Origin: Alphaproteobacteria bacterium
GTDB taxonomy: Bacteria; Pseudomonadota; Alphaproteobacteria; SP197
NCBI GenBank assembly: GCA_965228895.1
Contig: OZ245842.1
Location: 3,808,001 to 3,872,000 of the forward strand
Reading direction: 5' to 3'
DNA: 64,000 nucleotides
Each line of letters opens with the position of its first letter. Position 1 is the first letter of the stretch. The position numbers and the translations under genes are program-made. Positions 1-64,000 of this stretch are shown here, in pieces. The notes beneath the pieces are model-generated. The model had not been told where the DNA came from. It made no database searches and saw only the letters and a program-made list of their open reading frames with translations.

Positions 1-1
1 C

Positions 2-613
2 GATGTCGAAGAGGGCGCGGTCACGGCCGCCGTGGCGACCGACCAGATCGGCTCGCACTTGCTGGCGCTGTCGCCGGATTCCACCACCGCCTATGTCACA
101 AGCCGAGGTTCCGACACCTTCAGCGTCATTGATGTGGCACCGATGACACTGGTCGCGACGATCGAGGCCGGCACCGGACCGGAAGGCGTCGATGTCAGCC
201 CGGACGGCGCCGAACTATGGGTCGGCAACAATCAGTCGGAGAACATCATGATCTTCGACACCGGCTCGCTGGAACAGACGGCCGTGATCGACGTCGGTTT
301 CCTGCCCATCCGCGTGCTGTTCCAGCCCGATGGCAAGGTGGTTGCGGTGGCCGACTTGCGTGGCGATCGTATCGTGCTGCTCGCCGCCGCGACCCATGAC
401 GAAATCGCGGCGGTCGACCTCAACCCGGTCAAGGCTTACGCCCCTGCCTCGCTCCTGTTTTCGCCGGACGGCGCATTCCTGTATGCCGGCGCCCAGGACG
501 GTGCCATGGTCACCGAGATCGACACGGCCACGTGGCAAATCACACGCACCTTCGAAGCCGGCGCGGGCTCCGACGGCATGGCGATCAGCCCGGTTAAGGC
601 GGAGACGTCTTAA
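2..613 (+). CDS. YVTN/YncE-family beta-propeller protein (5' end outside window)
   Basis: Frame is open from base 2. Repeated blades of the form 'LALSPDSTTAYVT', 'GPEGVDVSPDGAELWVGN', 'FSPDGAFLYA'. Confidence 0.85.
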   Translation, partial: DVEEGAVTAAVATDQIGSHLLALSPDSTTAYVTSRGSDTFSVIDVAPMTLVATIEAGTGPEGVDVSPDGAELWVGNNQSENIMIFDTGSLEQTAVIDVGFLPIRVLFQPDGKVVAVADLRGDRIVLLAAATHDEIAAVDLNPVKAYAPASLLFSPDGAFLYAGAQDGAMVTEIDTATWQITRTFEAGAGSDGMAISPVKAETS

Positions 614-1860
614 CCGACCGCGATCAGCTCCCGCGGCGTATTCGACAAGACCTTCGTGCCTGTCTTGCCATAGATCAGCGTGTCGATCAGATCGGTTTTG
701 AACAGGCTCTCGAAGTTTGTCACCATGTTCTCCTCGAACACGCGGTCGAGATACTTGTCGTCGCCCAGGTGGAAGTAGAAGTCGCCGACCCAGTCCGGCG
801 GCAGGGACCAGCCGAGTTCGTAACCGAGACCCCAGCCTTCGGTCTCCGTCCAGATGCCGACGTCTTCGTAGTAAGCGCGCAGGCGCTTGATGACCTCGGC
901 GACGGTCATGCCGGCCTTGACGTCGGTCTTGATGACGTCAAACACGCCGGCCGACTTCTTGTACTGCTCGACCAGGCTTGGCGGTGGGTTGTCGCCGACG
1001 AAGTAACCGCGCAACGCGTTCGCATGATAGCGATTGAAGACGCCGCACAGATCGGCGGTCAGGATCTCGCCCGCCTCGATCACCTTGCGCGAGGCCAGCG
1101 CATGACCGTTCGACATCGGCACCTCGCCCGCCATGGGCGACGTGTTGAAGATCGGTATGAGCGCCGAGAACTCGCCGCCCGCCTCCATCATCGCGCCCAT
1201 CACCTTGCCGAACAGCGCGAGCTCCGTGATGCCGGGCTTGAGGTTGTCCATGATCGCCTGATGGCCGATGTCGCAGACTTCCATCGCTTTCTCGACATAG
1301 GCCAGTTCCTGCGGCGACTTTTGCCGGCGCGCGCGGCGCACCATCTCGCTCATGTCGGCGACCCGGCAGCCATGGGTCAGAAAGGCGCCTTCGAACATCG
1401 TGCTGATGGCGCGGTTCGGCAGGTAGCTCCAGAACTCCATGCCGACGGTGCCTTCAAGCCAGCCCTCTTTCTTCAACGCGTCCATGGTGTAGCGGATGTT
1501 AGGCTCGGCCTCGCGGTCCGGCGTATAGCGGTTGTCCTTCGAAACGGACGTGCGCGCCAGCACCGGTTCCTCGGTCGGGTTATCGAAGTGGATATAGCGG
1601 CCCGACGCCACGTGGACGGCGGTGCCGTAACACTGGGGGTAGCGCATCGGCGCCTGGCCCTTGTACCAGGAGGCCGTGAAACCGTGGATCCAGGCGACGC
1701 CCTCGGGCGATGTCACCCACAGCAGATCGAGCCCCTCCTCCTTCGCCATCGCGATCAGCTTGTCGAGCCTTGCCTGATACTCCTCCTCGGTAAACGGCAG
1801 CTCGACCGGCGCCATCTTCGAGGCGTCAAAATGGCCCGGCTGCAAGCCGACATTGGTCAT
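610..1860 (-). CDS. M24 (pita-bread fold) Xaa-Pro peptidase/creatinase/ectoine-hydrolase-like amidohydrolase
   Basis: 'FTEEEYQARL' N-domain, 'KSPQELAY', 'DLCGVFNRYHA', 'GYELGWSLPPDW' (DoeA/creatinase-like). Confidence 0.8.
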   Translation of the reverse strand: MTNVGLQPGHFDASKMAPVELPFTEEEYQARLDKLIAMAKEEGLDLLWVTSPEGVAWIHGFTASWYKGQAPMRYPQCYGTAVHVASGRYIHFDNPTEEPVLARTSVSKDNRYTPDREAEPNIRYTMDALKKEGWLEGTVGMEFWSYLPNRAISTMFEGAFLTHGCRVADMSEMVRRARRQKSPQELAYVEKAMEVCDIGHQAIMDNLKPGITELALFGKVMGAMMEAGGEFSALIPIFNTSPMAGEVPMSNGHALASRKVIEAGEILTADLCGVFNRYHANALRGYFVGDNPPPSLVEQYKKSAGVFDVIKTDVKAGMTVAEVIKRLRAYYEDVGIWTETEGWGLGYELGWSLPPDWVGDFYFHLGDDKYLDRVFEENMVTNFESLFKTDLIDTLIYGKTGTKVLSNTPRELIAVG

Positions 1861-1875
1861 GGGGTCCCCCTTGGG

Positions 1876-2736
1876 TTAAGCGTTCTGTTGTTCTGCTTCG
1901 ATCACCGGGCACATGGCGCAGGCCGGATAGTCGCCGATGCCGAGCCCGTGCTCGGCCAGTTCCGGCAGCCAGTCGGGATCGGCGCCGCCCGGCGGGTCGG
2001 TGATCCGCGCGTCCTCGCCCAGCCATTGCACCGAGATCGAGCGGCGGCCGAGACCGGACGGCAGGTCGCCGGAACCGCCATGCACGGTCATGCCGTGAAA
2101 CACCAGGACGTCGCCCGGCTCCATCGGCCATGAAGCGATGTCGTACTTGTCCCGGTCGGCGCCGGAGAAGTCCGGTATGGGCATGCCGTCCAGGCCGTCG
2201 ATTTCCATGGTGCCGCCCAGGTGATTCTGTTCGAAATACGGGCGCTTCATCGGCCGGTCCCAAAGATGCGAGCCCTTGACGATCTCCAGCGCCGTGCCTT
2301 CGGGCACTGGGTCCAGCGATGTCCAGACACTCAGCGCGTGTCGACCCTCCGCGCTCCAGGATGTCTGATCCTGATGCCAGGGCGTGCGCGCCTTGGTGCC
2401 CGGCGAGCGCAGGAAGACCGTGACATAGAAGGCAAGCGCACGCTCCAGCCCCATCATCTGCGCCGCGACATGGCCGATCGGCGAGTGGGTGATGTAGTCC
2501 TCGTAGCAAGGGTTGGTCGTGACGGTCGCCGCATCGTGGAAGAATCGCTGGCCGGTCGTGTCGTCGCGCGCGTAGTCCACCGTGCGTTTGGTCGGGTGTT
2601 CGCGGTTCAGGTCCATGCCCGCGGCAATGACATCGCGCCATGGCGGGTCCAACACGCCCTTCACCACCACCGCGCCGTCGCGCTGGAATGCCTGGACCAG
2701 ATCATCGGACACGTCGAAGCGTTGGCATGCGATCAT
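1876..2736 (-). CDS. PhyH-family Fe(II)/2-oxoglutarate dioxygenase
   Basis: 'TPWHQD' (HxD), 'MEPGDVLVFHGMTVHG', 'RRSIS'. ATG at 2736 is preceded by GGGAGG. Confidence 0.88.
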   Translation of the reverse strand: MIACQRFDVSDDLVQAFQRDGAVVVKGVLDPPWRDVIAAGMDLNREHPTKRTVDYARDDTTGQRFFHDAATVTTNPCYEDYITHSPIGHVAAQMMGLERALAFYVTVFLRSPGTKARTPWHQDQTSWSAEGRHALSVWTSLDPVPEGTALEIVKGSHLWDRPMKRPYFEQNHLGGTMEIDGLDGMPIPDFSGADRDKYDIASWPMEPGDVLVFHGMTVHGGSGDLPSGLGRRSISVQWLGEDARITDPPGGADPDWLPELAEHGLGIGDYPACAMCPVIEAEQQNA

Positions 2737-2839
2737 GTGAGCCTCCCGCAAAAGAGCGGGAAAAGTAGATCATCGGTTGCGCCGGGCGACAAGCCAGAAG
2801 CCCCTCGACAGGACGTTTCCAGCTTGCAACCGTAGGGCT

Positions 2840-3766
2840 ATGGCAGAGCCTGGACCACATGAACTGCGCCTGATGCAGGGCCTGGCGCAAGAGGTCACCG
2901 CGCTCCGGCCGGAACTCTTGAACGGCGACGCGACCGTCGGCGAACTGGCCTGGGTCTGGGCCAAGGATCATGACACGCTCGGCCCGTACTGGCGCCACCG
3001 CATGTGGTTGGTCGACGGCAAACTGGCTGGTTGGGGTTGGGCGTGCCTGCCCTACCGGGTTCTGCGCGGCGACGGGACGTTGCGCGCGGCAACGGCGGCC
3101 AACCTGATCTGGCAGGTGCATCCCGACCGCCCGGCGCTGCTATCCGAGATCCTCGACTGGTACGACGATGTCGCCGCAAACGTCGACCGGCTGATGATTA
3201 TTCAGTCCGCGGATGATGCGGCACAAGCCATCGTCGGCAAACACGGCTACATCTTCGATGCCGACGATGACGAATGGATCCAGTTCAACATGCGGGACCT
3301 GACCGATATCCCCGATCCGGTGCTGCCGGAGGGTTTCCGCTTTCTGTCTGCCGGAGACATTTCGCTGGCCGACGCGGTGCAGGCGCATCGCGACGCGTGG
3401 CATCCGTCAGGGTTTACCGAGGCGGCGCTCAAGCGGGTGCGGCAGACATGGCCCTACCGGGCCGATCTACATGTGCTGATAGCGGCACCGGACGGTACGC
3501 TGGCCGCGACCGCGATTGTCTGGCTCGACGAGGCGACCCAGACCGCCGAGTTCGAGCCGGTAGGCACGCACCAAAAATTCCGGCGGCGCGGTTTGGGAAC
3601 CGCGTTGCAACTGTACGGCATGCAGCGCGCCAAAGCGGCGGGCGCGAACCGTATGCTTGTCGCGTGTCTTGGATCGCCGGCGCATCCGGCCGCGCGAACG
3701 ATGTACGAAGGTGTCGGCTTTCGCGCGATCACCCGGGACCTGCCGCAAATCAAGGCCGCGCCATAA
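2840..3766 (+). CDS. GNAT-family N-acetyltransferase
   Basis: C-terminal acetyl-CoA motif 'FEPVGTHQKFRRRGLGTAL' and 'AARTMYEGVGF'. Confidence 0.85.
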   Translation: MAEPGPHELRLMQGLAQEVTALRPELLNGDATVGELAWVWAKDHDTLGPYWRHRMWLVDGKLAGWGWACLPYRVLRGDGTLRAATAANLIWQVHPDRPALLSEILDWYDDVAANVDRLMIIQSADDAAQAIVGKHGYIFDADDDEWIQFNMRDLTDIPDPVLPEGFRFLSAGDISLADAVQAHRDAWHPSGFTEAALKRVRQTWPYRADLHVLIAAPDGTLAATAIVWLDEATQTAEFEPVGTHQKFRRRGLGTALQLYGMQRAKAAGANRMLVACLGSPAHPAARTMYEGVGFRAITRDLPQIKAAP

Positions 3767-3839
3767 CACGCGCAAGCCCGCTTGGCAGGGGGGCCAAAGT
3801 GCGTAGACTGTCGCCCAACATTCTAAGGGGAGATCCGCC

Positions 3840-4925
3840 ATGAAAGCCGCCGTCCTGCGCGAAGTGAACCAGCCTTTGTCGATCGAGGACGTGCAGATCG
3901 ACAACCCGAAGTCGCATGAGGTTCTGGTCCGTACCGCCGCCTGCGGTGTCTGCCACAGCGATCTCCACTATATCGAGGGCAAGTACGCCTGCCCGAAGCC
4001 GACCATCCTGGGCCACGAGTCAGCCGGCGTCGTCGAAAAGGTCGGTTCGGAGGTGCGCTACGTCAAACCGGGCGACCACGTGATCACCTGCCTCTCGGTC
4101 TTCTGCGGCCATTGCGAATACTGCACCACCGGGCGCCCGTTCAGCTGCCAGAACCCGGAGGTCGGCCGTGACGAGGACGAACCGCAGCGCATCACCCAGA
4201 ACGGCGGTGAGATGCACCAGTTCTACAGCCTCTCCTCCTTCGCCGAGCAGATGCTGATCCACGAACATGCGCTCGTGAAGGTGCGCAAGGACATGCCGCT
4301 CGACCGCGCCGCGCTCATCGGCTGCGGCGTCACCACCGGCTTCGGCGCCGTCATCAACACCGCCGATATCGAGGTCGGCAGCACGGTCGCCGTCATCGGC
4401 TGCGGCGGCATCGGCCTCTCCGCCATCAACGGTGCGGCGATCGCTGGCGCCGGGCGCATCATCGCCGTCGACATCTTGGGCTCGAAGCTGAACCTCGCCA
4501 AACACTTCGGCGCGACCGACGTGGTCAACGCCGCCGACACCGACCCGGTCGAGGCCGTCAAGGAAATGACCTCGGGCGGCGTCGAATATTCGTTCGAAGC
4601 GTTGGGCCTGAAGAAGACCGCCGAACAGGCGTTCCAGATGCTGCGTCCCTCGGGTGCGGCAACCATCATCGGCATGGTGCCCGAAGGCGACATGCTGGAG
4701 ATCCACGGCGCCGACTTGCTTGACGACAAGCGCCTGCAGGGCTCCAACATGGGCTCCAACGCCTTCCGCGTCGACATGCCGCGCTTCTGCGACTTCTATC
4801 TGGACGGCAAGCTGAAGCTGGACGACATGATCTCCGCGCGCATTCCGATCGAAGGCATCAACGAAGCCTTCGACGAAATGAAACGCGGCGAGGTCGCGCG
4901 CAGCGTCATCGTCTTCGATACATGA
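3840..4925 (+). CDS. Zn-dependent alcohol dehydrogenase (MDR, class III-like)
   Basis: 'CHSD', 'GHESAG', structural Zn 'CGHCEYC...C', 'GCGGIG'. Confidence 0.95.
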   Translation: MKAAVLREVNQPLSIEDVQIDNPKSHEVLVRTAACGVCHSDLHYIEGKYACPKPTILGHESAGVVEKVGSEVRYVKPGDHVITCLSVFCGHCEYCTTGRPFSCQNPEVGRDEDEPQRITQNGGEMHQFYSLSSFAEQMLIHEHALVKVRKDMPLDRAALIGCGVTTGFGAVINTADIEVGSTVAVIGCGGIGLSAINGAAIAGAGRIIAVDILGSKLNLAKHFGATDVVNAADTDPVEAVKEMTSGGVEYSFEALGLKKTAEQAFQMLRPSGAATIIGMVPEGDMLEIHGADLLDDKRLQGSNMGSNAFRVDMPRFCDFYLDGKLKLDDMISARIPIEGINEAFDEMKRGEVARSVIVFDT

Positions 4926-5455
4926 GCGAAGCCCGCATCGTCATCATTGGCAATGCGGGCGGTGGCAAGTCGACGCTGGCGCGGGCCATGGCGGCCCGTC
5001 GCGACCTGCCGCTGGTCGAGGTCGACAAGCTGCTGTGGCAGCCCGACTGGTCAGAAATCTCCGACACCGACTACGAGGCCCAGCACGCGCCGCTGATCGC
5101 GAGCGAGAAGTGGATGATCGAGGGTCTCGGCAAACTCGCGACGATCCGCGACCGCATGTTGCGCGCGACCTGGATCATCCTGATCGACATGCCGATCTGG
5201 ATGCATTTCTGGCTAGCCGCCGAACGCCAGATCGCTTGGGCCAAGGGCGAGCTCGAACATCCGCCCGCCGGCAATCACACGTTCATCACCACCCGCGACA
5301 TGTTCGAGACCCTGTGGGAGACCGAACAGGAGATGATGCCGACCATCCGCGCCAACGTGGACGAGGCCGAAGCCGCCGGCATCAAGGTGACGCGGATCGC
5401 GTCCGTGGATGACTTGAATGCGTTTACGGAAGCGATGACGGGCAACGCTGCCTGA
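4922..5455 (+). CDS. P-loop adenylate-kinase-like protein (FlaR/topology-modulation type)
   Basis: 'IIGNAGGGKSTLA', 'DKLLWQPDW', 'WMIEG'. ATGA overlap with the ADH stop. Confidence 0.75.
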   Translation: MSEARIVIIGNAGGGKSTLARAMAARRDLPLVEVDKLLWQPDWSEISDTDYEAQHAPLIASEKWMIEGLGKLATIRDRMLRATWIILIDMPIWMHFWLAAERQIAWAKGELEHPPAGNHTFITTRDMFETLWETEQEMMPTIRANVDEAEAAGIKVTRIASVDDLNAFTEAMTGNAA

Positions 5456-5559
5456 TCGTTAGCTGCGGCGGGGATGTCACCGTTTTGGTAGTGCGCGGCC
5501 GAGGATCGTCCTAACGTCTCTACCTAGGCTGCGATAGGTCGGCTGGAAGGGGACCCATC

Positions 5560-6714
5560 ATGGACATCAGCGACGCGGCGCGGCGACTTCATGATTCCGC
5601 GATCGTGATCGACACCCATGTCGACACCGTGGTTCGTTGGCTTGACCTCGACGAGGACCTGGGAACCGCGACCGGCAACGGCTACATGGACCTGCCTCTT
5701 ATGAAGCAGGGCAACCTGACGGCATCGTTCTTTGCCTGCTGCGTCGGATTTCACCATGTCGCGGAGGGCACCGCGATCCGCCGCTGTCTCGACATGATCG
5801 ACGGCGTCAAGGAGATCTGCAGCGCCTATCCCGACGAGATCGAAGTGGCGTTGAGCGCCCAAGATGTCAGACGTATCGCCGGGGCGGGCAAGCTCGCCGC
5901 GATCATCGCCATCGAGGGCGGCCATGCCATCGACGACGACATCCGCGTGCTGCGCCAGTACTTCGACCTCGGTGTGCGCTACATGTCGCTCACCCATTTC
6001 AACACGCACAACTGGGCGGACTCGGCGACGGATACCGCGCGCCATGACGGGCTCAGCGCCTTCGGCCGCGACGTCGTCGCGGAAATGAACCGTCTCGGCA
6101 TGATGGTCGACGTCTCGCACGCCTCCGACAAAGTGTTCTGGGACGTCATCGCGATGACCGAAAAGCCGGTCATGGCATCGCACTCGTCGATGCGGGCTCT
6201 GGTCGACCATCCCCGCAACATGACCGACGAGATGGCCAAGGCCGTCGCCGACAACAACGGTGTCGTCTGCGTCACCGCCTGGCCGGAATACATCTCGCAA
6301 GACTACTGGCAGGGCCTGGAGAACCTTGCCGACCGCCTGTCCAACCGCGGCGACGGTGCCAACCGCCGGGCTAGCGCATCGGGCACGACCTCGGCCATCT
6401 TCGACCTGATGGCGCTGGTGCGCGGCGACCGCACCAAGAGCTACAACGTCTTGGCCGACGCCGACATCCCCTTCCCCACGCTGGAAGACCTGCTCGACCA
6501 CATCGACCATGCGGTCGGTGTCGCCGGCATCGATCATGTCGGCGTCGGTACCGACCATGGCGCCATTCGTTTCGACATTGTCGGCATGGAAGACTGCACC
6601 AAACTTCCGGTCTTGACCGAAAGCCTGCTGCGGCGCGGTTACGGCGAAGAAGACGTCCGCAAGATCCTGGGCGAGAACGTGCTGCGCGTCATGGCGGACG
6701 CGATCGGCGCGTGA
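5560..6714 (+). CDS. M19 membrane/renal dipeptidase-family protein
   Basis: 'DTHVDT', 'IEGG', 'MVDVSH', 'ASHS', 'HPRNMTD', 'GVGTDH'. Confidence 0.92.
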   Translation: MDISDAARRLHDSAIVIDTHVDTVVRWLDLDEDLGTATGNGYMDLPLMKQGNLTASFFACCVGFHHVAEGTAIRRCLDMIDGVKEICSAYPDEIEVALSAQDVRRIAGAGKLAAIIAIEGGHAIDDDIRVLRQYFDLGVRYMSLTHFNTHNWADSATDTARHDGLSAFGRDVVAEMNRLGMMVDVSHASDKVFWDVIAMTEKPVMASHSSMRALVDHPRNMTDEMAKAVADNNGVVCVTAWPEYISQDYWQGLENLADRLSNRGDGANRRASASGTTSAIFDLMALVRGDRTKSYNVLADADIPFPTLEDLLDHIDHAVGVAGIDHVGVGTDHGAIRFDIVGMEDCTKLPVLTESLLRRGYGEEDVRKILGENVLRVMADAIGA

Positions 6715-6717
6715 GCC

Positions 6718-8496
6718 TCAGCCGTAGAGCGCTTCCAGCCGGTCGCCGTAGATCTCTTTCACCACGTGGCGGCGGACCTTCAGTGTCGGGGTCATCTGGT
6801 TGTTCTCGACGGTGAAGGGTTCGGCCGCGACCATGAAGCGTTTGACCTTTTCGATCTGGGCGAGCTTCTGGTTGGCGCGGTCGACAGCGTCGCGCAACGC
6901 GCCGCGGAAACCCTTGTCGTCGGCCAGCGCTGCGAGATCCCGCGCCGCTCCCGCTTGTTTCGCATAGTCCTTGATGAACGCCTCGTCGGGCACCAGAAGC
7001 GCGACCAGATGGGGGCGCTTGTCGCCGACAACCATGGCCTGGGCAATTTCCGGCTCCAATGTCAGAATCCCCTCGACACGCTGGGGCGCCAGGTTGTCGC
7101 CGCCGGAGTTGACGATGATGTCCTTCTTGCGGTCGGTAATCTGTAGATAACCGTCGTCGTCGACCAGGCCGATATCGCCGGTATGGAGCCAGCCGTCCTT
7201 GATCGCCTCGGCGGTGGTCTCCGGGTTGTTCCAGTAGCCGTCCATGACCAGGCCGCCCTTGACCAGGATCTCGCCGTCCTCAGCAATCTTCACCTCGACC
7301 TCCGGCAGGGGCGTGCCGACCGTATGCATCTTGACCGCACCCGGCGGGTTGCAGCTGACCACCGGCGCCGATTCCGTCTGTCCGTAACCCTGCAGCAAGG
7401 TGACGCCGAGCGCGTTGAAGAACTTGCCGACATCGGGGTTCAAGGGCGCGCCGCCGCTGACCATGGCTTTCAGCCGGCCGCCGAAGCGCTGGCGCACTTT
7501 CTCGCGCACCAGCCGTTCCATGGCGCAATCGACCAGCTTCTCGCCCAGGCCGAGCCGGGAATCGGGATCGTTTTTCTTCAGGCCCAGGGCGAGCGTCTTA
7601 TTGAAAAACTTTTCCTTCTTGCCGCCTTCGCGCGCGACACCGGCCAGGATGCGCTGGCGCATGACCTCATAGAGCCGGGGCACGCAGGTCATGATCGTCG
7701 GCCGGACCTCGACCATGTTGTTGGTCAGGGTGTCCGCGCCTTCCGCATAGTAAATCTCCGCGCCGACTGAGATGGGAAACAGGAATCCGCAGGTGTGTTC
7801 ATAGGAGTGCGACAGCGGCAGGAATGAGAGAAAGATCTCGGTGCCCGACAGGATCGGCTCGAAGGCGATGCGAATGCTGCGGATGTTCGAGAGCAGCGCA
7901 TGGTGCGACAGGATGACGCCCTTGGGCAGGCCGCCGGTACCAGATGTATAGATGAAACAGGCGGGATGGCCGCGCTCGATGGTCGCGGCGACCGCCTCGA
8001 CATCGTCCGGCAGTGCCGCACCCTTTTCCTTCAGCGCATCCCACGTCAGGACGTCGACGCCGTCATGGACTTCGACCGGCGCCATGGTGACGACATGAGC
8101 GGCTCCGGTGCGTTTGGCCGCGGGCAGCAGCCGTTCGGCGAGCGGCGCGGTCGAGACGATCGCGACCCTGGCGCCGCTATCGGCGATAATGTGCTCGTTC
8201 AGCGCTTCGGTGTTGGTCGTATAGGCTGGCACGGTGATAGCGCCCGCCGCCATGATGGCGAGATCGGCGACCACCCAGTTGGGCCGGTTTTCTGAGATCA
8301 GCATGACCCGGTCGCCCGCCTTGACCTCCAAAGCGCGCAGGCCGCGCGACACCGCCTTGACCTCGTCGGCCACCTGCCCCCAGGTCTGCGGGCGGTACTG
8401 GCCGTCATGTTTTGACCACATAAACGGTTGATCAGCGTGTTTTGCCGCCTGCTCGAAGAACATCGTCGCCAGATTTGGCCACGGATCCTGGTTCAT
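6718..8496 (-). CDS. Long-chain fatty acid-CoA ligase (AMP-binding)
   Basis: 'YTSGTGGLPKG', 'GYGQTE', 'GWLHTGD', 'TPTLKVRR'. Confidence 0.93.
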   Translation of the reverse strand: MNQDPWPNLATMFFEQAAKHADQPFMWSKHDGQYRPQTWGQVADEVKAVSRGLRALEVKAGDRVMLISENRPNWVVADLAIMAAGAITVPAYTTNTEALNEHIIADSGARVAIVSTAPLAERLLPAAKRTGAAHVVTMAPVEVHDGVDVLTWDALKEKGAALPDDVEAVAATIERGHPACFIYTSGTGGLPKGVILSHHALLSNIRSIRIAFEPILSGTEIFLSFLPLSHSYEHTCGFLFPISVGAEIYYAEGADTLTNNMVEVRPTIMTCVPRLYEVMRQRILAGVAREGGKKEKFFNKTLALGLKKNDPDSRLGLGEKLVDCAMERLVREKVRQRFGGRLKAMVSGGAPLNPDVGKFFNALGVTLLQGYGQTESAPVVSCNPPGAVKMHTVGTPLPEVEVKIAEDGEILVKGGLVMDGYWNNPETTAEAIKDGWLHTGDIGLVDDDGYLQITDRKKDIIVNSGGDNLAPQRVEGILTLEPEIAQAMVVGDKRPHLVALLVPDEAFIKDYAKQAGAARDLAALADDKGFRGALRDAVDRANQKLAQIEKVKRFMVAAEPFTVENNQMTPTLKVRRHVVKEIYGDRLEALYG

Positions 8497-8567
8497 GGCA
8501 TGTGCGCCCTGATTGTGAAGCCTGCCCATGACCTAGATAGTGAGACAGCAGCCGCGTGACAATTCGT

Positions 8568-8596
8568 TTGGCAGGAAACCGATCCGTCCCCCATAT
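8568..8596 (+). promoter_or_regulatory. Putative RpoH-like promoter of the oligoendopeptidase gene
   Basis: TTG-N18-CCCCATAT about 35 nt upstream of the ATG; resemblance to the heat-shock consensus only. Confidence 0.35.
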
Positions 8597-8630
8597 GCTG
8601 ACGTAGCAAAAAAGCAAATGAGTGAGTTGA

Positions 8631-10442
8631 ATGGCCGAAACTTCCGCGCAGAGCACTTCCGAACAAGACAAACTGGGCGACTTGCCCGAGTGGGACCTCT
8701 CCGACCTCTATGCGGGGCCGGACGACCTGGCGATCAACGTCGACCTGGATGAGTCGAATGCCGAGGCCCAGGCCTTTGAGAAGGACCTGAAGGGCAAGCT
8801 CGACACCATCGACGGCGCCGGCTTCGCCACCGCGCTCAAGCGCTACGAGGCCATGCAGGACCGGCTCGGCCGGGTCGGCAGCTACGCCCAGCTGCTCTAC
8901 GCCGGCAACCTGACCGATCCGGAAATCGGCCGCTTCGCCCAATCGGTCCAGGAACGCCTGACCGACATCTCCAGCCACCTTCTGTTCTTCGCGCTGGAGA
9001 TCAACAAACTCGACGACGCCACCTTCGAGAAGCTGCTGGTCTCGCCGGCGCTCGCCCACTACGTCCCCTGGCTGAAAGACGCACGCCTGTTCCGGCCTCA
9101 TCAGCTCTCCGACGAGGCCGAGGCCATGCTGCATGAGATGAGCGTGGTCGGCGATGCCGCCTGGAACCGGCTGTTCGACGAGACCATCGCCGGCCTGCGC
9201 TTCGAGATCGGCGGCGAGAGCCTGACAGAATCGGAAGCGCTCGACCTGTTGTCGTCCCAGGACGGCGACAAGCGCCGGGAAGCGGCCAAGGAGTTGGCCC
9301 GTGTCTTCAAGGCGAATGAAAAACTCTTCGCGCTGATCACCAACACGCTGGCGAAATCGAAGGCGATCGACGACGGCTGGCGGCAGTTCGCGCGGCCGAT
9401 CTCCTACCGGAATCTGTCGAACCAGGTCGAGGACGAGGTGGTCGATGCCCTGATCGCCGCGGTCCAGGCCGCCTACCCCAACCTGTCGCACCGCTATTAC
9501 GCCATGAAGGCCAAATGGATGGGCGGCGACAAGCTCGACTGGTGGGACCGCAACGCGCCGCTCCCCGATGACGACGACCGCCAGATCCCGTGGGATGAGG
9601 CGCGCGCCACCGTGCTCGGCGCCTATGGCGACTTCGCACCGGAAATGGCCGAGATCGCCGAGGGGTTCTTCGACCGCCACTGGATCGACGCCCCGGCGCG
9701 TCCCGGCAAGGCTGGCGGCGCCTTCGCCCATCCGACCGTGCCCAGCGCGCATCCCTTCGTGCTCTTGAACTACCAGGGCAAGACCCGCGACGTCATGACC
9801 CTGGCCCATGAGCTCGGCCACGGCGTGCATCAGGTGCTGGCCGCCGAGCAGGGCCCGCTGCTCGCCTCGACACCGCTGACGCTGGCCGAAACCGCGTCGG
9901 TCTTTGGCGAGCAGTTGACCTTCCGGCGTCTCTTGAACACCGAGACCGATCCCAAGCGTCGGCGCACGATCCTGGCCGCCAAGGTCGAGGACATGCTGAA
10001 CACGGTGGTCCGCCAGATCGCGTTCTGCGAGTTCGAGCGAAGGGTGCACGATGCCCGGCGCGACGGCGAATTGACGCCCGAAGCGATCGGCGAGTTATGG
10101 ATGGGCGTGCAGACCGAGAGCCTGGGCCCGGCGCTCGTCTTCGACGACGACTACCGGAGTTACTGGAGCTACATCCCCCACTTCATCCACTCGCCGTTCT
10201 ATGTCTATGCCTATGCCTTCGGCGATTGCCTGGTGAACGCGCTCTACGCCCACTACCAGGAGGCCGAAGAAGGTTTCCAGGCGCGTTTCTTCGAGATGCT
10301 GAAGGCCGGCGGCTCCAAGCGCCACAAGGAGCTTCTGGCGCCGTTCGGCCTCGACGCCTCGGACCCCGGCTTCTGGTCGAAAGGGCTCAGCATCATCGGC
10401 GGGTTCATCGACGAATTGGAAGCCGCCGATGCGGCGGCCTGA
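8631..10442 (+). CDS. pepF: M3B oligoendopeptidase F
   Basis: 'WDLSDLY' N-terminus, 'HELGHGVH' (HExxH), 'AETASVF', 'HFIHSPFYVYAYAFG'. Confidence 0.93.
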   Translation: MAETSAQSTSEQDKLGDLPEWDLSDLYAGPDDLAINVDLDESNAEAQAFEKDLKGKLDTIDGAGFATALKRYEAMQDRLGRVGSYAQLLYAGNLTDPEIGRFAQSVQERLTDISSHLLFFALEINKLDDATFEKLLVSPALAHYVPWLKDARLFRPHQLSDEAEAMLHEMSVVGDAAWNRLFDETIAGLRFEIGGESLTESEALDLLSSQDGDKRREAAKELARVFKANEKLFALITNTLAKSKAIDDGWRQFARPISYRNLSNQVEDEVVDALIAAVQAAYPNLSHRYYAMKAKWMGGDKLDWWDRNAPLPDDDDRQIPWDEARATVLGAYGDFAPEMAEIAEGFFDRHWIDAPARPGKAGGAFAHPTVPSAHPFVLLNYQGKTRDVMTLAHELGHGVHQVLAAEQGPLLASTPLTLAETASVFGEQLTFRRLLNTETDPKRRRTILAAKVEDMLNTVVRQIAFCEFERRVHDARRDGELTPEAIGELWMGVQTESLGPALVFDDDYRSYWSYIPHFIHSPFYVYAYAFGDCLVNALYAHYQEAEEGFQARFFEMLKAGGSKRHKELLAPFGLDASDPGFWSKGLSIIGGFIDELEAADAAA

Positions 10443-10454
10443 GACGAAGCGCCC

Positions 10455-11807
10455 ATGAGCGAGGGGGACCGCAGCGAATCCAACCGGCTGACCGGCCGCG
10501 TGACGCGTTATGCCCGCGTCGGCACCTCGGTTGGCCGGGTTGCCGCGCGCATGGGTGCCGAGCGTTTGTTCGGTCTGGAGACCAACAGCGCCGAAGCGGC
10601 CGCTGCGCTACGCAACGCGCTCGGCGGCCTCAAGGGGCCGCTGATGAAGGTCGCCCAGCTTCTGGCGACCATCCCCGATGCCCTGCCCGCCGAATACGCC
10701 GGCGAACTCGCGCAGTTGCAATCGAACGCGCCGGCCATGGGCTGGCCCTTCGTGCGCCGACGGATGGCGAGCGAACTGGGGCCGGACTGGCAGGACCGCT
10801 ACAAGAACTTCGAGCACGAGGCCGCCGCCGCCGCCTCGCTTGGCCAGGTGCATCGCGCGGTCTCCCATGACGGCAGAGACCTCGCGTGCAAGCTGCAGTA
10901 TCCGGACATGCAGTCGGCGGTCGAAGCCGACCTCAATCAGCTCAAGATCATCTTCGCCGTCTACCGCCGCTACGACCGCGCGATTGATCCCAGCCGCATC
11001 CACGATGAGATCGCCGCGCGCCTGCGCGAGGAACTCGACTACGACCGCGAGGCCCGCCACCAGTCGCTCTACCGGATGATGCTGCAGGACCAGGCGATGG
11101 TCCACGTGCCGGAGGTCGTGCCGGAGCTTTCGACCAAGCGCCTCCTCACCATGGATTGGATGGACGGCGAGCCCCTGATGAACTTCCTGGGCGAGACGCC
11201 GGAGCACCGCGCCCAGCTCGCCATGGCGATGTTCCACGCCTGGTACGTGCCGTTCTACGGCTACGGCGTCATTCACGGCGACCCGCATCTCGGCAACTAC
11301 AAGGTCCGGCCCGACATGTCGGTCAGCCTGCTCGACTTCGGCTGCGTGCGCGTCTTCCATGCCCGCTTCGTCAAGGGCGTCATCGACCTCTATAACGCGC
11401 TCGAGACCGACGACCGCGACCTCGCCGTCCACGCCTACGAGACCTGGGGATTCACCGGTCTCTCCAACGAGGTCATCGACACGCTGCACCTGTGGGCGGA
11501 GTTCATCTACGCCCCGCTGCTGGAAGACAAACCGCGCGCCATCCACGACGAGGGCAGCATGTACGGTGCGCGCATCGCGTCCAAGGTCCATGCCCGCCTG
11601 CGCGAACTGGGCGGCGTCACCGTGCCGCGCGAGTTCGTCTTCATGGACCGCGCCGCCATCGGGCTCGGCTCCGTCTTCATGCACCTGGAAGCCGAGGTCA
11701 ACTGGCACCGTTTGTTCAAGGACCTGATCGCCGGTTTCGACGAAGACAAACTGCTGAAACGGCAGACTGAAGCGATGGCCGAAGTCGGATTGACTCCGCC
11801 GGATTAG
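10455..11807 (+). CDS. ABC1/AarF/UbiB-family atypical kinase
   Basis: 'KVAQ', 'AAASLGQVH', 'CKLQYP', 'EELDY', 'HGDPHLGN', 'LLDFG'. Confidence 0.93.
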   Translation: MSEGDRSESNRLTGRVTRYARVGTSVGRVAARMGAERLFGLETNSAEAAAALRNALGGLKGPLMKVAQLLATIPDALPAEYAGELAQLQSNAPAMGWPFVRRRMASELGPDWQDRYKNFEHEAAAAASLGQVHRAVSHDGRDLACKLQYPDMQSAVEADLNQLKIIFAVYRRYDRAIDPSRIHDEIAARLREELDYDREARHQSLYRMMLQDQAMVHVPEVVPELSTKRLLTMDWMDGEPLMNFLGETPEHRAQLAMAMFHAWYVPFYGYGVIHGDPHLGNYKVRPDMSVSLLDFGCVRVFHARFVKGVIDLYNALETDDRDLAVHAYETWGFTGLSNEVIDTLHLWAEFIYAPLLEDKPRAIHDEGSMYGARIASKVHARLRELGGVTVPREFVFMDRAAIGLGSVFMHLEAEVNWHRLFKDLIAGFDEDKLLKRQTEAMAEVGLTPPD

Positions 11808-11873
11808 ACGTCCGACCAACGCCGATACGGTCGGTGTCCTTCCTCCAAGATAGAAGACGCATTCGCGCGCTAG

Positions 11874-11935
11874 TGCACCCCCGCAACTGTAGGCGGCGAG
11901 CGACACGCCACCGGCCAAGTTGGCTCGGAATGCGG
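11874..11935 (+). other. Partial/degenerate cobalamin-riboswitch core
   Basis: TGCACCCCCGCAACTGTAGGCGGCGAGC...GCCACCGG..TCGGAATGC matches the central consensus. The 5' AGGGAA and 3' B12 box are not found. Confidence 0.4.
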
Positions 11936-12006
11936 GCGTTCCTTCCATAACATTGACCGTGTTCTGCGTCTAAGATGCGGCCCAGTAGCAGTAGGGAAGA
12001 CCGACC

Positions 12007-12648
12007 ATGACCTTGTCTCTCGTACGCGCCGGTGGCCTGGCGGTTGCCGCCTTGATCCTGGCGACCACGCCCGGCCACGCCGCCAGTCCCAGTTTTGACT
12101 GCGCAAACGCGTCATCATCGACAGAAAAGCTGATCTGTGGCGACGACCAACTTGCCGCCTTCGATGTCGAGCTCGCCAGGCTTTATGGGCTGGCACGCGA
12201 CAGCGCCGACCTGACCGACGAACAGCGCGACGCGCTGACCGCCAGCCAGCGCGACTGGATCGGCGAGCGCGACGACTGCGCGAAGGCCGAGGATGAGCGG
12301 GCCTGCGTCGAGAATGCCTATGTCACCCGCATCGCCGCGCTGCGCGAGACCTATCCGGCGACGCGCGGCGGCGACGACAAGGGTATCAGCCTGGGCCCGT
12401 TCGATGTCGCCTGCAAGGGTCTGGGTGCCCCGGCGACGCTGACCTTCATCAACAGCGATCCCGCCATCGCCTACCTGACATGGGCCGATCAGGCTCTGCT
12501 CCTGACCCAGGGCCGGTCGGGATCGGGCGCGCGCTACGTCATCGAAACCAAGGAAGGCGAGATCGTCTTCTGGAACAAGGGCAACCAGGCGATGTTCCAA
12601 CGACCGGGCAAGGACGAATTGACGTGCGATATCACCAAGCGGTCCTAG
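12007..12648 (+). CDS. Exported LprI + MliC lysozyme-inhibitor-domain protein
   Basis: Signal peptide; 'SPSFDC..A...EKLIC', 'QRDWIGERDDC'; MliC motif 'SGSGARY...FWNKG'. Confidence 0.85.
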   Translation: MTLSLVRAGGLAVAALILATTPGHAASPSFDCANASSSTEKLICGDDQLAAFDVELARLYGLARDSADLTDEQRDALTASQRDWIGERDDCAKAEDERACVENAYVTRIAALRETYPATRGGDDKGISLGPFDVACKGLGAPATLTFINSDPAIAYLTWADQALLLTQGRSGSGARYVIETKEGEIVFWNKGNQAMFQRPGKDELTCDITKRS

Positions 12649-12749
12649 AGCGGGTCGTGGCGAGCCGGCGCGGCCTTGCCTGTGGTCGGGATATGCGCGA
12701 AACGATTTCTACACCGACCACGGTGACCGCCTGAAAGGGAGCATAGGCC

Positions 12750-13280
12750 ATGTTGATCGACGCCATTGCCATCGGCGACAACCCGCCCGACGACGTCAAT
12801 GTCATCATCGAGGTCTCGGTCGGCGGTCAGCCGATAAAATACGAGATGGACAAGGAGGCCGGCACGCTGGTGGTCGACCGGTTCCTCTATACGCCGATGA
12901 GCTATCCCGGCAATTACGGCTTCGTGCCGCACACGCTCGCCGAGGACGGCGACCCCATCGATGTGCTGGTCTGTAACACCCGCGAGCTGATGCCTGGCTG
13001 CGTCATCAACGTCAAGCCCATCGGCGCCTTGATGATGGAGGACGACTCGGGCCGCGACGAGAAGATCATCGCCGTGCCGTCCTCGCGCCTGACGAAACGT
13101 TATGAGGGCATCTTTCACTTCTATGACTTGCCGACCATTACGTTGCAGCAGATCCAGCACTTCTTCGAACACTACAAAGACTTGGAACCCGGCAAGTGGG
13201 TCAAGATCGGCGACTGGATGGATGCGACCCTGGCGCGCCAGATGATCACCGACGCCATCGAACGCGCCAAATCCGGCTGA
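12750..13280 (+). CDS. ppa: Inorganic pyrophosphatase (family I)
   Basis: 'KYEMDK', '[12 protein letters not shown]', 'DGDPID', '[10 protein letters not shown]'. Confidence 0.97.
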
Positions 13281-13413
13281 TTTCCGCTGTTTTGGTCCGG
13301 GCCACGCGGCACCAGGCCGGGCCCGTTCGGCTTTCTTCACGGCATCACCGACGAAAGGTTGTGTGGTCCCTCACCGAGCCATTAAGCTGGCCGCAATAAG
13401 CGCGGAGGAACCC

Positions 13414-13860
13414 ATGAGGTTGGGCCGGTCTCGGCACCACCCCGCGAGCGCACAGGAAGGGATTGGGCCAGGCGGAGATACCTCCGTCCTGGGGCCGGAT
13501 CTCGTCGTTGACGGCCATCTGGAGTCGACCGGCGAGGTTCATGTCCACGGTACGCTTGCCGGGGACATTCACGCTCCCAAGGTAACCGTATGCCCCGACG
13601 GCAAGATCGAGGGTAATGTGGTCGCCAAGGAAGCTTGTATCGGGGGGCGGCTCGACGGTCGCGTGATTGCGCCGTTCGTGGTCGTTGAGGAAACGGGTGC
13701 CGTCGTGGGACGAATCTTTCATCACCAGATTACCGTCGCCAAAGGCGCCTTTGTGGACGGCCGCATGCCGTGGCGTCCGCTCAACCATTTTGACGAGAGC
13801 GCTTCACTTTTGGAGGAACTAACCAGTGAGCATGTTCACAAAGAACGATCAGGGGACTGA
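13414..13860 (+). CDS. Bactofilin (polymer-forming cytoskeletal protein) 1
   Basis: 'SVLGPDLVVDGHLESTGEVHVHGTLAGDI...G.IEGNV'. GGAGGA RBS before ATG 13414. Confidence 0.85.
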   Translation: MRLGRSRHHPASAQEGIGPGGDTSVLGPDLVVDGHLESTGEVHVHGTLAGDIHAPKVTVCPDGKIEGNVVAKEACIGGRLDGRVIAPFVVVEETGAVVGRIFHHQITVAKGAFVDGRMPWRPLNHFDESASLLEELTSEHVHKERSGD

Positions 13861-14326
13861 TCAGTCCCGTCCGGCGCACGAACCGCAGCAGGCGGCGCCG
13901 GCGGCGAGCTCTGTGCCGGGGACCCATCAGGTGGTGTCGGTCATCAGTCCCGGTCTGACCGTGACCGGCAATCTGGAAAGCGAGGGCGCGATCCAGGTCG
14001 ACGGCACCATTGAAGGCGATGTGCGCGGCAATTCGGTCGTCGTCGGCGAAGGCGCCACCATCAAGGGCGCGGTCTATGGCGATACGGTCAAGGTTGCCGG
14101 CAAGATCGAAGGCAAGATCGAGGCCCAGTCGGTCTCCGTCACCCGCTCTGGCCATATGAAGGGCGACATCATTCACGAGCGCCTGGAGATCGAAGGCGGC
14201 GCCCATGTCGATGGCCACTGCCAGCCGACCTTCAAAAAGGACGCCGGCAAGGTCACGCAGCTTAAGCCGGCCGCCGAGACGAACAAGGCATCCGATAGCA
14301 GCAAAACGGCCAACGCCGACAGCTGA
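13826..14326 (+). CDS. Bactofilin 2
   Basis: 'MSMFTK' membrane-targeting-like N-terminus; 'SVISPGLTVTGNLESEGAIQVDGTIEGDV'; GGAGGA RBS. Confidence 0.92.
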   Translation: MSMFTKNDQGTDQSRPAHEPQQAAPAASSVPGTHQVVSVISPGLTVTGNLESEGAIQVDGTIEGDVRGNSVVVGEGATIKGAVYGDTVKVAGKIEGKIEAQSVSVTRSGHMKGDIIHERLEIEGGAHVDGHCQPTFKKDAGKVTQLKPAAETNKASDSSKTANADS

Positions 14327-14338
14327 AGCGTATGATGG

Positions 14339-14472
14339 GCGCGCGGGCGAGAGCAAGTTCGTCTCGGATTGATTCAATGCGAAACGTGAATCTTGCTCTC
14401 CTTCGATAGATTGGAGACCGATTCACATCCACATCGCTGCGATGCGGATGATCGGACTCCACGCCCGCGCGC
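14339..14472. repeat. RIME/CIR-like two-hairpin intergenic repeat, diverged copy
   Basis: GAGAGCAAG...GTGAATCTTGCTCTC, spacer CTTCGATAGATT, then GGAGACCGATTCACATCC...GGATGATCGGACTCC. Enclosed by an 11-bp inverted repeat, GCGCGCGGGCG. Confidence 0.65.
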
Positions 14473-14618
14473 TGAGATGAGGGCGGCATTGAAGTCGCGG
14501 CCCCTATCTGCCCTCCCCAGCGTGGCGACCGTCACGTATGCCTTACCTATTGGTTGCGTGTATTTGTCCCGACATGATACAGATTGCGCCGTTTCGTACC
14601 GATTCGGCACAGGGGATC

Positions 14619-16064
14619 ATGGCAAAACGCGTACTTATCGTTGACGACGACCCCATCCAACGGCGGCTCTACAGCGACATCGTAGGGTCGATGGGGTATC
14701 AGGCTTCGACCGCCGATGACGGCGAAACCGCTATCAGCACGTTGCTGGGCGGTCAAAGCAACGGCATTGCCGATGCCGTGTTGCTTGATCTCAACATGCC
14801 GGGTGTCGACGGTATGGCCGTCTTGGAACGGCTGTCGCCAGCTCTGCCGGAACTGCCGATCGTTGTCTTGACCGGCCACGGCGGCGTCGACACGGCGGTC
14901 AAGGCAATGCGCGCCGGCGCCGTCGATTTTGTCGTCAAACCTGTCAGCCCGGAGCGTCTTGCGGTCACCCTCGACAATGCCATGAAGCTCGGTTCCCTCA
15001 GGGGCGAAGTCTCGCGCCTGGAGCGTCAGGCCGAGGAAGGCATCTCGTCGGTCGACATCATAGGCTCCAGCGCCGGGCTGACCGCCACGGTCGATTTGGC
15101 CGGCCGCGCCGCGCAGTCTCAGATCCCGGTCCTGATCGAAGGCGAAAGCGGCGTCGGCAAGGAACTCTTTGCCCGCTACATTCAAAGCTGCGGGCCCCGC
15201 TCCGACATGCCGATGGTCACCGTCAACTGCGGCGCCATTCCGGAGAACCTGATCGAAAGCCTGTTGTTCGGTCATGAGAAAGGTTCGTTCACCGGCGCCT
15301 CGGCCAAGCATATCGGCAAGTTTCAGGAGGCCAGTGGCGGCACGCTTTTCCTGGACGAGATCGGCGAGCTCCGGACCGACATGCAGGTCAAGCTGCTGCG
15401 CGCGCTCCAGGAAGGCCAGATCGATCCGGTCGGCGCCAAGAAGCCGGTCGATGTTGATGTTCGCCTGATCGCCGCGACCAACCGCGATCTCTTTCAGATG
15501 GTCGAGGAAGGCGGTTTCCGCGAAGACCTTTATTACCGCATCAACGTCTTCCCGCTTCACGTGCCGCCGCTCAGGGAACGCGGTGAAGACGTCCCCTCCC
15601 TGATCGACCACTTCATCCAGCGCTTTGCCCTGCGCGAGGGCAAACAGGTCACCGGGATCGATGAATCGGCCCTCGCCATGCTGGTCGACTACCCCTGGCC
15701 CGGCAATGTGCGCCAGCTTGAGAACGCTGTGTTCCGCGCCGTCGTGCTGTGTGACGGCACGGCGCTGACACCGGCCGACTTCCCGCATATTGCGCGCGCC
15801 CAGGGTGTCCCCGTGGCTAGCGATACAGGCAGCGGCACGCGCGCCGCACCGGGCGGCGCCGGTAACGGCACCCAGCTTGGCCTGATCACCGGCGATGGCA
15901 GCTTGCGCCCGCTCGCCGACGTCGAGGCGGATGTCATCCGTTTTGCGCTGGAACACCACAAAGGGCAGATGTCGAAGGTCGCCCGTCAACTCGGCATCGG
16001 CCGCTCGACGCTCTACCGCAAGGTCCGCGAACTCGGCCTCGATGCACCGGCCGGCGACAATTGA
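14619..16064 (+). CDS. Sigma54-dependent response regulator (NtrC family, TacA-like)
   Basis: REC domain 'VLIVDDD...LLDLNMP', Walker A 'GESGVGKE', 'GSFTGA', 'LFLDEIGE', C-terminal Fis HTH 'LGIGRSTLYRK'. Confidence 0.93.
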   Translation: MAKRVLIVDDDPIQRRLYSDIVGSMGYQASTADDGETAISTLLGGQSNGIADAVLLDLNMPGVDGMAVLERLSPALPELPIVVLTGHGGVDTAVKAMRAGAVDFVVKPVSPERLAVTLDNAMKLGSLRGEVSRLERQAEEGISSVDIIGSSAGLTATVDLAGRAAQSQIPVLIEGESGVGKELFARYIQSCGPRSDMPMVTVNCGAIPENLIESLLFGHEKGSFTGASAKHIGKFQEASGGTLFLDEIGELRTDMQVKLLRALQEGQIDPVGAKKPVDVDVRLIAATNRDLFQMVEEGGFREDLYYRINVFPLHVPPLRERGEDVPSLIDHFIQRFALREGKQVTGIDESALAMLVDYPWPGNVRQLENAVFRAVVLCDGTALTPADFPHIARAQGVPVASDTGSGTRAAPGGAGNGTQLGLITGDGSLRPLADVEADVIRFALEHHKGQMSKVARQLGIGRSTLYRKVRELGLDAPAGDN

Positions 16065-16100
16065 TCGGTCAAAACGTCCCCCGCAACCTGAGACCCTAGA

Positions 16101-16886
16101 ATGAGCCTCGCCTCGCTGCCGGTGTGGCTGGGCGCCACCATCTTCGTGGTTTTGACGTGCGCCCTGTCGTTGCTGTTTTACGCCATAGCGCGGCGACTCC
16201 TGGCGCGCAGGACAAGCGACGACACGGGCCGACTAGCAGACTCCGTTGTCTTTCGCATCGGTGCCCTACACAGCCTGATCCTCGCTCTCGTCTTCGCCCA
16301 GGAGGAGGTCAACTACGCCAGCCTCCACGAGACAGTCAGCACCGAGGTCGCGGCGATCGGCGATATCTTCTACGACCTCGCCCGCTACGATGCCGAAGCC
16401 AACCGGCCACTCCAGGAACAGGTGGTCGGGTATGTCGAGATCGTTGCCGAAACCGAGTGGTCAGCGCTTGCCGCCGGCGGCTTGAGTACCGATGCCTGGA
16501 TTGCGTGGGACAGCGTTTATGTCGGCGTGCTCGACCTGGAGCCCCAATCGGGACGTCAGACGTCACTGCGCGACAGCTTGTTGCGCGATCTCGACATCAT
16601 CTCCGACAGCCGCAACGACCGCGAACTCGCCGCCATCGAATCGGTGACCGACATATTTTGGTTCGCCGCCATCTTCGGGCTGATTCTGGTTGTCACATCG
16701 TACTTCAACTTCAAACCGAGCCCGATCAACCTGGCGCTGTTGACGGGCTTTGCCGCCTATAACGGCCTGATCCTCTTCTTTATTGCCGCCATGAACAATC
16801 CGTTCGCCGATCCGGCTGCCCTGCAACCCACGGCTTTCGAACGCCTCGGTCAGGAGTTGCGCAGCGATCTTCCGGGCACCAGCTAG
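16101..16886 (+). CDS. Integral membrane protein (DUF4239/bestrophin-like)
   Basis: Two N-terminal and two C-terminal hydrophobic helices around a soluble helical region; ends 'NNPF'. Confidence 0.65.
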   Translation: MSLASLPVWLGATIFVVLTCALSLLFYAIARRLLARRTSDDTGRLADSVVFRIGALHSLILALVFAQEEVNYASLHETVSTEVAAIGDIFYDLARYDAEANRPLQEQVVGYVEIVAETEWSALAAGGLSTDAWIAWDSVYVGVLDLEPQSGRQTSLRDSLLRDLDIISDSRNDRELAAIESVTDIFWFAAIFGLILVVTSYFNFKPSPINLALLTGFAAYNGLILFFIAAMNNPFADPAALQPTAFERLGQELRSDLPGTS

Positions 16887-17678
16887 GTGACTGCCTGGCC
16901 GACACGCCAAGACCGGCTGATCAGGTCGACGCCGTGGTCGTGTGGCGTCAAAGCGGCCTTTCTTCTCGCCACAGTGCTCCTGTGGTCGCCGGCGGCGCAA
17001 TCCCAGGAAACTCCGGTCGCGTTGGAGCTCGTGCTTCTGGCTGATTCCTCGTCATCGATCCGCGGGCCGGAGTTCGACCTGCAGATCAGCGGTTACGCCC
17101 TGGCGTTTCAGGATGCCGGCGTGATCGATGCGATCATGGAACTGGGCGAAGGCGGCCTGGCCGTTACCTTTGTCCAGTGGAGCGCGACGTTTCAACAATA
17201 CGACTCCGTCGCCTGGACCCACATCCTAACGCCTGTTGATGCGATAGCTTTCGGCCAGGCCATCGAGAGCCAGGCACGCAAATTCACCGGTTTCGGCACC
17301 GCGACCGGGTCGGCCATCGCCCACGGCATTGCGGCGTTTGACGACAACGGCTTCGATGGCCGGCGACGCGTTATCGACCTGTCGTCGGATGAACACTCGA
17401 ACCAGGGGCCGCATCCGGGCGGGCTGCGCAACGACATTATCGCCCGCGGCATCACCCTTAACGGCCTGGCCATCCTGGACGACAACTTCGCGTTGGAGCA
17501 GTACTTCCGCCAACACGTGATCGCGGGACCCGGCGCTTTCGTCATGGCGGTCGCGAGCTATGACGACTTCGCCGAAGCGATCAAACTGAAACTGATCCGC
17601 GAAATTTCCGACGAGCCGTTCGCATCGCTTCCCGACAGACATGGCCTTGGTGCAGTGATCCAAGTACGCTATCCCTGA
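16887..17678 (+). CDS. Exported DUF1194 (vWA-like) protein
   Basis: 'LELVLLADSSSSI' MIDAS-like motif, 'RRVIDLSSD', 'VIAGPGAFV', 'KLIREIS'. Start uncertain. Confidence 0.8.
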   Translation: MTAWPTRQDRLIRSTPWSCGVKAAFLLATVLLWSPAAQSQETPVALELVLLADSSSSIRGPEFDLQISGYALAFQDAGVIDAIMELGEGGLAVTFVQWSATFQQYDSVAWTHILTPVDAIAFGQAIESQARKFTGFGTATGSAIAHGIAAFDDNGFDGRRRVIDLSSDEHSNQGPHPGGLRNDIIARGITLNGLAILDDNFALEQYFRQHVIAGPGAFVMAVASYDDFAEAIKLKLIREISDEPFASLPDRHGLGAVIQVRYP

Positions 17679-17740
17679 CGTAGGGCCCTGAAGTCAGGGA
17701 TCGGATCGGAGAACGAGCCATCGAAACCCAGCGCCAGCCT

Positions 17741-19435
17741 TTGCTTGAGACACCATTGCGACCGCCGGAAACCGTCATGCGGCTGGCGCGGCTTGGCGCG
17801 TTTCATCAGTCGCGCCTGTCCTTCATGCGTGTCCTGCTTCGCCGCCTGAAACGCGACGCCTGGACCTTCGAGCGCCCGATCTTCGAGATTGATGAAAGGG
17901 CCGTCGGCACCGCCGTCTACACGGCGCGGGGGCCGGAGCGGGCCTATAGCCTGGTCTGTTTCGCGCACGATCTGCCGGCCGATCAGCGCTCCGACCGCGT
18001 CATCGCGCATGCGTGGGACGCCACCTTCACGCTGTTTGACGGCGTGCCGACACCCGACGACATCGAACGCCTCGCCGACAACGTGCCGAAGCAGGAGGCG
18101 GGACGCGTCAGCGACCGCGAGATCAGCCTGTCGCGCGCCAACCGGTCGGTGCGTCTGTTCGACTATGTCGTCGATTGCCTTGCCGCCGGCCGCCAGCCCG
18201 ATGCCGAGAAGGTCGAAGCGGTCGGCTATCTGATGCGCACCACCGCGGTCTACGGCTCCGGCAAGTTCGGCGCCGCCGACCGTGAGGTCATCGCCGATCG
18301 CGCGGAGTTCGCCGGGCCGTTCCAGGCCGAAATGCTGTCGGTCTACCTGACCCGCGCCTTTGTCCTGGATCTGGTCGAACACCTCGCGCAATTGCGCGCG
18401 CCTGACACGGCCGTCCCGCTCGACACGGCATTGCGCCGATGTTTCGGCGTCGGCAACTCGACGGGGTTGGGACTGGCCCCCTTCATCGTCAACCACCCGG
18501 CTCTTCTGAACAACTGGATCGCCGCGCGCGAGACCGCCTTGGCGCGGGTGCGCGCCCTGCCCGCCGCTGCACCGCAAGAAACAAGCTGCTTCCGCACCAT
18601 GCTGGCGCGCGCCGTTGTCAATGCCCAGACATGGCGCTCGGAACACCCGCTGCAACTGGAGAAACTGGCCGCGCTCAAGGCCGACCTCGCCAAGCTCGAA
18701 CGTCATGTCGACAGCGGCGCCCTGGACGGTGACGCGCCGTGGGACCGCCTCTACCTCTGGGCCGAAGACAACCTGTCCTTCGAAGGCCAGGAACAATTGG
18801 TCTCGCTGATGTTGGAGCCTTATGGCGCGCTGGTCGATGATCTCGCCGACACCATGGGCGCGGATGAAGGCGCGGCGTTCCGCATCGATGGCGCCATGCC
18901 GATCGACCGGCTGCGTGCGATCGCCGAGGAGATCTACGGCTGGACCCGTGCCGTCGACTGGGGCGCGCCGGAGAACCGGGCCCGCGTGTGGTATGTCTCC
19001 CAGGAAAAGCTGGAACCGCGCCTGGGCGAACGTTTCGAAGAACCGATCGAGCCTTATGAGCAGCCGCTGGCGCCGGGCCGTGACGCCGCGGCCATGATGC
19101 GCGACCTCGACGCCTGGGCGATGGACACGACCAACGACAACAAGGTCGCGGCCTTCCTGCTCGCCCACCCCGAACACCGTCACATCGTGCGGCGCGCCCA
19201 GATCACCGCGCGCTTTCCTTATGCCGAGATCCGCGACAACACGATCTCGGCCGAATTGCTGCCGATCGATCTCCTGCGCTGCAAGCTCGCTTATTTCGGC
19301 GCGACCCACTTCGACCCGCGCTCCGACCGCTGGCTGCGCATCAACATGTTCCAGAACGCGCCCTTCCCGTATGAGCTCGCCACGGGCGAGGCCGACGACT
19401 GGGGCTATCCGCCGCTGCCCGACGTGGCGTCATAG
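17741..19435 (+). CDS. Conserved hypothetical protein (564 aa)
   Basis: Long ORF with host-like codon usage and motif-rich segments ('GYLMRTTAVYGSGKFG', 'GVGNSTGLGLAPF', 'FGATHFDPRSDRW'). No function recognised. Confidence 0.8.
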   Translation: MLETPLRPPETVMRLARLGAFHQSRLSFMRVLLRRLKRDAWTFERPIFEIDERAVGTAVYTARGPERAYSLVCFAHDLPADQRSDRVIAHAWDATFTLFDGVPTPDDIERLADNVPKQEAGRVSDREISLSRANRSVRLFDYVVDCLAAGRQPDAEKVEAVGYLMRTTAVYGSGKFGAADREVIADRAEFAGPFQAEMLSVYLTRAFVLDLVEHLAQLRAPDTAVPLDTALRRCFGVGNSTGLGLAPFIVNHPALLNNWIAARETALARVRALPAAAPQETSCFRTMLARAVVNAQTWRSEHPLQLEKLAALKADLAKLERHVDSGALDGDAPWDRLYLWAEDNLSFEGQEQLVSLMLEPYGALVDDLADTMGADEGAAFRIDGAMPIDRLRAIAEEIYGWTRAVDWGAPENRARVWYVSQEKLEPRLGERFEEPIEPYEQPLAPGRDAAAMMRDLDAWAMDTTNDNKVAAFLLAHPEHRHIVRRAQITARFPYAEIRDNTISAELLPIDLLRCKLAYFGATHFDPRSDRWLRINMFQNAPFPYELATGEADDWGYPPLPDVAS

Positions 19436-19451
19436 ACACCGGCGCCAAACG

Positions 19452-20102
19452 TTGATCTTCTCCTTCAACGAAATCGAGTCCATGAGCAAACGCGCCGCGC
19501 GTGGTGCGGGTCTCTCCTGGGGTTTGGCCGAAGAAGCCGGCAAGGCCGCGCGCTGGCTGGCCGAGCACAACGAGCCGGGCGCAGAAATGCTCGCCAGGCG
19601 GCTCGGCGACATCGATGGGGTGACATATGAGAGCCTTGCGCCCGCGATGCATAACGGCGTCTGGTGCGCGCGGCGCGGTCTGCTCTGCCCGCTGATCGCC
19701 GGGCCGATGTTGTCGGATCGGGCCGCCGACATCGCCGCCGGCAACGAACTGGTGCTCGGCCCCATCGCCGACCCCGTCTTTCTGGCACCCTACGCGGCGG
19801 CGGTCGCCAAACACACGGGTACGGCGATCAGCTTGCGATGGAACGAAGTCAGCTTGACCGTGACGGCCGACGGCCTGGCGGTCGACGGGCCGCGCGATCA
19901 GGTGGAGGTGACCGTCACCGACAGGGTGTCATGCGCCGCCGCCCCTACCACGCCGGCCGCATCGTCCCGGACTTTACGACGCCGCGAGGCCGACGCGGAC
20001 GCCTGGCGCCAGCTCAACACCTTCGCGCAGCGCACCTTTGCGCCCGCCACCGAAGAATCGCGTATGGCCGGCGCCGGCGCCGGGCTGGAAGATAACGATT
20101 AG
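19452..20102 (+). CDS. DUF3726-like protein
   Basis: 'SFNEIESMSKRAARGAGLSWGLAEEAG' start and 'FAPATEESRMAGAGAG' end. TTG start 16 nt after the upstream stop. Confidence 0.75.
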   Translation: MIFSFNEIESMSKRAARGAGLSWGLAEEAGKAARWLAEHNEPGAEMLARRLGDIDGVTYESLAPAMHNGVWCARRGLLCPLIAGPMLSDRAADIAAGNELVLGPIADPVFLAPYAAAVAKHTGTAISLRWNEVSLTVTADGLAVDGPRDQVEVTVTDRVSCAAAPTTPAASSRTLRRREADADAWRQLNTFAQRTFAPATEESRMAGAGAGLEDND

Positions 20103-20104
20103 GT

Positions 20105-21850
20105 CTAAGCAGCCTTGCCGGCCCGCGCGCGCATAAGACTCACGGTGCGGTCGTTCAGAAACTGGTAATGCTCGGCCAGATACGGAGAAATCTCCGCGTT
20201 GTGAGCACTGAACAGGTTCATCGCGGCGTTCACTTCGAACACAACAGGCCGGCCCTCGCGCGTGACACCAAAGTCGATGCCATAGACGTCGAGCGGCGTG
20301 TTCTCGATGATCGGCGCGAAGACCTTTTTCCAGTCGAAACCCAGGAACTCGTCGGGGTCAGCCAGAAATTCCTGCTCGATCTTGTCAAAGCCGCTTTCCA
20401 GCCATTGCGGCGTTCGGCGCAGGTGGTCGTGCGACGAAAAGTCGACGTGTGAATTCGCCCTGTCGACGAAAGCCTCGTCGCCGATAATGACCGCGCGATA
20501 GTGTCGTCCGACACCTTGCTCGTCGCGGCACTCGTGGTACTGGGTGACGAAGTATTCCGGCAGGCTCATGTCGACCAGTGCTTCGCGCAGCGCATCGGGA
20601 CCATCGAACAACCGCATGCCCATGCCGAGATTGGTTTGCGGATGGCGAATCAGAACCGGCCATTCGAAATCCGCCTCGATCTCCGCGATGATGCTTTCGG
20701 CTGTCGACGTTGCCGGCCTCAAGTGCGTCAGCCGTGGAAAGATAAACGCTGATTCCGATGCAAACCTTTGGGCGTTCTTTTCGCGCCCGCATGCCAAAAC
20801 CGCGTCTAGTCCGTTGATGACGGGAATGTCGTCGGCCTCATACAGCGCGACGAACTCGTCATAGAGATCCCGCGTCGGCGCACTCACGCTTTCGCTGACC
20901 ACAAGATTGTTCACGAAGATGTCGGGACGCACGCCCGCTTTCTCAAGATGGTCCGGCGCACGCGGCGAAAGCGGTACATGAAGCACGCGCATATCCGGCG
21001 ACGCGACATAAGACGGATAATTGAGGCCGCTATAGTTCAGAGGACTCTGACGATTGAAGAACGACGGGCCGAAGTCTTCGAGCACGGCGATAGTCAAGCC
21101 GGCGCTTTTTCCCTTTTCCGGTCCGCGCACGCTGAAGGGCCTGATCTCAAGCGCCCGTCCTGCCGCTGCCAGGGCGCCTTGAGCGCTGCCGGCACCAAGC
21201 CGCGCGACGGAAAGAAGCGTGAGCGTGTTGAAGTTGCCGGGCTGCGCGGCATCGGCTTCTTCGAGAACACGCACCGCCTCGGCGTGGCGATCCAGGTCGC
21301 ACAACGCATGGCCGAGAACGAGCACATTGGCGGGAGCGGTCAGGCCCAATGTCCTGGCCGTGGCGGCGTGCTCGGCGGCTTTCTCCACCTGGCCGTCATG
21401 CAGATAAAGGTTGGCCAACGTCGCGTGACAGCGCGCGGATTTCGGATGGCGGGCCAGAAGGCCTTCCAAACAACCAATGGCCTGGCCGATGTCGGCCTGG
21501 CGATGGTGGATCTCCGCCAGCAGCAGACCCGGATCGATCTCGTCGGGAAACCGGGCGACCAGCGCCTCGGAAGCAGTCCGCGCGGCGTCCAGCCGGCCGG
21601 CGCACACATGCGCGTAGCAGGCCGCGTAATCGGCCGCCAGGCTGCCGGTGTGGTCGCGCCCAAGCGCCTCGGCGATACCGTCGGGTCCCTGGGGTCCGTG
21701 GACGCGCAGGCCCAGATCCATCGCCAGCCGCGCCGCGTCGACCGTATCGGTGTGCTGGCCGGCGAGCGCACTGGCGGCGACAAACGCCTCCGACACCTTG
21801 CCCGACCGCGCAAGCTGGTGGATCCGGCCGATTTCCTCTCGTGGCGCCAC
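20105..21850 (-). CDS. TPR-repeat protein fused to a RimK-like ATP-grasp domain
   Basis: Ala/Leu-rich TPR helices in the first ~240 aa; 'WPVLIR..TNLGMGM', 'YFVTQY', 'YGIDFG..GRPVVFEVNA'. Confidence 0.75.
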   Translation of the reverse strand: MAPREEIGRIHQLARSGKVSEAFVAASALAGQHTDTVDAARLAMDLGLRVHGPQGPDGIAEALGRDHTGSLAADYAACYAHVCAGRLDAARTASEALVARFPDEIDPGLLLAEIHHRQADIGQAIGCLEGLLARHPKSARCHATLANLYLHDGQVEKAAEHAATARTLGLTAPANVLVLGHALCDLDRHAEAVRVLEEADAAQPGNFNTLTLLSVARLGAGSAQGALAAAGRALEIRPFSVRGPEKGKSAGLTIAVLEDFGPSFFNRQSPLNYSGLNYPSYVASPDMRVLHVPLSPRAPDHLEKAGVRPDIFVNNLVVSESVSAPTRDLYDEFVALYEADDIPVINGLDAVLACGREKNAQRFASESAFIFPRLTHLRPATSTAESIIAEIEADFEWPVLIRHPQTNLGMGMRLFDGPDALREALVDMSLPEYFVTQYHECRDEQGVGRHYRAVIIGDEAFVDRANSHVDFSSHDHLRRTPQWLESGFDKIEQEFLADPDEFLGFDWKKVFAPIIENTPLDVYGIDFGVTREGRPVVFEVNAAMNLFSAHNAEISPYLAEHYQFLNDRTVSLMRARAGKAA

Positions 21851-22015
21851 GCGCTCTCTCCTCGTTTGACTTCGTCTACTTTATCGCCGTTAGACGCCTG
21901 GCGACGCATCTGGCGCGATTGTGAACGCCCGGTTTACCCGATCTCCGCGCCTGGGACCCGTGCCAGACGTCACACCCGTTAACCTTTCTCCTCGCCCGCC
22001 TAACAAACTGATTTG

Positions 22016-22045
22016 CTTGACATACCGGCCTTGAGGGCCCATGTG
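22016..22045 (+). promoter_or_regulatory. Putative promoter of the DEAD-box helicase gene
   Basis: CTTGACA then CCCCATGT (CTTG-N18-CCCCATGT), about 260 nt upstream of the TTG start. Confidence 0.4.
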
Positions 22046-22308
22046 ACCTCCGTACATTGTCTCGCGATCGCGCGAAGCGCCGTTTCTTAGAGCCCCGGCA
22101 TCCAGCCATCGGGCCCCAGGACATCGCAGGAGAACGTCACCGGCACCACGGACGAGATTGTCCGCGGGCGGTCTTCTCCGGGCGGCACATCATCCCGGGA
22201 ACAATCATAAAAACACCGCCGCACCGGCCGCGCCCGGGGCAGGCAACAAGCCGGGACATCCGCGTGCGCAACAGCCGCCCGCGCCACCCGGTCATTAAGG
22301 AATCTCTA

Positions 22309-23574
<1,266 letters not shown>

Positions 23575-23793
23575 AGAAGTGCCCACGAGACAGACTAGGT
23601 TAATCGCTGCCAGTTGACAGACAAACGCACGAGAGTTCTAGAAGCTCAATAGAATCCAGAGCTTCTGTTGCGTGTGATTGCACGAGGTCGAGAACGTACA
23701 GCGGCTATTAGTGTAGCGCTCTTTACGTCGCGCATTGCATACTGCAGCAACCTTGACTGCTCATTGCCGCCGCCTCAATGTGAATTTCTAGAA

Positions 23794-26700
23794 TTGGCTC
23801 TTCTCGCTGCAACCCAAATTCCAAAACCTGCTGACGAACAGGCGTTCGAGCGTGCGTCGGTTGTATTGTGGCAGAATCTACTCAACGATCCAAACGTCAA
23901 GAAGAATGGCCGCCGCGGTCAACGACAAAACGGAGTGGACCTCTACGGGGTTCGAAACGCTGACCCCGAACATCTCGTTGGTGTTCAGTGCAAACTAAAA
24001 GGCTCAAACAGAGAGCTGAAGGAACAAGAGGTCCGTGACGAGGTCGATCTGGCGCTGACGTTCAAGCCCAAGCTCCGCGAATTCTTCATAACGACGACTG
24101 CACCAGACGATACTAATCTAGACGAGCTAGCACGCGAACTTTCGGTAGACCTGAGCAAAAGGGGTTACCAACTGGTCGTTCACGTGTGGGGGTGGAATAC
24201 ACTAGAAGAAAAGATCCAAGAGTTTCCCGACGCCTTAAACGCGTTTGATCCATCCCACAGCGCGTTCAGTAGTCAACTAGACGACAAGATTGACAAACTG
24301 TCGTCGGACTTGGTTGGACCAAGTGGCTTTATAGCCGAACTCCAGTCTACAGTCTTACGCATAGAAACAGGAATTCGAGACAGACCAAGTGATGCTGGGC
24401 ACTCGTCAGATGACTTTGATTCTCATCTTGATGCCGAGATCGATGACTTCCGAAGGATATCAATCGAAGGCAAACCACACACCGCACTTTCACTACTCTC
24501 AAATCTTCAAGAACGTGTAGAGCCGAATGCATCCGGTCGAATACTCTTTCGTATCAAAGCAAACATTGGAAGTTGCTATTTTCAGTTGGGTGAAACCGAC
24601 AAGGCTGCCAGTCTGCTAGCCGAGGCCTACGAGCACTGCCCAAACGACCCAAAAGCGATTGCCAACAAGGGGCTGTCGTTACTGCTGCAAGGAAACTGGC
24701 AGACCCTCCTGGAGTTTGGTGCTGAAGCTCTAAGACAAGACCCTACCAATGATGGAATAGCAGGCTACTTGGTACAGGCCGCACGCTTTGATGCAACGAT
24801 CGACGAGCCACTTGACCTAGTCCCGGATGAACTGAAGGGATCCGCTGCAGTGGCCATTGGTCGCATAGACTTTCTCAGGTCACGTGGCGCAACAGCTGAA
24901 TGGAGAAGAGCCGCACTAGATGCAAGAACCGCTTACCCGGACGACGATCAAATTGGACAGTTCGCTGCAGAAGCTGCCCTCGACGAAGTAGTCCAAAGCG
25001 CCAACTTTCAGCGGTCAGGCTTGCTCGATGACAAGCAAAAGGAGGAGGTCGCAGCGGCAATTCAGACACTAGGCCAGCTTTGGGAGCGCGCACTCAACAG
25101 TGAGCGAACAGTGCGACCAGAAGAAGTCGCTCTCTGCTGCAATCTCATCGCGGCATACGACGCTCTCGGTGATTCGAGCACGGCGTTGGAGATCGCCAGG
25201 CAAGGTATAGAAGTTGCCCGGCACGACATGGACCTTGCGTTACGAACCGCCGCCATTGCGATAGACAATCACGAAGATGAACTCGCAGAAGGGCTGTTGC
25301 CAAGCCTTCCTGACGGACCAGCTGCGGCGGTTCTTCGATTCCGTTTCTACGCCCAGGCTAGTGAGTGGCAGAAGGTAGTCGAACTTTGTAAGGACAGTGT
25401 TGAACTGCTCCCTGAAGTGGAGCGCACTTTGATAACGGCCACAGCGCGCCTTTCAGAAATACACCTTAACCCCGGTGATGACTCCTACTCCCGCCTAGAC
25501 AAAGTGATTTCCGATGTAGCGGAAGATGCAAGAGCATCCGTCGTGGCCGCAGACTTCGCCAGCATGCAAGGGCATGATGATCTTGCTGGCAGGGCATACA
25601 GCAATGCCAAGGCTCAGATAAATGACCACAGTCACATAGCTGGTCGGATGATGACAGCAATGTACGCCGCGAGGATCAATGACTGGTCCGTGGTTGCAGA
25701 TCTTCTGGACGGCCACATTGACGAAAGCTCTGAGAGCGATGAATTGCACGCTCTATCCATAGCGCTTGCAAACGAAATCCCAGTTCGGGATCGGGCGGTT
25801 CGATTCTTTAGCCGGCTTCCTGCAGCTATTGCTGATCTCGCCTTTTATCGACACGCAGCTGGAGTAATGCACTTCAATCGCGGCTCGTTGGACGAAGCCG
25901 AAACCAACTTGATGAGGGCTATTAAACGTGATCCGCGTGTCGATACTTATCTGGTCCTATTCGCAACGCTTCGGCGAATGGATAGAAGTGACGACATAGT
26001 ATCAATTCTAAACTCGGTTAACCCTGAGTCTTTGGATGGTGCGGCCGGTCCGAAGATGCGACTTGCGCAAGAAATGTGCCAGGCAGGTCAAGGCGCTCGA
26101 TCCTTAAAGTACGCATACGACGTTCTCAAGGCCGCAAGGAATGACCCGGAATCATCGCTTTTGTACATGGGGCTAATCCTGTCCGACCGATCCGGTGAAC
26201 TTTTGCCGATGTCAGATAGCGTCAGCCTCGATGCTTGGGTTCGCATCGAGAACCATAACGGTGAAAGCTTTGATTTCATAATTGAGCAAGGTGAGGATCG
26301 CCCAGCCGAGGGGTTTCTTAGCCCACACCATGCAATAGTTTCCGCTAGTCTCGGAATGAAGGTTGGCGAAACGTTCATTCAAGAAGCTGCGATTGGCGAG
26401 AGAACTACGTGGCGTATCGTTGAGATAAAGCACAAGTACCTACACTTGCTTCATGACGTTATGGAGAATTTCCAAACCCGTTTTCCGGACGCACAGGGCT
26501 TTCACCGCTTTACATCGGAGAATGGAAACATTGAACCGATGCTTCAGGACATTCGGAACCGTGCGGAGGCCAATCGTCAAATTGCTGACTTCTACCTCCA
26601 GCAACACCTGCCAATGGCATTTGTTGCCCCTCAAATGGGTGGCAATGAGATAGAGCTTGCCGACTACGTTCGATACCTCGGTGAAGAAGTTCGAGTTTGC

Positions 26701-27762
26701 ATCGGAACAGATGCTGAGCGACTTGGTGCCCTATCATTGATCGATAGCCTCCGTTCAAACGGCGCAGTTCTCGACAACTACACTGCGTGGACAGCGGCAA
26801 ACATGGACATCTTAGATGTTCTTGTCGAAGTGTTTGGAAGAGTCCTTGTGCCCCAATCGGTCATCGACGAGCTCCGGATACACAAAGAAGAAGTTAAGCA
26901 ACTTGAGGGCTCCACGCTGGTCGCCTGGAAAGATGATGAGTTTGTGAGGCAACAACACACGAGCAACGAAATCTCGAAGCGAACAGCACATATCGAAGAG
27001 CAAATCCAAAAAATAGTCCGGCACTGCACGGTCGCCTCAAGTACGGCGCCAGATGAACCATCCCAAGTCGCCTCTGCTGTAACGGCAGCCTTCGGCGGTC
27101 ATGTTCTCGATCCTGCGAACTTAGCTTCTGACAGAAAACTCCTCATATCGGAAGATATCTACTATCGGCAGCATGCGGATGCAGCGGTATCAGCTAAGGG
27201 GGTATGGCTTCTGGTCGTCCTGGAGTACGCACTTTCGCATGGACTGATTACTCGGATGCGATTTGCGGACGCAGTGGCGCAACTCGCACTTAGGCGTCAC
27301 GGTTACGTATTGCTTAGAGTCGAAACGCTTCATGATGTCTTGAAGAGCGACGGGACACCGAGATTAGATTACTTCTCTGCCGTGGCCGAGTACATTGCCC
27401 CCGATAGTGCCGACATCAGACTTCACACGATATTCGCAGGCCTCTTTCTTGGCCAAGTCTGGGCTAATCCGTGGGTCGTCACTTTAAAAGAAAGACGTGC
27501 TACAGGTGTGGTTCTTAGCCGACTCGTTCACCGCAAAGGCAGCAACGGATCTATGGTCCTTGCGCTGCTCATCAAACATGCAAACGGAGCGCTTAGACGG
27601 TACATTCTAGATTGGATGGAAGGTCATTTTGTCAGCTTATCGACGGTAGAGCGGTGCCTTGTCGACGTTGTTGATCATCAAGCAAGAAGATACCTGTTAG
27701 AACTTACAGAGCCAAAACCGATCCGCGCGCTTGCTTCGACGAACTGGCCTCTTAACGACTAA
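23794..27762 (+). CDS. REase-like + TPR + GreA/B-C + PIN multidomain protein (probable anti-phage/conflict effector)
   Basis: 'FE...GRRGQRQNGVDLYG...VGVQCK' nuclease motif; TPR helices; 'FLSPHHAIVSASLGMKVGETF..WRIVEI'; PIN 'AVLDNYT..VLVPQSVIDEL..VLD..ISED'. Visibly lower GC than the flanks. Confidence 0.8.
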   Translation: MALLAATQIPKPADEQAFERASVVLWQNLLNDPNVKKNGRRGQRQNGVDLYGVRNADPEHLVGVQCKLKGSNRELKEQEVRDEVDLALTFKPKLREFFITTTAPDDTNLDELARELSVDLSKRGYQLVVHVWGWNTLEEKIQEFPDALNAFDPSHSAFSSQLDDKIDKLSSDLVGPSGFIAELQSTVLRIETGIRDRPSDAGHSSDDFDSHLDAEIDDFRRISIEGKPHTALSLLSNLQERVEPNASGRILFRIKANIGSCYFQLGETDKAASLLAEAYEHCPNDPKAIANKGLSLLLQGNWQTLLEFGAEALRQDPTNDGIAGYLVQAARFDATIDEPLDLVPDELKGSAAVAIGRIDFLRSRGATAEWRRAALDARTAYPDDDQIGQFAAEAALDEVVQSANFQRSGLLDDKQKEEVAAAIQTLGQLWERALNSERTVRPEEVALCCNLIAAYDALGDSSTALEIARQGIEVARHDMDLALRTAAIAIDNHEDELAEGLLPSLPDGPAAAVLRFRFYAQASEWQKVVELCKDSVELLPEVERTLITATARLSEIHLNPGDDSYSRLDKVISDVAEDARASVVAADFASMQGHDDLAGRAYSNAKAQINDHSHIAGRMMTAMYAARINDWSVVADLLDGHIDESSESDELHALSIALANEIPVRDRAVRFFSRLPAAIADLAFYRHAAGVMHFNRGSLDEAETNLMRAIKRDPRVDTYLVLFATLRRMDRSDDIVSILNSVNPESLDGAAGPKMRLAQEMCQAGQGARSLKYAYDVLKAARNDPESSLLYMGLILSDRSGELLPMSDSVSLDAWVRIENHNGESFDFIIEQGEDRPAEGFLSPHHAIVSASLGMKVGETFIQEAAIGERTTWRIVEIKHKYLHLLHDVMENFQTRFPDAQGFHRFTSENGNIEPMLQDIRNRAEANRQIADFYLQQHLPMAFVAPQMGGNEIELADYVRYLGEEVRVCIGTDAERLGALSLIDSLRSNGAVLDNYTAWTAANMDILDVLVEVFGRVLVPQSVIDELRIHKEEVKQLEGSTLVAWKDDEFVRQQHTSNEISKRTAHIEEQIQKIVRHCTVASSTAPDEPSQVASAVTAAFGGHVLDPANLASDRKLLISEDIYYRQHADAAVSAKGVWLLVVLEYALSHGLITRMRFADAVAQLALRRHGYVLLRVETLHDVLKSDGTPRLDYFSAVAEYIAPDSADIRLHTIFAGLFLGQVWANPWVVTLKERRATGVVLSRLVHRKGSNGSMVLALLIKHANGALRRYILDWMEGHFVSLSTVERCLVDVVDHQARRYLLELTEPKPIRALASTNWPLND

Positions 27763-27873
27763 CCTGCTCTACGAGAGAAACAGCGTATGTTGGTATACAC
27801 GAATGGCCTTCCCAGCATCGGACCACTCTCTATTACGTACTCGGTTTAACCTAGCCGCTAACCGGGACACCCC

Positions 27874-30800
27874 ATGACCCTCGCCGACGTCGCGTTGGAC
27901 GATCGTTACGCCCTCCAAGAGGGACGGGTGCTCATGTCGGGCACCCATGCGCTGGTGCGCCTGCCTATGTTGCAGCATGCCCGGGATAAGGCGGCCGGCC
28001 TCAACACCGGCGCCTATGTCACGGGCTATCGCGGTTCGCCGCTGGGCGCGATCGACATGGCGCTGTGGCAGGCCGGGCGCTTTGCCGATGACGCCGGCAT
28101 CCGGTTCAATCCCGGCGTCAACGAGGACCTGGCGGCGACGGCGGTCTGGGGGACGCAGCAGACGCATCTCTTCGACGACGCCACCGTCGACGGCGTCTTC
28201 GCCATGTTCTACGCCAAGGGGCCGGGCATCGACCGGTCGGGCGATGCGCTGAAGCACGGCAACACGGCGGGCACGTCGCCCCATGGCGGGGTCCTGGTGC
28301 TGGCGGGCGACGACCACACCTGCAAGTCCTCGACCTCCGCGCACCAAAGCGAGTTTGCGCTGGTCGACGCCATGATCCCGATCCTGCACCCGGCGGGCGT
28401 CCAGGAGTTCCTGGATCTGGGCCTACACGGCTGGGCGATGTCGCGCTTCACCGGGCTTTGGACCGGCTTCAAGCTGGTGTCCGAAACCGTCGACACGACG
28501 GCGACGGTGGCGATCGACCCCGCCCGGGTCCGCATCGTGCTGCCGTCAGACGCAGCCCTGCCGCCGGAAGGCGTGCACCTGCGCCTGCCCGACGACGCGC
28601 TCGCCAAGGAGGAACGCCTGCACCGCTATAAGCTCGACCTGGCGACGGCCTACGTACGCGCCAACCGGCTCGACCAGCGGGTGTTCGGGAAGGCCGACGC
28701 CCGGCTCGGCATCGTGACGACGGGGAAGTCCTATCTGGATGTACGCCAGGCGCTCGACGAGATCGGACTGACGCCGGGGCTGGCCGAGGAGCTGGGTGTG
28801 GCGCTCTACAAGATCGCCATGCCGTGGCCGCTGGAGCCCGAAGGCATCGCGGACTTCGCCTCGGGCCTCGACGAGATCCTGGTGGTCGAGGAAAAACGCG
28901 CGCTGATCGAACCGCAGATCCGCGACCAGCTCTATCACTTGGCCGACGGCAAGCGCCCGCTGGTCATCGGCAAGAAGGACGAGGCGGGCGCCACCATCCT
29001 GCCGTCCTGGGACGAGCTGTCGCCCGCCATGATCGGCGACGTCATCGCCCGGCGTCTGGCGCGCTTCGGTATCGGCGGCGAACTCGCCGAACGCGCGGCG
29101 CGGCTCAAACAGAAACTCAGCGCCGAGAAAGGCGACGCCGCGCCGATCTCGCGCATCCCCTATTTCTGTTCGGGCTGCCCGCACTCCTCCTCGACCCGGG
29201 TGCCCGACGGCAGCCAAGCCTTCGCCGGCATTGGCTGCCACTATCTCGTCCAGTCGATGGACCGCGACACCCTCACCTTCACCCAGATGGGCGCGGAGGG
29301 CGCCAACTGGAACGGCCTCTTCCCGTTCCGCGAGGCCGACCACGTCTTCGTCAATATCGGCGACGGCACCTATGTGCATTCGGGGTCGCTGGCGATCCGC
29401 GCGGCGGTCTCGGCCGGCGTCAACGTCACCTATAAGATCCTCTATAACGACGCCGTCGCCATGACCGGCGGCCAGGCGCCCGAAGGCCACCCGACGGTGC
29501 CGCAGATCACGCACCAATTGTTCGGCGAAGGCGTCAAACGCATCGCCGTCGTCACCGACGAGCCCGACAAGTACCCGGCCGATGCCGGTTTCGCCAAGGG
29601 CGTCAGTGTGCATGACCGCAAGGACCTCGACCGTGTCCAGCGCGACCTGCGCGAGGTGAAGGGCGTCTCCGCGCTGATCTACGATCAGGTCTGCGCCACG
29701 GAGAAACGCCGGCGGCGCAAGCGCGGGACGATGGCCGATCCCGACAAGCGCGTCTTCATCAACGAAGCCGTGTGCGAGGGCTGCGGCGATTGCGGCCTCA
29801 CCTCCAACTGCCTCTCGGTCCAGCCGGTCGAAACGGCGTTCGGCAGGAAACGCCAGATCGACCAGTCGTCGTGCAACAAGGATTTCACCTGTGTCGACGG
29901 CTTTTGCCCGAGCTTCGTGACGGTCGAAGGCGCTGCTGTCAGGAGACCCGCCGAGACTGCCATCGACCCCGCCCTGTTTGCCGCCCTGCCCGATCCCGAC
30001 AGGCCCGACCTCGCGCGGCCGTGGTCGATCCTGATCGCCGGCGTCGGCGGCACCGGCGTCGTCACCATCGCGCAACTGTTGGGCATGGCGGCACACCTCG
30101 AAGGCAAGGGCGTCGCGGTGCTCGACCAGATCGGGCTCGCGCAAAAATACGGCGGCGTCACCAGCAACGTGCGCATCGCCGCCGAACCGGGCGACCTCTT
30201 TGCGTCGAAGATCGGCGTCGGCGGCACGGACCTGCTGCTCGGCTGCGACCTCGTGCAGGCGGCGAGCGCCGACGTCATCGCGCGGCTGGCGGATGACCGC
30301 AGCAACGCCATCGTCAACAGCCACGAGACGCCGACCGGCGATTTCACCCGCCAGCCGGACGCGCCGCTGTTCGGCGATGTCCTGCGCGCGCGCATCGAAA
30401 AGGCGTGCGGTCCCAACCACACCCGCTTCGACGATGTGGCGGCCATCGGCACGGCGCTCTTCGGCGACAGCATCGTCAGCAACATCATGCTGCTCGGCCT
30501 CGCCTATCAGATGGGCGTGGTGCCGCTCTCGGCCGAGGCCATCGAACGCGCGGTCGCGCTGAACGGCACGGCGATCGACCAGAACATCGCCGCGTTCCGC
30601 ACCGGACGTCTGTTGGGCCACGACGCCGAGAAGGTCACGAAGCTCGCCGAGGCCGCGCGTCCGGCCTTACCCCACCGCCACATCCCCGAAAACCTCGCCG
30701 ACCTCATGGCGCTCCATCAGCGCCACCTCACCGCCTACCAGAACGCCGCCTATGCGGAGCGCTACACCGCGCTGGTCGAAAAGGTGCGCGCCGCCGAGGC

Positions 30801-31353
30801 GAAGGCCCTGCCCGGCCACGACGACCTCGCCCAGACGGTCGCGAAGAGCTACCTCAAGCTGCTCGCCTATAAGGACGAATACGAAGTCGCGCGGCTTTAT
30901 GGCGACAGCGCCTTCGCCCGCCAGCTCGCGCAAACCTTCGACGGCTCCATGAAACTCCACGTCCATCTGGCGCCGCCCCTGCTGGCGCGCACGGACCCGG
31001 CGACGGGAAGACCTGAAAAACGGACGTTCGGGCCGTGGATCCTGCCGGTCTTCGGCTTTCTGGCGAAACTCAAAGGCCTGCGCGGCACCGCCTTCGATCC
31101 CTTCGGCTACTCGGCCGAACGCAAGATGGAGCGGCGGTTGATCACCGACTTCGAGGCCGATGTCGCGCTGATCCTCGACCATCTCGACGCCGGCAACCAT
31201 GCGCTCGCCTCAGAACTCGCTGCCTTGCCCCAGGCCATGCGTGGCTTCGGACCGGTCAAAAAAGCGAACGTCGAGAAAGCCGAACAGCGCCGGCCGGCCT
31301 TGCGCGACGCCTTGATCGGTGGTGGTGTTGGCCGAGCCGAAGCCGCGCAATAA
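27874..31353 (+). CDS. Indolepyruvate:ferredoxin oxidoreductase-family protein (fused alpha/beta)
   Basis: 'GYRGSPLG', 'NEDLAATA', 'FCSGCPH', 'GDGTY', ferredoxin 'CEGCGDC', 'GVGGTG', 'AYKDEYEVARL'. Confidence 0.95.
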   Translation: MTLADVALDDRYALQEGRVLMSGTHALVRLPMLQHARDKAAGLNTGAYVTGYRGSPLGAIDMALWQAGRFADDAGIRFNPGVNEDLAATAVWGTQQTHLFDDATVDGVFAMFYAKGPGIDRSGDALKHGNTAGTSPHGGVLVLAGDDHTCKSSTSAHQSEFALVDAMIPILHPAGVQEFLDLGLHGWAMSRFTGLWTGFKLVSETVDTTATVAIDPARVRIVLPSDAALPPEGVHLRLPDDALAKEERLHRYKLDLATAYVRANRLDQRVFGKADARLGIVTTGKSYLDVRQALDEIGLTPGLAEELGVALYKIAMPWPLEPEGIADFASGLDEILVVEEKRALIEPQIRDQLYHLADGKRPLVIGKKDEAGATILPSWDELSPAMIGDVIARRLARFGIGGELAERAARLKQKLSAEKGDAAPISRIPYFCSGCPHSSSTRVPDGSQAFAGIGCHYLVQSMDRDTLTFTQMGAEGANWNGLFPFREADHVFVNIGDGTYVHSGSLAIRAAVSAGVNVTYKILYNDAVAMTGGQAPEGHPTVPQITHQLFGEGVKRIAVVTDEPDKYPADAGFAKGVSVHDRKDLDRVQRDLREVKGVSALIYDQVCATEKRRRRKRGTMADPDKRVFINEAVCEGCGDCGLTSNCLSVQPVETAFGRKRQIDQSSCNKDFTCVDGFCPSFVTVEGAAVRRPAETAIDPALFAALPDPDRPDLARPWSILIAGVGGTGVVTIAQLLGMAAHLEGKGVAVLDQIGLAQKYGGVTSNVRIAAEPGDLFASKIGVGGTDLLLGCDLVQAASADVIARLADDRSNAIVNSHETPTGDFTRQPDAPLFGDVLRARIEKACGPNHTRFDDVAAIGTALFGDSIVSNIMLLGLAYQMGVVPLSAEAIERAVALNGTAIDQNIAAFRTGRLLGHDAEKVTKLAEAARPALPHRHIPENLADLMALHQRHLTAYQNAAYAERYTALVEKVRAAEAKALPGHDDLAQTVAKSYLKLLAYKDEYEVARLYGDSAFARQLAQTFDGSMKLHVHLAPPLLARTDPATGRPEKRTFGPWILPVFGFLAKLKGLRGTAFDPFGYSAERKMERRLITDFEADVALILDHLDAGNHALASELAALPQAMRGFGPVKKANVEKAEQRRPALRDALIGGGVGRAEAAQ

Positions 31354-31379
31354 CACCAGACAAAGAAAGGTCTTTTGCC

Positions 31380-32108
31380 ATGGCGGATGAAACGAACGGC
31401 GTCGCGTTGATTGTCGGCGCGGGCGCTGGTTTGGGTGGCGGCCTGGGCCGCCGGTTTGCCGCGGCCGATATGGGCGTGGCGCTCGCGTCGCGCAACGAGG
31501 CGAACGCCACGCGGCTCGCCGGCGAGGTCGCCAAGATCGCCGGCAGCACCGTGCGCGGCTATGGATGCGACGCCACCAACGCCGACGACGTCACCGACCT
31601 CTTCGACAGCGTGACCTCCGATATCGGCGAACCCAATGTCGTCGTCTATAACGCCAGCGGTTTCCTTATGAAGTCGATCCTGGAGATCGATCCCGACGAA
31701 CTCGCCGAGCAGTGGGAGGTCACCTGCCTGGGCGGCTTCCTGATCGGGCGCGAGGCCGCGCGGCGCATGGTCGAACGCAAGACCGGCGGCACGATCATCT
31801 TCACCGGCGCGACCGCCTGTTACAAAGGCTCGGCCAACTTCGCCGGCTTCGCCATCGGCAAGTTCGGCTTAAGGGCGCTCGCTCAAAGCATGGCGCGCGA
31901 GCTCGGACCGCGCGGCGTGCACGTCGCCATCGTCAACATCGACGGCGAGATCAACGGCCCGCATCACGCGCACGAGATCGAAGACCGAGGCGTCGATGCC
32001 TTCCTCGATACGGACGCGATCGCGGAGACCTACTACGCGCTCTATCGCCAGCACCCGACTGCGTGGACGCACGAGCTGGACCTGAGGCCCGCCATCGAGA
32101 AGTGGTAG
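31380..32108 (+). CDS. SDR-family oxidoreductase
   Basis: 'VGAGAGLG', 'VVVYNA', 'FTGATA', 'FAIGKFGLRALAQSMARELGP'. Confidence 0.9.
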   Translation: MADETNGVALIVGAGAGLGGGLGRRFAAADMGVALASRNEANATRLAGEVAKIAGSTVRGYGCDATNADDVTDLFDSVTSDIGEPNVVVYNASGFLMKSILEIDPDELAEQWEVTCLGGFLIGREAARRMVERKTGGTIIFTGATACYKGSANFAGFAIGKFGLRALAQSMARELGPRGVHVAIVNIDGEINGPHHAHEIEDRGVDAFLDTDAIAETYYALYRQHPTAWTHELDLRPAIEKW

Positions 32109-32127
32109 ACCACCGAAACACGACAGC

Positions 32128-32238
32128 GTCCCGGGCTTGACCCGGGACCTATGAACACGGACCTGCGCCCTTAGGCCGCTTTGTCGTAAACACGTCGTGT
32201 TCGATGTTCCTGGGCCCCGGCTCTACGGCCGGGGCGCG
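32128..32238. repeat. REP-like paired palindromes between convergent genes
   Basis: GTCCCGGG-CTTGA-CCCGGGAC (32128-32148) and GCCCCGGC-TCTACG-GCCGGGGC (32214-32235). Confidence 0.7.
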
Positions 32239-32261
32239 AGAGTGATGTTAGAGAGCGATCC

Positions 32262-32591
32262 CTAATACGCCTCGCCGCGCGCGGCGGCTTCGGCGGCGCG
32301 GCGTTTCTCGCCTTCCTGGAAGGTCGCCAACGCCTCTTCAGAGGCTTTTTCCTGATACCTGTCCTTATAGTCGCCATAAGGCATGCCATAGACGACCTCG
32401 CGCGCCTGATCGTAATCGATCTCGACACCGCGCTCCTCGGCCTCGGCGCGGTACCATTTCGACAGGCAGTTGCGGCAGAAATCGGCGAGGTTCATGAGCT
32501 CGATGTTCTGTACCTCAGGATGCCGTTGGAAGTGATCGCGCAAGCGCCGGAACACGGCGGCCTCGACTTCAGTCCGCGTCTTGTCATCCAT
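32262..32591 (-). CDS. DUF1244-family protein
   Basis: 'EAAVFRRL', 'VQNIELMNLADFCRNCLSKWY', 'VYGMPY'. Confidence 0.9.
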   Translation of the reverse strand: MDDKTRTEVEAAVFRRLRDHFQRHPEVQNIELMNLADFCRNCLSKWYRAEAEERGVEIDYDQAREVVYGMPYGDYKDRYQEKASEEALATFQEGEKRRAAEAAARGEAY

Positions 32592-32651
32592 GGTCGTCTC
32601 CTCGGAAATTGGCTTGGTCACCCCACCATGTGGGCACGCCAGCCGCGCGCC

Positions 32652-33791
32652 TCAAGCGCAACCGGATAGCGTTTCCTCGCGCAACTGGTCCATCACCGCA
32701 TGAAACGCGCGGTCGGGATCGTCATAACCACCATTGGCGGCGAAACAGGCGAGCTGCCGGTCGGCGCTGGTGCCTTCGCGCGGGATCTGGCGCGCCCGTT
32801 CGATCTCGGCGAGGCAGTCAAGCGCCTCGGCATCCTCGTGCACCAGCTCGGCCAGTTCGTCGACCAGGTCGGCAAGCGGTATCAGGCTGCGCTTGCCGAA
32901 ATCGACCAGCTTGGCCTCGGCGCCATAACGCTGCGCCAGCCAGCGGTTTTCCTGGATCAGCATGTTCGAATACTCGCGCCAGCGCTGATTGGTCGCGCGC
33001 AGCCGGTAGAGCAGCCTGACGATGCAGCGGAACAAGGCGGCGACCGCGACCGCGTCGTCGAGCAGCGAGCAGGTATCGCAGATCCGGAGTTCGACCGTGG
33101 GATAGCGCACGCTCGGACGCAGGTCCCACCAGATCTTGGTGCCGTCCTGGACCAGACCGGCGCTCGTCATCTGGTCGATCATGCGCTGGTATTCGCCCCA
33201 GCTCGGGATCGGATGGGGCAACCCGGTGCGCGGCAGACTGTCGAAGACGGCCAGACGGTAGACCTTCAAACCCATATCGCGGCCCTGCCAGAACGGCGAC
33301 GATGCGGTCAGGCATAGCAGGTGCGGCAGGAAGTAACGCGCTTGGTTGATGACATCGACGCGGAAATCGTCATCCTCGATCCCGATGTGCACATGCATGC
33401 CGCAGATCAGCATGCGTTGGATGACGCCCCGCATGTCGTGCGCCATGCCGTCATAACGATCGACATGGGTGTGCACCTGATCCTGCCAGTCGGCGTAGGG
33501 ATGTGTCGATGCGGCGATCGGCGCCAGGCCATAACGCTTGGCGACATCGGCCACGCCACCGCGCAGCCGTTTGAGATCGTCGCGCACCTCGGCCATGGAG
33601 CTGCATACCTTGGTGCCGACTTCGATCTGGGCGCGCAGGAACTCGTGGCTGACACAGCCCTTGCCCAGTTCCTTGACGCAGTTTTCCAGCAGCTCTTCGG
33701 GCGGATCGGTCGCCAGATTGCCGGTTTCGATGTCGATCAGCAGATACTCTTCTTCGACACCAATCGTCAGGCTGGGCGGTTGCGGGGTCAT
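32652..33791 (-). CDS. Carboxylate-amine ligase (GCS2/YbdK family)
   Basis: 'TIGVEEEY', 'AASTHP', 'CGMHVHIG', 'SSPFWQG', 'WWDLRPS', 'ELRICD', 'ENRWLAQRYG'. Confidence 0.93.
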   Translation of the reverse strand: MTPQPPSLTIGVEEEYLLIDIETGNLATDPPEELLENCVKELGKGCVSHEFLRAQIEVGTKVCSSMAEVRDDLKRLRGGVADVAKRYGLAPIAASTHPYADWQDQVHTHVDRYDGMAHDMRGVIQRMLICGMHVHIGIEDDDFRVDVINQARYFLPHLLCLTASSPFWQGRDMGLKVYRLAVFDSLPRTGLPHPIPSWGEYQRMIDQMTSAGLVQDGTKIWWDLRPSVRYPTVELRICDTCSLLDDAVAVAALFRCIVRLLYRLRATNQRWREYSNMLIQENRWLAQRYGAEAKLVDFGKRSLIPLADLVDELAELVHEDAEALDCLAEIERARQIPREGTSADRQLACFAANGGYDDPDRAFHAVMDQLREETLSGCA

Positions 33792-33796
33792 GGCAT

Positions 33797-34624
33797 CTAT
33801 ACGTGGCGGCGATAGAGGTCCTGGTCGGCCAGGATCGGCGCGAAACCCTCGATCATGATCGCGGTCCAGCGCGCCAGACCCGCTTCGTCGCCGACCAGAT
33901 CCTGGCGCAGCTCGATCTGCACATTGGGTCGGCCGTGGCCTGCGGCATGCACCGGCAGGGAAAAGCCGTGGGGCGAGGCCGCCGTGTAAGGCTCGTTATC
34001 GCCCACCACCAGATCGCCGCGCGTGTGCAGGTAGTGCATCAAGGGCGCGGAGATTCGGTCGTCGCGGTCCCACAGGATGCCGATATGCCAGGGCCGGGGC
34101 GCGTGCCCCATGGCGGGTGTGAAACTGTGCATCATGATAATCGGCGGCGTCATGCCGCGCGCCTCGACCCCTTCGATCACCGCTGCCGCAGCCTGATGAT
34201 AGGGCCAAAAGCAGGCTTCTGTCCTGAGCGCTCTTTCGGCCTCGGAGATGTTCTGATTGCCGGGGATCGGGTTACCGTCGCTGGTCTCCAGAACGGACTC
34301 GGGGTCGTCGAGCTGGCGGTTGCAGTCGATCACCAGCCGGGAAAAGCCGGCCAACACGGCTGGTGCGTCAAAATGGGCGGAAAGCCGGCGCGTGACCTCC
34401 GCCGCGCCGATGTCCCAGGCGATGTGTTCCTGCAACTGCGCCTCGCTCAGACCCAGATTGTCGAGCGCCAGGGGTATCCGATTGCTGGCATGGTCGCACA
34501 GGAAGACGACCGGCGCCTTGCCCCTGGGATTGAGGATCTCATAGGCCGGTGGATCGTCGGGGCCGAGAAGCGGATCGCCGGGTTCTCCGGCGTCGGTGAA
34601 ACCGTCGCGAATAACTGTGCTCAT
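33797..34624 (-). CDS. N-formylglutamate amidohydrolase-family protein
   Basis: 'CDHASN', 'HIAWDIGA', 'SRLVIDCNR', 'HSFTP', 'GDNEPY', 'IELRQDL'. Confidence 0.92.
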   Translation of the reverse strand: MSTVIRDGFTDAGEPGDPLLGPDDPPAYEILNPRGKAPVVFLCDHASNRIPLALDNLGLSEAQLQEHIAWDIGAAEVTRRLSAHFDAPAVLAGFSRLVIDCNRQLDDPESVLETSDGNPIPGNQNISEAERALRTEACFWPYHQAAAAVIEGVEARGMTPPIIMMHSFTPAMGHAPRPWHIGILWDRDDRISAPLMHYLHTRGDLVVGDNEPYTAASPHGFSLPVHAAGHGRPNVQIELRQDLVGDEAGLARWTAIMIEGFAPILADQDLYRRHV

Positions 34625-34740
34625 GGGCGGCGACTATAGCTACAGCCCGCGCCATGCCAAAGGACTTCAACCACATGACCCTATGCCGCATGCAGGCTTT
34701 TCCTTTGACCTCGCCATCGCCTGTGGCAGCTTCGCGCGCC

Positions 34741-36033
34741 ATGGACCTCAACCAACCCCGCCAACTGCTGCTCGACCTCTTCCAGACCGCGGTCGACGCG
34801 GCCGATCCCGCCCATTGCCTGGCAGGCAGGCTGCCGGAACCGCCGAAGGGCCGCACCATCGTTGTCGGCGCCGGCAAGGCGGCTGGCGCCATGGCCGCCG
34901 AGGTTGAGCGCCAATGGACCGGACCTCTGGAAGGTCTCGTCATCACACCCTATGGCCACGGCATGGCGACGGAGCGGATCGAGGTCGTCGAGGCGGCCCA
35001 TCCCGTGCCCGACCAGGCCGGGCAGGATGCCGCCAGGCGCATTCTGGCGCTTGCCGAGAGCGCCGGCGAAGGCGACCTCGTGCTGTGCCTCATCTCCGGC
35101 GGCGGTTCGTCCCTGATGGCGCTGCCGGCGGCGGGCCTCAGCCTCGACGACAAACGTCAGGTCAACGCGCAGCTTCTGAAATCCGGCGCGACCATTCACG
35201 AGATCAACTGCGTGCGCAAACACCTGTCGGCGATCAAGGGCGGCCGGTTGGCCGCCGCTGCCTTTCCGGCGCGCACGGTGTCGCTGGCGATATCCGACGT
35301 CACCGGCGACGACCCCTCCTCCATCGCCTCCGGTCCCACGGTCGGCGATCCCACGCGTTTTGAGGACGCCCGCGCGATCTTGGCGAAGTACGGCATCGAC
35401 CCGCCCGCATCGGTCACGCGCCATCTGGCAGACGCCGCAGACGAGACACCGAAGCCGGGCGACCCCCGGCTGACCGATAGCCACTACACCGTCATCGCGA
35501 CACCGCAGGCATCGCTGCAGGCCGCAGCGGCAAGAGCGCGCGCTGCCGGTCTCAACGTGCTCATCCTGGGCGACACGCTTGAAGGCGAATCGCGCGACGT
35601 CGCGCTGGTTCACGCCGCGATCGTGCGCCAGATCGCGCAGCATCGCGAGCCGGTCGCGCCGCCTTGCGTCATTCTGTCGGGCGGCGAGACAACGGTCACC
35701 ATGCGCCACGATGGCGGCTCCGGCGGACGCAACCGCGTGTTCGCACTGGCGCTCGCCTCTGCGCTTCAGGGCCTTGCCGGCGTCCATGGACTGGCTGCCG
35801 ATACGGACGGCATCGACGGATCATCCAATGGCGCCGGCGCCGTCTTCGGCCCGGATACGCTCGCGCGAGCAGCCTCGGCCAGTATGGATGCACGTTGGGC
35901 CTTGGATCATGACGACAGCGGCGGGTTCTTTGCCGCGCTCGATGACGCTATCGTCACAGGCCCGACACGAACCAACGTTAATGATTTCCGCGCCATCCTG
36001 GTCGCCATTGGCGATACGCCCGCCACAACTTAG
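34741..36033 (+). CDS. ttuD: Glycerate 2-kinase (MOFRL/TtuD family)
   Basis: 'GAGKAA', 'HPVPD', 'LISGGGSSL', 'IKGGRL', 'GGETTV', 'DTDGIDG', 'TGPTRTNVND'. Confidence 0.88.
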   Translation: MDLNQPRQLLLDLFQTAVDAADPAHCLAGRLPEPPKGRTIVVGAGKAAGAMAAEVERQWTGPLEGLVITPYGHGMATERIEVVEAAHPVPDQAGQDAARRILALAESAGEGDLVLCLISGGGSSLMALPAAGLSLDDKRQVNAQLLKSGATIHEINCVRKHLSAIKGGRLAAAAFPARTVSLAISDVTGDDPSSIASGPTVGDPTRFEDARAILAKYGIDPPASVTRHLADAADETPKPGDPRLTDSHYTVIATPQASLQAAAARARAAGLNVLILGDTLEGESRDVALVHAAIVRQIAQHREPVAPPCVILSGGETTVTMRHDGGSGGRNRVFALALASALQGLAGVHGLAADTDGIDGSSNGAGAVFGPDTLARAASASMDARWALDHDDSGGFFAALDDAIVTGPTRTNVNDFRAILVAIGDTPATT

Positions 36034-36165
36034 AGCAGATCCTGTTTGATGGCATCGCCTCACGATGGCATCAAGGCAGGTGAATCTGCTCTACTCATAG
36101 ATGAAGAGCGGATCATGGTTAGGTTGAACCGACAAGCGGTTCAACCTAACCATGATCCGCTCTAG
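36031..36165. repeat. RIME/CIR-like two-hairpin intergenic repeat
   Basis: TAGAGCAGAT...ATCTGCTCTA (36031-36093) plus a perfect 27-bp inverted repeat at 36105-36131/36137-36163. Near-identical to 48924-49047. Confidence 0.9.
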
Positions 36166-36176
36166 AATGGGATCAC

Positions 36177-37580
36177 ATGCGCCGTAATCGCCAAGCCAAA
36201 ATCCTTGCCACCTTGGGCCCCGGCACCTCCAGCCGGGACGCCATCGCCGCGTTGTTCGAGGCGGGAGCCGATGTCTTCCGACTCAACATGAGCCACGGCA
36301 AGCGGGAAAAGCACAAGGCGAACTTTGACGCCATTCGTGAGCTTGAAGGCGTCTATGGTCGGCCGATCGGCGTCTTGTTGGACCTGCAGGGGCCCAAGTT
36401 GAGGATCGCAACCTTTGCCGGCGACGCGATCGCGATCAAGAAGGGGCACAAGCTTCGCTTCGATCTCGATGAGACGCCGGGCGACGAGACACGGGTCGGC
36501 TTGCCGCACCCCGAGGTGTTCCAGGCACTCAAACCCGGCACCACGGTGCTGCTCGACGACGGACGGGTCAGCCTGAAGGTCATCGACTGCGGTGCCGACT
36601 TCGCCGATGCCGAGGTCATCGCCGGCGATGAGCTTTCGAATCACAAGGGCCTGAACCTGCCGGGCGTCCAGCTGCCGATCGCGGCACTGACGGAAAAGGA
36701 CCGCGACGACCTGGCGTTCGGCCTTGAGCTCGGCGTCGACTGGGTCGCGCTTTCCTTCGTGCAGCGGCCCGAAGACATGGCCGAAGCGCGCGAGCTTGTC
36801 GCAGGCCGCGCCGCAGTCATGGCGAAGTTGGAAAAACCGTCGGCCATCGACATGCTGGAAGGGATCGTCGAACTCTCAGATGGCTTGATGGTGGCGCGCG
36901 GCGATCTGGGCGTCGAGCTACCGCCGGAAGAAGTCCCCGGCCTGCAAAAGCGCATCATCCGGGCGTGCAGGGTGGCCGGCAAACCGGTTGTGGTGGCAAC
37001 TCAGATGCTCGATTCCATGGTCGACGCGCCGACGCCGACAAGAGCCGAAGCCTCTGATGTCGCGACCGCCGTCTATGACGGCGCCGACTGCCTGATGCTG
37101 TCGGCCGAAACGGCGGTCGGTGACTATCCGAGCGAGGCGGTCGCCATGATGGACCGCATCATGCACACGGTTGAACATGACCCGCTCTATGACACCGTGG
37201 CCGCCGATGCGGAGGCGACCAGCGCCGACGCCATCTCGGCAGCCGCGCGCCAGGTCGTGCACACGATCGGCGCGTCCGCCATTGTCGCCTATTCGGTCAG
37301 CGGCGCGACGACACTGCGCGCCGCGCGGGTCAGGCCGGAAGTGCCGATTGTCGGCATCACGCCAAAGATCACTTCGGCGCGGCGGTTGACCATGGCGTGG
37401 GGCGTCCATTCGGTGCGCACCGAAGATGCCCGCGATTTCGTCGACATGGTGAACCGTGCCTGTTCGATCTCGAAAGAAGCGGGCTTCGCCGAACCCGGCG
37501 ACCGCATCGTCATCACCGCCGGCGTCCCCTTCGGCACCCCAGGCGCCACGAACACGCTCAGGATCGCCTGGGTCGACTAG
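36177..37580 (+). CDS. pyk: Pyruvate kinase
   Basis: 'KILATLGP', 'FRLNMSHG', 'DLQGPK', 'AKLEK', 'MVARGDLG', 'ATQMLDSM', 'PTRAE'. Confidence 0.97.
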   Translation: MRRNRQAKILATLGPGTSSRDAIAALFEAGADVFRLNMSHGKREKHKANFDAIRELEGVYGRPIGVLLDLQGPKLRIATFAGDAIAIKKGHKLRFDLDETPGDETRVGLPHPEVFQALKPGTTVLLDDGRVSLKVIDCGADFADAEVIAGDELSNHKGLNLPGVQLPIAALTEKDRDDLAFGLELGVDWVALSFVQRPEDMAEARELVAGRAAVMAKLEKPSAIDMLEGIVELSDGLMVARGDLGVELPPEEVPGLQKRIIRACRVAGKPVVVATQMLDSMVDAPTPTRAEASDVATAVYDGADCLMLSAETAVGDYPSEAVAMMDRIMHTVEHDPLYDTVAADAEATSADAISAAARQVVHTIGASAIVAYSVSGATTLRAARVRPEVPIVGITPKITSARRLTMAWGVHSVRTEDARDFVDMVNRACSISKEAGFAEPGDRIVITAGVPFGTPGATNTLRIAWVD

Positions 37581-37588
37581 ACCGGCAA

Positions 37589-37607
37589 CCCCGGCTCAAG
37601 GCCGGGG
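37589..37607. repeat. REP-like palindrome
   Basis: CCCCGGC-TCAAG-GCCGGGG, same stem as 32214-32235, again between convergent genes. Confidence 0.6.
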
Positions 37608-37637
37608 CGTAAAACCGGTGTTGAGTGAGACTGTGAC

Positions 37638-38198
37638 CTAGATCGCCTTGCCGTGCAGCTTTTCTTCGAGCGCGTCGACCTGATCGCGGATCGACGGCAT
37701 GTGCGGGTTCTGGTCGAGTGCGGCCTTGAACCACTCAAGCGCCTTCTCGTCTTCCTCGCGCGCCATATAGATCAGGCCCAGGCCGGAGAGCGCGCCGAAA
37801 TGGCGCGGCTCGAGATCCAGCACGACCAAACAATCGGCGATCGATTCATCATAGGACCCCACCATGTAATAGACCGTCGCGCGTTTGTTCCAGGCTTCGG
37901 CAAACTTCGGCGCGATGTCGATGATGTCGGAGAACGTCTTGATCGCCAGATCCAAGTCACCGATCTGCATGGCGCGGGTGCCCTCATACATCAGCCGGTT
38001 GAGCTGATCGTCGTTGGCTTCGGTCCAGATCGACCAGATGTAACTCTGAATGACCTGGGCCTCGGCCTGATCACCGGTCGTGTGCAGGCGGGTGAAGAGA
38101 TCGTCGAGACGGGGATCGTCCTGGGCCGCCATGCCCTGAACCGGCAGGGCGATGGCGCAGGCGGCAAGCGCCGCGAAAAGAAAACGTCGTGCAGTCAT
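37638..38198 (-). CDS. Exported TPR protein
   Basis: Signal peptide; 'LDDLFTRL', 'PKFAEAWNKRATVYY', 'LEPRHFGALSGLG'. Confidence 0.88.
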   Translation of the reverse strand: MTARRFLFAALAACAIALPVQGMAAQDDPRLDDLFTRLHTTGDQAEAQVIQSYIWSIWTEANDDQLNRLMYEGTRAMQIGDLDLAIKTFSDIIDIAPKFAEAWNKRATVYYMVGSYDESIADCLVVLDLEPRHFGALSGLGLIYMAREEDEKALEWFKAALDQNPHMPSIRDQVDALEEKLHGKAI

Positions 38199-38243
38199 GG
38201 AGAAGAATCTAGGCGTGCGGCCCACGTCTGCCAAGCAATGGCC

Positions 38244-38429
38244 CTACACAGCCGCGTGAAGCACGGACGGTTGGGGTGTTTCCCAAGAAGAAAGGCCGCT
38301 GTCTTGGGGACGGCGGCCTTTTCGCGTGTAGATCTTTTGGTTCTTGACGACCCGTTGCCGGTAGCGCCCCTTGGCCAAGGCCTTGGCGGCGACGTTCCGG
38401 CGGCTCGCCCGCTTTGTCGGACGTTTCAT
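38244..38429 (-). CDS. Small basic protein, ArfA-like alternative ribosome-rescue factor candidate
   Basis: AGGAGG RBS 6 nt before the ATG; 'NVAAKAL..GRYRQRVVKNQKIYTRKG' resembles ArfA 'NAIEALL..PLFRQRVEKNKKG.GSY.RKG'; internal terminator-like hairpin. Confidence 0.7.
   Translation of the reverse strand: MKRPTKRASRRNVAAKALAKGRYRQRVVKNQKIYTRKGRRPQDSGLSSWETPQPSVLHAAV
38285..38321 (-). terminator. Intrinsic-terminator-like hairpin inside the ArfA-like ORF
   Basis: mRNA reads AAAGGCCGCCGUC-CCCAA-GACAGCGGCC-UUUCUUCUU (one C.A mismatch), covering codons 37-48 of 61. Confidence 0.65.
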
Positions 38430-38482
38430 GTCACACCTCCTGAGATATGAGGGTTGAGCCGGAATGGCGTGAAGATGGGGGC

Positions 38483-39769
38483 TCAGGCGGAGTCTGACAA
38501 GGCCCGCGGTTTGGGGCCGCCCTGGGCCCAGTCGAGCAGTTCGACGGGGTGCAGCACCGGTTTGTCCAGACCACCGGCGATCTGAACGATGCAGCCGACA
38601 TTGCCGGCGGCGACGACATCGGCGCCGGTTTGCCGGATGTTGCCGACCTTGCGCTCGCGCAGCCGGGCCGATAGCTCGGGCTGGACCAGGTTATAGGTGC
38701 CGGCCGAACCGCAGCAGATATGGCCCTCCGGCACGTCACGCACCTCGAACCCCACGCGCTTCAGAAGATCGCCGGGTAGCGACGGGATCTGCTGGCCATG
38801 CTGCAGCGAGCATGCGCTGTGATAGGCGAGTACCGGCAGACCGGAAAGCCGGCTTGGCGGCATGTCGAGTTCAGCGATGACCTCGCTGACGTCACGCGCC
38901 TTCTCCGATAGCGCGGCGGCGCGGCCGGCCCAATCGGGGTCGTTGCGCAGCAGGAAACCGTACTCCTTCAATTGCGTGCCACAGCCCGACGCGTTGGCGA
39001 TGACGGCGTCGACCGGCCCGGCGGCCTCCCAGGCCGCGATGTTGCGCCGGGCCACCGCCTGGGCGTCGCTTTCCAGGCCCATGTGGTGGACAAGCGCGCC
39101 GCAGCATCCGGTGTTGCGCGCGACGACGACCTCGCAGCCCAGCCGGGTCAACAAGCGGATGGTCGCGGCATTGATGTCAGGCGTCAGAACTTTCTGGGCA
39201 CAGCCAGTCAGGAGCGCGACGCGTTTCTTGCGCTCGCCTAGGGCAGGATGAACTGCGGGCCTGTCATATGCCGACGGCTCGGCAAGACGGTCGGGCGCCA
39301 TAGCCAAGAGATGGCGCAGCTTTTGCGGCATGAGCGCTGCAAAGGGACGCGCCATCAGGGCACCGATCAAGGCCAACCGGAAACGGCCGGGATAAGGCAG
39401 CAGCGCGGCAAGCAGCCGGCGCATCGCGCGCTCAGAGGCGGGACGTTCGTAGGTCTCTTGGATATGCAGGCGCGCGTGGTCAACCAGGTGCATGTAGTTG
39501 ACGCCGGATGGACACGTCGTCATGCAGGAGAGACACGACAGGCAGCGGTCGACATGACGCACGGTCGTGGCATCGGCCGGCCGGTCTTTTTCCAGCATGT
39601 CCTTGATCATGTAGATGCGCCCACGCGGGCTGTCGCGCTCGTCGCCCAGCAACAGATAGGTTGGGCAGGTCGCCAGACAGAAACCGCAGTGAACGCAGGT
39701 GCGCAGGATGCGCTCCGCTTCTTTGATATGCGGATCGGCAAGCCTGATCAGATCGAAGCGGGTTTCCAT
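38483..39769 (-). CDS. glcF: Glycolate oxidase iron-sulfur subunit
   Basis: 'CVHCGFCLATCPTY', 'CLSCLSCMTTCPSGV', CCG motifs 'CCGAL' and 'CCGSAGTYN'. Confidence 0.96.
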   Translation of the reverse strand: METRFDLIRLADPHIKEAERILRTCVHCGFCLATCPTYLLLGDERDSPRGRIYMIKDMLEKDRPADATTVRHVDRCLSCLSCMTTCPSGVNYMHLVDHARLHIQETYERPASERAMRRLLAALLPYPGRFRLALIGALMARPFAALMPQKLRHLLAMAPDRLAEPSAYDRPAVHPALGERKKRVALLTGCAQKVLTPDINAATIRLLTRLGCEVVVARNTGCCGALVHHMGLESDAQAVARRNIAAWEAAGPVDAVIANASGCGTQLKEYGFLLRNDPDWAGRAAALSEKARDVSEVIAELDMPPSRLSGLPVLAYHSACSLQHGQQIPSLPGDLLKRVGFEVRDVPEGHICCGSAGTYNLVQPELSARLRERKVGNIRQTGADVVAAGNVGCIVQIAGGLDKPVLHPVELLDWAQGGPKPRALSDSA

Positions 39770-39775
39770 CCGGCG

Positions 39776-40990
39776 TCAGACCCCCTGATACATGCGGCCG
39801 GGGTTTAGGACCGCGCGCGGGTCGAACCCTTCCTTGATGCGCCGCGTCAAACGGAAGCGTTCATCCGGTTGCGGATGAAAGACGGGTACCTCTGCCTTCA
39901 GCGCATCCGGCGCGACCATCAAGGTCGCGTGGCCGCCCGCCTCATCCGCTGCAGCCCGGACCGCGAGCGCCCGGTCGCGATCGGCCGGACCCGCCAACCA
40001 GATCAAACCGCCGCCCCAATCGAGGTAACCGGCTAAGTGCGCGTCTTCGGTCAGCGTCTCAAACAACGAACCGCCGGCGGCCGGCGGCACGGAGAGGCGC
40101 CAGACCATGTCGCCGCCTGCCAGGGACGCGACATCGCGGATCTCGCGCCACAACGTGCCGGAGTTCATGCCGTGCAGCTCTTCGACCGCGCCATGGGGTG
40201 CGACCATATCCTTGATCGCCGCCAATCGCGTGGCGGTCGAGGCGGGCGGGCCTTCCAGTCTGATCGCGGCCACCGAGGAAGCGGCACCGGAGACGTAGGA
40301 GACAGTCGAGCGCTTCGCGCTCGCCACCGGCAGAAAGGCAGCGCCGGACACGTCATGGGGGCTGGAGAGCGCGGCGCCAAGGACTTCAACGGCGGCAGAC
40401 GCGTCGAGCCCAGCGACCAAAATCGTGCGTGTCTTCTCGGCGGCCGGCAGCACCTTGACCGAAATCTCGGTCAACACGGCGAGCGTGCCGTAGGAGCCCG
40501 CCAAGAGCTTCATGACATCGTAGCCCGTGACGTTCTTCACCACCCGGCCACCGGCCTTGACGACTTCGCCCCTGCCCGTCACCGCCTGCAGTCCCAGAAA
40601 GTTGTCGCGTGCCGCACCGGCCTTGATGCGCCGCGGTCCCGACAGATTGGTCGCGATGACGCCGCCCAAGGTCGCGTGTTCGGCGGGCGCGCCCAACAGC
40701 GGTCCGAAGTCCGGCGGCTCGAAGGAGAGCTGCTGGTTCTTCTGGCGCAGCATGGCTTCGATCTCGGCGATCGGCGTCTGCGCCGCCGCGGTCAGCACCA
40801 GTTCCTCCGGCTCGTAATCGGTAACGCCGGAGAGGCCCGTGAGATCGAGCACGCGCGGCGCCGTGACGCCATAACCCAGTCCGCGCTTCGTGCCGGCGCC
40901 GACCACTTCCATCGGCTCGCCTTCCGCCGCCGCCCAAGCGAGCGCGTCGGCAACACCCTGGGCATCGCGCGGCCTGACGATCTCAGTCAT
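39776..40990 (-). CDS. glcE: Glycolate oxidase FAD-binding subunit
   Basis: 'YEPEELV', 'GPRRIKAGAARD', 'GGRVVKNVTGYD', 'FDP..VLNPGR'. Lies between glcD and glcF. Confidence 0.94.
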   Translation of the reverse strand: MTEIVRPRDAQGVADALAWAAAEGEPMEVVGAGTKRGLGYGVTAPRVLDLTGLSGVTDYEPEELVLTAAAQTPIAEIEAMLRQKNQQLSFEPPDFGPLLGAPAEHATLGGVIATNLSGPRRIKAGAARDNFLGLQAVTGRGEVVKAGGRVVKNVTGYDVMKLLAGSYGTLAVLTEISVKVLPAAEKTRTILVAGLDASAAVEVLGAALSSPHDVSGAAFLPVASAKRSTVSYVSGAASSVAAIRLEGPPASTATRLAAIKDMVAPHGAVEELHGMNSGTLWREIRDVASLAGGDMVWRLSVPPAAGGSLFETLTEDAHLAGYLDWGGGLIWLAGPADRDRALAVRAAADEAGGHATLMVAPDALKAEVPVFHPQPDERFRLTRRIKEGFDPRAVLNPGRMYQGV

Positions 40991-41005
40991 GCGATATCCC
41001 AGGCA

Positions 41006-42493
41006 TCAGAACCGGGGGAGATCAGGGAACGGTAGCTGGCCGTGATGCACATGCATGCGGCCGAGTTCGGCGCAGCGATGCAGCGTCGGGAACACCTTGC
41101 CCGGGTTCAGCAAACCGTCGGGATCAAAGGCGCACTTGACCCGCTGCTGCTGCTTCAGGTCGGCCTCGTCGAACATGGTGCCCATCAGATCGCGTTTCTC
41201 GACACCGACGCCGTGTTCGCCCGTCAACACGCCGCCGACCTCGACGCACAACGTCAGGATCGCGGCACCCAGTTCCTCCGCACGCTCGAGGTCGCCGTCC
41301 TTGCCGGCGTCATACATGATGAGGGGATGCAAGTTGCCGTCGCCGGCGTGGAAGACATTGATAACGCCGAGCCCAAACTCCTCCGACAGCTCGCCCATAC
41401 GTTCTAGCACGTCGGCCAGGCGGCCGCGCGGTATCGTGCCGTCCATGCAGTAATAGTCGGGCGACAGCTTGCCGACGGCGGGGAACGCGGATTTCCGACC
41501 GAGCCAGAAACGCTGGCGTTCGTCTTCATTTGCACTCTGTCGGATGGTCGACGCGTTGCACGCCCTGGCGATGTCGCTGACTCGCGCCGTCAGCTCCTCG
41601 ACCTCGGCTTCCGGCCCGTCGAGCTCGCAGATCAAAAGCGCTTCGGCATCCAGCGGGTAACCGGCCTTGCAGTAGTCCTCGGTGGCGCGCACGCAGGCGT
41701 TATCCATCAGCTCCAGGCCGGCGGGAATAATGCCCGCCGCGATGATGTCGGCGACACAACGCCCGGCATCGGTCATCGCGTCAAAACCGAGCAACAGTGC
41801 CGTCGCCGTCGGCGGTTTGGGCAGGATACGCACGGTGACCTCGGTGATGACGCCCAAGAGACCTTCTGAGCCGGTCATGATGCCCAGCATGTCGTAACCG
41901 TCAGCATCGAAATGTTTGCCGCCGATGCGCACGACATCGCCGTTCATCAGGACGATCTCGAGACCCAGCAGATTGTTGGTGGTGACGCCATACTTCAGGC
42001 AGTGCACACCGCCGGAGTTCTCCGCCACGTTGCCACCGATGGAACACGCGATCTGGCTCGACGGGTCCGGCGCATAATAGAAGCCAGCCGCGTCGACGGC
42101 CTGCGATATCGCCAGATTGGTCACGCCGGGCTGCACGACGACGGCCCGGTTGGGATAGTCGATCTCCAGAATGCGGTTGAACTTGCCGAGCGCCAGGATG
42201 ATGCCGTCTTCCAGCGGCAGCGCGCCGCCGGAAAGGCCTGTGCCCGAACCGCGCGGCACGACCTTCACCTTATGCTCGGCGCACAGCTTCAGGACATCCG
42301 CAACCTCGGCCGTGGTCTCCGGCAGAACGACGGCCAGTGGCAGGGCGCGATAAGCCGACAGGCCGTCGCATTCGAAGGCGCGCAGGCCCGTTTCGTCGGC
42401 GACCACCTTTTCACCCGGCAAAAGTTCGGCGAGAGCGGCGACAAACGTCGCCCGCCCCGCCATAACGTCCTGATCGGGTTCCGGCATCAACAT
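41006..42493 (-). CDS. glcD: Glycolate oxidase subunit
   Basis: 'PRGSGTGLSGG', 'YAPDPSSQIACSIGGN', 'HAGDGNLHP', 'GEHGVG'. Confidence 0.96.
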   Translation of the reverse strand: MLMPEPDQDVMAGRATFVAALAELLPGEKVVADETGLRAFECDGLSAYRALPLAVVLPETTAEVADVLKLCAEHKVKVVPRGSGTGLSGGALPLEDGIILALGKFNRILEIDYPNRAVVVQPGVTNLAISQAVDAAGFYYAPDPSSQIACSIGGNVAENSGGVHCLKYGVTTNNLLGLEIVLMNGDVVRIGGKHFDADGYDMLGIMTGSEGLLGVITEVTVRILPKPPTATALLLGFDAMTDAGRCVADIIAAGIIPAGLELMDNACVRATEDYCKAGYPLDAEALLICELDGPEAEVEELTARVSDIARACNASTIRQSANEDERQRFWLGRKSAFPAVGKLSPDYYCMDGTIPRGRLADVLERMGELSEEFGLGVINVFHAGDGNLHPLIMYDAGKDGDLERAEELGAAILTLCVEVGGVLTGEHGVGVEKRDLMGTMFDEADLKQQQRVKCAFDPDGLLNPGKVFPTLHRCAELGRMHVHHGQLPFPDLPRF

Positions 42494-42671
42494 GGTCTTG
42501 CCTACGTCTTACGATCGTCGAGAGCACCTAGATTGCCTGCCCGGCTTGCCACGTCAACGCCGGTGGGATCAATCATCGCCCCTTGCAGGCGCCAGAAACA
42601 GCAGCGCCGGGCAGTGCCCGGCGCGAAAACATCTCAAAAAACGCCCGAAAGCGGCCGAAAACGGCTCCTGA

Positions 42672-42797
42672 TCAGCCCTGGCGGGCCTTGAAGCGGGGAT
42701 TCTGCTTGTTGATGACGTAGACACGGCCCTTGCGCCGGATCACCCGGCACTTCTGGTGGCGTGTCTTCATCGATTTGATCGAATTGACGACTTTCAT
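42672..42797 (-). CDS. rpmJ: 50S ribosomal protein L36, type B (zinc-independent); absent from the supplied ORF track
   Basis: My translation: [41 protein letters not shown] (41 aa). GGAGGA RBS. Confidence 0.97.
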
Positions 42798-42856
42798 GGT
42801 CTTTCCTCCAGCGCAGCCAGCGGGCGCGCCGCTTCGTTCCGAAATTCAAGGCGCGG

Positions 42857-42885
42857 ACCATACTGATCCGGCCACGCCACGTCAA
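42857..42885 (-). promoter_or_regulatory. Sigma70-type promoter of rpmJ
   Basis: TTGACG-N17-TATGGT on the minus strand. Confidence 0.6.
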
Positions 42886-42903
42886 CGGGCGGCAGGTGTA
42901 AGA

Positions 42904-43401
42904 CTAGGAATAGGCGATCGCCAGGACTTCCAGATCGATATCGCCGGCCGGGCGTTTCCAGGTGACGATATCGCCGACGCCGGCGCCATCGAGCGCGCGC
43001 GCCAGGGGCGAGACCCAGCTGACCTTGCCGGCATCGAAGTCCGCCTCGTCTTCGCCGACGATTGAGTAGGTGTGTTTCTCACCGTCCTCGCCGGCGACTT
43101 GCACGGCGGCGCCAAAAGCGACCTTGTCGGCGGGTTGATCGGCGGGCTCGATCAACTCGGCATGGTAGAGACGACCCTCGATGTATCGGAGATCGCGCTC
43201 GACATGGGCGAGCTGGCTCTTTTCTACAATGTCCTCGGAGCCGGCCAGACGCTCACGTTCCTTCTCGAGCTTGGCCTGGCGCGCCTCAAGATCCTTTAGA
43301 CCCTGGGGCGTCACACGGTTGGGAATGGGCTCCTGCGGCAATTCCGGCAGGTCATCGGCGACCGCGTCGCCGTCCGGTTCCCTAACAAAGGCTCTGCTCA
43401 T
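42904..43401 (-). CDS. GreA/GreB-family protein with a short coiled coil
   Basis: 'MSRAFVRE', 'VTPQG', 'VAFGAAV', 'YSIVGEDEAD', 'VSWVSPLARAL'. Confidence 0.9.
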   Translation of the reverse strand: MSRAFVREPDGDAVADDLPELPQEPIPNRVTPQGLKDLEARQAKLEKERERLAGSEDIVEKSQLAHVERDLRYIEGRLYHAELIEPADQPADKVAFGAAVQVAGEDGEKHTYSIVGEDEADFDAGKVSWVSPLARALDGAGVGDIVTWKRPAGDIDLEVLAIAYS

Positions 43402-43599
43402 CGGACATCTCCCACCATCCGGCGCTCAAAAACGTCGGTTTTTCAGGAACTTGGTCAAAATTGGCGCGGCCGCCGCCGCCCACGGCACCCGCGCAATACC
43501 CATTATTATATGGCGTCGGTGGTACCGCTGGCCAAGGGCCATTAGGAGATCTCGATGGTAGTGCGTACCAAAAACGATTTCTCGCAAACGGACAATTTT

Positions 43600-44619
43600 C
43601 TAGGCAATTCGACCCGATGGCGGATCACCGCGCAGGTGATCGGCGACAGCCGTGAACATGAGCCGGTAATCCGCCCACGGATCTTCCGGCGCGCCGCCGG
43701 CCACATGGGGGGTCAGGATGACGTTGGCGCCCTCGCGGGCCAGATTGACCAAGGGGTTGCCGGCCTCGACCGGCTCGACCGCGAAGGTGTCGAGTGCCGC
43801 GCCCGCCAGATGGCCGTCGCGGATCAGATCGGCCAACCCCGCTTCGTCGATGACGCCGCCGCTGCCGGCACTCACCAGGAAAGCGCCCGGTTTCATCGAT
43901 GCCAGCCGGTTACGGTCGAGGTACCCGGCCGTCTGATCGGTGTAGGGCAGTAGACACACAACGACATCGCTCGCCGCCAGCAGCGTCTCGTTATCGCGGT
44001 AGGCAATGCACAACGCGTCTTCGACCACATCGGGAAGACGACGGCGCCGGGCATAGAGCATCGTCAAGTTCCACGGCGCCAATCGCGCCGCCAACACCGC
44101 GCCAATCTCGCCCATACCCAGGATGCCGACCGTCATGCCGTCGAGATTTCGGTGGTCGCGCCGTTTCGACCAGTTGTACGCGAAGGTGTCTTCGTCGGTC
44201 CGCCGCCGCTCGGCCCAGTCGTCACCGGCCGCTTCCGCGATCGCCTGGACTGCGGGCAAACGGTGCAGCAGCGCAAGGATCTGCAAGACCGTGAACTCGG
44301 CCACCGCCACGGCGCCCTCCTGATAGCGCTGGCAGACGATGACGTCCTTCTCTTTTGCCGCCGCCAGATCGATGTCGTGGGTCAGGGCCCCGAGCCGCAG
44401 GACGAGCCGCAGGTTGGGTGCGGCATCCAGCAACGCGGCGTCGATGCGCCCAACCCGTTCGCTCACCAAATAAGTCGCGTCGGCAAGCGCGGTCTTCAGA
44501 GCCGCCTGGTCGGGCGACCGCAACATGACGAGGTCGACGCCGTCGGGCGCAACCGTCGCGGTCGCTTCCTGGTGGTAAGCACTGCGCTCCGTCGTGAACA
44601 CAAGACGGGGTTTGGCCAT
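43600..44619 (-). CDS. D-isomer-specific 2-hydroxyacid dehydrogenase-family protein
   Basis: 'VGILGMGEIG', 'MKPGAFLV', 'GAALDTFAVEP', 'NVILTPHVAG'. Confidence 0.88.
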   Translation of the reverse strand: MAKPRLVFTTERSAYHQEATATVAPDGVDLVMLRSPDQAALKTALADATYLVSERVGRIDAALLDAAPNLRLVLRLGALTHDIDLAAAKEKDVIVCQRYQEGAVAVAEFTVLQILALLHRLPAVQAIAEAAGDDWAERRRTDEDTFAYNWSKRRDHRNLDGMTVGILGMGEIGAVLAARLAPWNLTMLYARRRRLPDVVEDALCIAYRDNETLLAASDVVVCLLPYTDQTAGYLDRNRLASMKPGAFLVSAGSGGVIDEAGLADLIRDGHLAGAALDTFAVEPVEAGNPLVNLAREGANVILTPHVAGGAPEDPWADYRLMFTAVADHLRGDPPSGRIA

Positions 44620-44622
44620 GCC

Positions 44623-45879
44623 TTAGAACCGGTCGGCGCGGAACGGTTTGAGGTCGACGCCGGGGTCTCGGTCGGCGACGAGGTCGGCCACGATCCGACC
44701 GCTGTTGGCGGCCATGCTGAGACCCAGATGCTGGTGTCCGAAGTCGAACCAGACATTGCTGAAACCCGCCGCCGCGCCCAGAACAGGAAGATAGTCCGGC
44801 ATGGTCGGACGGCAACCCATCCAGCGCGTCGTTTCCGTCGCGATCGACGGGTCGAGATCGCGAAAGACGGTGCGGCCAAGCTGATAGACGTTATCGGCGC
44901 GCGCCAGGTTCTCCGGTGCGTCGACACTTGCCAACTCGACCGTGCCGGCAAAGCGGATGCCTTCGTCCATCTGGTTGATGCCGCAATGGCGCTCGCCATG
45001 CAGCACCGGCCGGGTCAGACCGGTGTCGATACCATGGAAGACCGTGTGATAGCCGCGCTCGGTATCGAGCAGCACCTTCAGGCCCATCATCTTGGCGACA
45101 CGCGCCGACCACGCGCCGGCAGCGACAACCAGCCGGTTGACGGCGATGTCGCCTTGATCCGTCTCCAAAACCGTCACCCGGCCGTTGCCGTGCTGCAGAC
45201 CGGTGACATCGGCCTGAACAACCGTGCCGCCATTGGCGACAAAATCATCGGCCAGGCCGCTCGTCAGCTTATACGGATTCACCGTGCTGTAGCTTTGCGG
45301 CAGGTAGGTCGCGTGCTTGAGCTTCGGCGTCAGCACCGGCTCCATCTGGCGCAGTTCGTCGGCGCCCAGTTCCTCCAGCGTCGCGCCCATCTTTGTCAGG
45401 ATGCCGCGCTCCCTGGCGCCTCCGGCAAAACCCTCATCGGTCTCATAGACCAGCAACATGCCGTTGCGCCGAATGAGCGGCGCAACGGAACTATCGGCGG
45501 TCAGCACGTCATAGGCCGTCGTGTTGCCCGCCAGAAGATCATAGAGCGCGCGGGCACCGGCCATCCGGCGGCCATGCGGCGCGGCACGCATGAAGTGGAA
45601 GAGCCACGGCGCCAGACGCGGAAGATAACGCCAGCGCATGATGAGCGGGCTGCTTGCGTCGAACAGCATATGCGGCAGATCGCGCAACACGCCGAACGAG
45701 GGCAGCGGTATCGCCGCATCCGTGCTGCAGATTATGCCCGCGTTACCAAACGAACAGGACATGCCCGGTGCGACCCGGTCGACAATCGTGACTGTCAGAC
45801 CGTCGCGTTGCAGGAACAGGCCGGCGCAAACGCCGACAATGCCGGCGCCAATGATCGTCACGTCCGCACTGGCACTCAT
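44623..45879 (-). CDS. FAD-dependent D-amino-acid dehydrogenase-like oxidoreductase
   Basis: 'IIGAGIVG', 'CSFGNAG', 'ERGYH', 'WMGCRP..PDYLPVLG', 'FGHQHLGL'. Confidence 0.9.
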   Translation of the reverse strand: MSASADVTIIGAGIVGVCAGLFLQRDGLTVTIVDRVAPGMSCSFGNAGIICSTDAAIPLPSFGVLRDLPHMLFDASSPLIMRWRYLPRLAPWLFHFMRAAPHGRRMAGARALYDLLAGNTTAYDVLTADSSVAPLIRRNGMLLVYETDEGFAGGARERGILTKMGATLEELGADELRQMEPVLTPKLKHATYLPQSYSTVNPYKLTSGLADDFVANGGTVVQADVTGLQHGNGRVTVLETDQGDIAVNRLVVAAGAWSARVAKMMGLKVLLDTERGYHTVFHGIDTGLTRPVLHGERHCGINQMDEGIRFAGTVELASVDAPENLARADNVYQLGRTVFRDLDPSIATETTRWMGCRPTMPDYLPVLGAAAGFSNVWFDFGHQHLGLSMAANSGRIVADLVADRDPGVDLKPFRADRF

Positions 45880-45957
45880 GGCATCGATCCGAAAGGTTCG
45901 TTCATACGGTCTTGTATCATTGTCACACCCCGGCGCGCGGCATGGGAAGGCTCCGGT

Positions 45958-47154
45958 TCATGCGTCCCTGCTGAGGCTCTTGCGCAGGAACTCCAACGCG
46001 CTGATGACGGCATAGTTGCGCAGGCGCCGCCGGTCACCGGGTAACGCCACGGTTGCCGCGTGGCCGCCCGACGACGTGGCGATCGCGGCGAAGACGGTGC
46101 CGGGCGCGAAGTCGCGGTGATTGCTGGGCGTAACGGCGGCAAGACCATAGGTCGCATCGAACGTGGTGCGCGCCTCGTTTGCCATGGTGATCGCGTCTTC
46201 CTGAACAGCGACATGACCTTCCGGCGCCTCCGTGAGCGAGCCGGCGAAGACGGCGTGTTCCGGGTCCACAGCCGTCATGCGGGTCGCCATCAAACCGCCG
46301 GTCAGGCTTTCGTGGAGCGCCAGGGTCTCGGCGCGACGACGCAGGGTTTCCAGCACGACCGATTCCATGGTCTCGTCATCGACCGCAAAGATGATGTCGC
46401 CGAGCACCTCCCTGACCAGCGCCTCTTCGGCCGACAAGACCGCGTCGGCGGCGTCCTCGTCGGCCGCCTTGACGGTGAGCCGAACCTTGAGCCCTTCGAT
46501 GCCGCTGGCCTGGAATGCGATGGTCGCGTGGCCGGTCTCGTCGAGCTTGTCGAGGTGTGGCTCAAGCGTTTCGGCCAAGCCTGATTCGCTCATGCCCCAG
46601 GTCTTCAAGATACGGCTGCGGATCACCGCGGTCTCGCCGCTGCGCCGTCTGAGGTCAGGCAGGATGGTGCCTTCCATCATCTCGTGCATCTCATAAGGCA
46701 CGCCGGGCACCGCATAGATCACCTTGTCGCCGATTGGGCAGACCAGGCCCGGGGCTGTGCCCGGCATTTCGGCGATCACCGACGCCCCTTCGGGCACGTC
46801 CGCCTGGCGTTTGTTGTTATCGGTCATCTCCCGGCCGCGTGCCTCGAACATCTCGCGGATCTTGTCGACGATCGTTTCGTCGCGGTGCAGCGCGACGCCC
46901 ATGACATCGGCAATGACATCGCGGGTAATGTCGTCCTGGGTTGGGCCAAGACCGCCGCAGCAAATGACCGCATCGGCGCGATCGAGTGCCTGGCGCAGGC
47001 AAAACGCGATGCGCTCGGCGTTATCGCCGACCTTGACCTGGAAGTGGCAATCTATACCGGCCAGAGCCAGTTGCTCGCCGATCCATGACGAATTGCTGTC
47101 GATAATCTGGCCCAACAGCAGCTCGGTGCCGATGGCAACGACCTCACAACGCAT
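45958..47154 (-). CDS. cinA: CinA-like protein (MoCF/COG1058 domain + PncC-like domain)
   Basis: 'IGTELLLGQIIDSN', 'VGDN', 'GGLGPTQDDITR', 'PGVPYEM', 'ESLTGG'. Confidence 0.88.
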   Translation of the reverse strand: MRCEVVAIGTELLLGQIIDSNSSWIGEQLALAGIDCHFQVKVGDNAERIAFCLRQALDRADAVICCGGLGPTQDDITRDVIADVMGVALHRDETIVDKIREMFEARGREMTDNNKRQADVPEGASVIAEMPGTAPGLVCPIGDKVIYAVPGVPYEMHEMMEGTILPDLRRRSGETAVIRSRILKTWGMSESGLAETLEPHLDKLDETGHATIAFQASGIEGLKVRLTVKAADEDAADAVLSAEEALVREVLGDIIFAVDDETMESVVLETLRRRAETLALHESLTGGLMATRMTAVDPEHAVFAGSLTEAPEGHVAVQEDAITMANEARTTFDATYGLAAVTPSNHRDFAPGTVFAAIATSSGGHAATVALPGDRRRLRNYAVISALEFLRKSLSRDA

Positions 47155-47225
47155 AAAAGGAACCTCACAAAGGCGGGTGACGGTATTATACTGACATTTC
47201 GATGTGTCGACGACGGAGCCCCCGC

Positions 47226-48182
47226 ATGCCGAACGCCCTCAACATCGTGTCGCCGGATCTTGCCCACGATGCCATGGCCGCCTCGCTACTGGAACACGGC
47301 TATATTGTCATTGAGGAATTGGCGCCTGACCTGACGGCGCGGGCGCTGGGCGACCTCAAACCCCATATCGAGGCCGCGCCTTTCGGTCCTTCCGAGTTTC
47401 TGGGCCGGCGCACAAAACGTGTGGGCAGCTTGTTGCGCCACTCCCAGGCCGCGCGGGAACTGGTTGTCCATCCCGCGGTCATGGCGTTGTGCGACCTGAC
47501 ACTGCTGCCCCACTGCGCGCGCTATCAGCTCAACTTCTCAGGTGTCATGCACCTGGAACCAGGCGCCGGCGCGCAGACCTTGCACCGCGACGGCGGCCTC
47601 TATCCCATGCTGCACCCTCACCCGCCGATGATCATGCCGGCCATGTGGGCACTGAGCGACTTCACGAGCGAGAACGGCGGCACGCAGGTGGCGCCGGGCA
47701 GCCACATGTGGGCGCACGACCGCACGCCGATGACTGACGAAGTGGTGAACGCGGAAATGCCGGCTGGTTCGGTCTTGATCTATACCGGCGGCCTTTATCA
47801 TGGCGGCGGCGCAAACCGGTCGAACCGGGCAAGGACCGGCATGGCCCTGCAGTACTCGTTGGGTTGGCTGCGCCAGGAAGAAAATCAGTACCTCGCCAAT
47901 CCGCCGGAGGTCGCCAAAGACTACCCCGAGCGCCTGCAGCGGCTGATCGGCTATGACTATGGTGGGCCCTACCTGGGTTTCTTCAACGGCGACGATCCCC
48001 ACCGGGTGCTCGAAACCGATTACGATGGCGCTGCCCAACGTACCAACCCGGACCTCGACGCGGCGGCCGACAACGTTGAATGGCTGCGCTGGGGCAACAT
48101 GGCAGCGGTACCAACGCCGGACCGCGTCGGCGAATTGGCAGAGGCGGCAACGCAGCGGCCCGACAAACTCAGCGCCGATTAG
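47226..48182 (+). CDS. PhyH-family Fe(II)/2-oxoglutarate dioxygenase
   Basis: 'QTLHRD', 'DFTSENGGT..PGSH', 'YHGGGAN', 'GWLRQEEN'. Confidence 0.9.
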   Translation: MPNALNIVSPDLAHDAMAASLLEHGYIVIEELAPDLTARALGDLKPHIEAAPFGPSEFLGRRTKRVGSLLRHSQAARELVVHPAVMALCDLTLLPHCARYQLNFSGVMHLEPGAGAQTLHRDGGLYPMLHPHPPMIMPAMWALSDFTSENGGTQVAPGSHMWAHDRTPMTDEVVNAEMPAGSVLIYTGGLYHGGGANRSNRARTGMALQYSLGWLRQEENQYLANPPEVAKDYPERLQRLIGYDYGGPYLGFFNGDDPHRVLETDYDGAAQRTNPDLDAAADNVEWLRWGNMAAVPTPDRVGELAEAATQRPDKLSAD

Positions 48183-48914
48183 TCAGCCGGAAAGCCAGGG
48201 GGGCTGCGGCAGCGTGTGGAAGAGATCCTTTAGGCCAGCGCTATAGCTATCGCGCAGGCTGATGAGGTAGTCGTCATCAGCCTCGATACGCCGATAGGTC
48301 TCAGGCGTCAGGGTATCCTTCGCGTAGCACAACAGATCGATGGGCGGCGCGACCGACAGATTGCTGCGGATCGTCGCGTCCATCGACAGCACGGCGCATT
48401 TGCAGGCGTCAACGAGATTGCTGTCATGGCGGATCATGCGCACCAGGATCGGCTTGCCGTACTTGGTTTCGCCGATCTGCAGGAACGGCGTGTCCTCGCT
48501 CGCCTCAATGAAATTCCCGGCGGCATAGATCTCGAACAGACGGTGGGGCTCACCGGCAATCTGCCCGGCCAGAATGAAACTGGCATTCGGATTGCCATAG
48601 GGTTCGACATAGCTGGCGTCGCGCGCCAGGACTTTCCTCAACGTGTCGCCGACAAGTTGGGCGGCGTCGAACAGTGTCTTCGCCGACATCATGGTCGGCC
48701 CGTCGCAATCGTCGCAGTCCTGCTGCAGCTGGGTCACGACCGCCTGTGTCGTCGCCAGATTTCCCGACGACATCAAGGCGATCATGCGGTCGCCGTCTCG
48801 GTGGAAAAACGTGAGCTTGCGTGTCAAAGCGATCTGGTCGACGCCGGCATTGGTTCTGGAATCGGCTGCCAGAACCAGGCCATCGTCAAGCAGGATACCC
48901 ACACAATAGGTCAT
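48183..48914 (-). CDS. Proteasome-type protease (Anbu family)
   Basis: 'MTYCVG' with Thr2 nucleophile, 'DSRTNAGVD', 'GNLATTQ', 'QIGETKYGKPIL', 'TIRSNLSV'. Confidence 0.92.
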   Translation of the reverse strand: MTYCVGILLDDGLVLAADSRTNAGVDQIALTRKLTFFHRDGDRMIALMSSGNLATTQAVVTQLQQDCDDCDGPTMMSAKTLFDAAQLVGDTLRKVLARDASYVEPYGNPNASFILAGQIAGEPHRLFEIYAAGNFIEASEDTPFLQIGETKYGKPILVRMIRHDSNLVDACKCAVLSMDATIRSNLSVAPPIDLLCYAKDTLTPETYRRIEADDDYLISLRDSYSAGLKDLFHTLPQPPWLSG

Positions 48915-48923
48915 GACGTCATC

Positions 48924-49047
48924 CTAGAGCAGTTCCTGTTTTGATGGCATCAATGCAGGTGAATCTGCTCCACTCATAGATAAAGAGCGGATTCACATGG
49001 TTGGGTGGAACCATCAAGCGGTTCAACCCAACCACGAACCGCTCTAG
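48924..49047. repeat. RIME/CIR-like two-hairpin intergenic repeat
   Basis: CTAGAGCAG...GTGAATCTGCTC, CTCATAGAT spacer, then GAGCGG...CAAGCGGTTCAACC...CCGCTCTAG. Homologous to 36031-36165. Confidence 0.9.
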
Positions 49048-49532
49048 CCTGACTTTCGCTTGATGCCGACTCCCTGACCCGATTCCGGCGGGCGCCCCAG
49101 TTTTTCGTGGGCCGCGTGTACCGCTTCCAGATGCCGGCGCGCCTCGTCGGGAAACGGTGCCGGTTTACGTTGCTCCACGTCGATCTGAATTTCGATGATC
49201 TCGTAAAGCGCGGCGACATAGTCATCGCGTGTCTGATGCAGGTGATGAAACGTGACGAGCTTGTTGTGGTCGCAGTCGACCAGTCGCGACGTCACCAGCA
49301 GGGGATCGCCCAGCATCACCTCGCGGCGAAACCACGATGTTTCCTGCAGCGCGAAGATCGTGTGGCCGCGCGCCTTCAGCACCTCCCTAGAGATGCCGAG
49401 GAACCCGTAAAACTGCGTGACGCTCTTGTCGAACACATGGGTATAGGACCGGATGCCCATATGGCCATTGTGATCGACCCATTCCGGTTGGACAGTGGTG
49501 CGGAACTCGGCGAACGGTGCCGGGACACTCAT
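49044..49532 (-). CDS. 4HBT-family (hot-dog) thioesterase
   Basis: 'VQPEWVDHNGHM..Y..VFD'; resembles the betainyl-CoA thioesterase type. Confidence 0.85.
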   Translation of the reverse strand: MSVPAPFAEFRTTVQPEWVDHNGHMGIRSYTHVFDKSVTQFYGFLGISREVLKARGHTIFALQETSWFRREVMLGDPLLVTSRLVDCDHNKLVTFHHLHQTRDDYVAALYEIIEIQIDVEQRKPAPFPDEARRHLEAVHAAHEKLGRPPESGQGVGIKRKSG

Positions 49533-49573
49533 ACGAAACTCCTCGATGTTAAGGGGCCGACTGACGCTTACGT

Positions 49574-50047
49574 CTACAAGGGCGATCCGTCCTTGCGCGT
49601 GAACTCGCCGCCCTTGGCGCGTTTCAGGATCTTCATGTCGATGTCGGAATAATGGCCATCGTCATCCGCGTCGCGCGTACCAATTTCCAGATAGACGACC
49701 GGCTCGTCGGTCTTGTTCACGAGATGGTGGCCGTTCGTCTCACCGGCCGGGAAACCCGCGCACAGTCCGGGCGTCAGTTGTGTCTCGCTGTCATCGGTAA
49801 CGAGCGTCGCTGTGCCGGAGAGTACATACACAAACTCGTCCTCGTGACTATGCCAATGACGCTGCGACGACCAGGCGCCCGGCGGCAGGGTCATGTAGTT
49901 GACGCCGAAATCGTTCAGGCCGAACACATCGCCCAGCACCTGGCGCTGACGTTCTCTGCACGGCTCGTCATAGGGCGCGGGATAACCGCTGCCGGTTTTG
50001 ACCGGCAATGTCGTGGCATCGACGGCAACGGGTTTCTTCTGAGGCAT
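49574..50047 (-). CDS. Cupin-domain protein
   Basis: 'LPPGAWSSQRHWHSHEDEFVYVL', 'FPAG..NGHHLVN'. Confidence 0.9.
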   Translation of the reverse strand: MPQKKPVAVDATTLPVKTGSGYPAPYDEPCRERQRQVLGDVFGLNDFGVNYMTLPPGAWSSQRHWHSHEDEFVYVLSGTATLVTDDSETQLTPGLCAGFPAGETNGHHLVNKTDEPVVYLEIGTRDADDDGHYSDIDMKILKRAKGGEFTRKDGSPL

Positions 50048-50066
50048 CGGGATCTCCTGACTGCTT

Positions 50067-50204
50067 GATCGGATCACGAATTGATTGTTCCGCCAAGCGG
50101 AGCAATCCATTCGTGTGAATCCGATCGACATCAAAAAGCTAGAGCAGATTCACCCAGTTAAATCTCATCGCGTAGCGATTCGATTGAAATGGGATCTGCT
50201 CTAG
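50067..50204. repeat. RIME/CIR-like two-hairpin repeat, inverted diverged copy
   Basis: CTAGAGCAGATTCACC...GGGATCTGCTCTAG (50139-50204), preceded by hairpin GATCGGATCACGAAT..CCGC-CAA-GCGG..ATTCGTGTGAATCCGATC. Confidence 0.8.
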
Positions 50205-50267
50205 GTTGGCGGCAGCCGGTGGATCACGATACCGCGCTTGCCAGGACTACTCAATCACTACAGGGAC

Positions 50268-51224
50268 TTAGGCTGCGTCGGCGCCATAGTAGAGCGTCAC
50301 CTTGTGGGTCGCTTCGGCGAAGAACAGCCAGCGCTCGAGCAAAACGCCCCCATAGCCGGATGCCACCGCCAGCAGGCAGGCGATGATGTCGGGAACCGGC
50401 GGCAGGATTAGCGAGAGCAGGACCAGGACAAACGGGACGGCATAGGCCAGCAGCACCGTCAGACGGCGCAGCTTGTCGGCGTGTTTGCGGGCGATCTGAA
50501 AGGCCATCTCGCGTTGCACGTAGTTGGGCGCGGTATGTGGCGGCTCCAGCGCGCGCACACGGCCGAATTTGCCAAGCCCGGTCGCGCTGCCGGCGCTGCT
50601 TTCCGGCGCCTTGCGGTCGAGCGACCGCCAGCCCTCGACGCGGACCAGTCCCGCCAGCAGCAGCGCAATCACGGTGATGACTTTGAAGACGTCGATAGCC
50701 GCCCACTCGCTGCCGGCCGCGGACACGATCAGCGTCAGGACCAACGTGCCGGTGGCAAGCGCGGCGCTCAGGAAAACCGCCGGCGTCCAGGCGGAGTGCC
50801 AGCGCGCGATGGTCTTCAGCGAACAGTAGATCATCGCCGTCGACCACAACGTCGCGACCGCCATCAGGGCCATGATCACGCCGACGACGCCCCACGGCCC
50901 GTTGACCGCGCCGTGGGCGAGCCAGCCATAGGCGAAGATGAGCGTCGGGATGAAGGTCAGAAGCGCCATCACGCCTTCGCGCGACAGCCAGGACGACCGC
51001 CACTGGGAAAGCGCGCGCCAGGCCCGTTCCGGGTGGCCGAGATGAAAAGTCGACGACACCAAACCGCCGACGACGAGCACCAGACCGACGCCCATGACAG
51101 CGATGCCCAGGCCCGGTGACGGCGCAATCAAACCGGCCGGCACGGCCAAGCCGGCCACAAACAACAAGCCGTAGCCGGCGCCGGAGAGCGTCGTGAAGAC
51201 GATGATGGAAAGCGCGGGATGCAT
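50268..51224 (-). CDS. soeC: Sulfite dehydrogenase membrane anchor (DmsC family)
   Basis: 'MHPALSIIVFTTLSGAGYG', 'HLGHPERAWRA..QWRSSWLSRE', 'ERWLFFAEA'. Confidence 0.88.
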   Translation of the reverse strand: MHPALSIIVFTTLSGAGYGLLFVAGLAVPAGLIAPSPGLGIAVMGVGLVLVVGGLVSSTFHLGHPERAWRALSQWRSSWLSREGVMALLTFIPTLIFAYGWLAHGAVNGPWGVVGVIMALMAVATLWSTAMIYCSLKTIARWHSAWTPAVFLSAALATGTLVLTLIVSAAGSEWAAIDVFKVITVIALLLAGLVRVEGWRSLDRKAPESSAGSATGLGKFGRVRALEPPHTAPNYVQREMAFQIARKHADKLRRLTVLLAYAVPFVLVLLSLILPPVPDIIACLLAVASGYGGVLLERWLFFAEATHKVTLYYGADAA

Positions 51225-51230
51225 ATGGCG

Positions 51231-51956
51231 TCAGGCCGAGAGCTTGCGATCGAGCCAGCCCAGGAAACCGCCGACGTCGGGTTCGGCTTCCAGAGCTTGC
51301 GGCGCGCCGGTCTCCTTGCGGGGGCGCGGCGGCAGGTACTTGTTGGTCGGCCGGCAGCCGGCTTCGGGCATCAGGTCGAAACCACCGCGCTCGGCGACCA
51401 GTTTCGAGACATCCGATCCGGGATCGGCGAGATCGCCGAAATGGCGGGCGCTCACCGGGCAGGCGGCGACGCAGGCCGGTTGCCGGTCGGCTTCGTCCAG
51501 ATGATCGTTGTAGATGCGATCGACACACAGGGTGCATTTCTTCATGACACCGTCGTCGACATCCATCTCGCGCGCGCCATAGGGACAGGCCCAGGCACAC
51601 AAACCACAACCGATGCAGCGGTCCTCGTCGACCAGCACGATGCCGTCCTCGACACGTTTATAGGATGCGCCGGTCGGGCAGACGGGAACGCATGGCGCGT
51701 CCGCGCAGTGCAGGCACGAGCGTGGGAAGTGCACGGTACGCCCTGACGCTCCCTCGCCGGCCTCAAACCCATGAATGCGGTTGAGCCACGACCCGCTTGC
51801 CGCCTGGCCATAGGGGTCCTGATCCGTCAGTGGTGCCGGATAGCCCGACGTGTTCCATTCCTTGCACGCGGTCGCGCATGCCTGACAGCCGACGCAGGTG
51901 TCGAGATCGATGACCAGGCCAAGCGCCTTGTCCGTCGCACCGGGCAGCGTCGTCAT
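51231..51956 (-). CDS. soeB: Sulfite dehydrogenase 4Fe-4S subunit
   Basis: 'LGLVIDLDTCVGCQACATACKEWN' and four Cys clusters. ATGA overlap with soeA. Confidence 0.9.
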   Translation of the reverse strand: MTTLPGATDKALGLVIDLDTCVGCQACATACKEWNTSGYPAPLTDQDPYGQAASGSWLNRIHGFEAGEGASGRTVHFPRSCLHCADAPCVPVCPTGASYKRVEDGIVLVDEDRCIGCGLCAWACPYGAREMDVDDGVMKKCTLCVDRIYNDHLDEADRQPACVAACPVSARHFGDLADPGSDVSKLVAERGGFDLMPEAGCRPTNKYLPPRPRKETGAPQALEAEPDVGGFLGWLDRKLSA

Positions 51957-54802
51957 GGCTTGGGCGCTCCGAAACGCAACACGCTCGGCCGGTCGAACTT
52001 GGTGATCGACTTCAGCGGCGCAAAGCGCGGCGCCGTCTCGCCCTGCTCGCTGACCGCCGCCTTGGTGATTTTGATCTTCAGGTCGTACCACGCCGCCTGA
52101 CCGGTCACCGGATCGGCGTTGGCGTAGCGATAGCCCGCCTCCTGCTCGGGCAACAGGTCATCGATCAGGTGGTTCAAGAGGAAACCCTGGTTGGCTTCGC
52201 GCGCATCGGGGTCAAGCGCCCACGCGCCAGCGCGCTTGCCGATGGCGTTCCAGGTCCACACCGTCTTCGGATTGACGCCCTCCATCACCTTGATCTGCGC
52301 CTTGATGCGCCCGTGGCGGCTTTCCGCCCATACCCAGTCGTGGTCGTCGAGGCCGAGATCGGCCGCGACCGCGGTGCCGACATAGAGTTTGTTCCAGCCA
52401 TGGATTTGGCGCAGCCACGCATTCTGCGATCCCCAGGCGTGATACATCGCCATCGGCCGCTGCGTCACCGCATGCAACGGATAGCCGTCGTCATCGTCTT
52501 CCAGGCCGGCATACCAGGTCGGCAACGGATCGAAGTACTCGGCAACGCGGGCTCGATGGGCATCGGTCGGCTGATGGGCACCATGCCCCTGGGCGGCCAA
52601 GCGGAACTTCTGCAGTTCCTCGCTATAGAGCTGCAGCGCGATCGGCGAACCGTCGTCGATCAGGCCAAGCTCAAGCGCCGCCTTCAGGTAACCGGCATTG
52701 GCGAACTTGTAGAAGCGGTGTTCGGGCTCGAACGGGTGGTGCCAGAAACAACCGTTCTCGACATAACGCTGAAGTTGATCGGGGTTGACCTCACCCTTGC
52801 CCACCTTGTCGCCGGCCTCACCGCGCCAGCCAGCCAGCGAGCCGACATTCGGCTTGCGCAGATGGTTGACGAGATAGTCGGCATAACCGCCGGGATAGCG
52901 CGGTCCGCCATTGGCCGTGATCAGGCCGGGAAGCTCGAGCCGCGCGCCGAGTTCGATCAACACGTCCTGGAACGGACGGACGTCGCGGTCGGGCTGCACC
53001 ACCGGCTGGCGGATCGCATCGGCCGGGCCGTCGGGATCGCTGATCGGCCGGTCCAGCAATGAGATACAATCCCAGCGCTCCAGATAGGTCGTGTCGGGGA
53101 AGATCAGGTCCGCATAGGCAACCATCTCCGACTGATAGGCATCCGCATAGATGATGTGCGGGATCGTGTAGTCGCCGGTCTCCGGATCCTTGTCCGTCAG
53201 CATCTCGATGGTGCCGGTCGTGTTCATGGCGGAGTTCCAGGCCATGTTCGCCATGAACATGAAGAGCGTGTCGATCTTGTAGGGATCGCCCTTCCACGCG
53301 TTGGTGATGACCGTGTGCATCATGCCGTGGATGGCGAGTGGTGCCTCCCACGAATACGCCTTGTCGATACGGACCGGCGTACCGTCGGCCTCGACCAACA
53401 GGTCTTCCGGCCCGCCAGGGAAACCCAGCGGCATACCCGGCATGGCTTCGCAGGCGACGATCTGATCCGGCTTGCCGGTCGGCTTCGACGGACACGGGAT
53501 ATGGCGCGGGAACGGCGGCTTGTACCGATGCCCACCCGGCGTATCGACGCTGCCCAACAGGATCTGCAGGATATGAATGGCGCGGCAGGTGTGGAAGCCG
53601 TTGGCGTGGGCGGAGATGCCGCGCATGGCGTGCATGCTGACCGGCCGCCCGACCATCGTCTCGTGACGCCGGCCGAAGCTGTCGGTCCACGGCTGGTCGA
53701 TGACCACTTCCTGTTCGAAGGCGGCGTGCGCCAGTTCGGCGGCGATGCGTTTGATCGTCGCGGCCTCCAGCCCCGTCTTCGCCGCAACCGTCTCGGCCGC
53801 ATACTCCGGTTCCAGACAGCGTCGCGCGATGAGTTCGAAGCTCGGCACCGCCTGGCGTCCGTCCGGCAAGGTGACCGCGCCTTTCAACGCGGGATGGCCA
53901 CCATCGACGTCATAGGCGCGCACCTGACCGTCGAACACCAGCGGCTTGCCGTTCGCGTCGCGCGCGAACAGGCCATTGTCGGCAGCGCCCTCATTGTCGA
54001 TGACCAGCCACGGCGCGTTGGTGTAGCGGCAGAGATAGTCGACATCGACCTTGCCGGCTTTCAACAGCTCCTGGATCAGCGCCATCACGAAAAGCCCGTC
54101 GGTGCCCGGCGTGATCCCCACCCATTCGTCGGCGATCGCCGAATAGCCGGTCCTCACCGGGTTGATCGAGACGACCTTGGCGCCGCGTCCCTTCAGCTTG
54201 CCGAGCCCGATCTTGAGCGGGTTGGAGCTGTGGTCCTCGGCAACGCCGAACAGCAGCATGTAGCGCGTGCGCTCCCAGTCTGGCTCGCCGAACTCCCAGA
54301 ACGAACCGCCGGTCGTATAGAGCCCGGCCGCGGCCATATTGACCGAGCAGAACCCGCCATGGGCGGCGTAGTTGGGCGTACCGAACTGGGATGCCCACCA
54401 GCCGGTCAGCGCCTGGCTCTGGTCGCGCCCGGTGAAGAAGGCGAGTTTCTTGGGGTCGTCGTCGCGGATCGGCTTGAGCCACGAATAGGCAAGATCCAGC
54501 GCCTCGTCCCAGGAGATCGGCTCGAACGCGTTCTCGCCCCGGGGGCCGACGCGCTTCATCGGTTGTGACAGCCTGGCCGGCGACTTGTGGTTCATGATGC
54601 CGGCGGCACCCTTGCCGCAGATCACGCCCTTGTTCACCGGGTGGTCGGGGTTGCCCTCGATATAGCTGACCTCGCTGTCCTTGAGATGCACCCGTATGCC
54701 GCAGCGGCAGGCGCACATGTAACAGGTCGTGCAGCGCACCTCGTCGCTCACCTCGGGCGAGGTATCGATAACGTGTCCGTTGCGGTCCGGTTGGGCGACC
54801 AT
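51953..54802 (-). CDS. soeA: Sulfite dehydrogenase molybdopterin subunit
   Basis: 'TTCYMCACRCGI', 'FFTGRDQSQ', 'AHGGFCSVNMA', 'HAMRGISAH', 'YHAWGSQNAWLRQI'. No Tat signal. Confidence 0.92.
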   Translation of the reverse strand: MVAQPDRNGHVIDTSPEVSDEVRCTTCYMCACRCGIRVHLKDSEVSYIEGNPDHPVNKGVICGKGAAGIMNHKSPARLSQPMKRVGPRGENAFEPISWDEALDLAYSWLKPIRDDDPKKLAFFTGRDQSQALTGWWASQFGTPNYAAHGGFCSVNMAAAGLYTTGGSFWEFGEPDWERTRYMLLFGVAEDHSSNPLKIGLGKLKGRGAKVVSINPVRTGYSAIADEWVGITPGTDGLFVMALIQELLKAGKVDVDYLCRYTNAPWLVIDNEGAADNGLFARDANGKPLVFDGQVRAYDVDGGHPALKGAVTLPDGRQAVPSFELIARRCLEPEYAAETVAAKTGLEAATIKRIAAELAHAAFEQEVVIDQPWTDSFGRRHETMVGRPVSMHAMRGISAHANGFHTCRAIHILQILLGSVDTPGGHRYKPPFPRHIPCPSKPTGKPDQIVACEAMPGMPLGFPGGPEDLLVEADGTPVRIDKAYSWEAPLAIHGMMHTVITNAWKGDPYKIDTLFMFMANMAWNSAMNTTGTIEMLTDKDPETGDYTIPHIIYADAYQSEMVAYADLIFPDTTYLERWDCISLLDRPISDPDGPADAIRQPVVQPDRDVRPFQDVLIELGARLELPGLITANGGPRYPGGYADYLVNHLRKPNVGSLAGWRGEAGDKVGKGEVNPDQLQRYVENGCFWHHPFEPEHRFYKFANAGYLKAALELGLIDDGSPIALQLYSEELQKFRLAAQGHGAHQPTDAHRARVAEYFDPLPTWYAGLEDDDDGYPLHAVTQRPMAMYHAWGSQNAWLRQIHGWNKLYVGTAVAADLGLDDHDWVWAESRHGRIKAQIKVMEGVNPKTVWTWNAIGKRAGAWALDPDAREANQGFLLNHLIDDLLPEQEAGYRYANADPVTGQAAWYDLKIKITKAAVSEQGETAPRFAPLKSITKFDRPSVLRFGAPKP

Positions 54803-54953
54803 GGTACTCCCGACAACAAGCCGCCCACGCGCGACAGGGTTTTCCCATCCCGCAGCGGCGGATTTCGGCGTTAACCTGCCGCGCGGCCCGCCCGCCCGCA
54901 AGACCCATTCGAAAAATCGACGCGGTGGTTCGGTGTTTCTCCGGCGACTGGCC

Positions 54954-56582
54954 TTATGCCCCGTACCAGCCGGCATTCGACGGCGGCAGCGGTTTGCGGC
55001 CCAGGATCATGTCGGCGGCTTTCTCGCCGATCATGATGGTCGGCGCGTTCAGGTTGCCGCTGGTAATCGACGGCATGATGGAGCTGTCGACAACACGCAG
55101 GCCCTCCACGCCGCGGACCCGGCATTCCGGGTCGACGACGGCCAAGGCGTCCGTGCCCATCTTGCAGGTGCCGCAGGGGTGATAGGCGCTCTCTGCGGTT
55201 TCGCGGATCAGCTGGTCGATGTCGGCATCGTTCTTGGCGCTCGCCCAAGGTGCCTGCTCGTCACCTCGGTAGGGATCGAACGCCTTCTGCGCGACGACGT
55301 CGCGGGCTTGCTGGACCGACGTTCTGAGATCGTCGAGGTCGCGGGGATCATCGAGGAAGTTGAAATCCATCAGCGGCGGCGCGCGGGGATCGTCAGACGC
55401 CAGACGCAGCCAGCCCCGGCTGTGTTCACGCAGCGTCCCGACACAGACGCAGAACCCGCCGGACGACGTGCTGGCGCCCCAGCCGTCCATCAAGAACGGA
55501 AAAAAGTGATACTGAATGTCCGGATGGGGCATCGAGGGATCGCTTCGGGTGAAGGCGCCGACCTCCACATGGGTCGTGGCGCACGGCCCCGAATGACTTA
55601 GGAACCATCGCAGGCCGACCAAGGTCTTGATTGGCTGGCGCGCGAAGCGGTTGGCCGACACTGCCATCGGCGCCGCCCACTGCAGATGAACTTCCAGATG
55701 ATCCTGCAGGTTGGCACCGACACCCGGCAGATCGTGGACGACATCGATGCCGTGTTCGCGCAGATGGTCGGCCGGGCCGATGCCCGACAGCATCAGAAGC
55801 TGCGGCGAGCCGAAGGCACCGGCGGTCACCAGCACCTCACGATCCGCCGTCGCGGTCGCGACTTTGTCGCCGACCGCATAGGATAGACCGGTCGTGCGCC
55901 GGCCTTCAGAGGTCAGGCCGAGCGCGGTGGCATGGGTCACGACGGTCAGATTGGGCCGGCCGCGCGCGGGTTTGAGATAGGCGTGGGCGGTACTGGCGCG
56001 CACGCCACGATCGATCGACCGATCGAGAACGCCGAAACCTTCCTGACGCCATCCGTTGGTATCGTCGGTGCGGTTGAAACCGGCCTCGGCGCCGGCCTCG
56101 ACGAACGCCCGATTGAGCGGTTGATCGATGCCGAAGGACATGGTCGAGACCGGCCCCTCACCGCCGCGCCACGAGTCCTCGCCGTTCGAGAATGACTCCA
56201 GTCGTTTGTAATAGGGCAGAACCTCGGCATAGGACCAACCGTCGGCGCCTCCCTCGGCCCAACGTTCGAAGTCGAGCGCATGGCCGCGCACAAACGCCAT
56301 GCCGTTGATCGCCGACGAACCGCCCAGCCCCTTGCCGCGCGGCTGATAGATACGCCGGCCGGCCAGGTTCTTCTGGGGCTCGGAATAGTAGGAATAATTG
56401 AAGGGACCGCCGGTGAAGTTCTCGCCATAGCCCGCCGGCATGCGCACCGACCAGTGATCGGCCTTGCCGCCTGCTTCCAGCAGCAGGACCGAGACCGCCG
56501 GATCTTCCGTAAGGCGCGCGGCCAGCACGCAACCGGCGGAACCGGCGCCGACGATGATGTAGTCGAAAACGTCGCTCACCAT
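54954..56582 (-). CDS. betA: Choline dehydrogenase-like GMC oxidoreductase
   Basis: 'DYIIVGAGSAG', 'RGKGLGGSSAING', 'NLQDHLE', 'AYHPCGTC', 'GNLNAPTIM'. Translationally coupled to betC (TGATG). Confidence 0.8.
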   Translation of the reverse strand: MVSDVFDYIIVGAGSAGCVLAARLTEDPAVSVLLLEAGGKADHWSVRMPAGYGENFTGGPFNYSYYSEPQKNLAGRRIYQPRGKGLGGSSAINGMAFVRGHALDFERWAEGGADGWSYAEVLPYYKRLESFSNGEDSWRGGEGPVSTMSFGIDQPLNRAFVEAGAEAGFNRTDDTNGWRQEGFGVLDRSIDRGVRASTAHAYLKPARGRPNLTVVTHATALGLTSEGRRTTGLSYAVGDKVATATADREVLVTAGAFGSPQLLMLSGIGPADHLREHGIDVVHDLPGVGANLQDHLEVHLQWAAPMAVSANRFARQPIKTLVGLRWFLSHSGPCATTHVEVGAFTRSDPSMPHPDIQYHFFPFLMDGWGASTSSGGFCVCVGTLREHSRGWLRLASDDPRAPPLMDFNFLDDPRDLDDLRTSVQQARDVVAQKAFDPYRGDEQAPWASAKNDADIDQLIRETAESAYHPCGTCKMGTDALAVVDPECRVRGVEGLRVVDSSIMPSITSGNLNAPTIMIGEKAADMILGRKPLPPSNAGWYGA

Positions 56583-58120
56583 CACGAGGGCTCGTGCTGC
56601 TGGTCGCTCCACTCCGTCGAATAGATGCCCTGCACGTCTTCGACCATGCGCACGTATTGGCGGCTGGCATCGCGCTTGGGCTGCCAGTCCCACGGGGTAC
56701 GATGACCGGTGTTGAGCGCGCGTGAGAGAAACAGCCTGACCTTCTGGCTTTCTTCGACGTCGGCCTTGAGGCGTTCGCGGTCCCATTGCTTCGCGACCTC
56801 GGCGGCAAGCTCGGCCTCGACCTCGGCCGTATCCGCCTGGCCGGCAAGGTTGGTCAGTTCATCGGGATCGGCCTGCATGTCAAAGAGGATCGGCGGATCG
56901 CCATCGCCCGAGATGTACTTCCAGCGGCCCCGGCGCACCATGAACATCGGCCCGGGCGTGCCTTCGCCGCAGTACTCGCTGAACGCGGTGTCGTGCCAGT
57001 CGCTTGTGTTGCCGGCCAAAAGGCCGTTCAGGCCGCCGCCATCGATCGGCGCCACCAGATCGGGCATCCGCCCGTCGCCCGCCCACTCAAGAAAAGTCGG
57101 AAACAGATCGATCAGCGAGGTGTTCTGGCTGACACGGCGCGCCTGAAACATCTTGGGCGCATAGACGATCATCGGCACGCGCGCGGACCACTCGAAAAAG
57201 CTCATCTTGAACCACAGGCCGCGCTCGCCGAGCATGTCGCCGTGGTCACCGGACAGCACAATGATCGTGTTGTCGGCAGCACCGATCGCCTCAAGCGTTT
57301 CCATTATGCGGCCGATGCGATCATCGAGCCAGGTCATGACGGCGTAGTAGGCACGCCGCGCGCGGCGGACGTCCTCCGGCGACACCGCCTCCATGTGCCG
57401 GCCGGTGATGGTGAAGAGGCGCCGGCTATGGGCGTCACGCTCGTCGAGATCCATGTCCGGCACCCTCGGATCGTCGATCTCGTTGTCCGTATACATGCCC
57501 CAATAGGCGTCGGGCGCCAGGTAGGGATCGTGCGGGCTGATGAACGAGGCCGTCAGGAAGAATGGCTTGTTATCGTGTCGGTCGGCGTGATCGTGCAGCC
57601 AGCGGCATGCCTCGACCGTGACCTCCTCGTCATAGTCGATGTTGACGCTGCGCCGCCACGGACCGGCGTCCAGCACGGCGCGCATGCTGTGATACCAGGG
57701 CACCCAAACGTCCGACCCGATCGACCAGTCGGTGGTCCACGAGAAGTCGGCGGGATAGACGTCGGTCGTCACCCGTTCCTCGAACCCGTGCAGCTGATCG
57801 GCGCCGACAAAGTGCATCTTGCCCGACAGGCAGGTCGCGTAACCCATGTCGCGCAGATAGTGCGCGAAGGTCGGCACCGATGAGGCAAATTCGCTGGCGT
57901 TGTCATAGGCGCCGATCCGGCTGGGCAACCGGCTTGCCATGAACGAGAACCTGGCGGGCGCGCAAATCGGATAGTTGGTGTAGGCGCTCTCGAAGACGAC
58001 ACCGTCTTCCGCCAGCCGATCGATATGGGGCGTACGGCAGACCTTGCCGCCATAGGCCTTCAGGACCTGCGGCGCGAGCTGGTCGGCCATCAGATAGAGA
58101 ATGCTGGGTCGTTGCGTCAT
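56582..58120 (-). CDS. betC: Choline-sulfatase
   Basis: 'MADQL', formylglycine motif 'CAPAR', 'SGKMHFVG.DQLHGFEER.TTDVYPADF'. Confidence 0.88.
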   Translation of the reverse strand: MTQRPSILYLMADQLAPQVLKAYGGKVCRTPHIDRLAEDGVVFESAYTNYPICAPARFSFMASRLPSRIGAYDNASEFASSVPTFAHYLRDMGYATCLSGKMHFVGADQLHGFEERVTTDVYPADFSWTTDWSIGSDVWVPWYHSMRAVLDAGPWRRSVNIDYDEEVTVEACRWLHDHADRHDNKPFFLTASFISPHDPYLAPDAYWGMYTDNEIDDPRVPDMDLDERDAHSRRLFTITGRHMEAVSPEDVRRARRAYYAVMTWLDDRIGRIMETLEAIGAADNTIIVLSGDHGDMLGERGLWFKMSFFEWSARVPMIVYAPKMFQARRVSQNTSLIDLFPTFLEWAGDGRMPDLVAPIDGGGLNGLLAGNTSDWHDTAFSEYCGEGTPGPMFMVRRGRWKYISGDGDPPILFDMQADPDELTNLAGQADTAEVEAELAAEVAKQWDRERLKADVEESQKVRLFLSRALNTGHRTPWDWQPKRDASRQYVRMVEDVQGIYSTEWSDQQHEPS

Positions 58121-58200
58121 GCCGTCTCCCTAGCGCACGTAGCGTCTGGCACGACGCCGTATGCGCAGACTAGACTAGGCTACATGATCGGGAAATCATC

Positions 58201-59490
58201 ATGACTCTGCCGGACAGTCTCTGGACCGCAAGCGCCGTCGACGCCATCGCCACACCCGCCCTTAGCGGCCAGCACGGCGCCGATGTCGTCATCGTCGGCG
58301 GCGGTTTCACCGGCCTTTCAACGGCCCTGCATCTGGCCGAAGCCGGCAAGTCGGTGATTGTCCTGGAGGCCAGTGAGCCGGGCTGGGGCGCGTCCGGCCG
58401 CAACGGCGGTCAGGTCAACCCCGGCTGGCGCATGCTGCCATCGGAAATCACTGAAAAGTACGGCAGCAACCGCGCGCCGGCCGTGCTCGACATGCTGAAC
58501 CGGGCCTGTGACCTGACGTTCGATCTGATCGACCGGCACGGCTTGGACTGCGATGCCGAACGGCCGGGTTTCGTGCACGCGGGCTTCGGCCGTTTCGGCC
58601 AGATGTTTCTGGATAGTTGGATCGCCGAATGGGGCGAACTCGGCGTCACTGTCGAGCGTCTCGATAGCGCCGGCTTGAAACGCCTGATCGGCACCGACTT
58701 CTACCACCTCGGCATGCGCGACCCGCGCGGCGGCCACCTGCAGCCCCTGTCCTACGCACGTGAACTGGCGCGCGTGGCTGCGGCCAAGGGCGCCCGCGTT
58801 CACGGCAACTCACGCGTCACATCGATCCATGAGCAAGGCGCCGGCTGGCGCGTTGTCACGTCAGGCGGCGAGGTTGAGGCCGAACACGTCATCCTGTGCA
58901 CCAACGGCTATACGGACGGCGCCTGGCCCGGGCTCGCCAAGACTGTCGTGCCGATCACCACATTCATCGCCGCCAGCGAACCGCTGGATGCGGCCAGGCT
59001 CGAGACGATCCTGCCCGGGCGTCACGCGGTCGCCGAGACACGGCGCGCGCTCCACTATTTCAAACTGGATCGCGACAACCGTTTTGTCATCGGCGGGCGC
59101 GGCAACTTCACCAATCTGAACGAGCCCGGCTCCGTCGAGCATCTCAAGGCCACGGCACTGGAGATCTTCCCGGCCCTGGAAGGCATTGGCTGGTCCTATC
59201 GCTGGGGCGGCCAGGTCGCTGTCACGCCGGACCACACACCGCGCCTTTTCAAGCTCGCGACGAACGTTCACGCCGGCATGGGTTTCAACGGTCGCGGTGT
59301 CGCCATGGGTTCGATGTTCGGCACCCAGTTGACCCGGGTCGTCCTGGGCGAAGAGCCCGACATGCCGGTTGAGCCGATCGACATCATTCCCAACCACGCA
59401 TTCCGCCAGTTCGGCATCACCTGGTTCCTCGCAACCGGCCGCTTGCTAGACCGGCGCGACATCCGCGAAGACCCAGCAGCTTTCGTTTAG
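58201..59490 (+). CDS. FAD-dependent oxidoreductase (DAO/PuuB-like)
   Basis: 'VGGGFTGLSTA', 'GASGRNGG', 'CTNGY', 'GFNGRGVA'. Confidence 0.9.
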   Translation: MTLPDSLWTASAVDAIATPALSGQHGADVVIVGGGFTGLSTALHLAEAGKSVIVLEASEPGWGASGRNGGQVNPGWRMLPSEITEKYGSNRAPAVLDMLNRACDLTFDLIDRHGLDCDAERPGFVHAGFGRFGQMFLDSWIAEWGELGVTVERLDSAGLKRLIGTDFYHLGMRDPRGGHLQPLSYARELARVAAAKGARVHGNSRVTSIHEQGAGWRVVTSGGEVEAEHVILCTNGYTDGAWPGLAKTVVPITTFIAASEPLDAARLETILPGRHAVAETRRALHYFKLDRDNRFVIGGRGNFTNLNEPGSVEHLKATALEIFPALEGIGWSYRWGGQVAVTPDHTPRLFKLATNVHAGMGFNGRGVAMGSMFGTQLTRVVLGEEPDMPVEPIDIIPNHAFRQFGITWFLATGRLLDRRDIREDPAAFV

Positions 59491-59502
59491 AGCAAATCGG
59501 AT

Positions 59503-60438
59503 CTAGACGGCCAGCTCGTCTTCGGGCGGATGCAGGGTCTCCTCGGCCATCCGGAAGACCCAGTCGTGGAACGCCGCGATCGCTGGACGCTCGAGCGCCT
59601 CGGGCAGACAGACGAAAAAGACGCGTGTATCCAGCGGCACGGTCAGATCGAAAGGCGCGACGAGGGCGCCGGACTTCAGGTCATCGGCAACCAGGCTTCG
59701 CGTCGTCAAGGCGACGCCCCGGCCCAGCACCGCTGCCGCCAAGGCCATCGTCGCGATATCAAAGACCGGCCCCTTCGATGCATCGATGTCGGTAACGCCG
59801 ACGGCGCGCAACCACATGTCCCAATCCGGCGCGGTGCCGACATAACCCCAGCTCTGGTCGTGCAACAGCGTGTGATGGACCAGATCCTCGGGGCATCGCA
59901 AGGGATGTTCACCTTCCAACAGGGCCGGACTGCACACCGCCGTCATGCCTTCGGCCATCAAAGGCTCGACGTAGAGCCCGGGATAATCGCCGGTGCCATA
60001 GCGCAGGCTGACATCAGCTTCGTAACTTTCCAGATCGACGATATGTGGCGTCGTCGACATATGGACCTCGATCTCCGGGTGCTGCTCCTGAAAGTCTTGA
60101 ATACGCGGCAATAGCCAGCGCGCCGCGAAGGTCGGCGATGCCGTAATGACCAACCGCATTTCGTTGTCCAGTGTCGACAGGCGCCGGACCGAGCGTTCGA
60201 GGATCAAAAGGCCGTCTCTCAGGCCCGGCAGCAACAGGATGCCCGCGGGACTTAGCTCAAGCTCCCGGTGGTGACGAATGAAGAGCTCGTGGCCAAGCCG
60301 GTCCTCCAGCGTCCGGATCTGGTGGCTTATGGCCGCCGGCGTGACATTCAACTCAAGCGCGGCCTCCTTGAAGCTCAGCAGGCGGCCAGCCGCCTCGAAA
60401 GCGCGCAAGCCGTTCAAGGGCAGGGTTGAGATCGACAT
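59503..60438 (-). CDS. LysR-family regulator (GcvA-like)
   Basis: 'LNGLRAFEAAGRLLSFKEAALELNVTPAAISHQIR', 'RWLLPR', 'LLHD'. Confidence 0.92.
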   Translation of the reverse strand: MSISTLPLNGLRAFEAAGRLLSFKEAALELNVTPAAISHQIRTLEDRLGHELFIRHHRELELSPAGILLLPGLRDGLLILERSVRRLSTLDNEMRLVITASPTFAARWLLPRIQDFQEQHPEIEVHMSTTPHIVDLESYEADVSLRYGTGDYPGLYVEPLMAEGMTAVCSPALLEGEHPLRCPEDLVHHTLLHDQSWGYVGTAPDWDMWLRAVGVTDIDASKGPVFDIATMALAAAVLGRGVALTTRSLVADDLKSGALVAPFDLTVPLDTRVFFVCLPEALERPAIAAFHDWVFRMAEETLHPPEDELAV

Positions 60439-60568
60439 GTCGCCACTATCTGAGACAAGAAAATCTATTGCAAGACGCAAAAACATCTCGCTTGCGGAAA
60501 ATCGTTGAGATCACCAAATTCTTAGTCAGCAGATGATACCGCCGAACTCGGCGTTAAGGAGAAAGACA

Positions 60569-60745
60569 ATGACAAACCGCTTTGACCAAGGTTTCTTTTC
60601 CCACACCGCAACGGCGCGCCCCTATTGGGGCGGCGATGTGAGCGTCAGCAACCTGCATGCCGCGCCGCGGCTGCATGCCGGTCAGTCTGGCGGTGGCTTT
60701 CACAGCACCATCGCCAAGCTGATCTCGGTTTTCACCAAACATTGA
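60569..60745 (+). CDS. Small hypothetical protein (58 aa) divergent from the GcvA-like regulator
   Basis: AAGGAG RBS before ATG 60569; TTGCGG-N17-CAAATT at 60492-60520. Fills an otherwise empty intergenic gap. Confidence 0.6.
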   Translation: MTNRFDQGFFSHTATARPYWGGDVSVSNLHAAPRLHAGQSGGGFHSTIAKLISVFTKH

Positions 60746-60794
60746 GCAACCCGGCCCACGAAACCCGGCAGGACAGCGGCGCCACCAGTTCCGG

Positions 60795-62345
60795 CTAATC
60801 GTCGGCCGTGGCGCCGCCTTCTTCTTTACGCCGCGCGATGAAGCCGCTCAGTTCCTCGCGAATGGCCGGATCCATCGCCGGCTCTTCGTATTCTTCAAGC
60901 AACTGTTTCCAGATGCGGTGCGCCCGGTGGGTGGCGTCGACCGCGCCGTCCTGGTGCCAGGTCTCCCAGTTGCGCCAGTCCGACAGGATCGGCTGGTAGA
61001 ACGCGTTCTCGTAGCGCTCGAGCGTGTGTTGGGCGCCGAAATAGTGGCCGCCGGGCCCGACCTCACGCATGGCGTCGAGGCCCAGTTCGTCCTTCGAGAA
61101 ATCCACCGGCTCCAGTGCCTTCATCATGGTCTGCACCATCTCCAGATCGATGATGATCTTCTCAAACGATGCGCGCAGACCACCCTCCAGCCAGCCAAAG
61201 CTGTGCAGCAGCATGTTGGTGTGCGACAGCACCGTCGCCCATAACGACATCGCGCCTTCATAGGTCGCCTGGGCGTCCGGCCAGTTCGACGCGTTCACGT
61301 TGGACGACCGGTAAGGCAGCCGGTAGCGGCGCGCCAACTGGCCGCCGATCAACGCCGCCTTGACGTATTCCGGCGTGCCGAAGGCGGGCGCGCCTGAGCG
61401 CATGTCGACATTGCTGGTGAACCCGCCATAAATCACGGGCGTGCCGGGATTGACGATTTGCAGAAAGGTGACGCCGGCCAGCGCCTCGGCATTCTGCTGG
61501 GTCAAGGCGCCGGCGATCGATACCGGCGCCATCGCACCGGCCAGGGTAAACGGCGTGACGACCACCGGCTGGTTGCGCTGCGCCATCTCGATCATGCCGA
61601 TCAGCATGGGAATATCGAGCTGCAGCGGCGAGTTGGCGTTCACCACCGTCCACATGCTGGGTTCGGCCAGCATCGTCGCTTCGTCGATGCCGCGCGCGAT
61701 CCTGACCATCTCCAAGGCGTCCAGGATCTTGCGTCGGCCGAGCGCATAACCGAAGGCGATCTTGTCGGTGATCAGGAGCTGTTCACCGACGATGTCGAGG
61801 TAGCGGATGTTAGGCTCGACATCGATCGGCTCCAGCATCGGCGTGCAACCGTGGATCGCGTTGATGACCTGTGCCAGCTTCAGCAGATCGCGGTAGTCGG
61901 CCAGATTGCCGCTGCGCCTCCCGCCCTCGATGTCGGAGATGTTGGGGTTACCGGCGACCGGCAGGAAGTTGATGTGGTTGCTGCCGAAGACCCGGTTCCG
62001 TTCGGGGTTGCGCGCGTGCAGCACGAAGCTGGCGGGCGCCTTGGCGACCATCTCCTCGACCAACGCGCGATCGAACCGTACTCGCGTGCCGTCGGCATCC
62101 ACATCGGCGCCAGCCGCCTTCAAGATCTCCCGGGCTTCGTCCAGCAGGAAGTTGATGCCGATCTCCTGCAAGACCTCAAGCGAGGCATCGTGGACCGCTT
62201 CGATCTCGTCGGCGCTGGCCAGCTCGAACGGCGGATAGGGATTGCGGACGGTCTGCCAGGCAAGCTGGGGCAGGCGCGCCGGTTTACCGCCGCCGCCCCT
62301 CTTGCGCCGGCCAGCCGACGATGCCGTCTTGTCGCGTCGCGCCAT
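60795..62345 (-). CDS. MttB-family (non-pyrrolysine, MtgB-like) methyltransferase
   Basis: 'NANSPL', 'TPFTLAGAMAPV', 'GGFTSNVDMRSGAPAFGTPE', 'GWLEGGL', 'VGPGGHY'. No in-frame amber codon. Confidence 0.93.
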   Translation of the reverse strand: MARRDKTASSAGRRKRGGGGKPARLPQLAWQTVRNPYPPFELASADEIEAVHDASLEVLQEIGINFLLDEAREILKAAGADVDADGTRVRFDRALVEEMVAKAPASFVLHARNPERNRVFGSNHINFLPVAGNPNISDIEGGRRSGNLADYRDLLKLAQVINAIHGCTPMLEPIDVEPNIRYLDIVGEQLLITDKIAFGYALGRRKILDALEMVRIARGIDEATMLAEPSMWTVVNANSPLQLDIPMLIGMIEMAQRNQPVVVTPFTLAGAMAPVSIAGALTQQNAEALAGVTFLQIVNPGTPVIYGGFTSNVDMRSGAPAFGTPEYVKAALIGGQLARRYRLPYRSSNVNASNWPDAQATYEGAMSLWATVLSHTNMLLHSFGWLEGGLRASFEKIIIDLEMVQTMMKALEPVDFSKDELGLDAMREVGPGGHYFGAQHTLERYENAFYQPILSDWRNWETWHQDGAVDATHRAHRIWKQLLEEYEEPAMDPAIREELSGFIARRKEEGGATADD

Positions 62346-62437
62346 GGAAACCTCGCTCGTCCCCTAAGGACCGCATCCTAGGCGGCGTTGGCGGCAGTCC
62401 GGAAATCGAACCTTCGCCGGAATCTCATGCACGGTTT

Positions 62438-63370
62438 TTATGGACTCATGGCGAGAAAGCGCATGGCGTCGCCGTCGCACCACGCCGCCAGGCGTGCCGC
62501 GACAAAAGCAGCCGGGGTCTCCGCCACACCCTGGCGCCGGTGACAGACCGACCACGGGATGGTCAGGCCGCGCTCGGTCAGCGGACGCGCAACCAGCCCC
62601 CACCTTTCGAGATCCGGCGCCACCGCCCACGCACTCACCACGGTCACGCCTCTGCCGGCCGCAACCAGCGACAGCATCGCATCCAACGGTCCGGCGCGCA
62701 GGTAGGAGACCGGCAGCACCCGAGCCGGCCGGAACAGCAGATCGTGCTCCATACCGGGCTCGAAGACCGTCGAATAGGTGATGTAGATCTGGTCGGCCAG
62801 ATCGGCGGCGGTCACAAACGGTTTCTGCGCAAGCCCATGGCCGCTGGCCATGACGGCAACCAGTTGATCCTCGAACAAGCGCATGACCTCGACACCGCGG
62901 CGGCGCGGATTTCCGGGCGCCAGCGCCAGGTCGATGGCGCCGTCCTCGAGCGCGGAGAGCGGTACCGACAGCGTATCCGTGTGAAACTCGACCTCGATCT
63001 CCGGCGCGACCTCGGCAATCTCGTCGAGAAAGGCCGGGACCCAGCGGAAACCGCAATAGGCGCGCGCGCCAAGCCGCACCAGCGCTTTGACCCCGCCACG
63101 ATAGCGCTCGAGATCGGCCTCCGCGCGCTCCAGCTCGCCCATGATCAACCGGGCCGACTGCAGGAGCTCCTGCCCCTGCCACGTCAGCACCAGACGCCGG
63201 TTGACGCGGCGGAACAACGGCACGCCGGCACGCCGTTCGGCCTCGCGCACCTGATGGCTCAGCGCCGGCTGTGTCAGGCCCAGCGCACGGGCGGCGCTGG
63301 TCACCGTCTTATGCCGGTCAAGGGCGACCAGCATGCGCAGATGGCGAATATCCAGATGCGGCATGGTCAT
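62438..63370 (-). CDS. LysR-family regulator (MetR-like)
   Basis: 'LDIRHLRML...TVTSAARALGLTQPALSHQVREAE', 'CGFRW.P'. Confidence 0.9.
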   Translation of the reverse strand: MTMPHLDIRHLRMLVALDRHKTVTSAARALGLTQPALSHQVREAERRAGVPLFRRVNRRLVLTWQGQELLQSARLIMGELERAEADLERYRGGVKALVRLGARAYCGFRWVPAFLDEIAEVAPEIEVEFHTDTLSVPLSALEDGAIDLALAPGNPRRRGVEVMRLFEDQLVAVMASGHGLAQKPFVTAADLADQIYITYSTVFEPGMEHDLLFRPARVLPVSYLRAGPLDAMLSLVAAGRGVTVVSAWAVAPDLERWGLVARPLTERGLTIPWSVCHRRQGVAETPAAFVAARLAAWCDGDAMRFLAMSP

Positions 63371-63432
63371 AAGAAACAATCATGACCAAGCCCTGTTACC
63401 ACGGCAAGGGCGACGGGCTCAGTTGGCCGGGC

Positions 63433-63468
63433 AAAAAAGAGAGGCCGGCGGTGACCCGCCGGCCTCTC
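63433..63468 (-). terminator. Rho-independent terminator after the solute-binding-protein gene
   Basis: Perfect 13-bp stem GAGAGGCCGGCGG-gtca-CCGCCGGCCTCTC followed by T6 on the minus strand. Confidence 0.9.
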
Positions 63469-63492
63469 GGCCACATTCGTGTGGTCGTTCGA

Positions 63493-64000
63493 TCAGGCTT
63501 GGCTTTCGTCGAGCCAGATTTCTTCGTAAGGCCAGCCGGCGCCCAAAGCGAACGCGGAACTGCCGTGGAAGTTCTGGACCCGGGCGTTGATGCCCTCGAC
63601 GTAGTTGGAGAAGAACGGGATGAACGCGCCGCCATCGTCATGCAGCAGCGTGCACGCCTCGCAATAGATGGCCAGGCGCTTCTCCGGATCGGTCTCGATC
63701 CGGCCCATGACCAGCAATTCGTCGAAGCGCTCGTTGCACCACGCCGTCTCGTTCCAGGAACCGCCGCAGGCATGCGCGATGGTCAGGATCAGGTCGGCGG
63801 TCGGACGCGAGTTCCAGCCCGACACGTTGAACGGCGTCTGCATCCAGGTGTGGCTCCAGTAACCGTCATCGGGCACCCGGTTCAGCGTGATGTCGATGCC
63901 GGCCTGGGAGGCCTGCTCCTGCAGAATCACCGAACTGTCGACCGCGTTGGCGTGACCGGCATTGGAAACCGCAAGCTCGATCGACGACAGGCCGGTCTTG
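63493..64000 (-). CDS. ABC transporter substrate-binding protein, family 5 (3' part only)
   Basis: Frame is open to the window edge; 'VPDDGYWSHTW', 'WNETAWCNERFDELL', 'LHDDGGAFIP'. Confidence 0.85.
   Translation of the reverse strand, partial: KTGLSSIELAVSNAGHANAVDSSVILQEQASQAGIDITLNRVPDDGYWSHTWMQTPFNVSGWNSRPTADLILTIAHACGGSWNETAWCNERFDELLVMGRIETDPEKRLAIYCEACTLLHDDGGAFIPFFSNYVEGINARVQNFHGSSAFALGAGWPYEEIWLDESQA

Follow-up and report, generated by a model that had tools for sequence, protein, structure and literature searches.

A candidate single-gene anti-phage protein of the TGP family, with a predicted Mrr-like nuclease head, in a variable slot of an alphaproteobacterial genome

One long gene of low GC lies in the stretch of DNA analysed here (64,000 nucleotides, the window), and it raises the question whether a single protein with two nuclease domains defends its host against phages, and by what means. 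An earlier note had described the gene as an open reading frame of ~1320 aa with the domain order REase-TPR-GreA/B-C-PIN. The longest open frame around it (23668..27762, + strand) encodes 1364 aa, and the corresponding product in the protein collection (P0002; 1362 aa) exceeds the present reading by N-terminal residues that were without counterpart among homologues. The homologous start was the TTG at 23794, a position held by ATG in 34 of 36 related loci (GTG in one, unresolved in one) and followed there by the consensus MS(L)LAATQIPKP. Read from this start to the stop ending at 27762, the gene, assigned below to the TPR-GreA/B-C-PIN (TGP) family, has 1322 codons plus the stop, in agreement with the size first given. 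Copies were interrupted in 5 of the 36 related loci, and the nearest relative was ~52% identical to the encoded protein. A scan of 23400-28100, confined to sigma-70 consensus sites, found no sigma-70-like promoter or terminator. The gene and its parts are as follows.

23794..27762, + strand: TGP-family gene, with TTG where homologues have ATG (homologue alignment)
23806..24258, + strand: Mrr-like PD-(D/E)xK (restriction-endonuclease fold) domain, residues 5-155 (predicted structure and motif)
24259..24468, + strand: helical linker, poorly conserved, possibly coiled coil, residues 156-225 (predicted helices)
24469..26202, + strand: TPR/helical repeat scaffold, residues ~226-803 (profile matches only)
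26203..26433, + strand: GreA/GreB C-terminal-like domain, residues 804-880 (predicted fold and profile)
26434..26754, + strand: helical linker between Gre-like and PIN domains, residues 881-987 (model)
26755..27240, + strand: PIN nuclease domain of the TPR-GreAB-C-PIN family, residues 988-1149 (PF20698)
27241..27759, + strand: family-specific all-helical C-terminal tail, residues 1150-1322 (model and alignment)

The domain order and its boundaries were recovered by Pfam, PDB profile search and predicted structure, and each of the domains first named was found again where it had been placed: the N-terminal PD-(D/E)xK-like motif, the long TPR scaffold, the GreA/GreB C-terminal-like domain and the PIN domain with its acidic residues intact. 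The PIN domain matched PF20698 (E 1.5e-22; 80.8 bits vs a cut-off of 27.8) over residues 992-1129, profile positions 1-137 of 138, and resembled PAE2754 (VIA-align Z 9.6) and VapC4 (Z 9.2) in structure. Its acidic residues are D994 (VLD), D1025 (IDEL), D1106 (VLD) and E1120-D1121 (SED); D994, D1106 and D1121 were invariant in 40/40 homologues, and D1025 and E1120 were conserved in at least 90% of them, a pattern that points to selection on the catalytic residues. The Gre-like domain was close in predicted fold to GreA (9a7t_B; VIA-align Z 12.4; rmsd 1.6 A over 75 residues), Gfh1 (Z 11.9) and GreB (Z 10.0). The family profile matched GreB 2p4v (E 1.4e-4), with which the Ser-Pro...Gly...Gly-acidic stretch aligns. 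Pfam PF01272 (GreA_GreB) fell short of its cut-off (21.6 vs 26.9 bits); among the matches listed, 36 of 120 homologues carried a precomputed PF01272 match. In the scaffold, Pfam TPR_14, TPR_1 and TPR_2 all scored above cut-off over residues 254-300 (E between 1e-9 and 1e-8), and NCBIfam TPR-protein models matched residues 221-790.

The model of the N-terminal head reached pLDDT values of 88 or more across residues 11-150, apart from the block 41-50 (71). Its fold matched AF1548 (1y88; VIA-align Z 12.5), the Avs4 head (8dgf_B; Z 11.1) and the restriction enzymes MspJI (Z 9.5; Foldseek E 6.7e-5), FokI (Z 9.5), LlaBIII (Z 9.3) and AspBHI (Z 9.2), with 131-136 aligned residues each for 1y88, Avs4, MspJI and FokI. 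Mrr uses a D...QxK motif. The putative catalytic residues of the head are E19 (23848-50), D49 of GVD (23938-40) and Q65-C-K67 (23986-94), and E19, D49, Q65, C66 and K67 were invariant in 29/29 and 28/28 sequences. The REase domain was the most conserved part of the protein (conservation index 0.65 vs 0.37-0.55 elsewhere), and its catalytic set appears from the alignments to be under selection. Pfam REase models, Mrr_cat (PF04471) and Mrr_cat_2 (PF13156) included, did not match the protein at E up to 1, and the N-terminal profile found no nuclease among PDB sequences, so that the REase assignment rests on predicted structure and motif. Relatives do match the Mrr models: P0082 carries a precomputed PF04471 match, and P0157 scored 23.8 and 23.4 bits against cut-offs of 22 and 21 (PF04471 and PF13156). 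Searched by itself, the nuclease head matched 2814 cluster representatives with an E-value of 1e-10 or lower.

Three parts of the protein did not figure in the earlier note: the two linkers and the C-terminal tail. The first linker (~70 residues; pLDDT 41-65; conservation index 0.37) is predicted to be helical and matched coiled-coil proteins weakly (E 0.048 or higher). The second, with helices at model positions 102-117 and 135-210 and a conservation index of 0.55, starts with an invariant K879-H880-K881 block in the homologue alignment. The tail, whose conserved helical portion covers residues 1150-1305, is rich in His and Arg, with H1169, H1211, W1274, G1277 and H1278 invariant, and its model shows helices only. 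Structure comparison gave the tail no specific match (helical-repeat proteins reached Z 7.3 at most in VIA-align), and an Atlas feature search returned nothing for it at 0.9 or above. The available part of Kaur et al. 2021 (PMC8195603) contains no mention of a tail after the PIN domain or of a helical linker after the REase head. The tail could be a contact point for phages or for the polymerase.

The composition of the gene differed from that of its neighbours, as the earlier note had stated. Its GC was 0.518 and its GC3 0.512, against a GC3 of 0.860 in the upstream helicase gene and 0.877 in the downstream oxidoreductase gene. In 600-nt windows GC was 0.48-0.57 across 23400-27899 and 0.64-0.70 on either side, and within the 64-kb window this stretch alone had 1-kb bins below 0.599. 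A full-length match to the gene product was not found in 30/30 relatives searched, and PF20698 exceeded its cut-off in 0/30 relatives and in 2/300 other genomes of the class. Composition indicates a gene foreign to its genome and, in all likelihood, horizontally acquired. Its surroundings are made up of three features.

22057..23574, + strand: DEAD-box helicase gene, conserved left border (PF00270 E 1.4e-52; PF00271 E 1.7e-31)
23575..27861, no strand: variable low-GC cargo segment, ~4.29 kb (three-genome alignments, GC)
27874..31353, + strand: indolepyruvate/pyruvate ferredoxin oxidoreductase-like gene, conserved right border (DUF6537, POR, TPP_enzyme_C)

Homology among the three aligned genomes (G000, G001 and G002) ended at the helicase stop codon and resumed ~12 bp before the oxidoreductase ATG. 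Both same-genus genomes, G001 and G002, have orthologues of the helicase (90-93% identical) and of the oxidoreductase (92% identical) and hold other low-GC cargo in the same gap. In G001 this is a Type IIG restriction-modification enzyme of 1359 aa (Eco57I E 1.3e-35; PADLOC REase_MTase_IIG E 8e-65), and in G002 a HerA ATPase (PADLOC HerA E 1.8e-30) accompanied by three small ORFs. No small gene was found within the cargo segment, and no integrase, tRNA or repeats marked the slot. Judged by these alignments, the slot appears to exchange defence cargo between sister species, and the presence of Type IIG or HerA cargo in two of them lends independent contextual support to a defence role.

The claim of a stand-alone gene agreed with the neighbourhoods of homologues. 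The commonest neighbour cluster occurred in just 6 of 37 loci, which leaves no conserved partner gene, and the commonest Pfam families among the 116 nearest ORFs had 4 occurrences (HTH_36, DnaD_N and RP-C in 4/116 each; Toprim_2 in 3/116). Strong defence-gene matches were a minority of the 116 neighbour ORFs scanned, and many neighbours were housekeeping genes. In PADLOC the protein had a weak, PIN-only match to the candidate PDC-S70 (E 3.7e-4; 18.7 bits; residues 1002-1055), and for this reason the gene is taken to be absent from the PADLOC catalogue.

The reading that we consider probable, with some reserve, is a stand-alone TGP anti-phage protein with an Mrr-like REase-fold effector, horizontally acquired into a defence-cargo slot and acting as an abortive-infection sensor-effector. 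The TPR array, the Gre-like domain, the PIN domain and the helical tail would form a constant sensor core, the Gre-like domain of which would dock on the RNA polymerase of the host at the rim of its secondary channel, like GreA, GreB and Gfh1. Phage takeover or modification of transcription would change the state of the core, probably by oligomerisation through TPR and helical parts; the PIN domain would then cut RNA at or near the polymerase, and the N-terminal nuclease, silent beforehand, would be switched on and cut DNA. Avs effectors cut DNA upon ligand-induced oligomerisation. As with Avs-type nuclease heads, DNA cutting would end the infection by sacrificing the cell. Docking on RNA polymerase and both nuclease activities are putative here. 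Those parts of the earlier note's interpretation that could be checked were borne out; it had also suggested that the protein may sense phage interference with RNA polymerase, or may serve as an anti-Gre decoy, and then release both nuclease activities. A bolder version is possible, if doubtful: the TGP core may be an immune receptor that stands guard over the host RNA polymerase and responds to the state of the polymerase's secondary channel, not to a phage molecule, with the REase-headed form coupling this reading to cleavage of both nascent RNA (PIN) and DNA (Mrr-like head) where the complex is transcribing. If that were true, it would be a transcription-coupled dual-nuclease immunity without described precedent.

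Defence could also be direct and not abortive, with the Gre-like domain tethering the protein to polymerases on phage DNA, the head cutting the template (perhaps by recognising modified phage DNA in the manner of type IV enzymes), the PIN domain removing the transcript and the cell surviving. The closest head folds include the type IV enzymes MspJI and AspBHI and the Mrr-like LlaBIII head, and Kaur et al. 2021 (PMC8195603) propose, in the part available, a first-line action on the hijacked polymerase ahead of a suicide response. The Avs4 nuclease head, however, scored as high or higher, Pfam gave no match to a reader of DNA modification such as SRA or YTH, and Agp, the sole TGP protein tested, is abortive; in the available part of that work (bioRxiv 10.1101/2024.11.07.622273) its core showed no first-line activity independent of the effector. 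Such transcription-coupled restriction is rated unlikely.

Roles other than phage defence were given still less weight. The gene might act as a toxin-like or addiction factor for a mobile element, arm its host in some other conflict, with plasmids or rival bacteria, or take part in RNA-polymerase-associated quality control of RNA or DNA. Such roles would suit those homologues that lie on plasmids (L032, on a Mesorhizobium plasmid) or adjoin replication or conjugation genes, to which the HTH_36, DnaD_N, RP-C and Toprim_2 matches given above belong. Against them stand the Type IIG enzyme and the HerA cassette that occupy the slot in sister species, the lack of a conserved antitoxin-like or immunity-like partner in the 37 loci and the lack of a secretion signal or toxin-delivery domain among Pfam matches; a housekeeping role fits poorly with presence in ~1% of genomes and absence from congeners. 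Such roles are improbable. The gene might finally be a passenger that is not expressed or is decaying, its frame intact in appearance but without current function in its host, as the TTG in place of the family ATG, the lack of a promoter-like site in the scan, a GC3 far from the host optimum and the interrupted related loci would suggest. Bacteria do, however, use TTG as a start codon, the promoter scan was limited as stated above, and the 1322-codon frame has no stop and keeps every invariant family residue, both catalytic sets included. Decay is the least probable of these explanations.

TGP proteins are a widespread and almost unstudied family, and a member with its effector fused on offers the least complicated means of asking if a Gre-like domain enables an immune protein to keep watch on RNA polymerase, with a single gene, a pair of mutable active sites and one docking domain to deal with. 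The locus also illustrates cleanly, in nature, how a defence slot may exchange single-gene cargo among sister species. For annotation, TGP-family REase/PIN defence candidate fits better than the names given to homologues, 'TPR repeat protein' and 'PIN domain-containing protein'.

Several known systems share parts with this protein. Avs3/Avs4-type STAND receptors (PDB 8dgf, 8dgc) have the same head fold (the match to 8dgf_B covers residues 2-175), and their Mrr-like nuclease is likewise N-terminal on a large repeat-containing sensor; that sensor, however, is an ATPase with a phage-protein-binding repeat domain, whereas a TPR-Gre-PIN core is found here. Membership was rejected, no P-loop/STAND family appearing among Pfam matches at E up to 1. 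Type IV enzymes (Mrr, MspJI, AspBHI) share the catalytic fold and the D...QxK-type motif (D49, Q65-x-K67), but the present protein is much larger, has no modified-base reader domain and carries Gre-like and PIN domains that are absent from them. GAPS6 of Vibrio GMT islands includes GapS6b (NF047936; ~1090 model positions), with TPR and PINc and a weakly alignable PIN region. GAPS6b belongs to a validated two-gene system that protects against coliphages, and no REase head is reported for it in the available part of the source (bioRxiv 10.1101/2023.03.28.534373). The protein is not a GAPS6 member because NF047936 scored 14.4 bits vs a cut-off of 850, in the PIN region only; a GapS6a partner gene was not present. 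PDC-S70 was likewise rejected, its partial match noted above being the best and no significant full-length match being found.

The closest experimental case is Bab/Agp of E. coli ECOR25. According to the available part of the preprint (bioRxiv 10.1101/2024.11.07.622273), Agp gives abortive defence against T5, and mutations in GreA/B-C abolish the resistance. The earlier note's remark that no mechanistic characterisation was known is outdated because of this GreA/B-C-dependent defence by another TGP variant; in the literature search the Bab/Agp preprint was the only TGP-family experiment found, and none was found on a REase-headed TGP protein. Agp shares the TGP core and the logic of a sensor core with an N-terminal output. 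From the same partial source, Agp begins with a short amyloid motif, which acts as a template for the membrane-targeting Bell-domain protein Bab, encoded by the adjacent gene, whereas the output here is a fused nuclease domain without an adjacent small gene. Bab/Agp membership was rejected, the N-terminus being a folded nuclease and not a BASS11 amyloid motif, and the flanks being helicase and oxidoreductase with no Bell-domain gene.

With the TGP systems (PF20698) themselves the core order, the variable N-terminal effector, the stand-alone gene and the sporadic distribution are the same, and nothing essential differs. The protein is a member of this family by its PIN domain, GreA/B-C domain, TPR, N-terminal effector and stand-alone gene. 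As far as the available text goes, Kaur et al. 2021 (PMC8195603; eLife 10:e70394) describe a TGP core joined to one of 13 N-terminal effectors, REase included, in mostly stand-alone systems that are proposed to act on hijacked RNA polymerase. The earlier note was right that such architectures had been predicted computationally as conflict systems, and both the REase-headed architecture and the mechanistic idea are already described there. New here is that the gene fills a ~4.3-kb variable slot that holds Type IIG or HerA cargo in two same-genus genomes.

The window contained a single long open frame (23668..27762, plus strand) around the gene of the TPR-GreA/B-C-PIN (TGP) family. The gene borders given in the earlier note (23794-27762, about 1320 aa) were right, because the start codon of the homologues aligned with the TTG at 23794, and the gene spans 1322 codons. 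An ATG stood exactly at the position of this TTG in 34 of 36 related loci (GTG in one; one unresolved), the frame upstream of the start opened just 9 nt before it in nine related loci, and the consensus start across 40 aligned full-length homologues was MSLLAATQIPKP. The product in the protein collection (P0002, 1362 aa) had added residues without counterpart in the homologues.

GC content was 0.48-0.57 over 23400-27899 and 0.64-0.70 in the flanks on both sides, and the TGP gene stretch alone had 1-kb bins below 0.599 within the 64-kb window. Together with the GC content at third codon positions (GC3; 0.512, vs 0.860 in the upstream and 0.877 in the downstream gene), these values bore out strongly the lower GC content that had been read from the sequence. 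The TGP gene is of foreign origin. In the related loci its GC content fell short of that of the flanks in 26 of 35, and the difference exceeded 0.03 in 15 of the 35. Stops or frameshifts interrupted the gene in five of 36 related loci (L027, L028, L029, L033, L034; first open stretch 82-828 codons), and decay of the TGP gene is therefore not rare.

The TGP gene occupied a defence slot whose contents were exchanged between sister species. The genes bordering the slot and its contents in two same-genus genomes (G001 and G002) were as follows:

22057-23574: DEAD-box helicase gene, left flank of the TGP gene
27874-31353: indolepyruvate/pyruvate ferredoxin oxidoreductase-like gene, right flank of the TGP gene
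L044:2196-6275, minus strand, opposite to the window gene: slot of G001, Type IIG restriction-modification enzyme of 1359 aa, GC 0.46-0.56
L045:4114-8233: slot of G002, HerA-type ATPase of 700 aa (PADLOC HerA, E 1.8e-30) plus three small ORFs

Both border genes had orthologues 90-93% identical in G001 and G002, likewise about 4.3 kb apart, and the DNA in the gap was unrelated to that of the window and also low in GC (0.40-0.56). The enzyme in G001 matched Eco57I (E 1.3e-35), N6_Mtase and TaqI_C in Pfam, and REase_MTase_IIG (E 8.4e-65) and a DrmMI-like model (E 7e-92) in PADLOC. In G002, the first 400 or so residues of the ATPase had no family match and the small ORFs (189, 127 and 237 aa) had no Pfam or PADLOC match; the slot may hold a HerA-based defence cassette. 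Breakpoints, located by alignment, were the helicase stop codon on the left and, on the right, a point about 12 bp (window) to about 60 bp (G001 and G002) before the oxidoreductase start. No tRNA was found in the window, no integrase marked the segment, no direct or inverted repeats bracketed the cargo, no sigma-70-like promoter was found there, and none of the terminator-like sites (three vs 4.6 expected) marked it. The slot was seen in this genus only, because the helicase and oxidoreductase genes were non-adjacent in three more distant family members; no empty version of it was found among the genomes compared. Two genes upstream of the TGP gene, a 581-aa TPR protein (20105-21850, minus strand; local GC 0.59-0.61, slightly below its surroundings) was unrelated to it apart from the TPR repeats.

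The TGP protein combined four domains, and the catalytic residues of both nuclease domains were conserved. The N-terminal PD-(D/E)xK-like domain proposed earlier was recovered as a predicted restriction-endonuclease fold in a model of residues 1-230 (29-row alignment; pLDDT at least 88 over residues 11-150, bar one block at 71). Its closest structural matches were AF1548 (1y88; Z 12.5) and the nuclease head of Avs4 (Z 11.1), followed by MspJI, FokI, LlaBIII and AspBHI (Z 9.2-9.5), and Foldseek returned MspJI at E 6.7e-5. Residues E19, D49 and Q65-C66-K67 were invariant in 29 of 29 sequences. The conservation index was highest in this nuclease head (0.65) and lowest in the linker (156-225) and the C-terminal tail (0.37-0.38). 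Pfam nuclease models did not match the window protein itself; two of its relatives matched Mrr_cat or Mrr_cat_2. A profile built on the first 230 residues retrieved no nuclease from PDB sequences; all its matches were to coiled-coil proteins (E 0.048 or higher), aligned to the linker.

The TPR scaffold noticed earlier was recovered by several Pfam models over their cut-offs (residues 254-300). The GreA/GreB C-terminal-like domain was under the cut-off of Pfam GreA_GreB (PF01272; 21.6 bits vs 26.9, residues 807-879), and a profile of 25 C-terminal halves matched GreB (2p4v) at E 1.4e-4, with the Ser-Pro...Gly...Gly-acidic stretch aligned. When residues 780-1322 were modelled with AlphaFold2 (25-row alignment, mean pLDDT 83.4), residues 804-880 were predicted to adopt the Gre C-domain fold (GreA Z 12.4, rmsd 1.6 A over 75 residues; Gfh1 Z 11.9; GreB Z 10.0). 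Prediction of a complex between this domain and the rim-helix segment of the bacterium's own RNA polymerase beta-prime subunit (91 aa) gave no answer (score 0.00 vs a mark of 0.32, run without controls) and was neutral on docking.

The PIN domain matched PF20698 ("PIN domain associated with the TPR-GreAB-C-PIN system") at 80.8 bits vs a cut-off of 27.8 (residues 992-1129), and residues 988-1149 of the C-terminal model resembled PAE2754 (Z 9.6) and VapC4 (Z 9.2). The acidic motifs that the earlier note had listed for it (VLD, IDEL, VLD, SED) were kept as D994, D1025, D1106 and E1120/D1121, with D994, D1106 and D1121 invariant in 40 of 40 sequences and D1025 and E1120 conserved in at least 90%. 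Beyond the PIN domain, the model was all-helical over residues 1150-1305 or so, without a specific structural match. In this tail (1150-1322; window 27241-27759), residues H1169, H1211, W1274, G1277 and H1278 were invariant and the stretch RRHGH was conserved. Searched separately, the tail retrieved only generic helical repeats by structure (Z 7.3 or less) and unnamed clusters in the Atlas feature search (best score 0.88).

Among 7998 candidates scored, 285 proteins matched the TGP protein at E <=0.001. Nearly all of the 120 listed measured 1250-1360 aa and shared 39-52% identity with the query across 94-100% of its length, 118 of the 120 had a precomputed PF20698 match, and the best listed besides the window's own product was from Rhodoblastus acidophilus (52% identity). 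Hyphomicrobiales and further Alphaproteobacteria accounted for most of the 38 TGP loci that a scan with one genome per species gave, and one of the 38 lay on a Mesorhizobium plasmid. The distribution is sporadic: a full-length match was found in none of 30 relatives (two congeners gave weak TPR-only matches), and PF20698 exceeded its cut-off in none of the 30 and in two of 300 further genomes sampled evenly across the class. In the family-level relative G018, a 2147-codon open frame with a sub-threshold PF20698 match (C1:327157-327498, 26.5 bits) may encode a distant TGP-like protein. Three MAGs labelled Pseudomonadota, Nitrobacter and "Bordetella parapertussis" (L002, L003, L008) had matching TGP termini and neighbour-gene clusters, which suggests a common mobile region or a mislabelled bin.

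The nuclease-head profile alone matched 3842 cluster representatives, of 1.84 billion, at E <=0.001; tightening the threshold to E <=1e-10 left 2814. Seven of the 150 matches listed were scanned with Pfam (three more were left out by size), and all seven were TGP proteins or had a sister architecture with PF24407 replacing the Gre-like domain. PF24407 (HTH upstream of a double PIN) lay at about residue 835 in P0141, P0181 and P0183, in the place of the Gre-like domain and with the same nuclease head, so that in this sister architecture the polymerase-docking module seems to be replaced.

The TGP gene had no partner gene, as the earlier note had claimed. When greedy ORF calls around 36 related loci and the window were clustered by BLASTP, the most frequent neighbour cluster occurred in six of 37 loci, and the most frequent pair immediately upstream in five (three Bosea, one Methylocystis and one further Bosea). 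In these five (L009, L010, L011, L014, L030), two co-directional ORFs of about 154-289 aa and 253-308 aa lay directly upstream. No Pfam family occurred more than four times among the 116 nearest ORFs (two per side in 31 loci, after removal of the window and of five loci that were near-duplicates or broken), which were called heuristically and included some spurious ORFs. The families tallied there included HTH_36, DnaD_N and RP-C. Strong PADLOC matches were a minority of the 116: Upx (5e-165), PtuA (2e-142), PD-T7-5 (1e-94), Dsr1 (3e-78), AbiLi (8e-71), AbiEii (4e-60) and a DRT (8e-40). No formal enrichment of defence neighbours is claimed, because the tally contained generic ATPase false positives, such as "mad3" on an ABC transporter.

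A defence role of the TGP gene is very probable. The Gre-like domain would dock on RNA polymerase, and the TPR-Gre-PIN-tail core would act as a sensor that changes state once a phage perturbs transcription; the N-terminal Mrr-like nuclease would be the output, by analogy with the N-terminal output of the TGP protein Agp and the nuclease heads of Avs receptors, and the PIN domain would cut RNA. This mechanism in full is somewhat favoured, its main rival being direct transcription-coupled restriction without cell death. In the parts consulted of Kaur et al. 2021 (PMC8195603), the Gre-like domain is proposed to engage hijacked RNA polymerase at its beta-prime coiled coil, the PIN domain to cut the extruded transcript, and the N-terminal effector to serve as a back-up suicide arm.

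The earlier interpretation as a whole agreed with this published family prediction, in which TGP systems are mostly stand-alone genes; the source-data tables may list this clade already. Kaur 2020 (PMC7159879) was rejected as the paper in which TGP systems were described, since the term "TGP" is absent from it and the REases it mentions belong to other systems, and the PIN systems in the sections consulted of the DefensePredictor paper (PMC13092281) are others. No further work on the family was found in a literature search that covered subscription journals thinly. According to the portions seen of 10.1101/2024.11.07.622273, Agp has an N-terminal amyloid motif and, with the adjacent Bell-domain protein Bab, provides abortive defence against T5. 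Two GreA/B-C substitutions abolished this defence, a PIN active-site substitution abolished it too but destabilised the protein, and no activity was seen without Bab. In the Gre-like domain of the window protein, the Ser of LSPHH is analogous to the residue changed in Agp S628L. According to the part seen of 10.1101/2023.03.28.534373, GAPS6b (TPR plus PINc) is one component of a validated system of two genes, and the match of the window protein was far under the cut-off of that family. The present analysis adds the cargo-swapping slot among sister species, structural models that confirm both the nuclease head and the Gre-like domain, and the conserved tail of helices, which the text seen of Kaur et al. 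2021 does not mention after the PIN domain. The window gene is a fairly divergent member of the computationally defined, partly validated TGP family.
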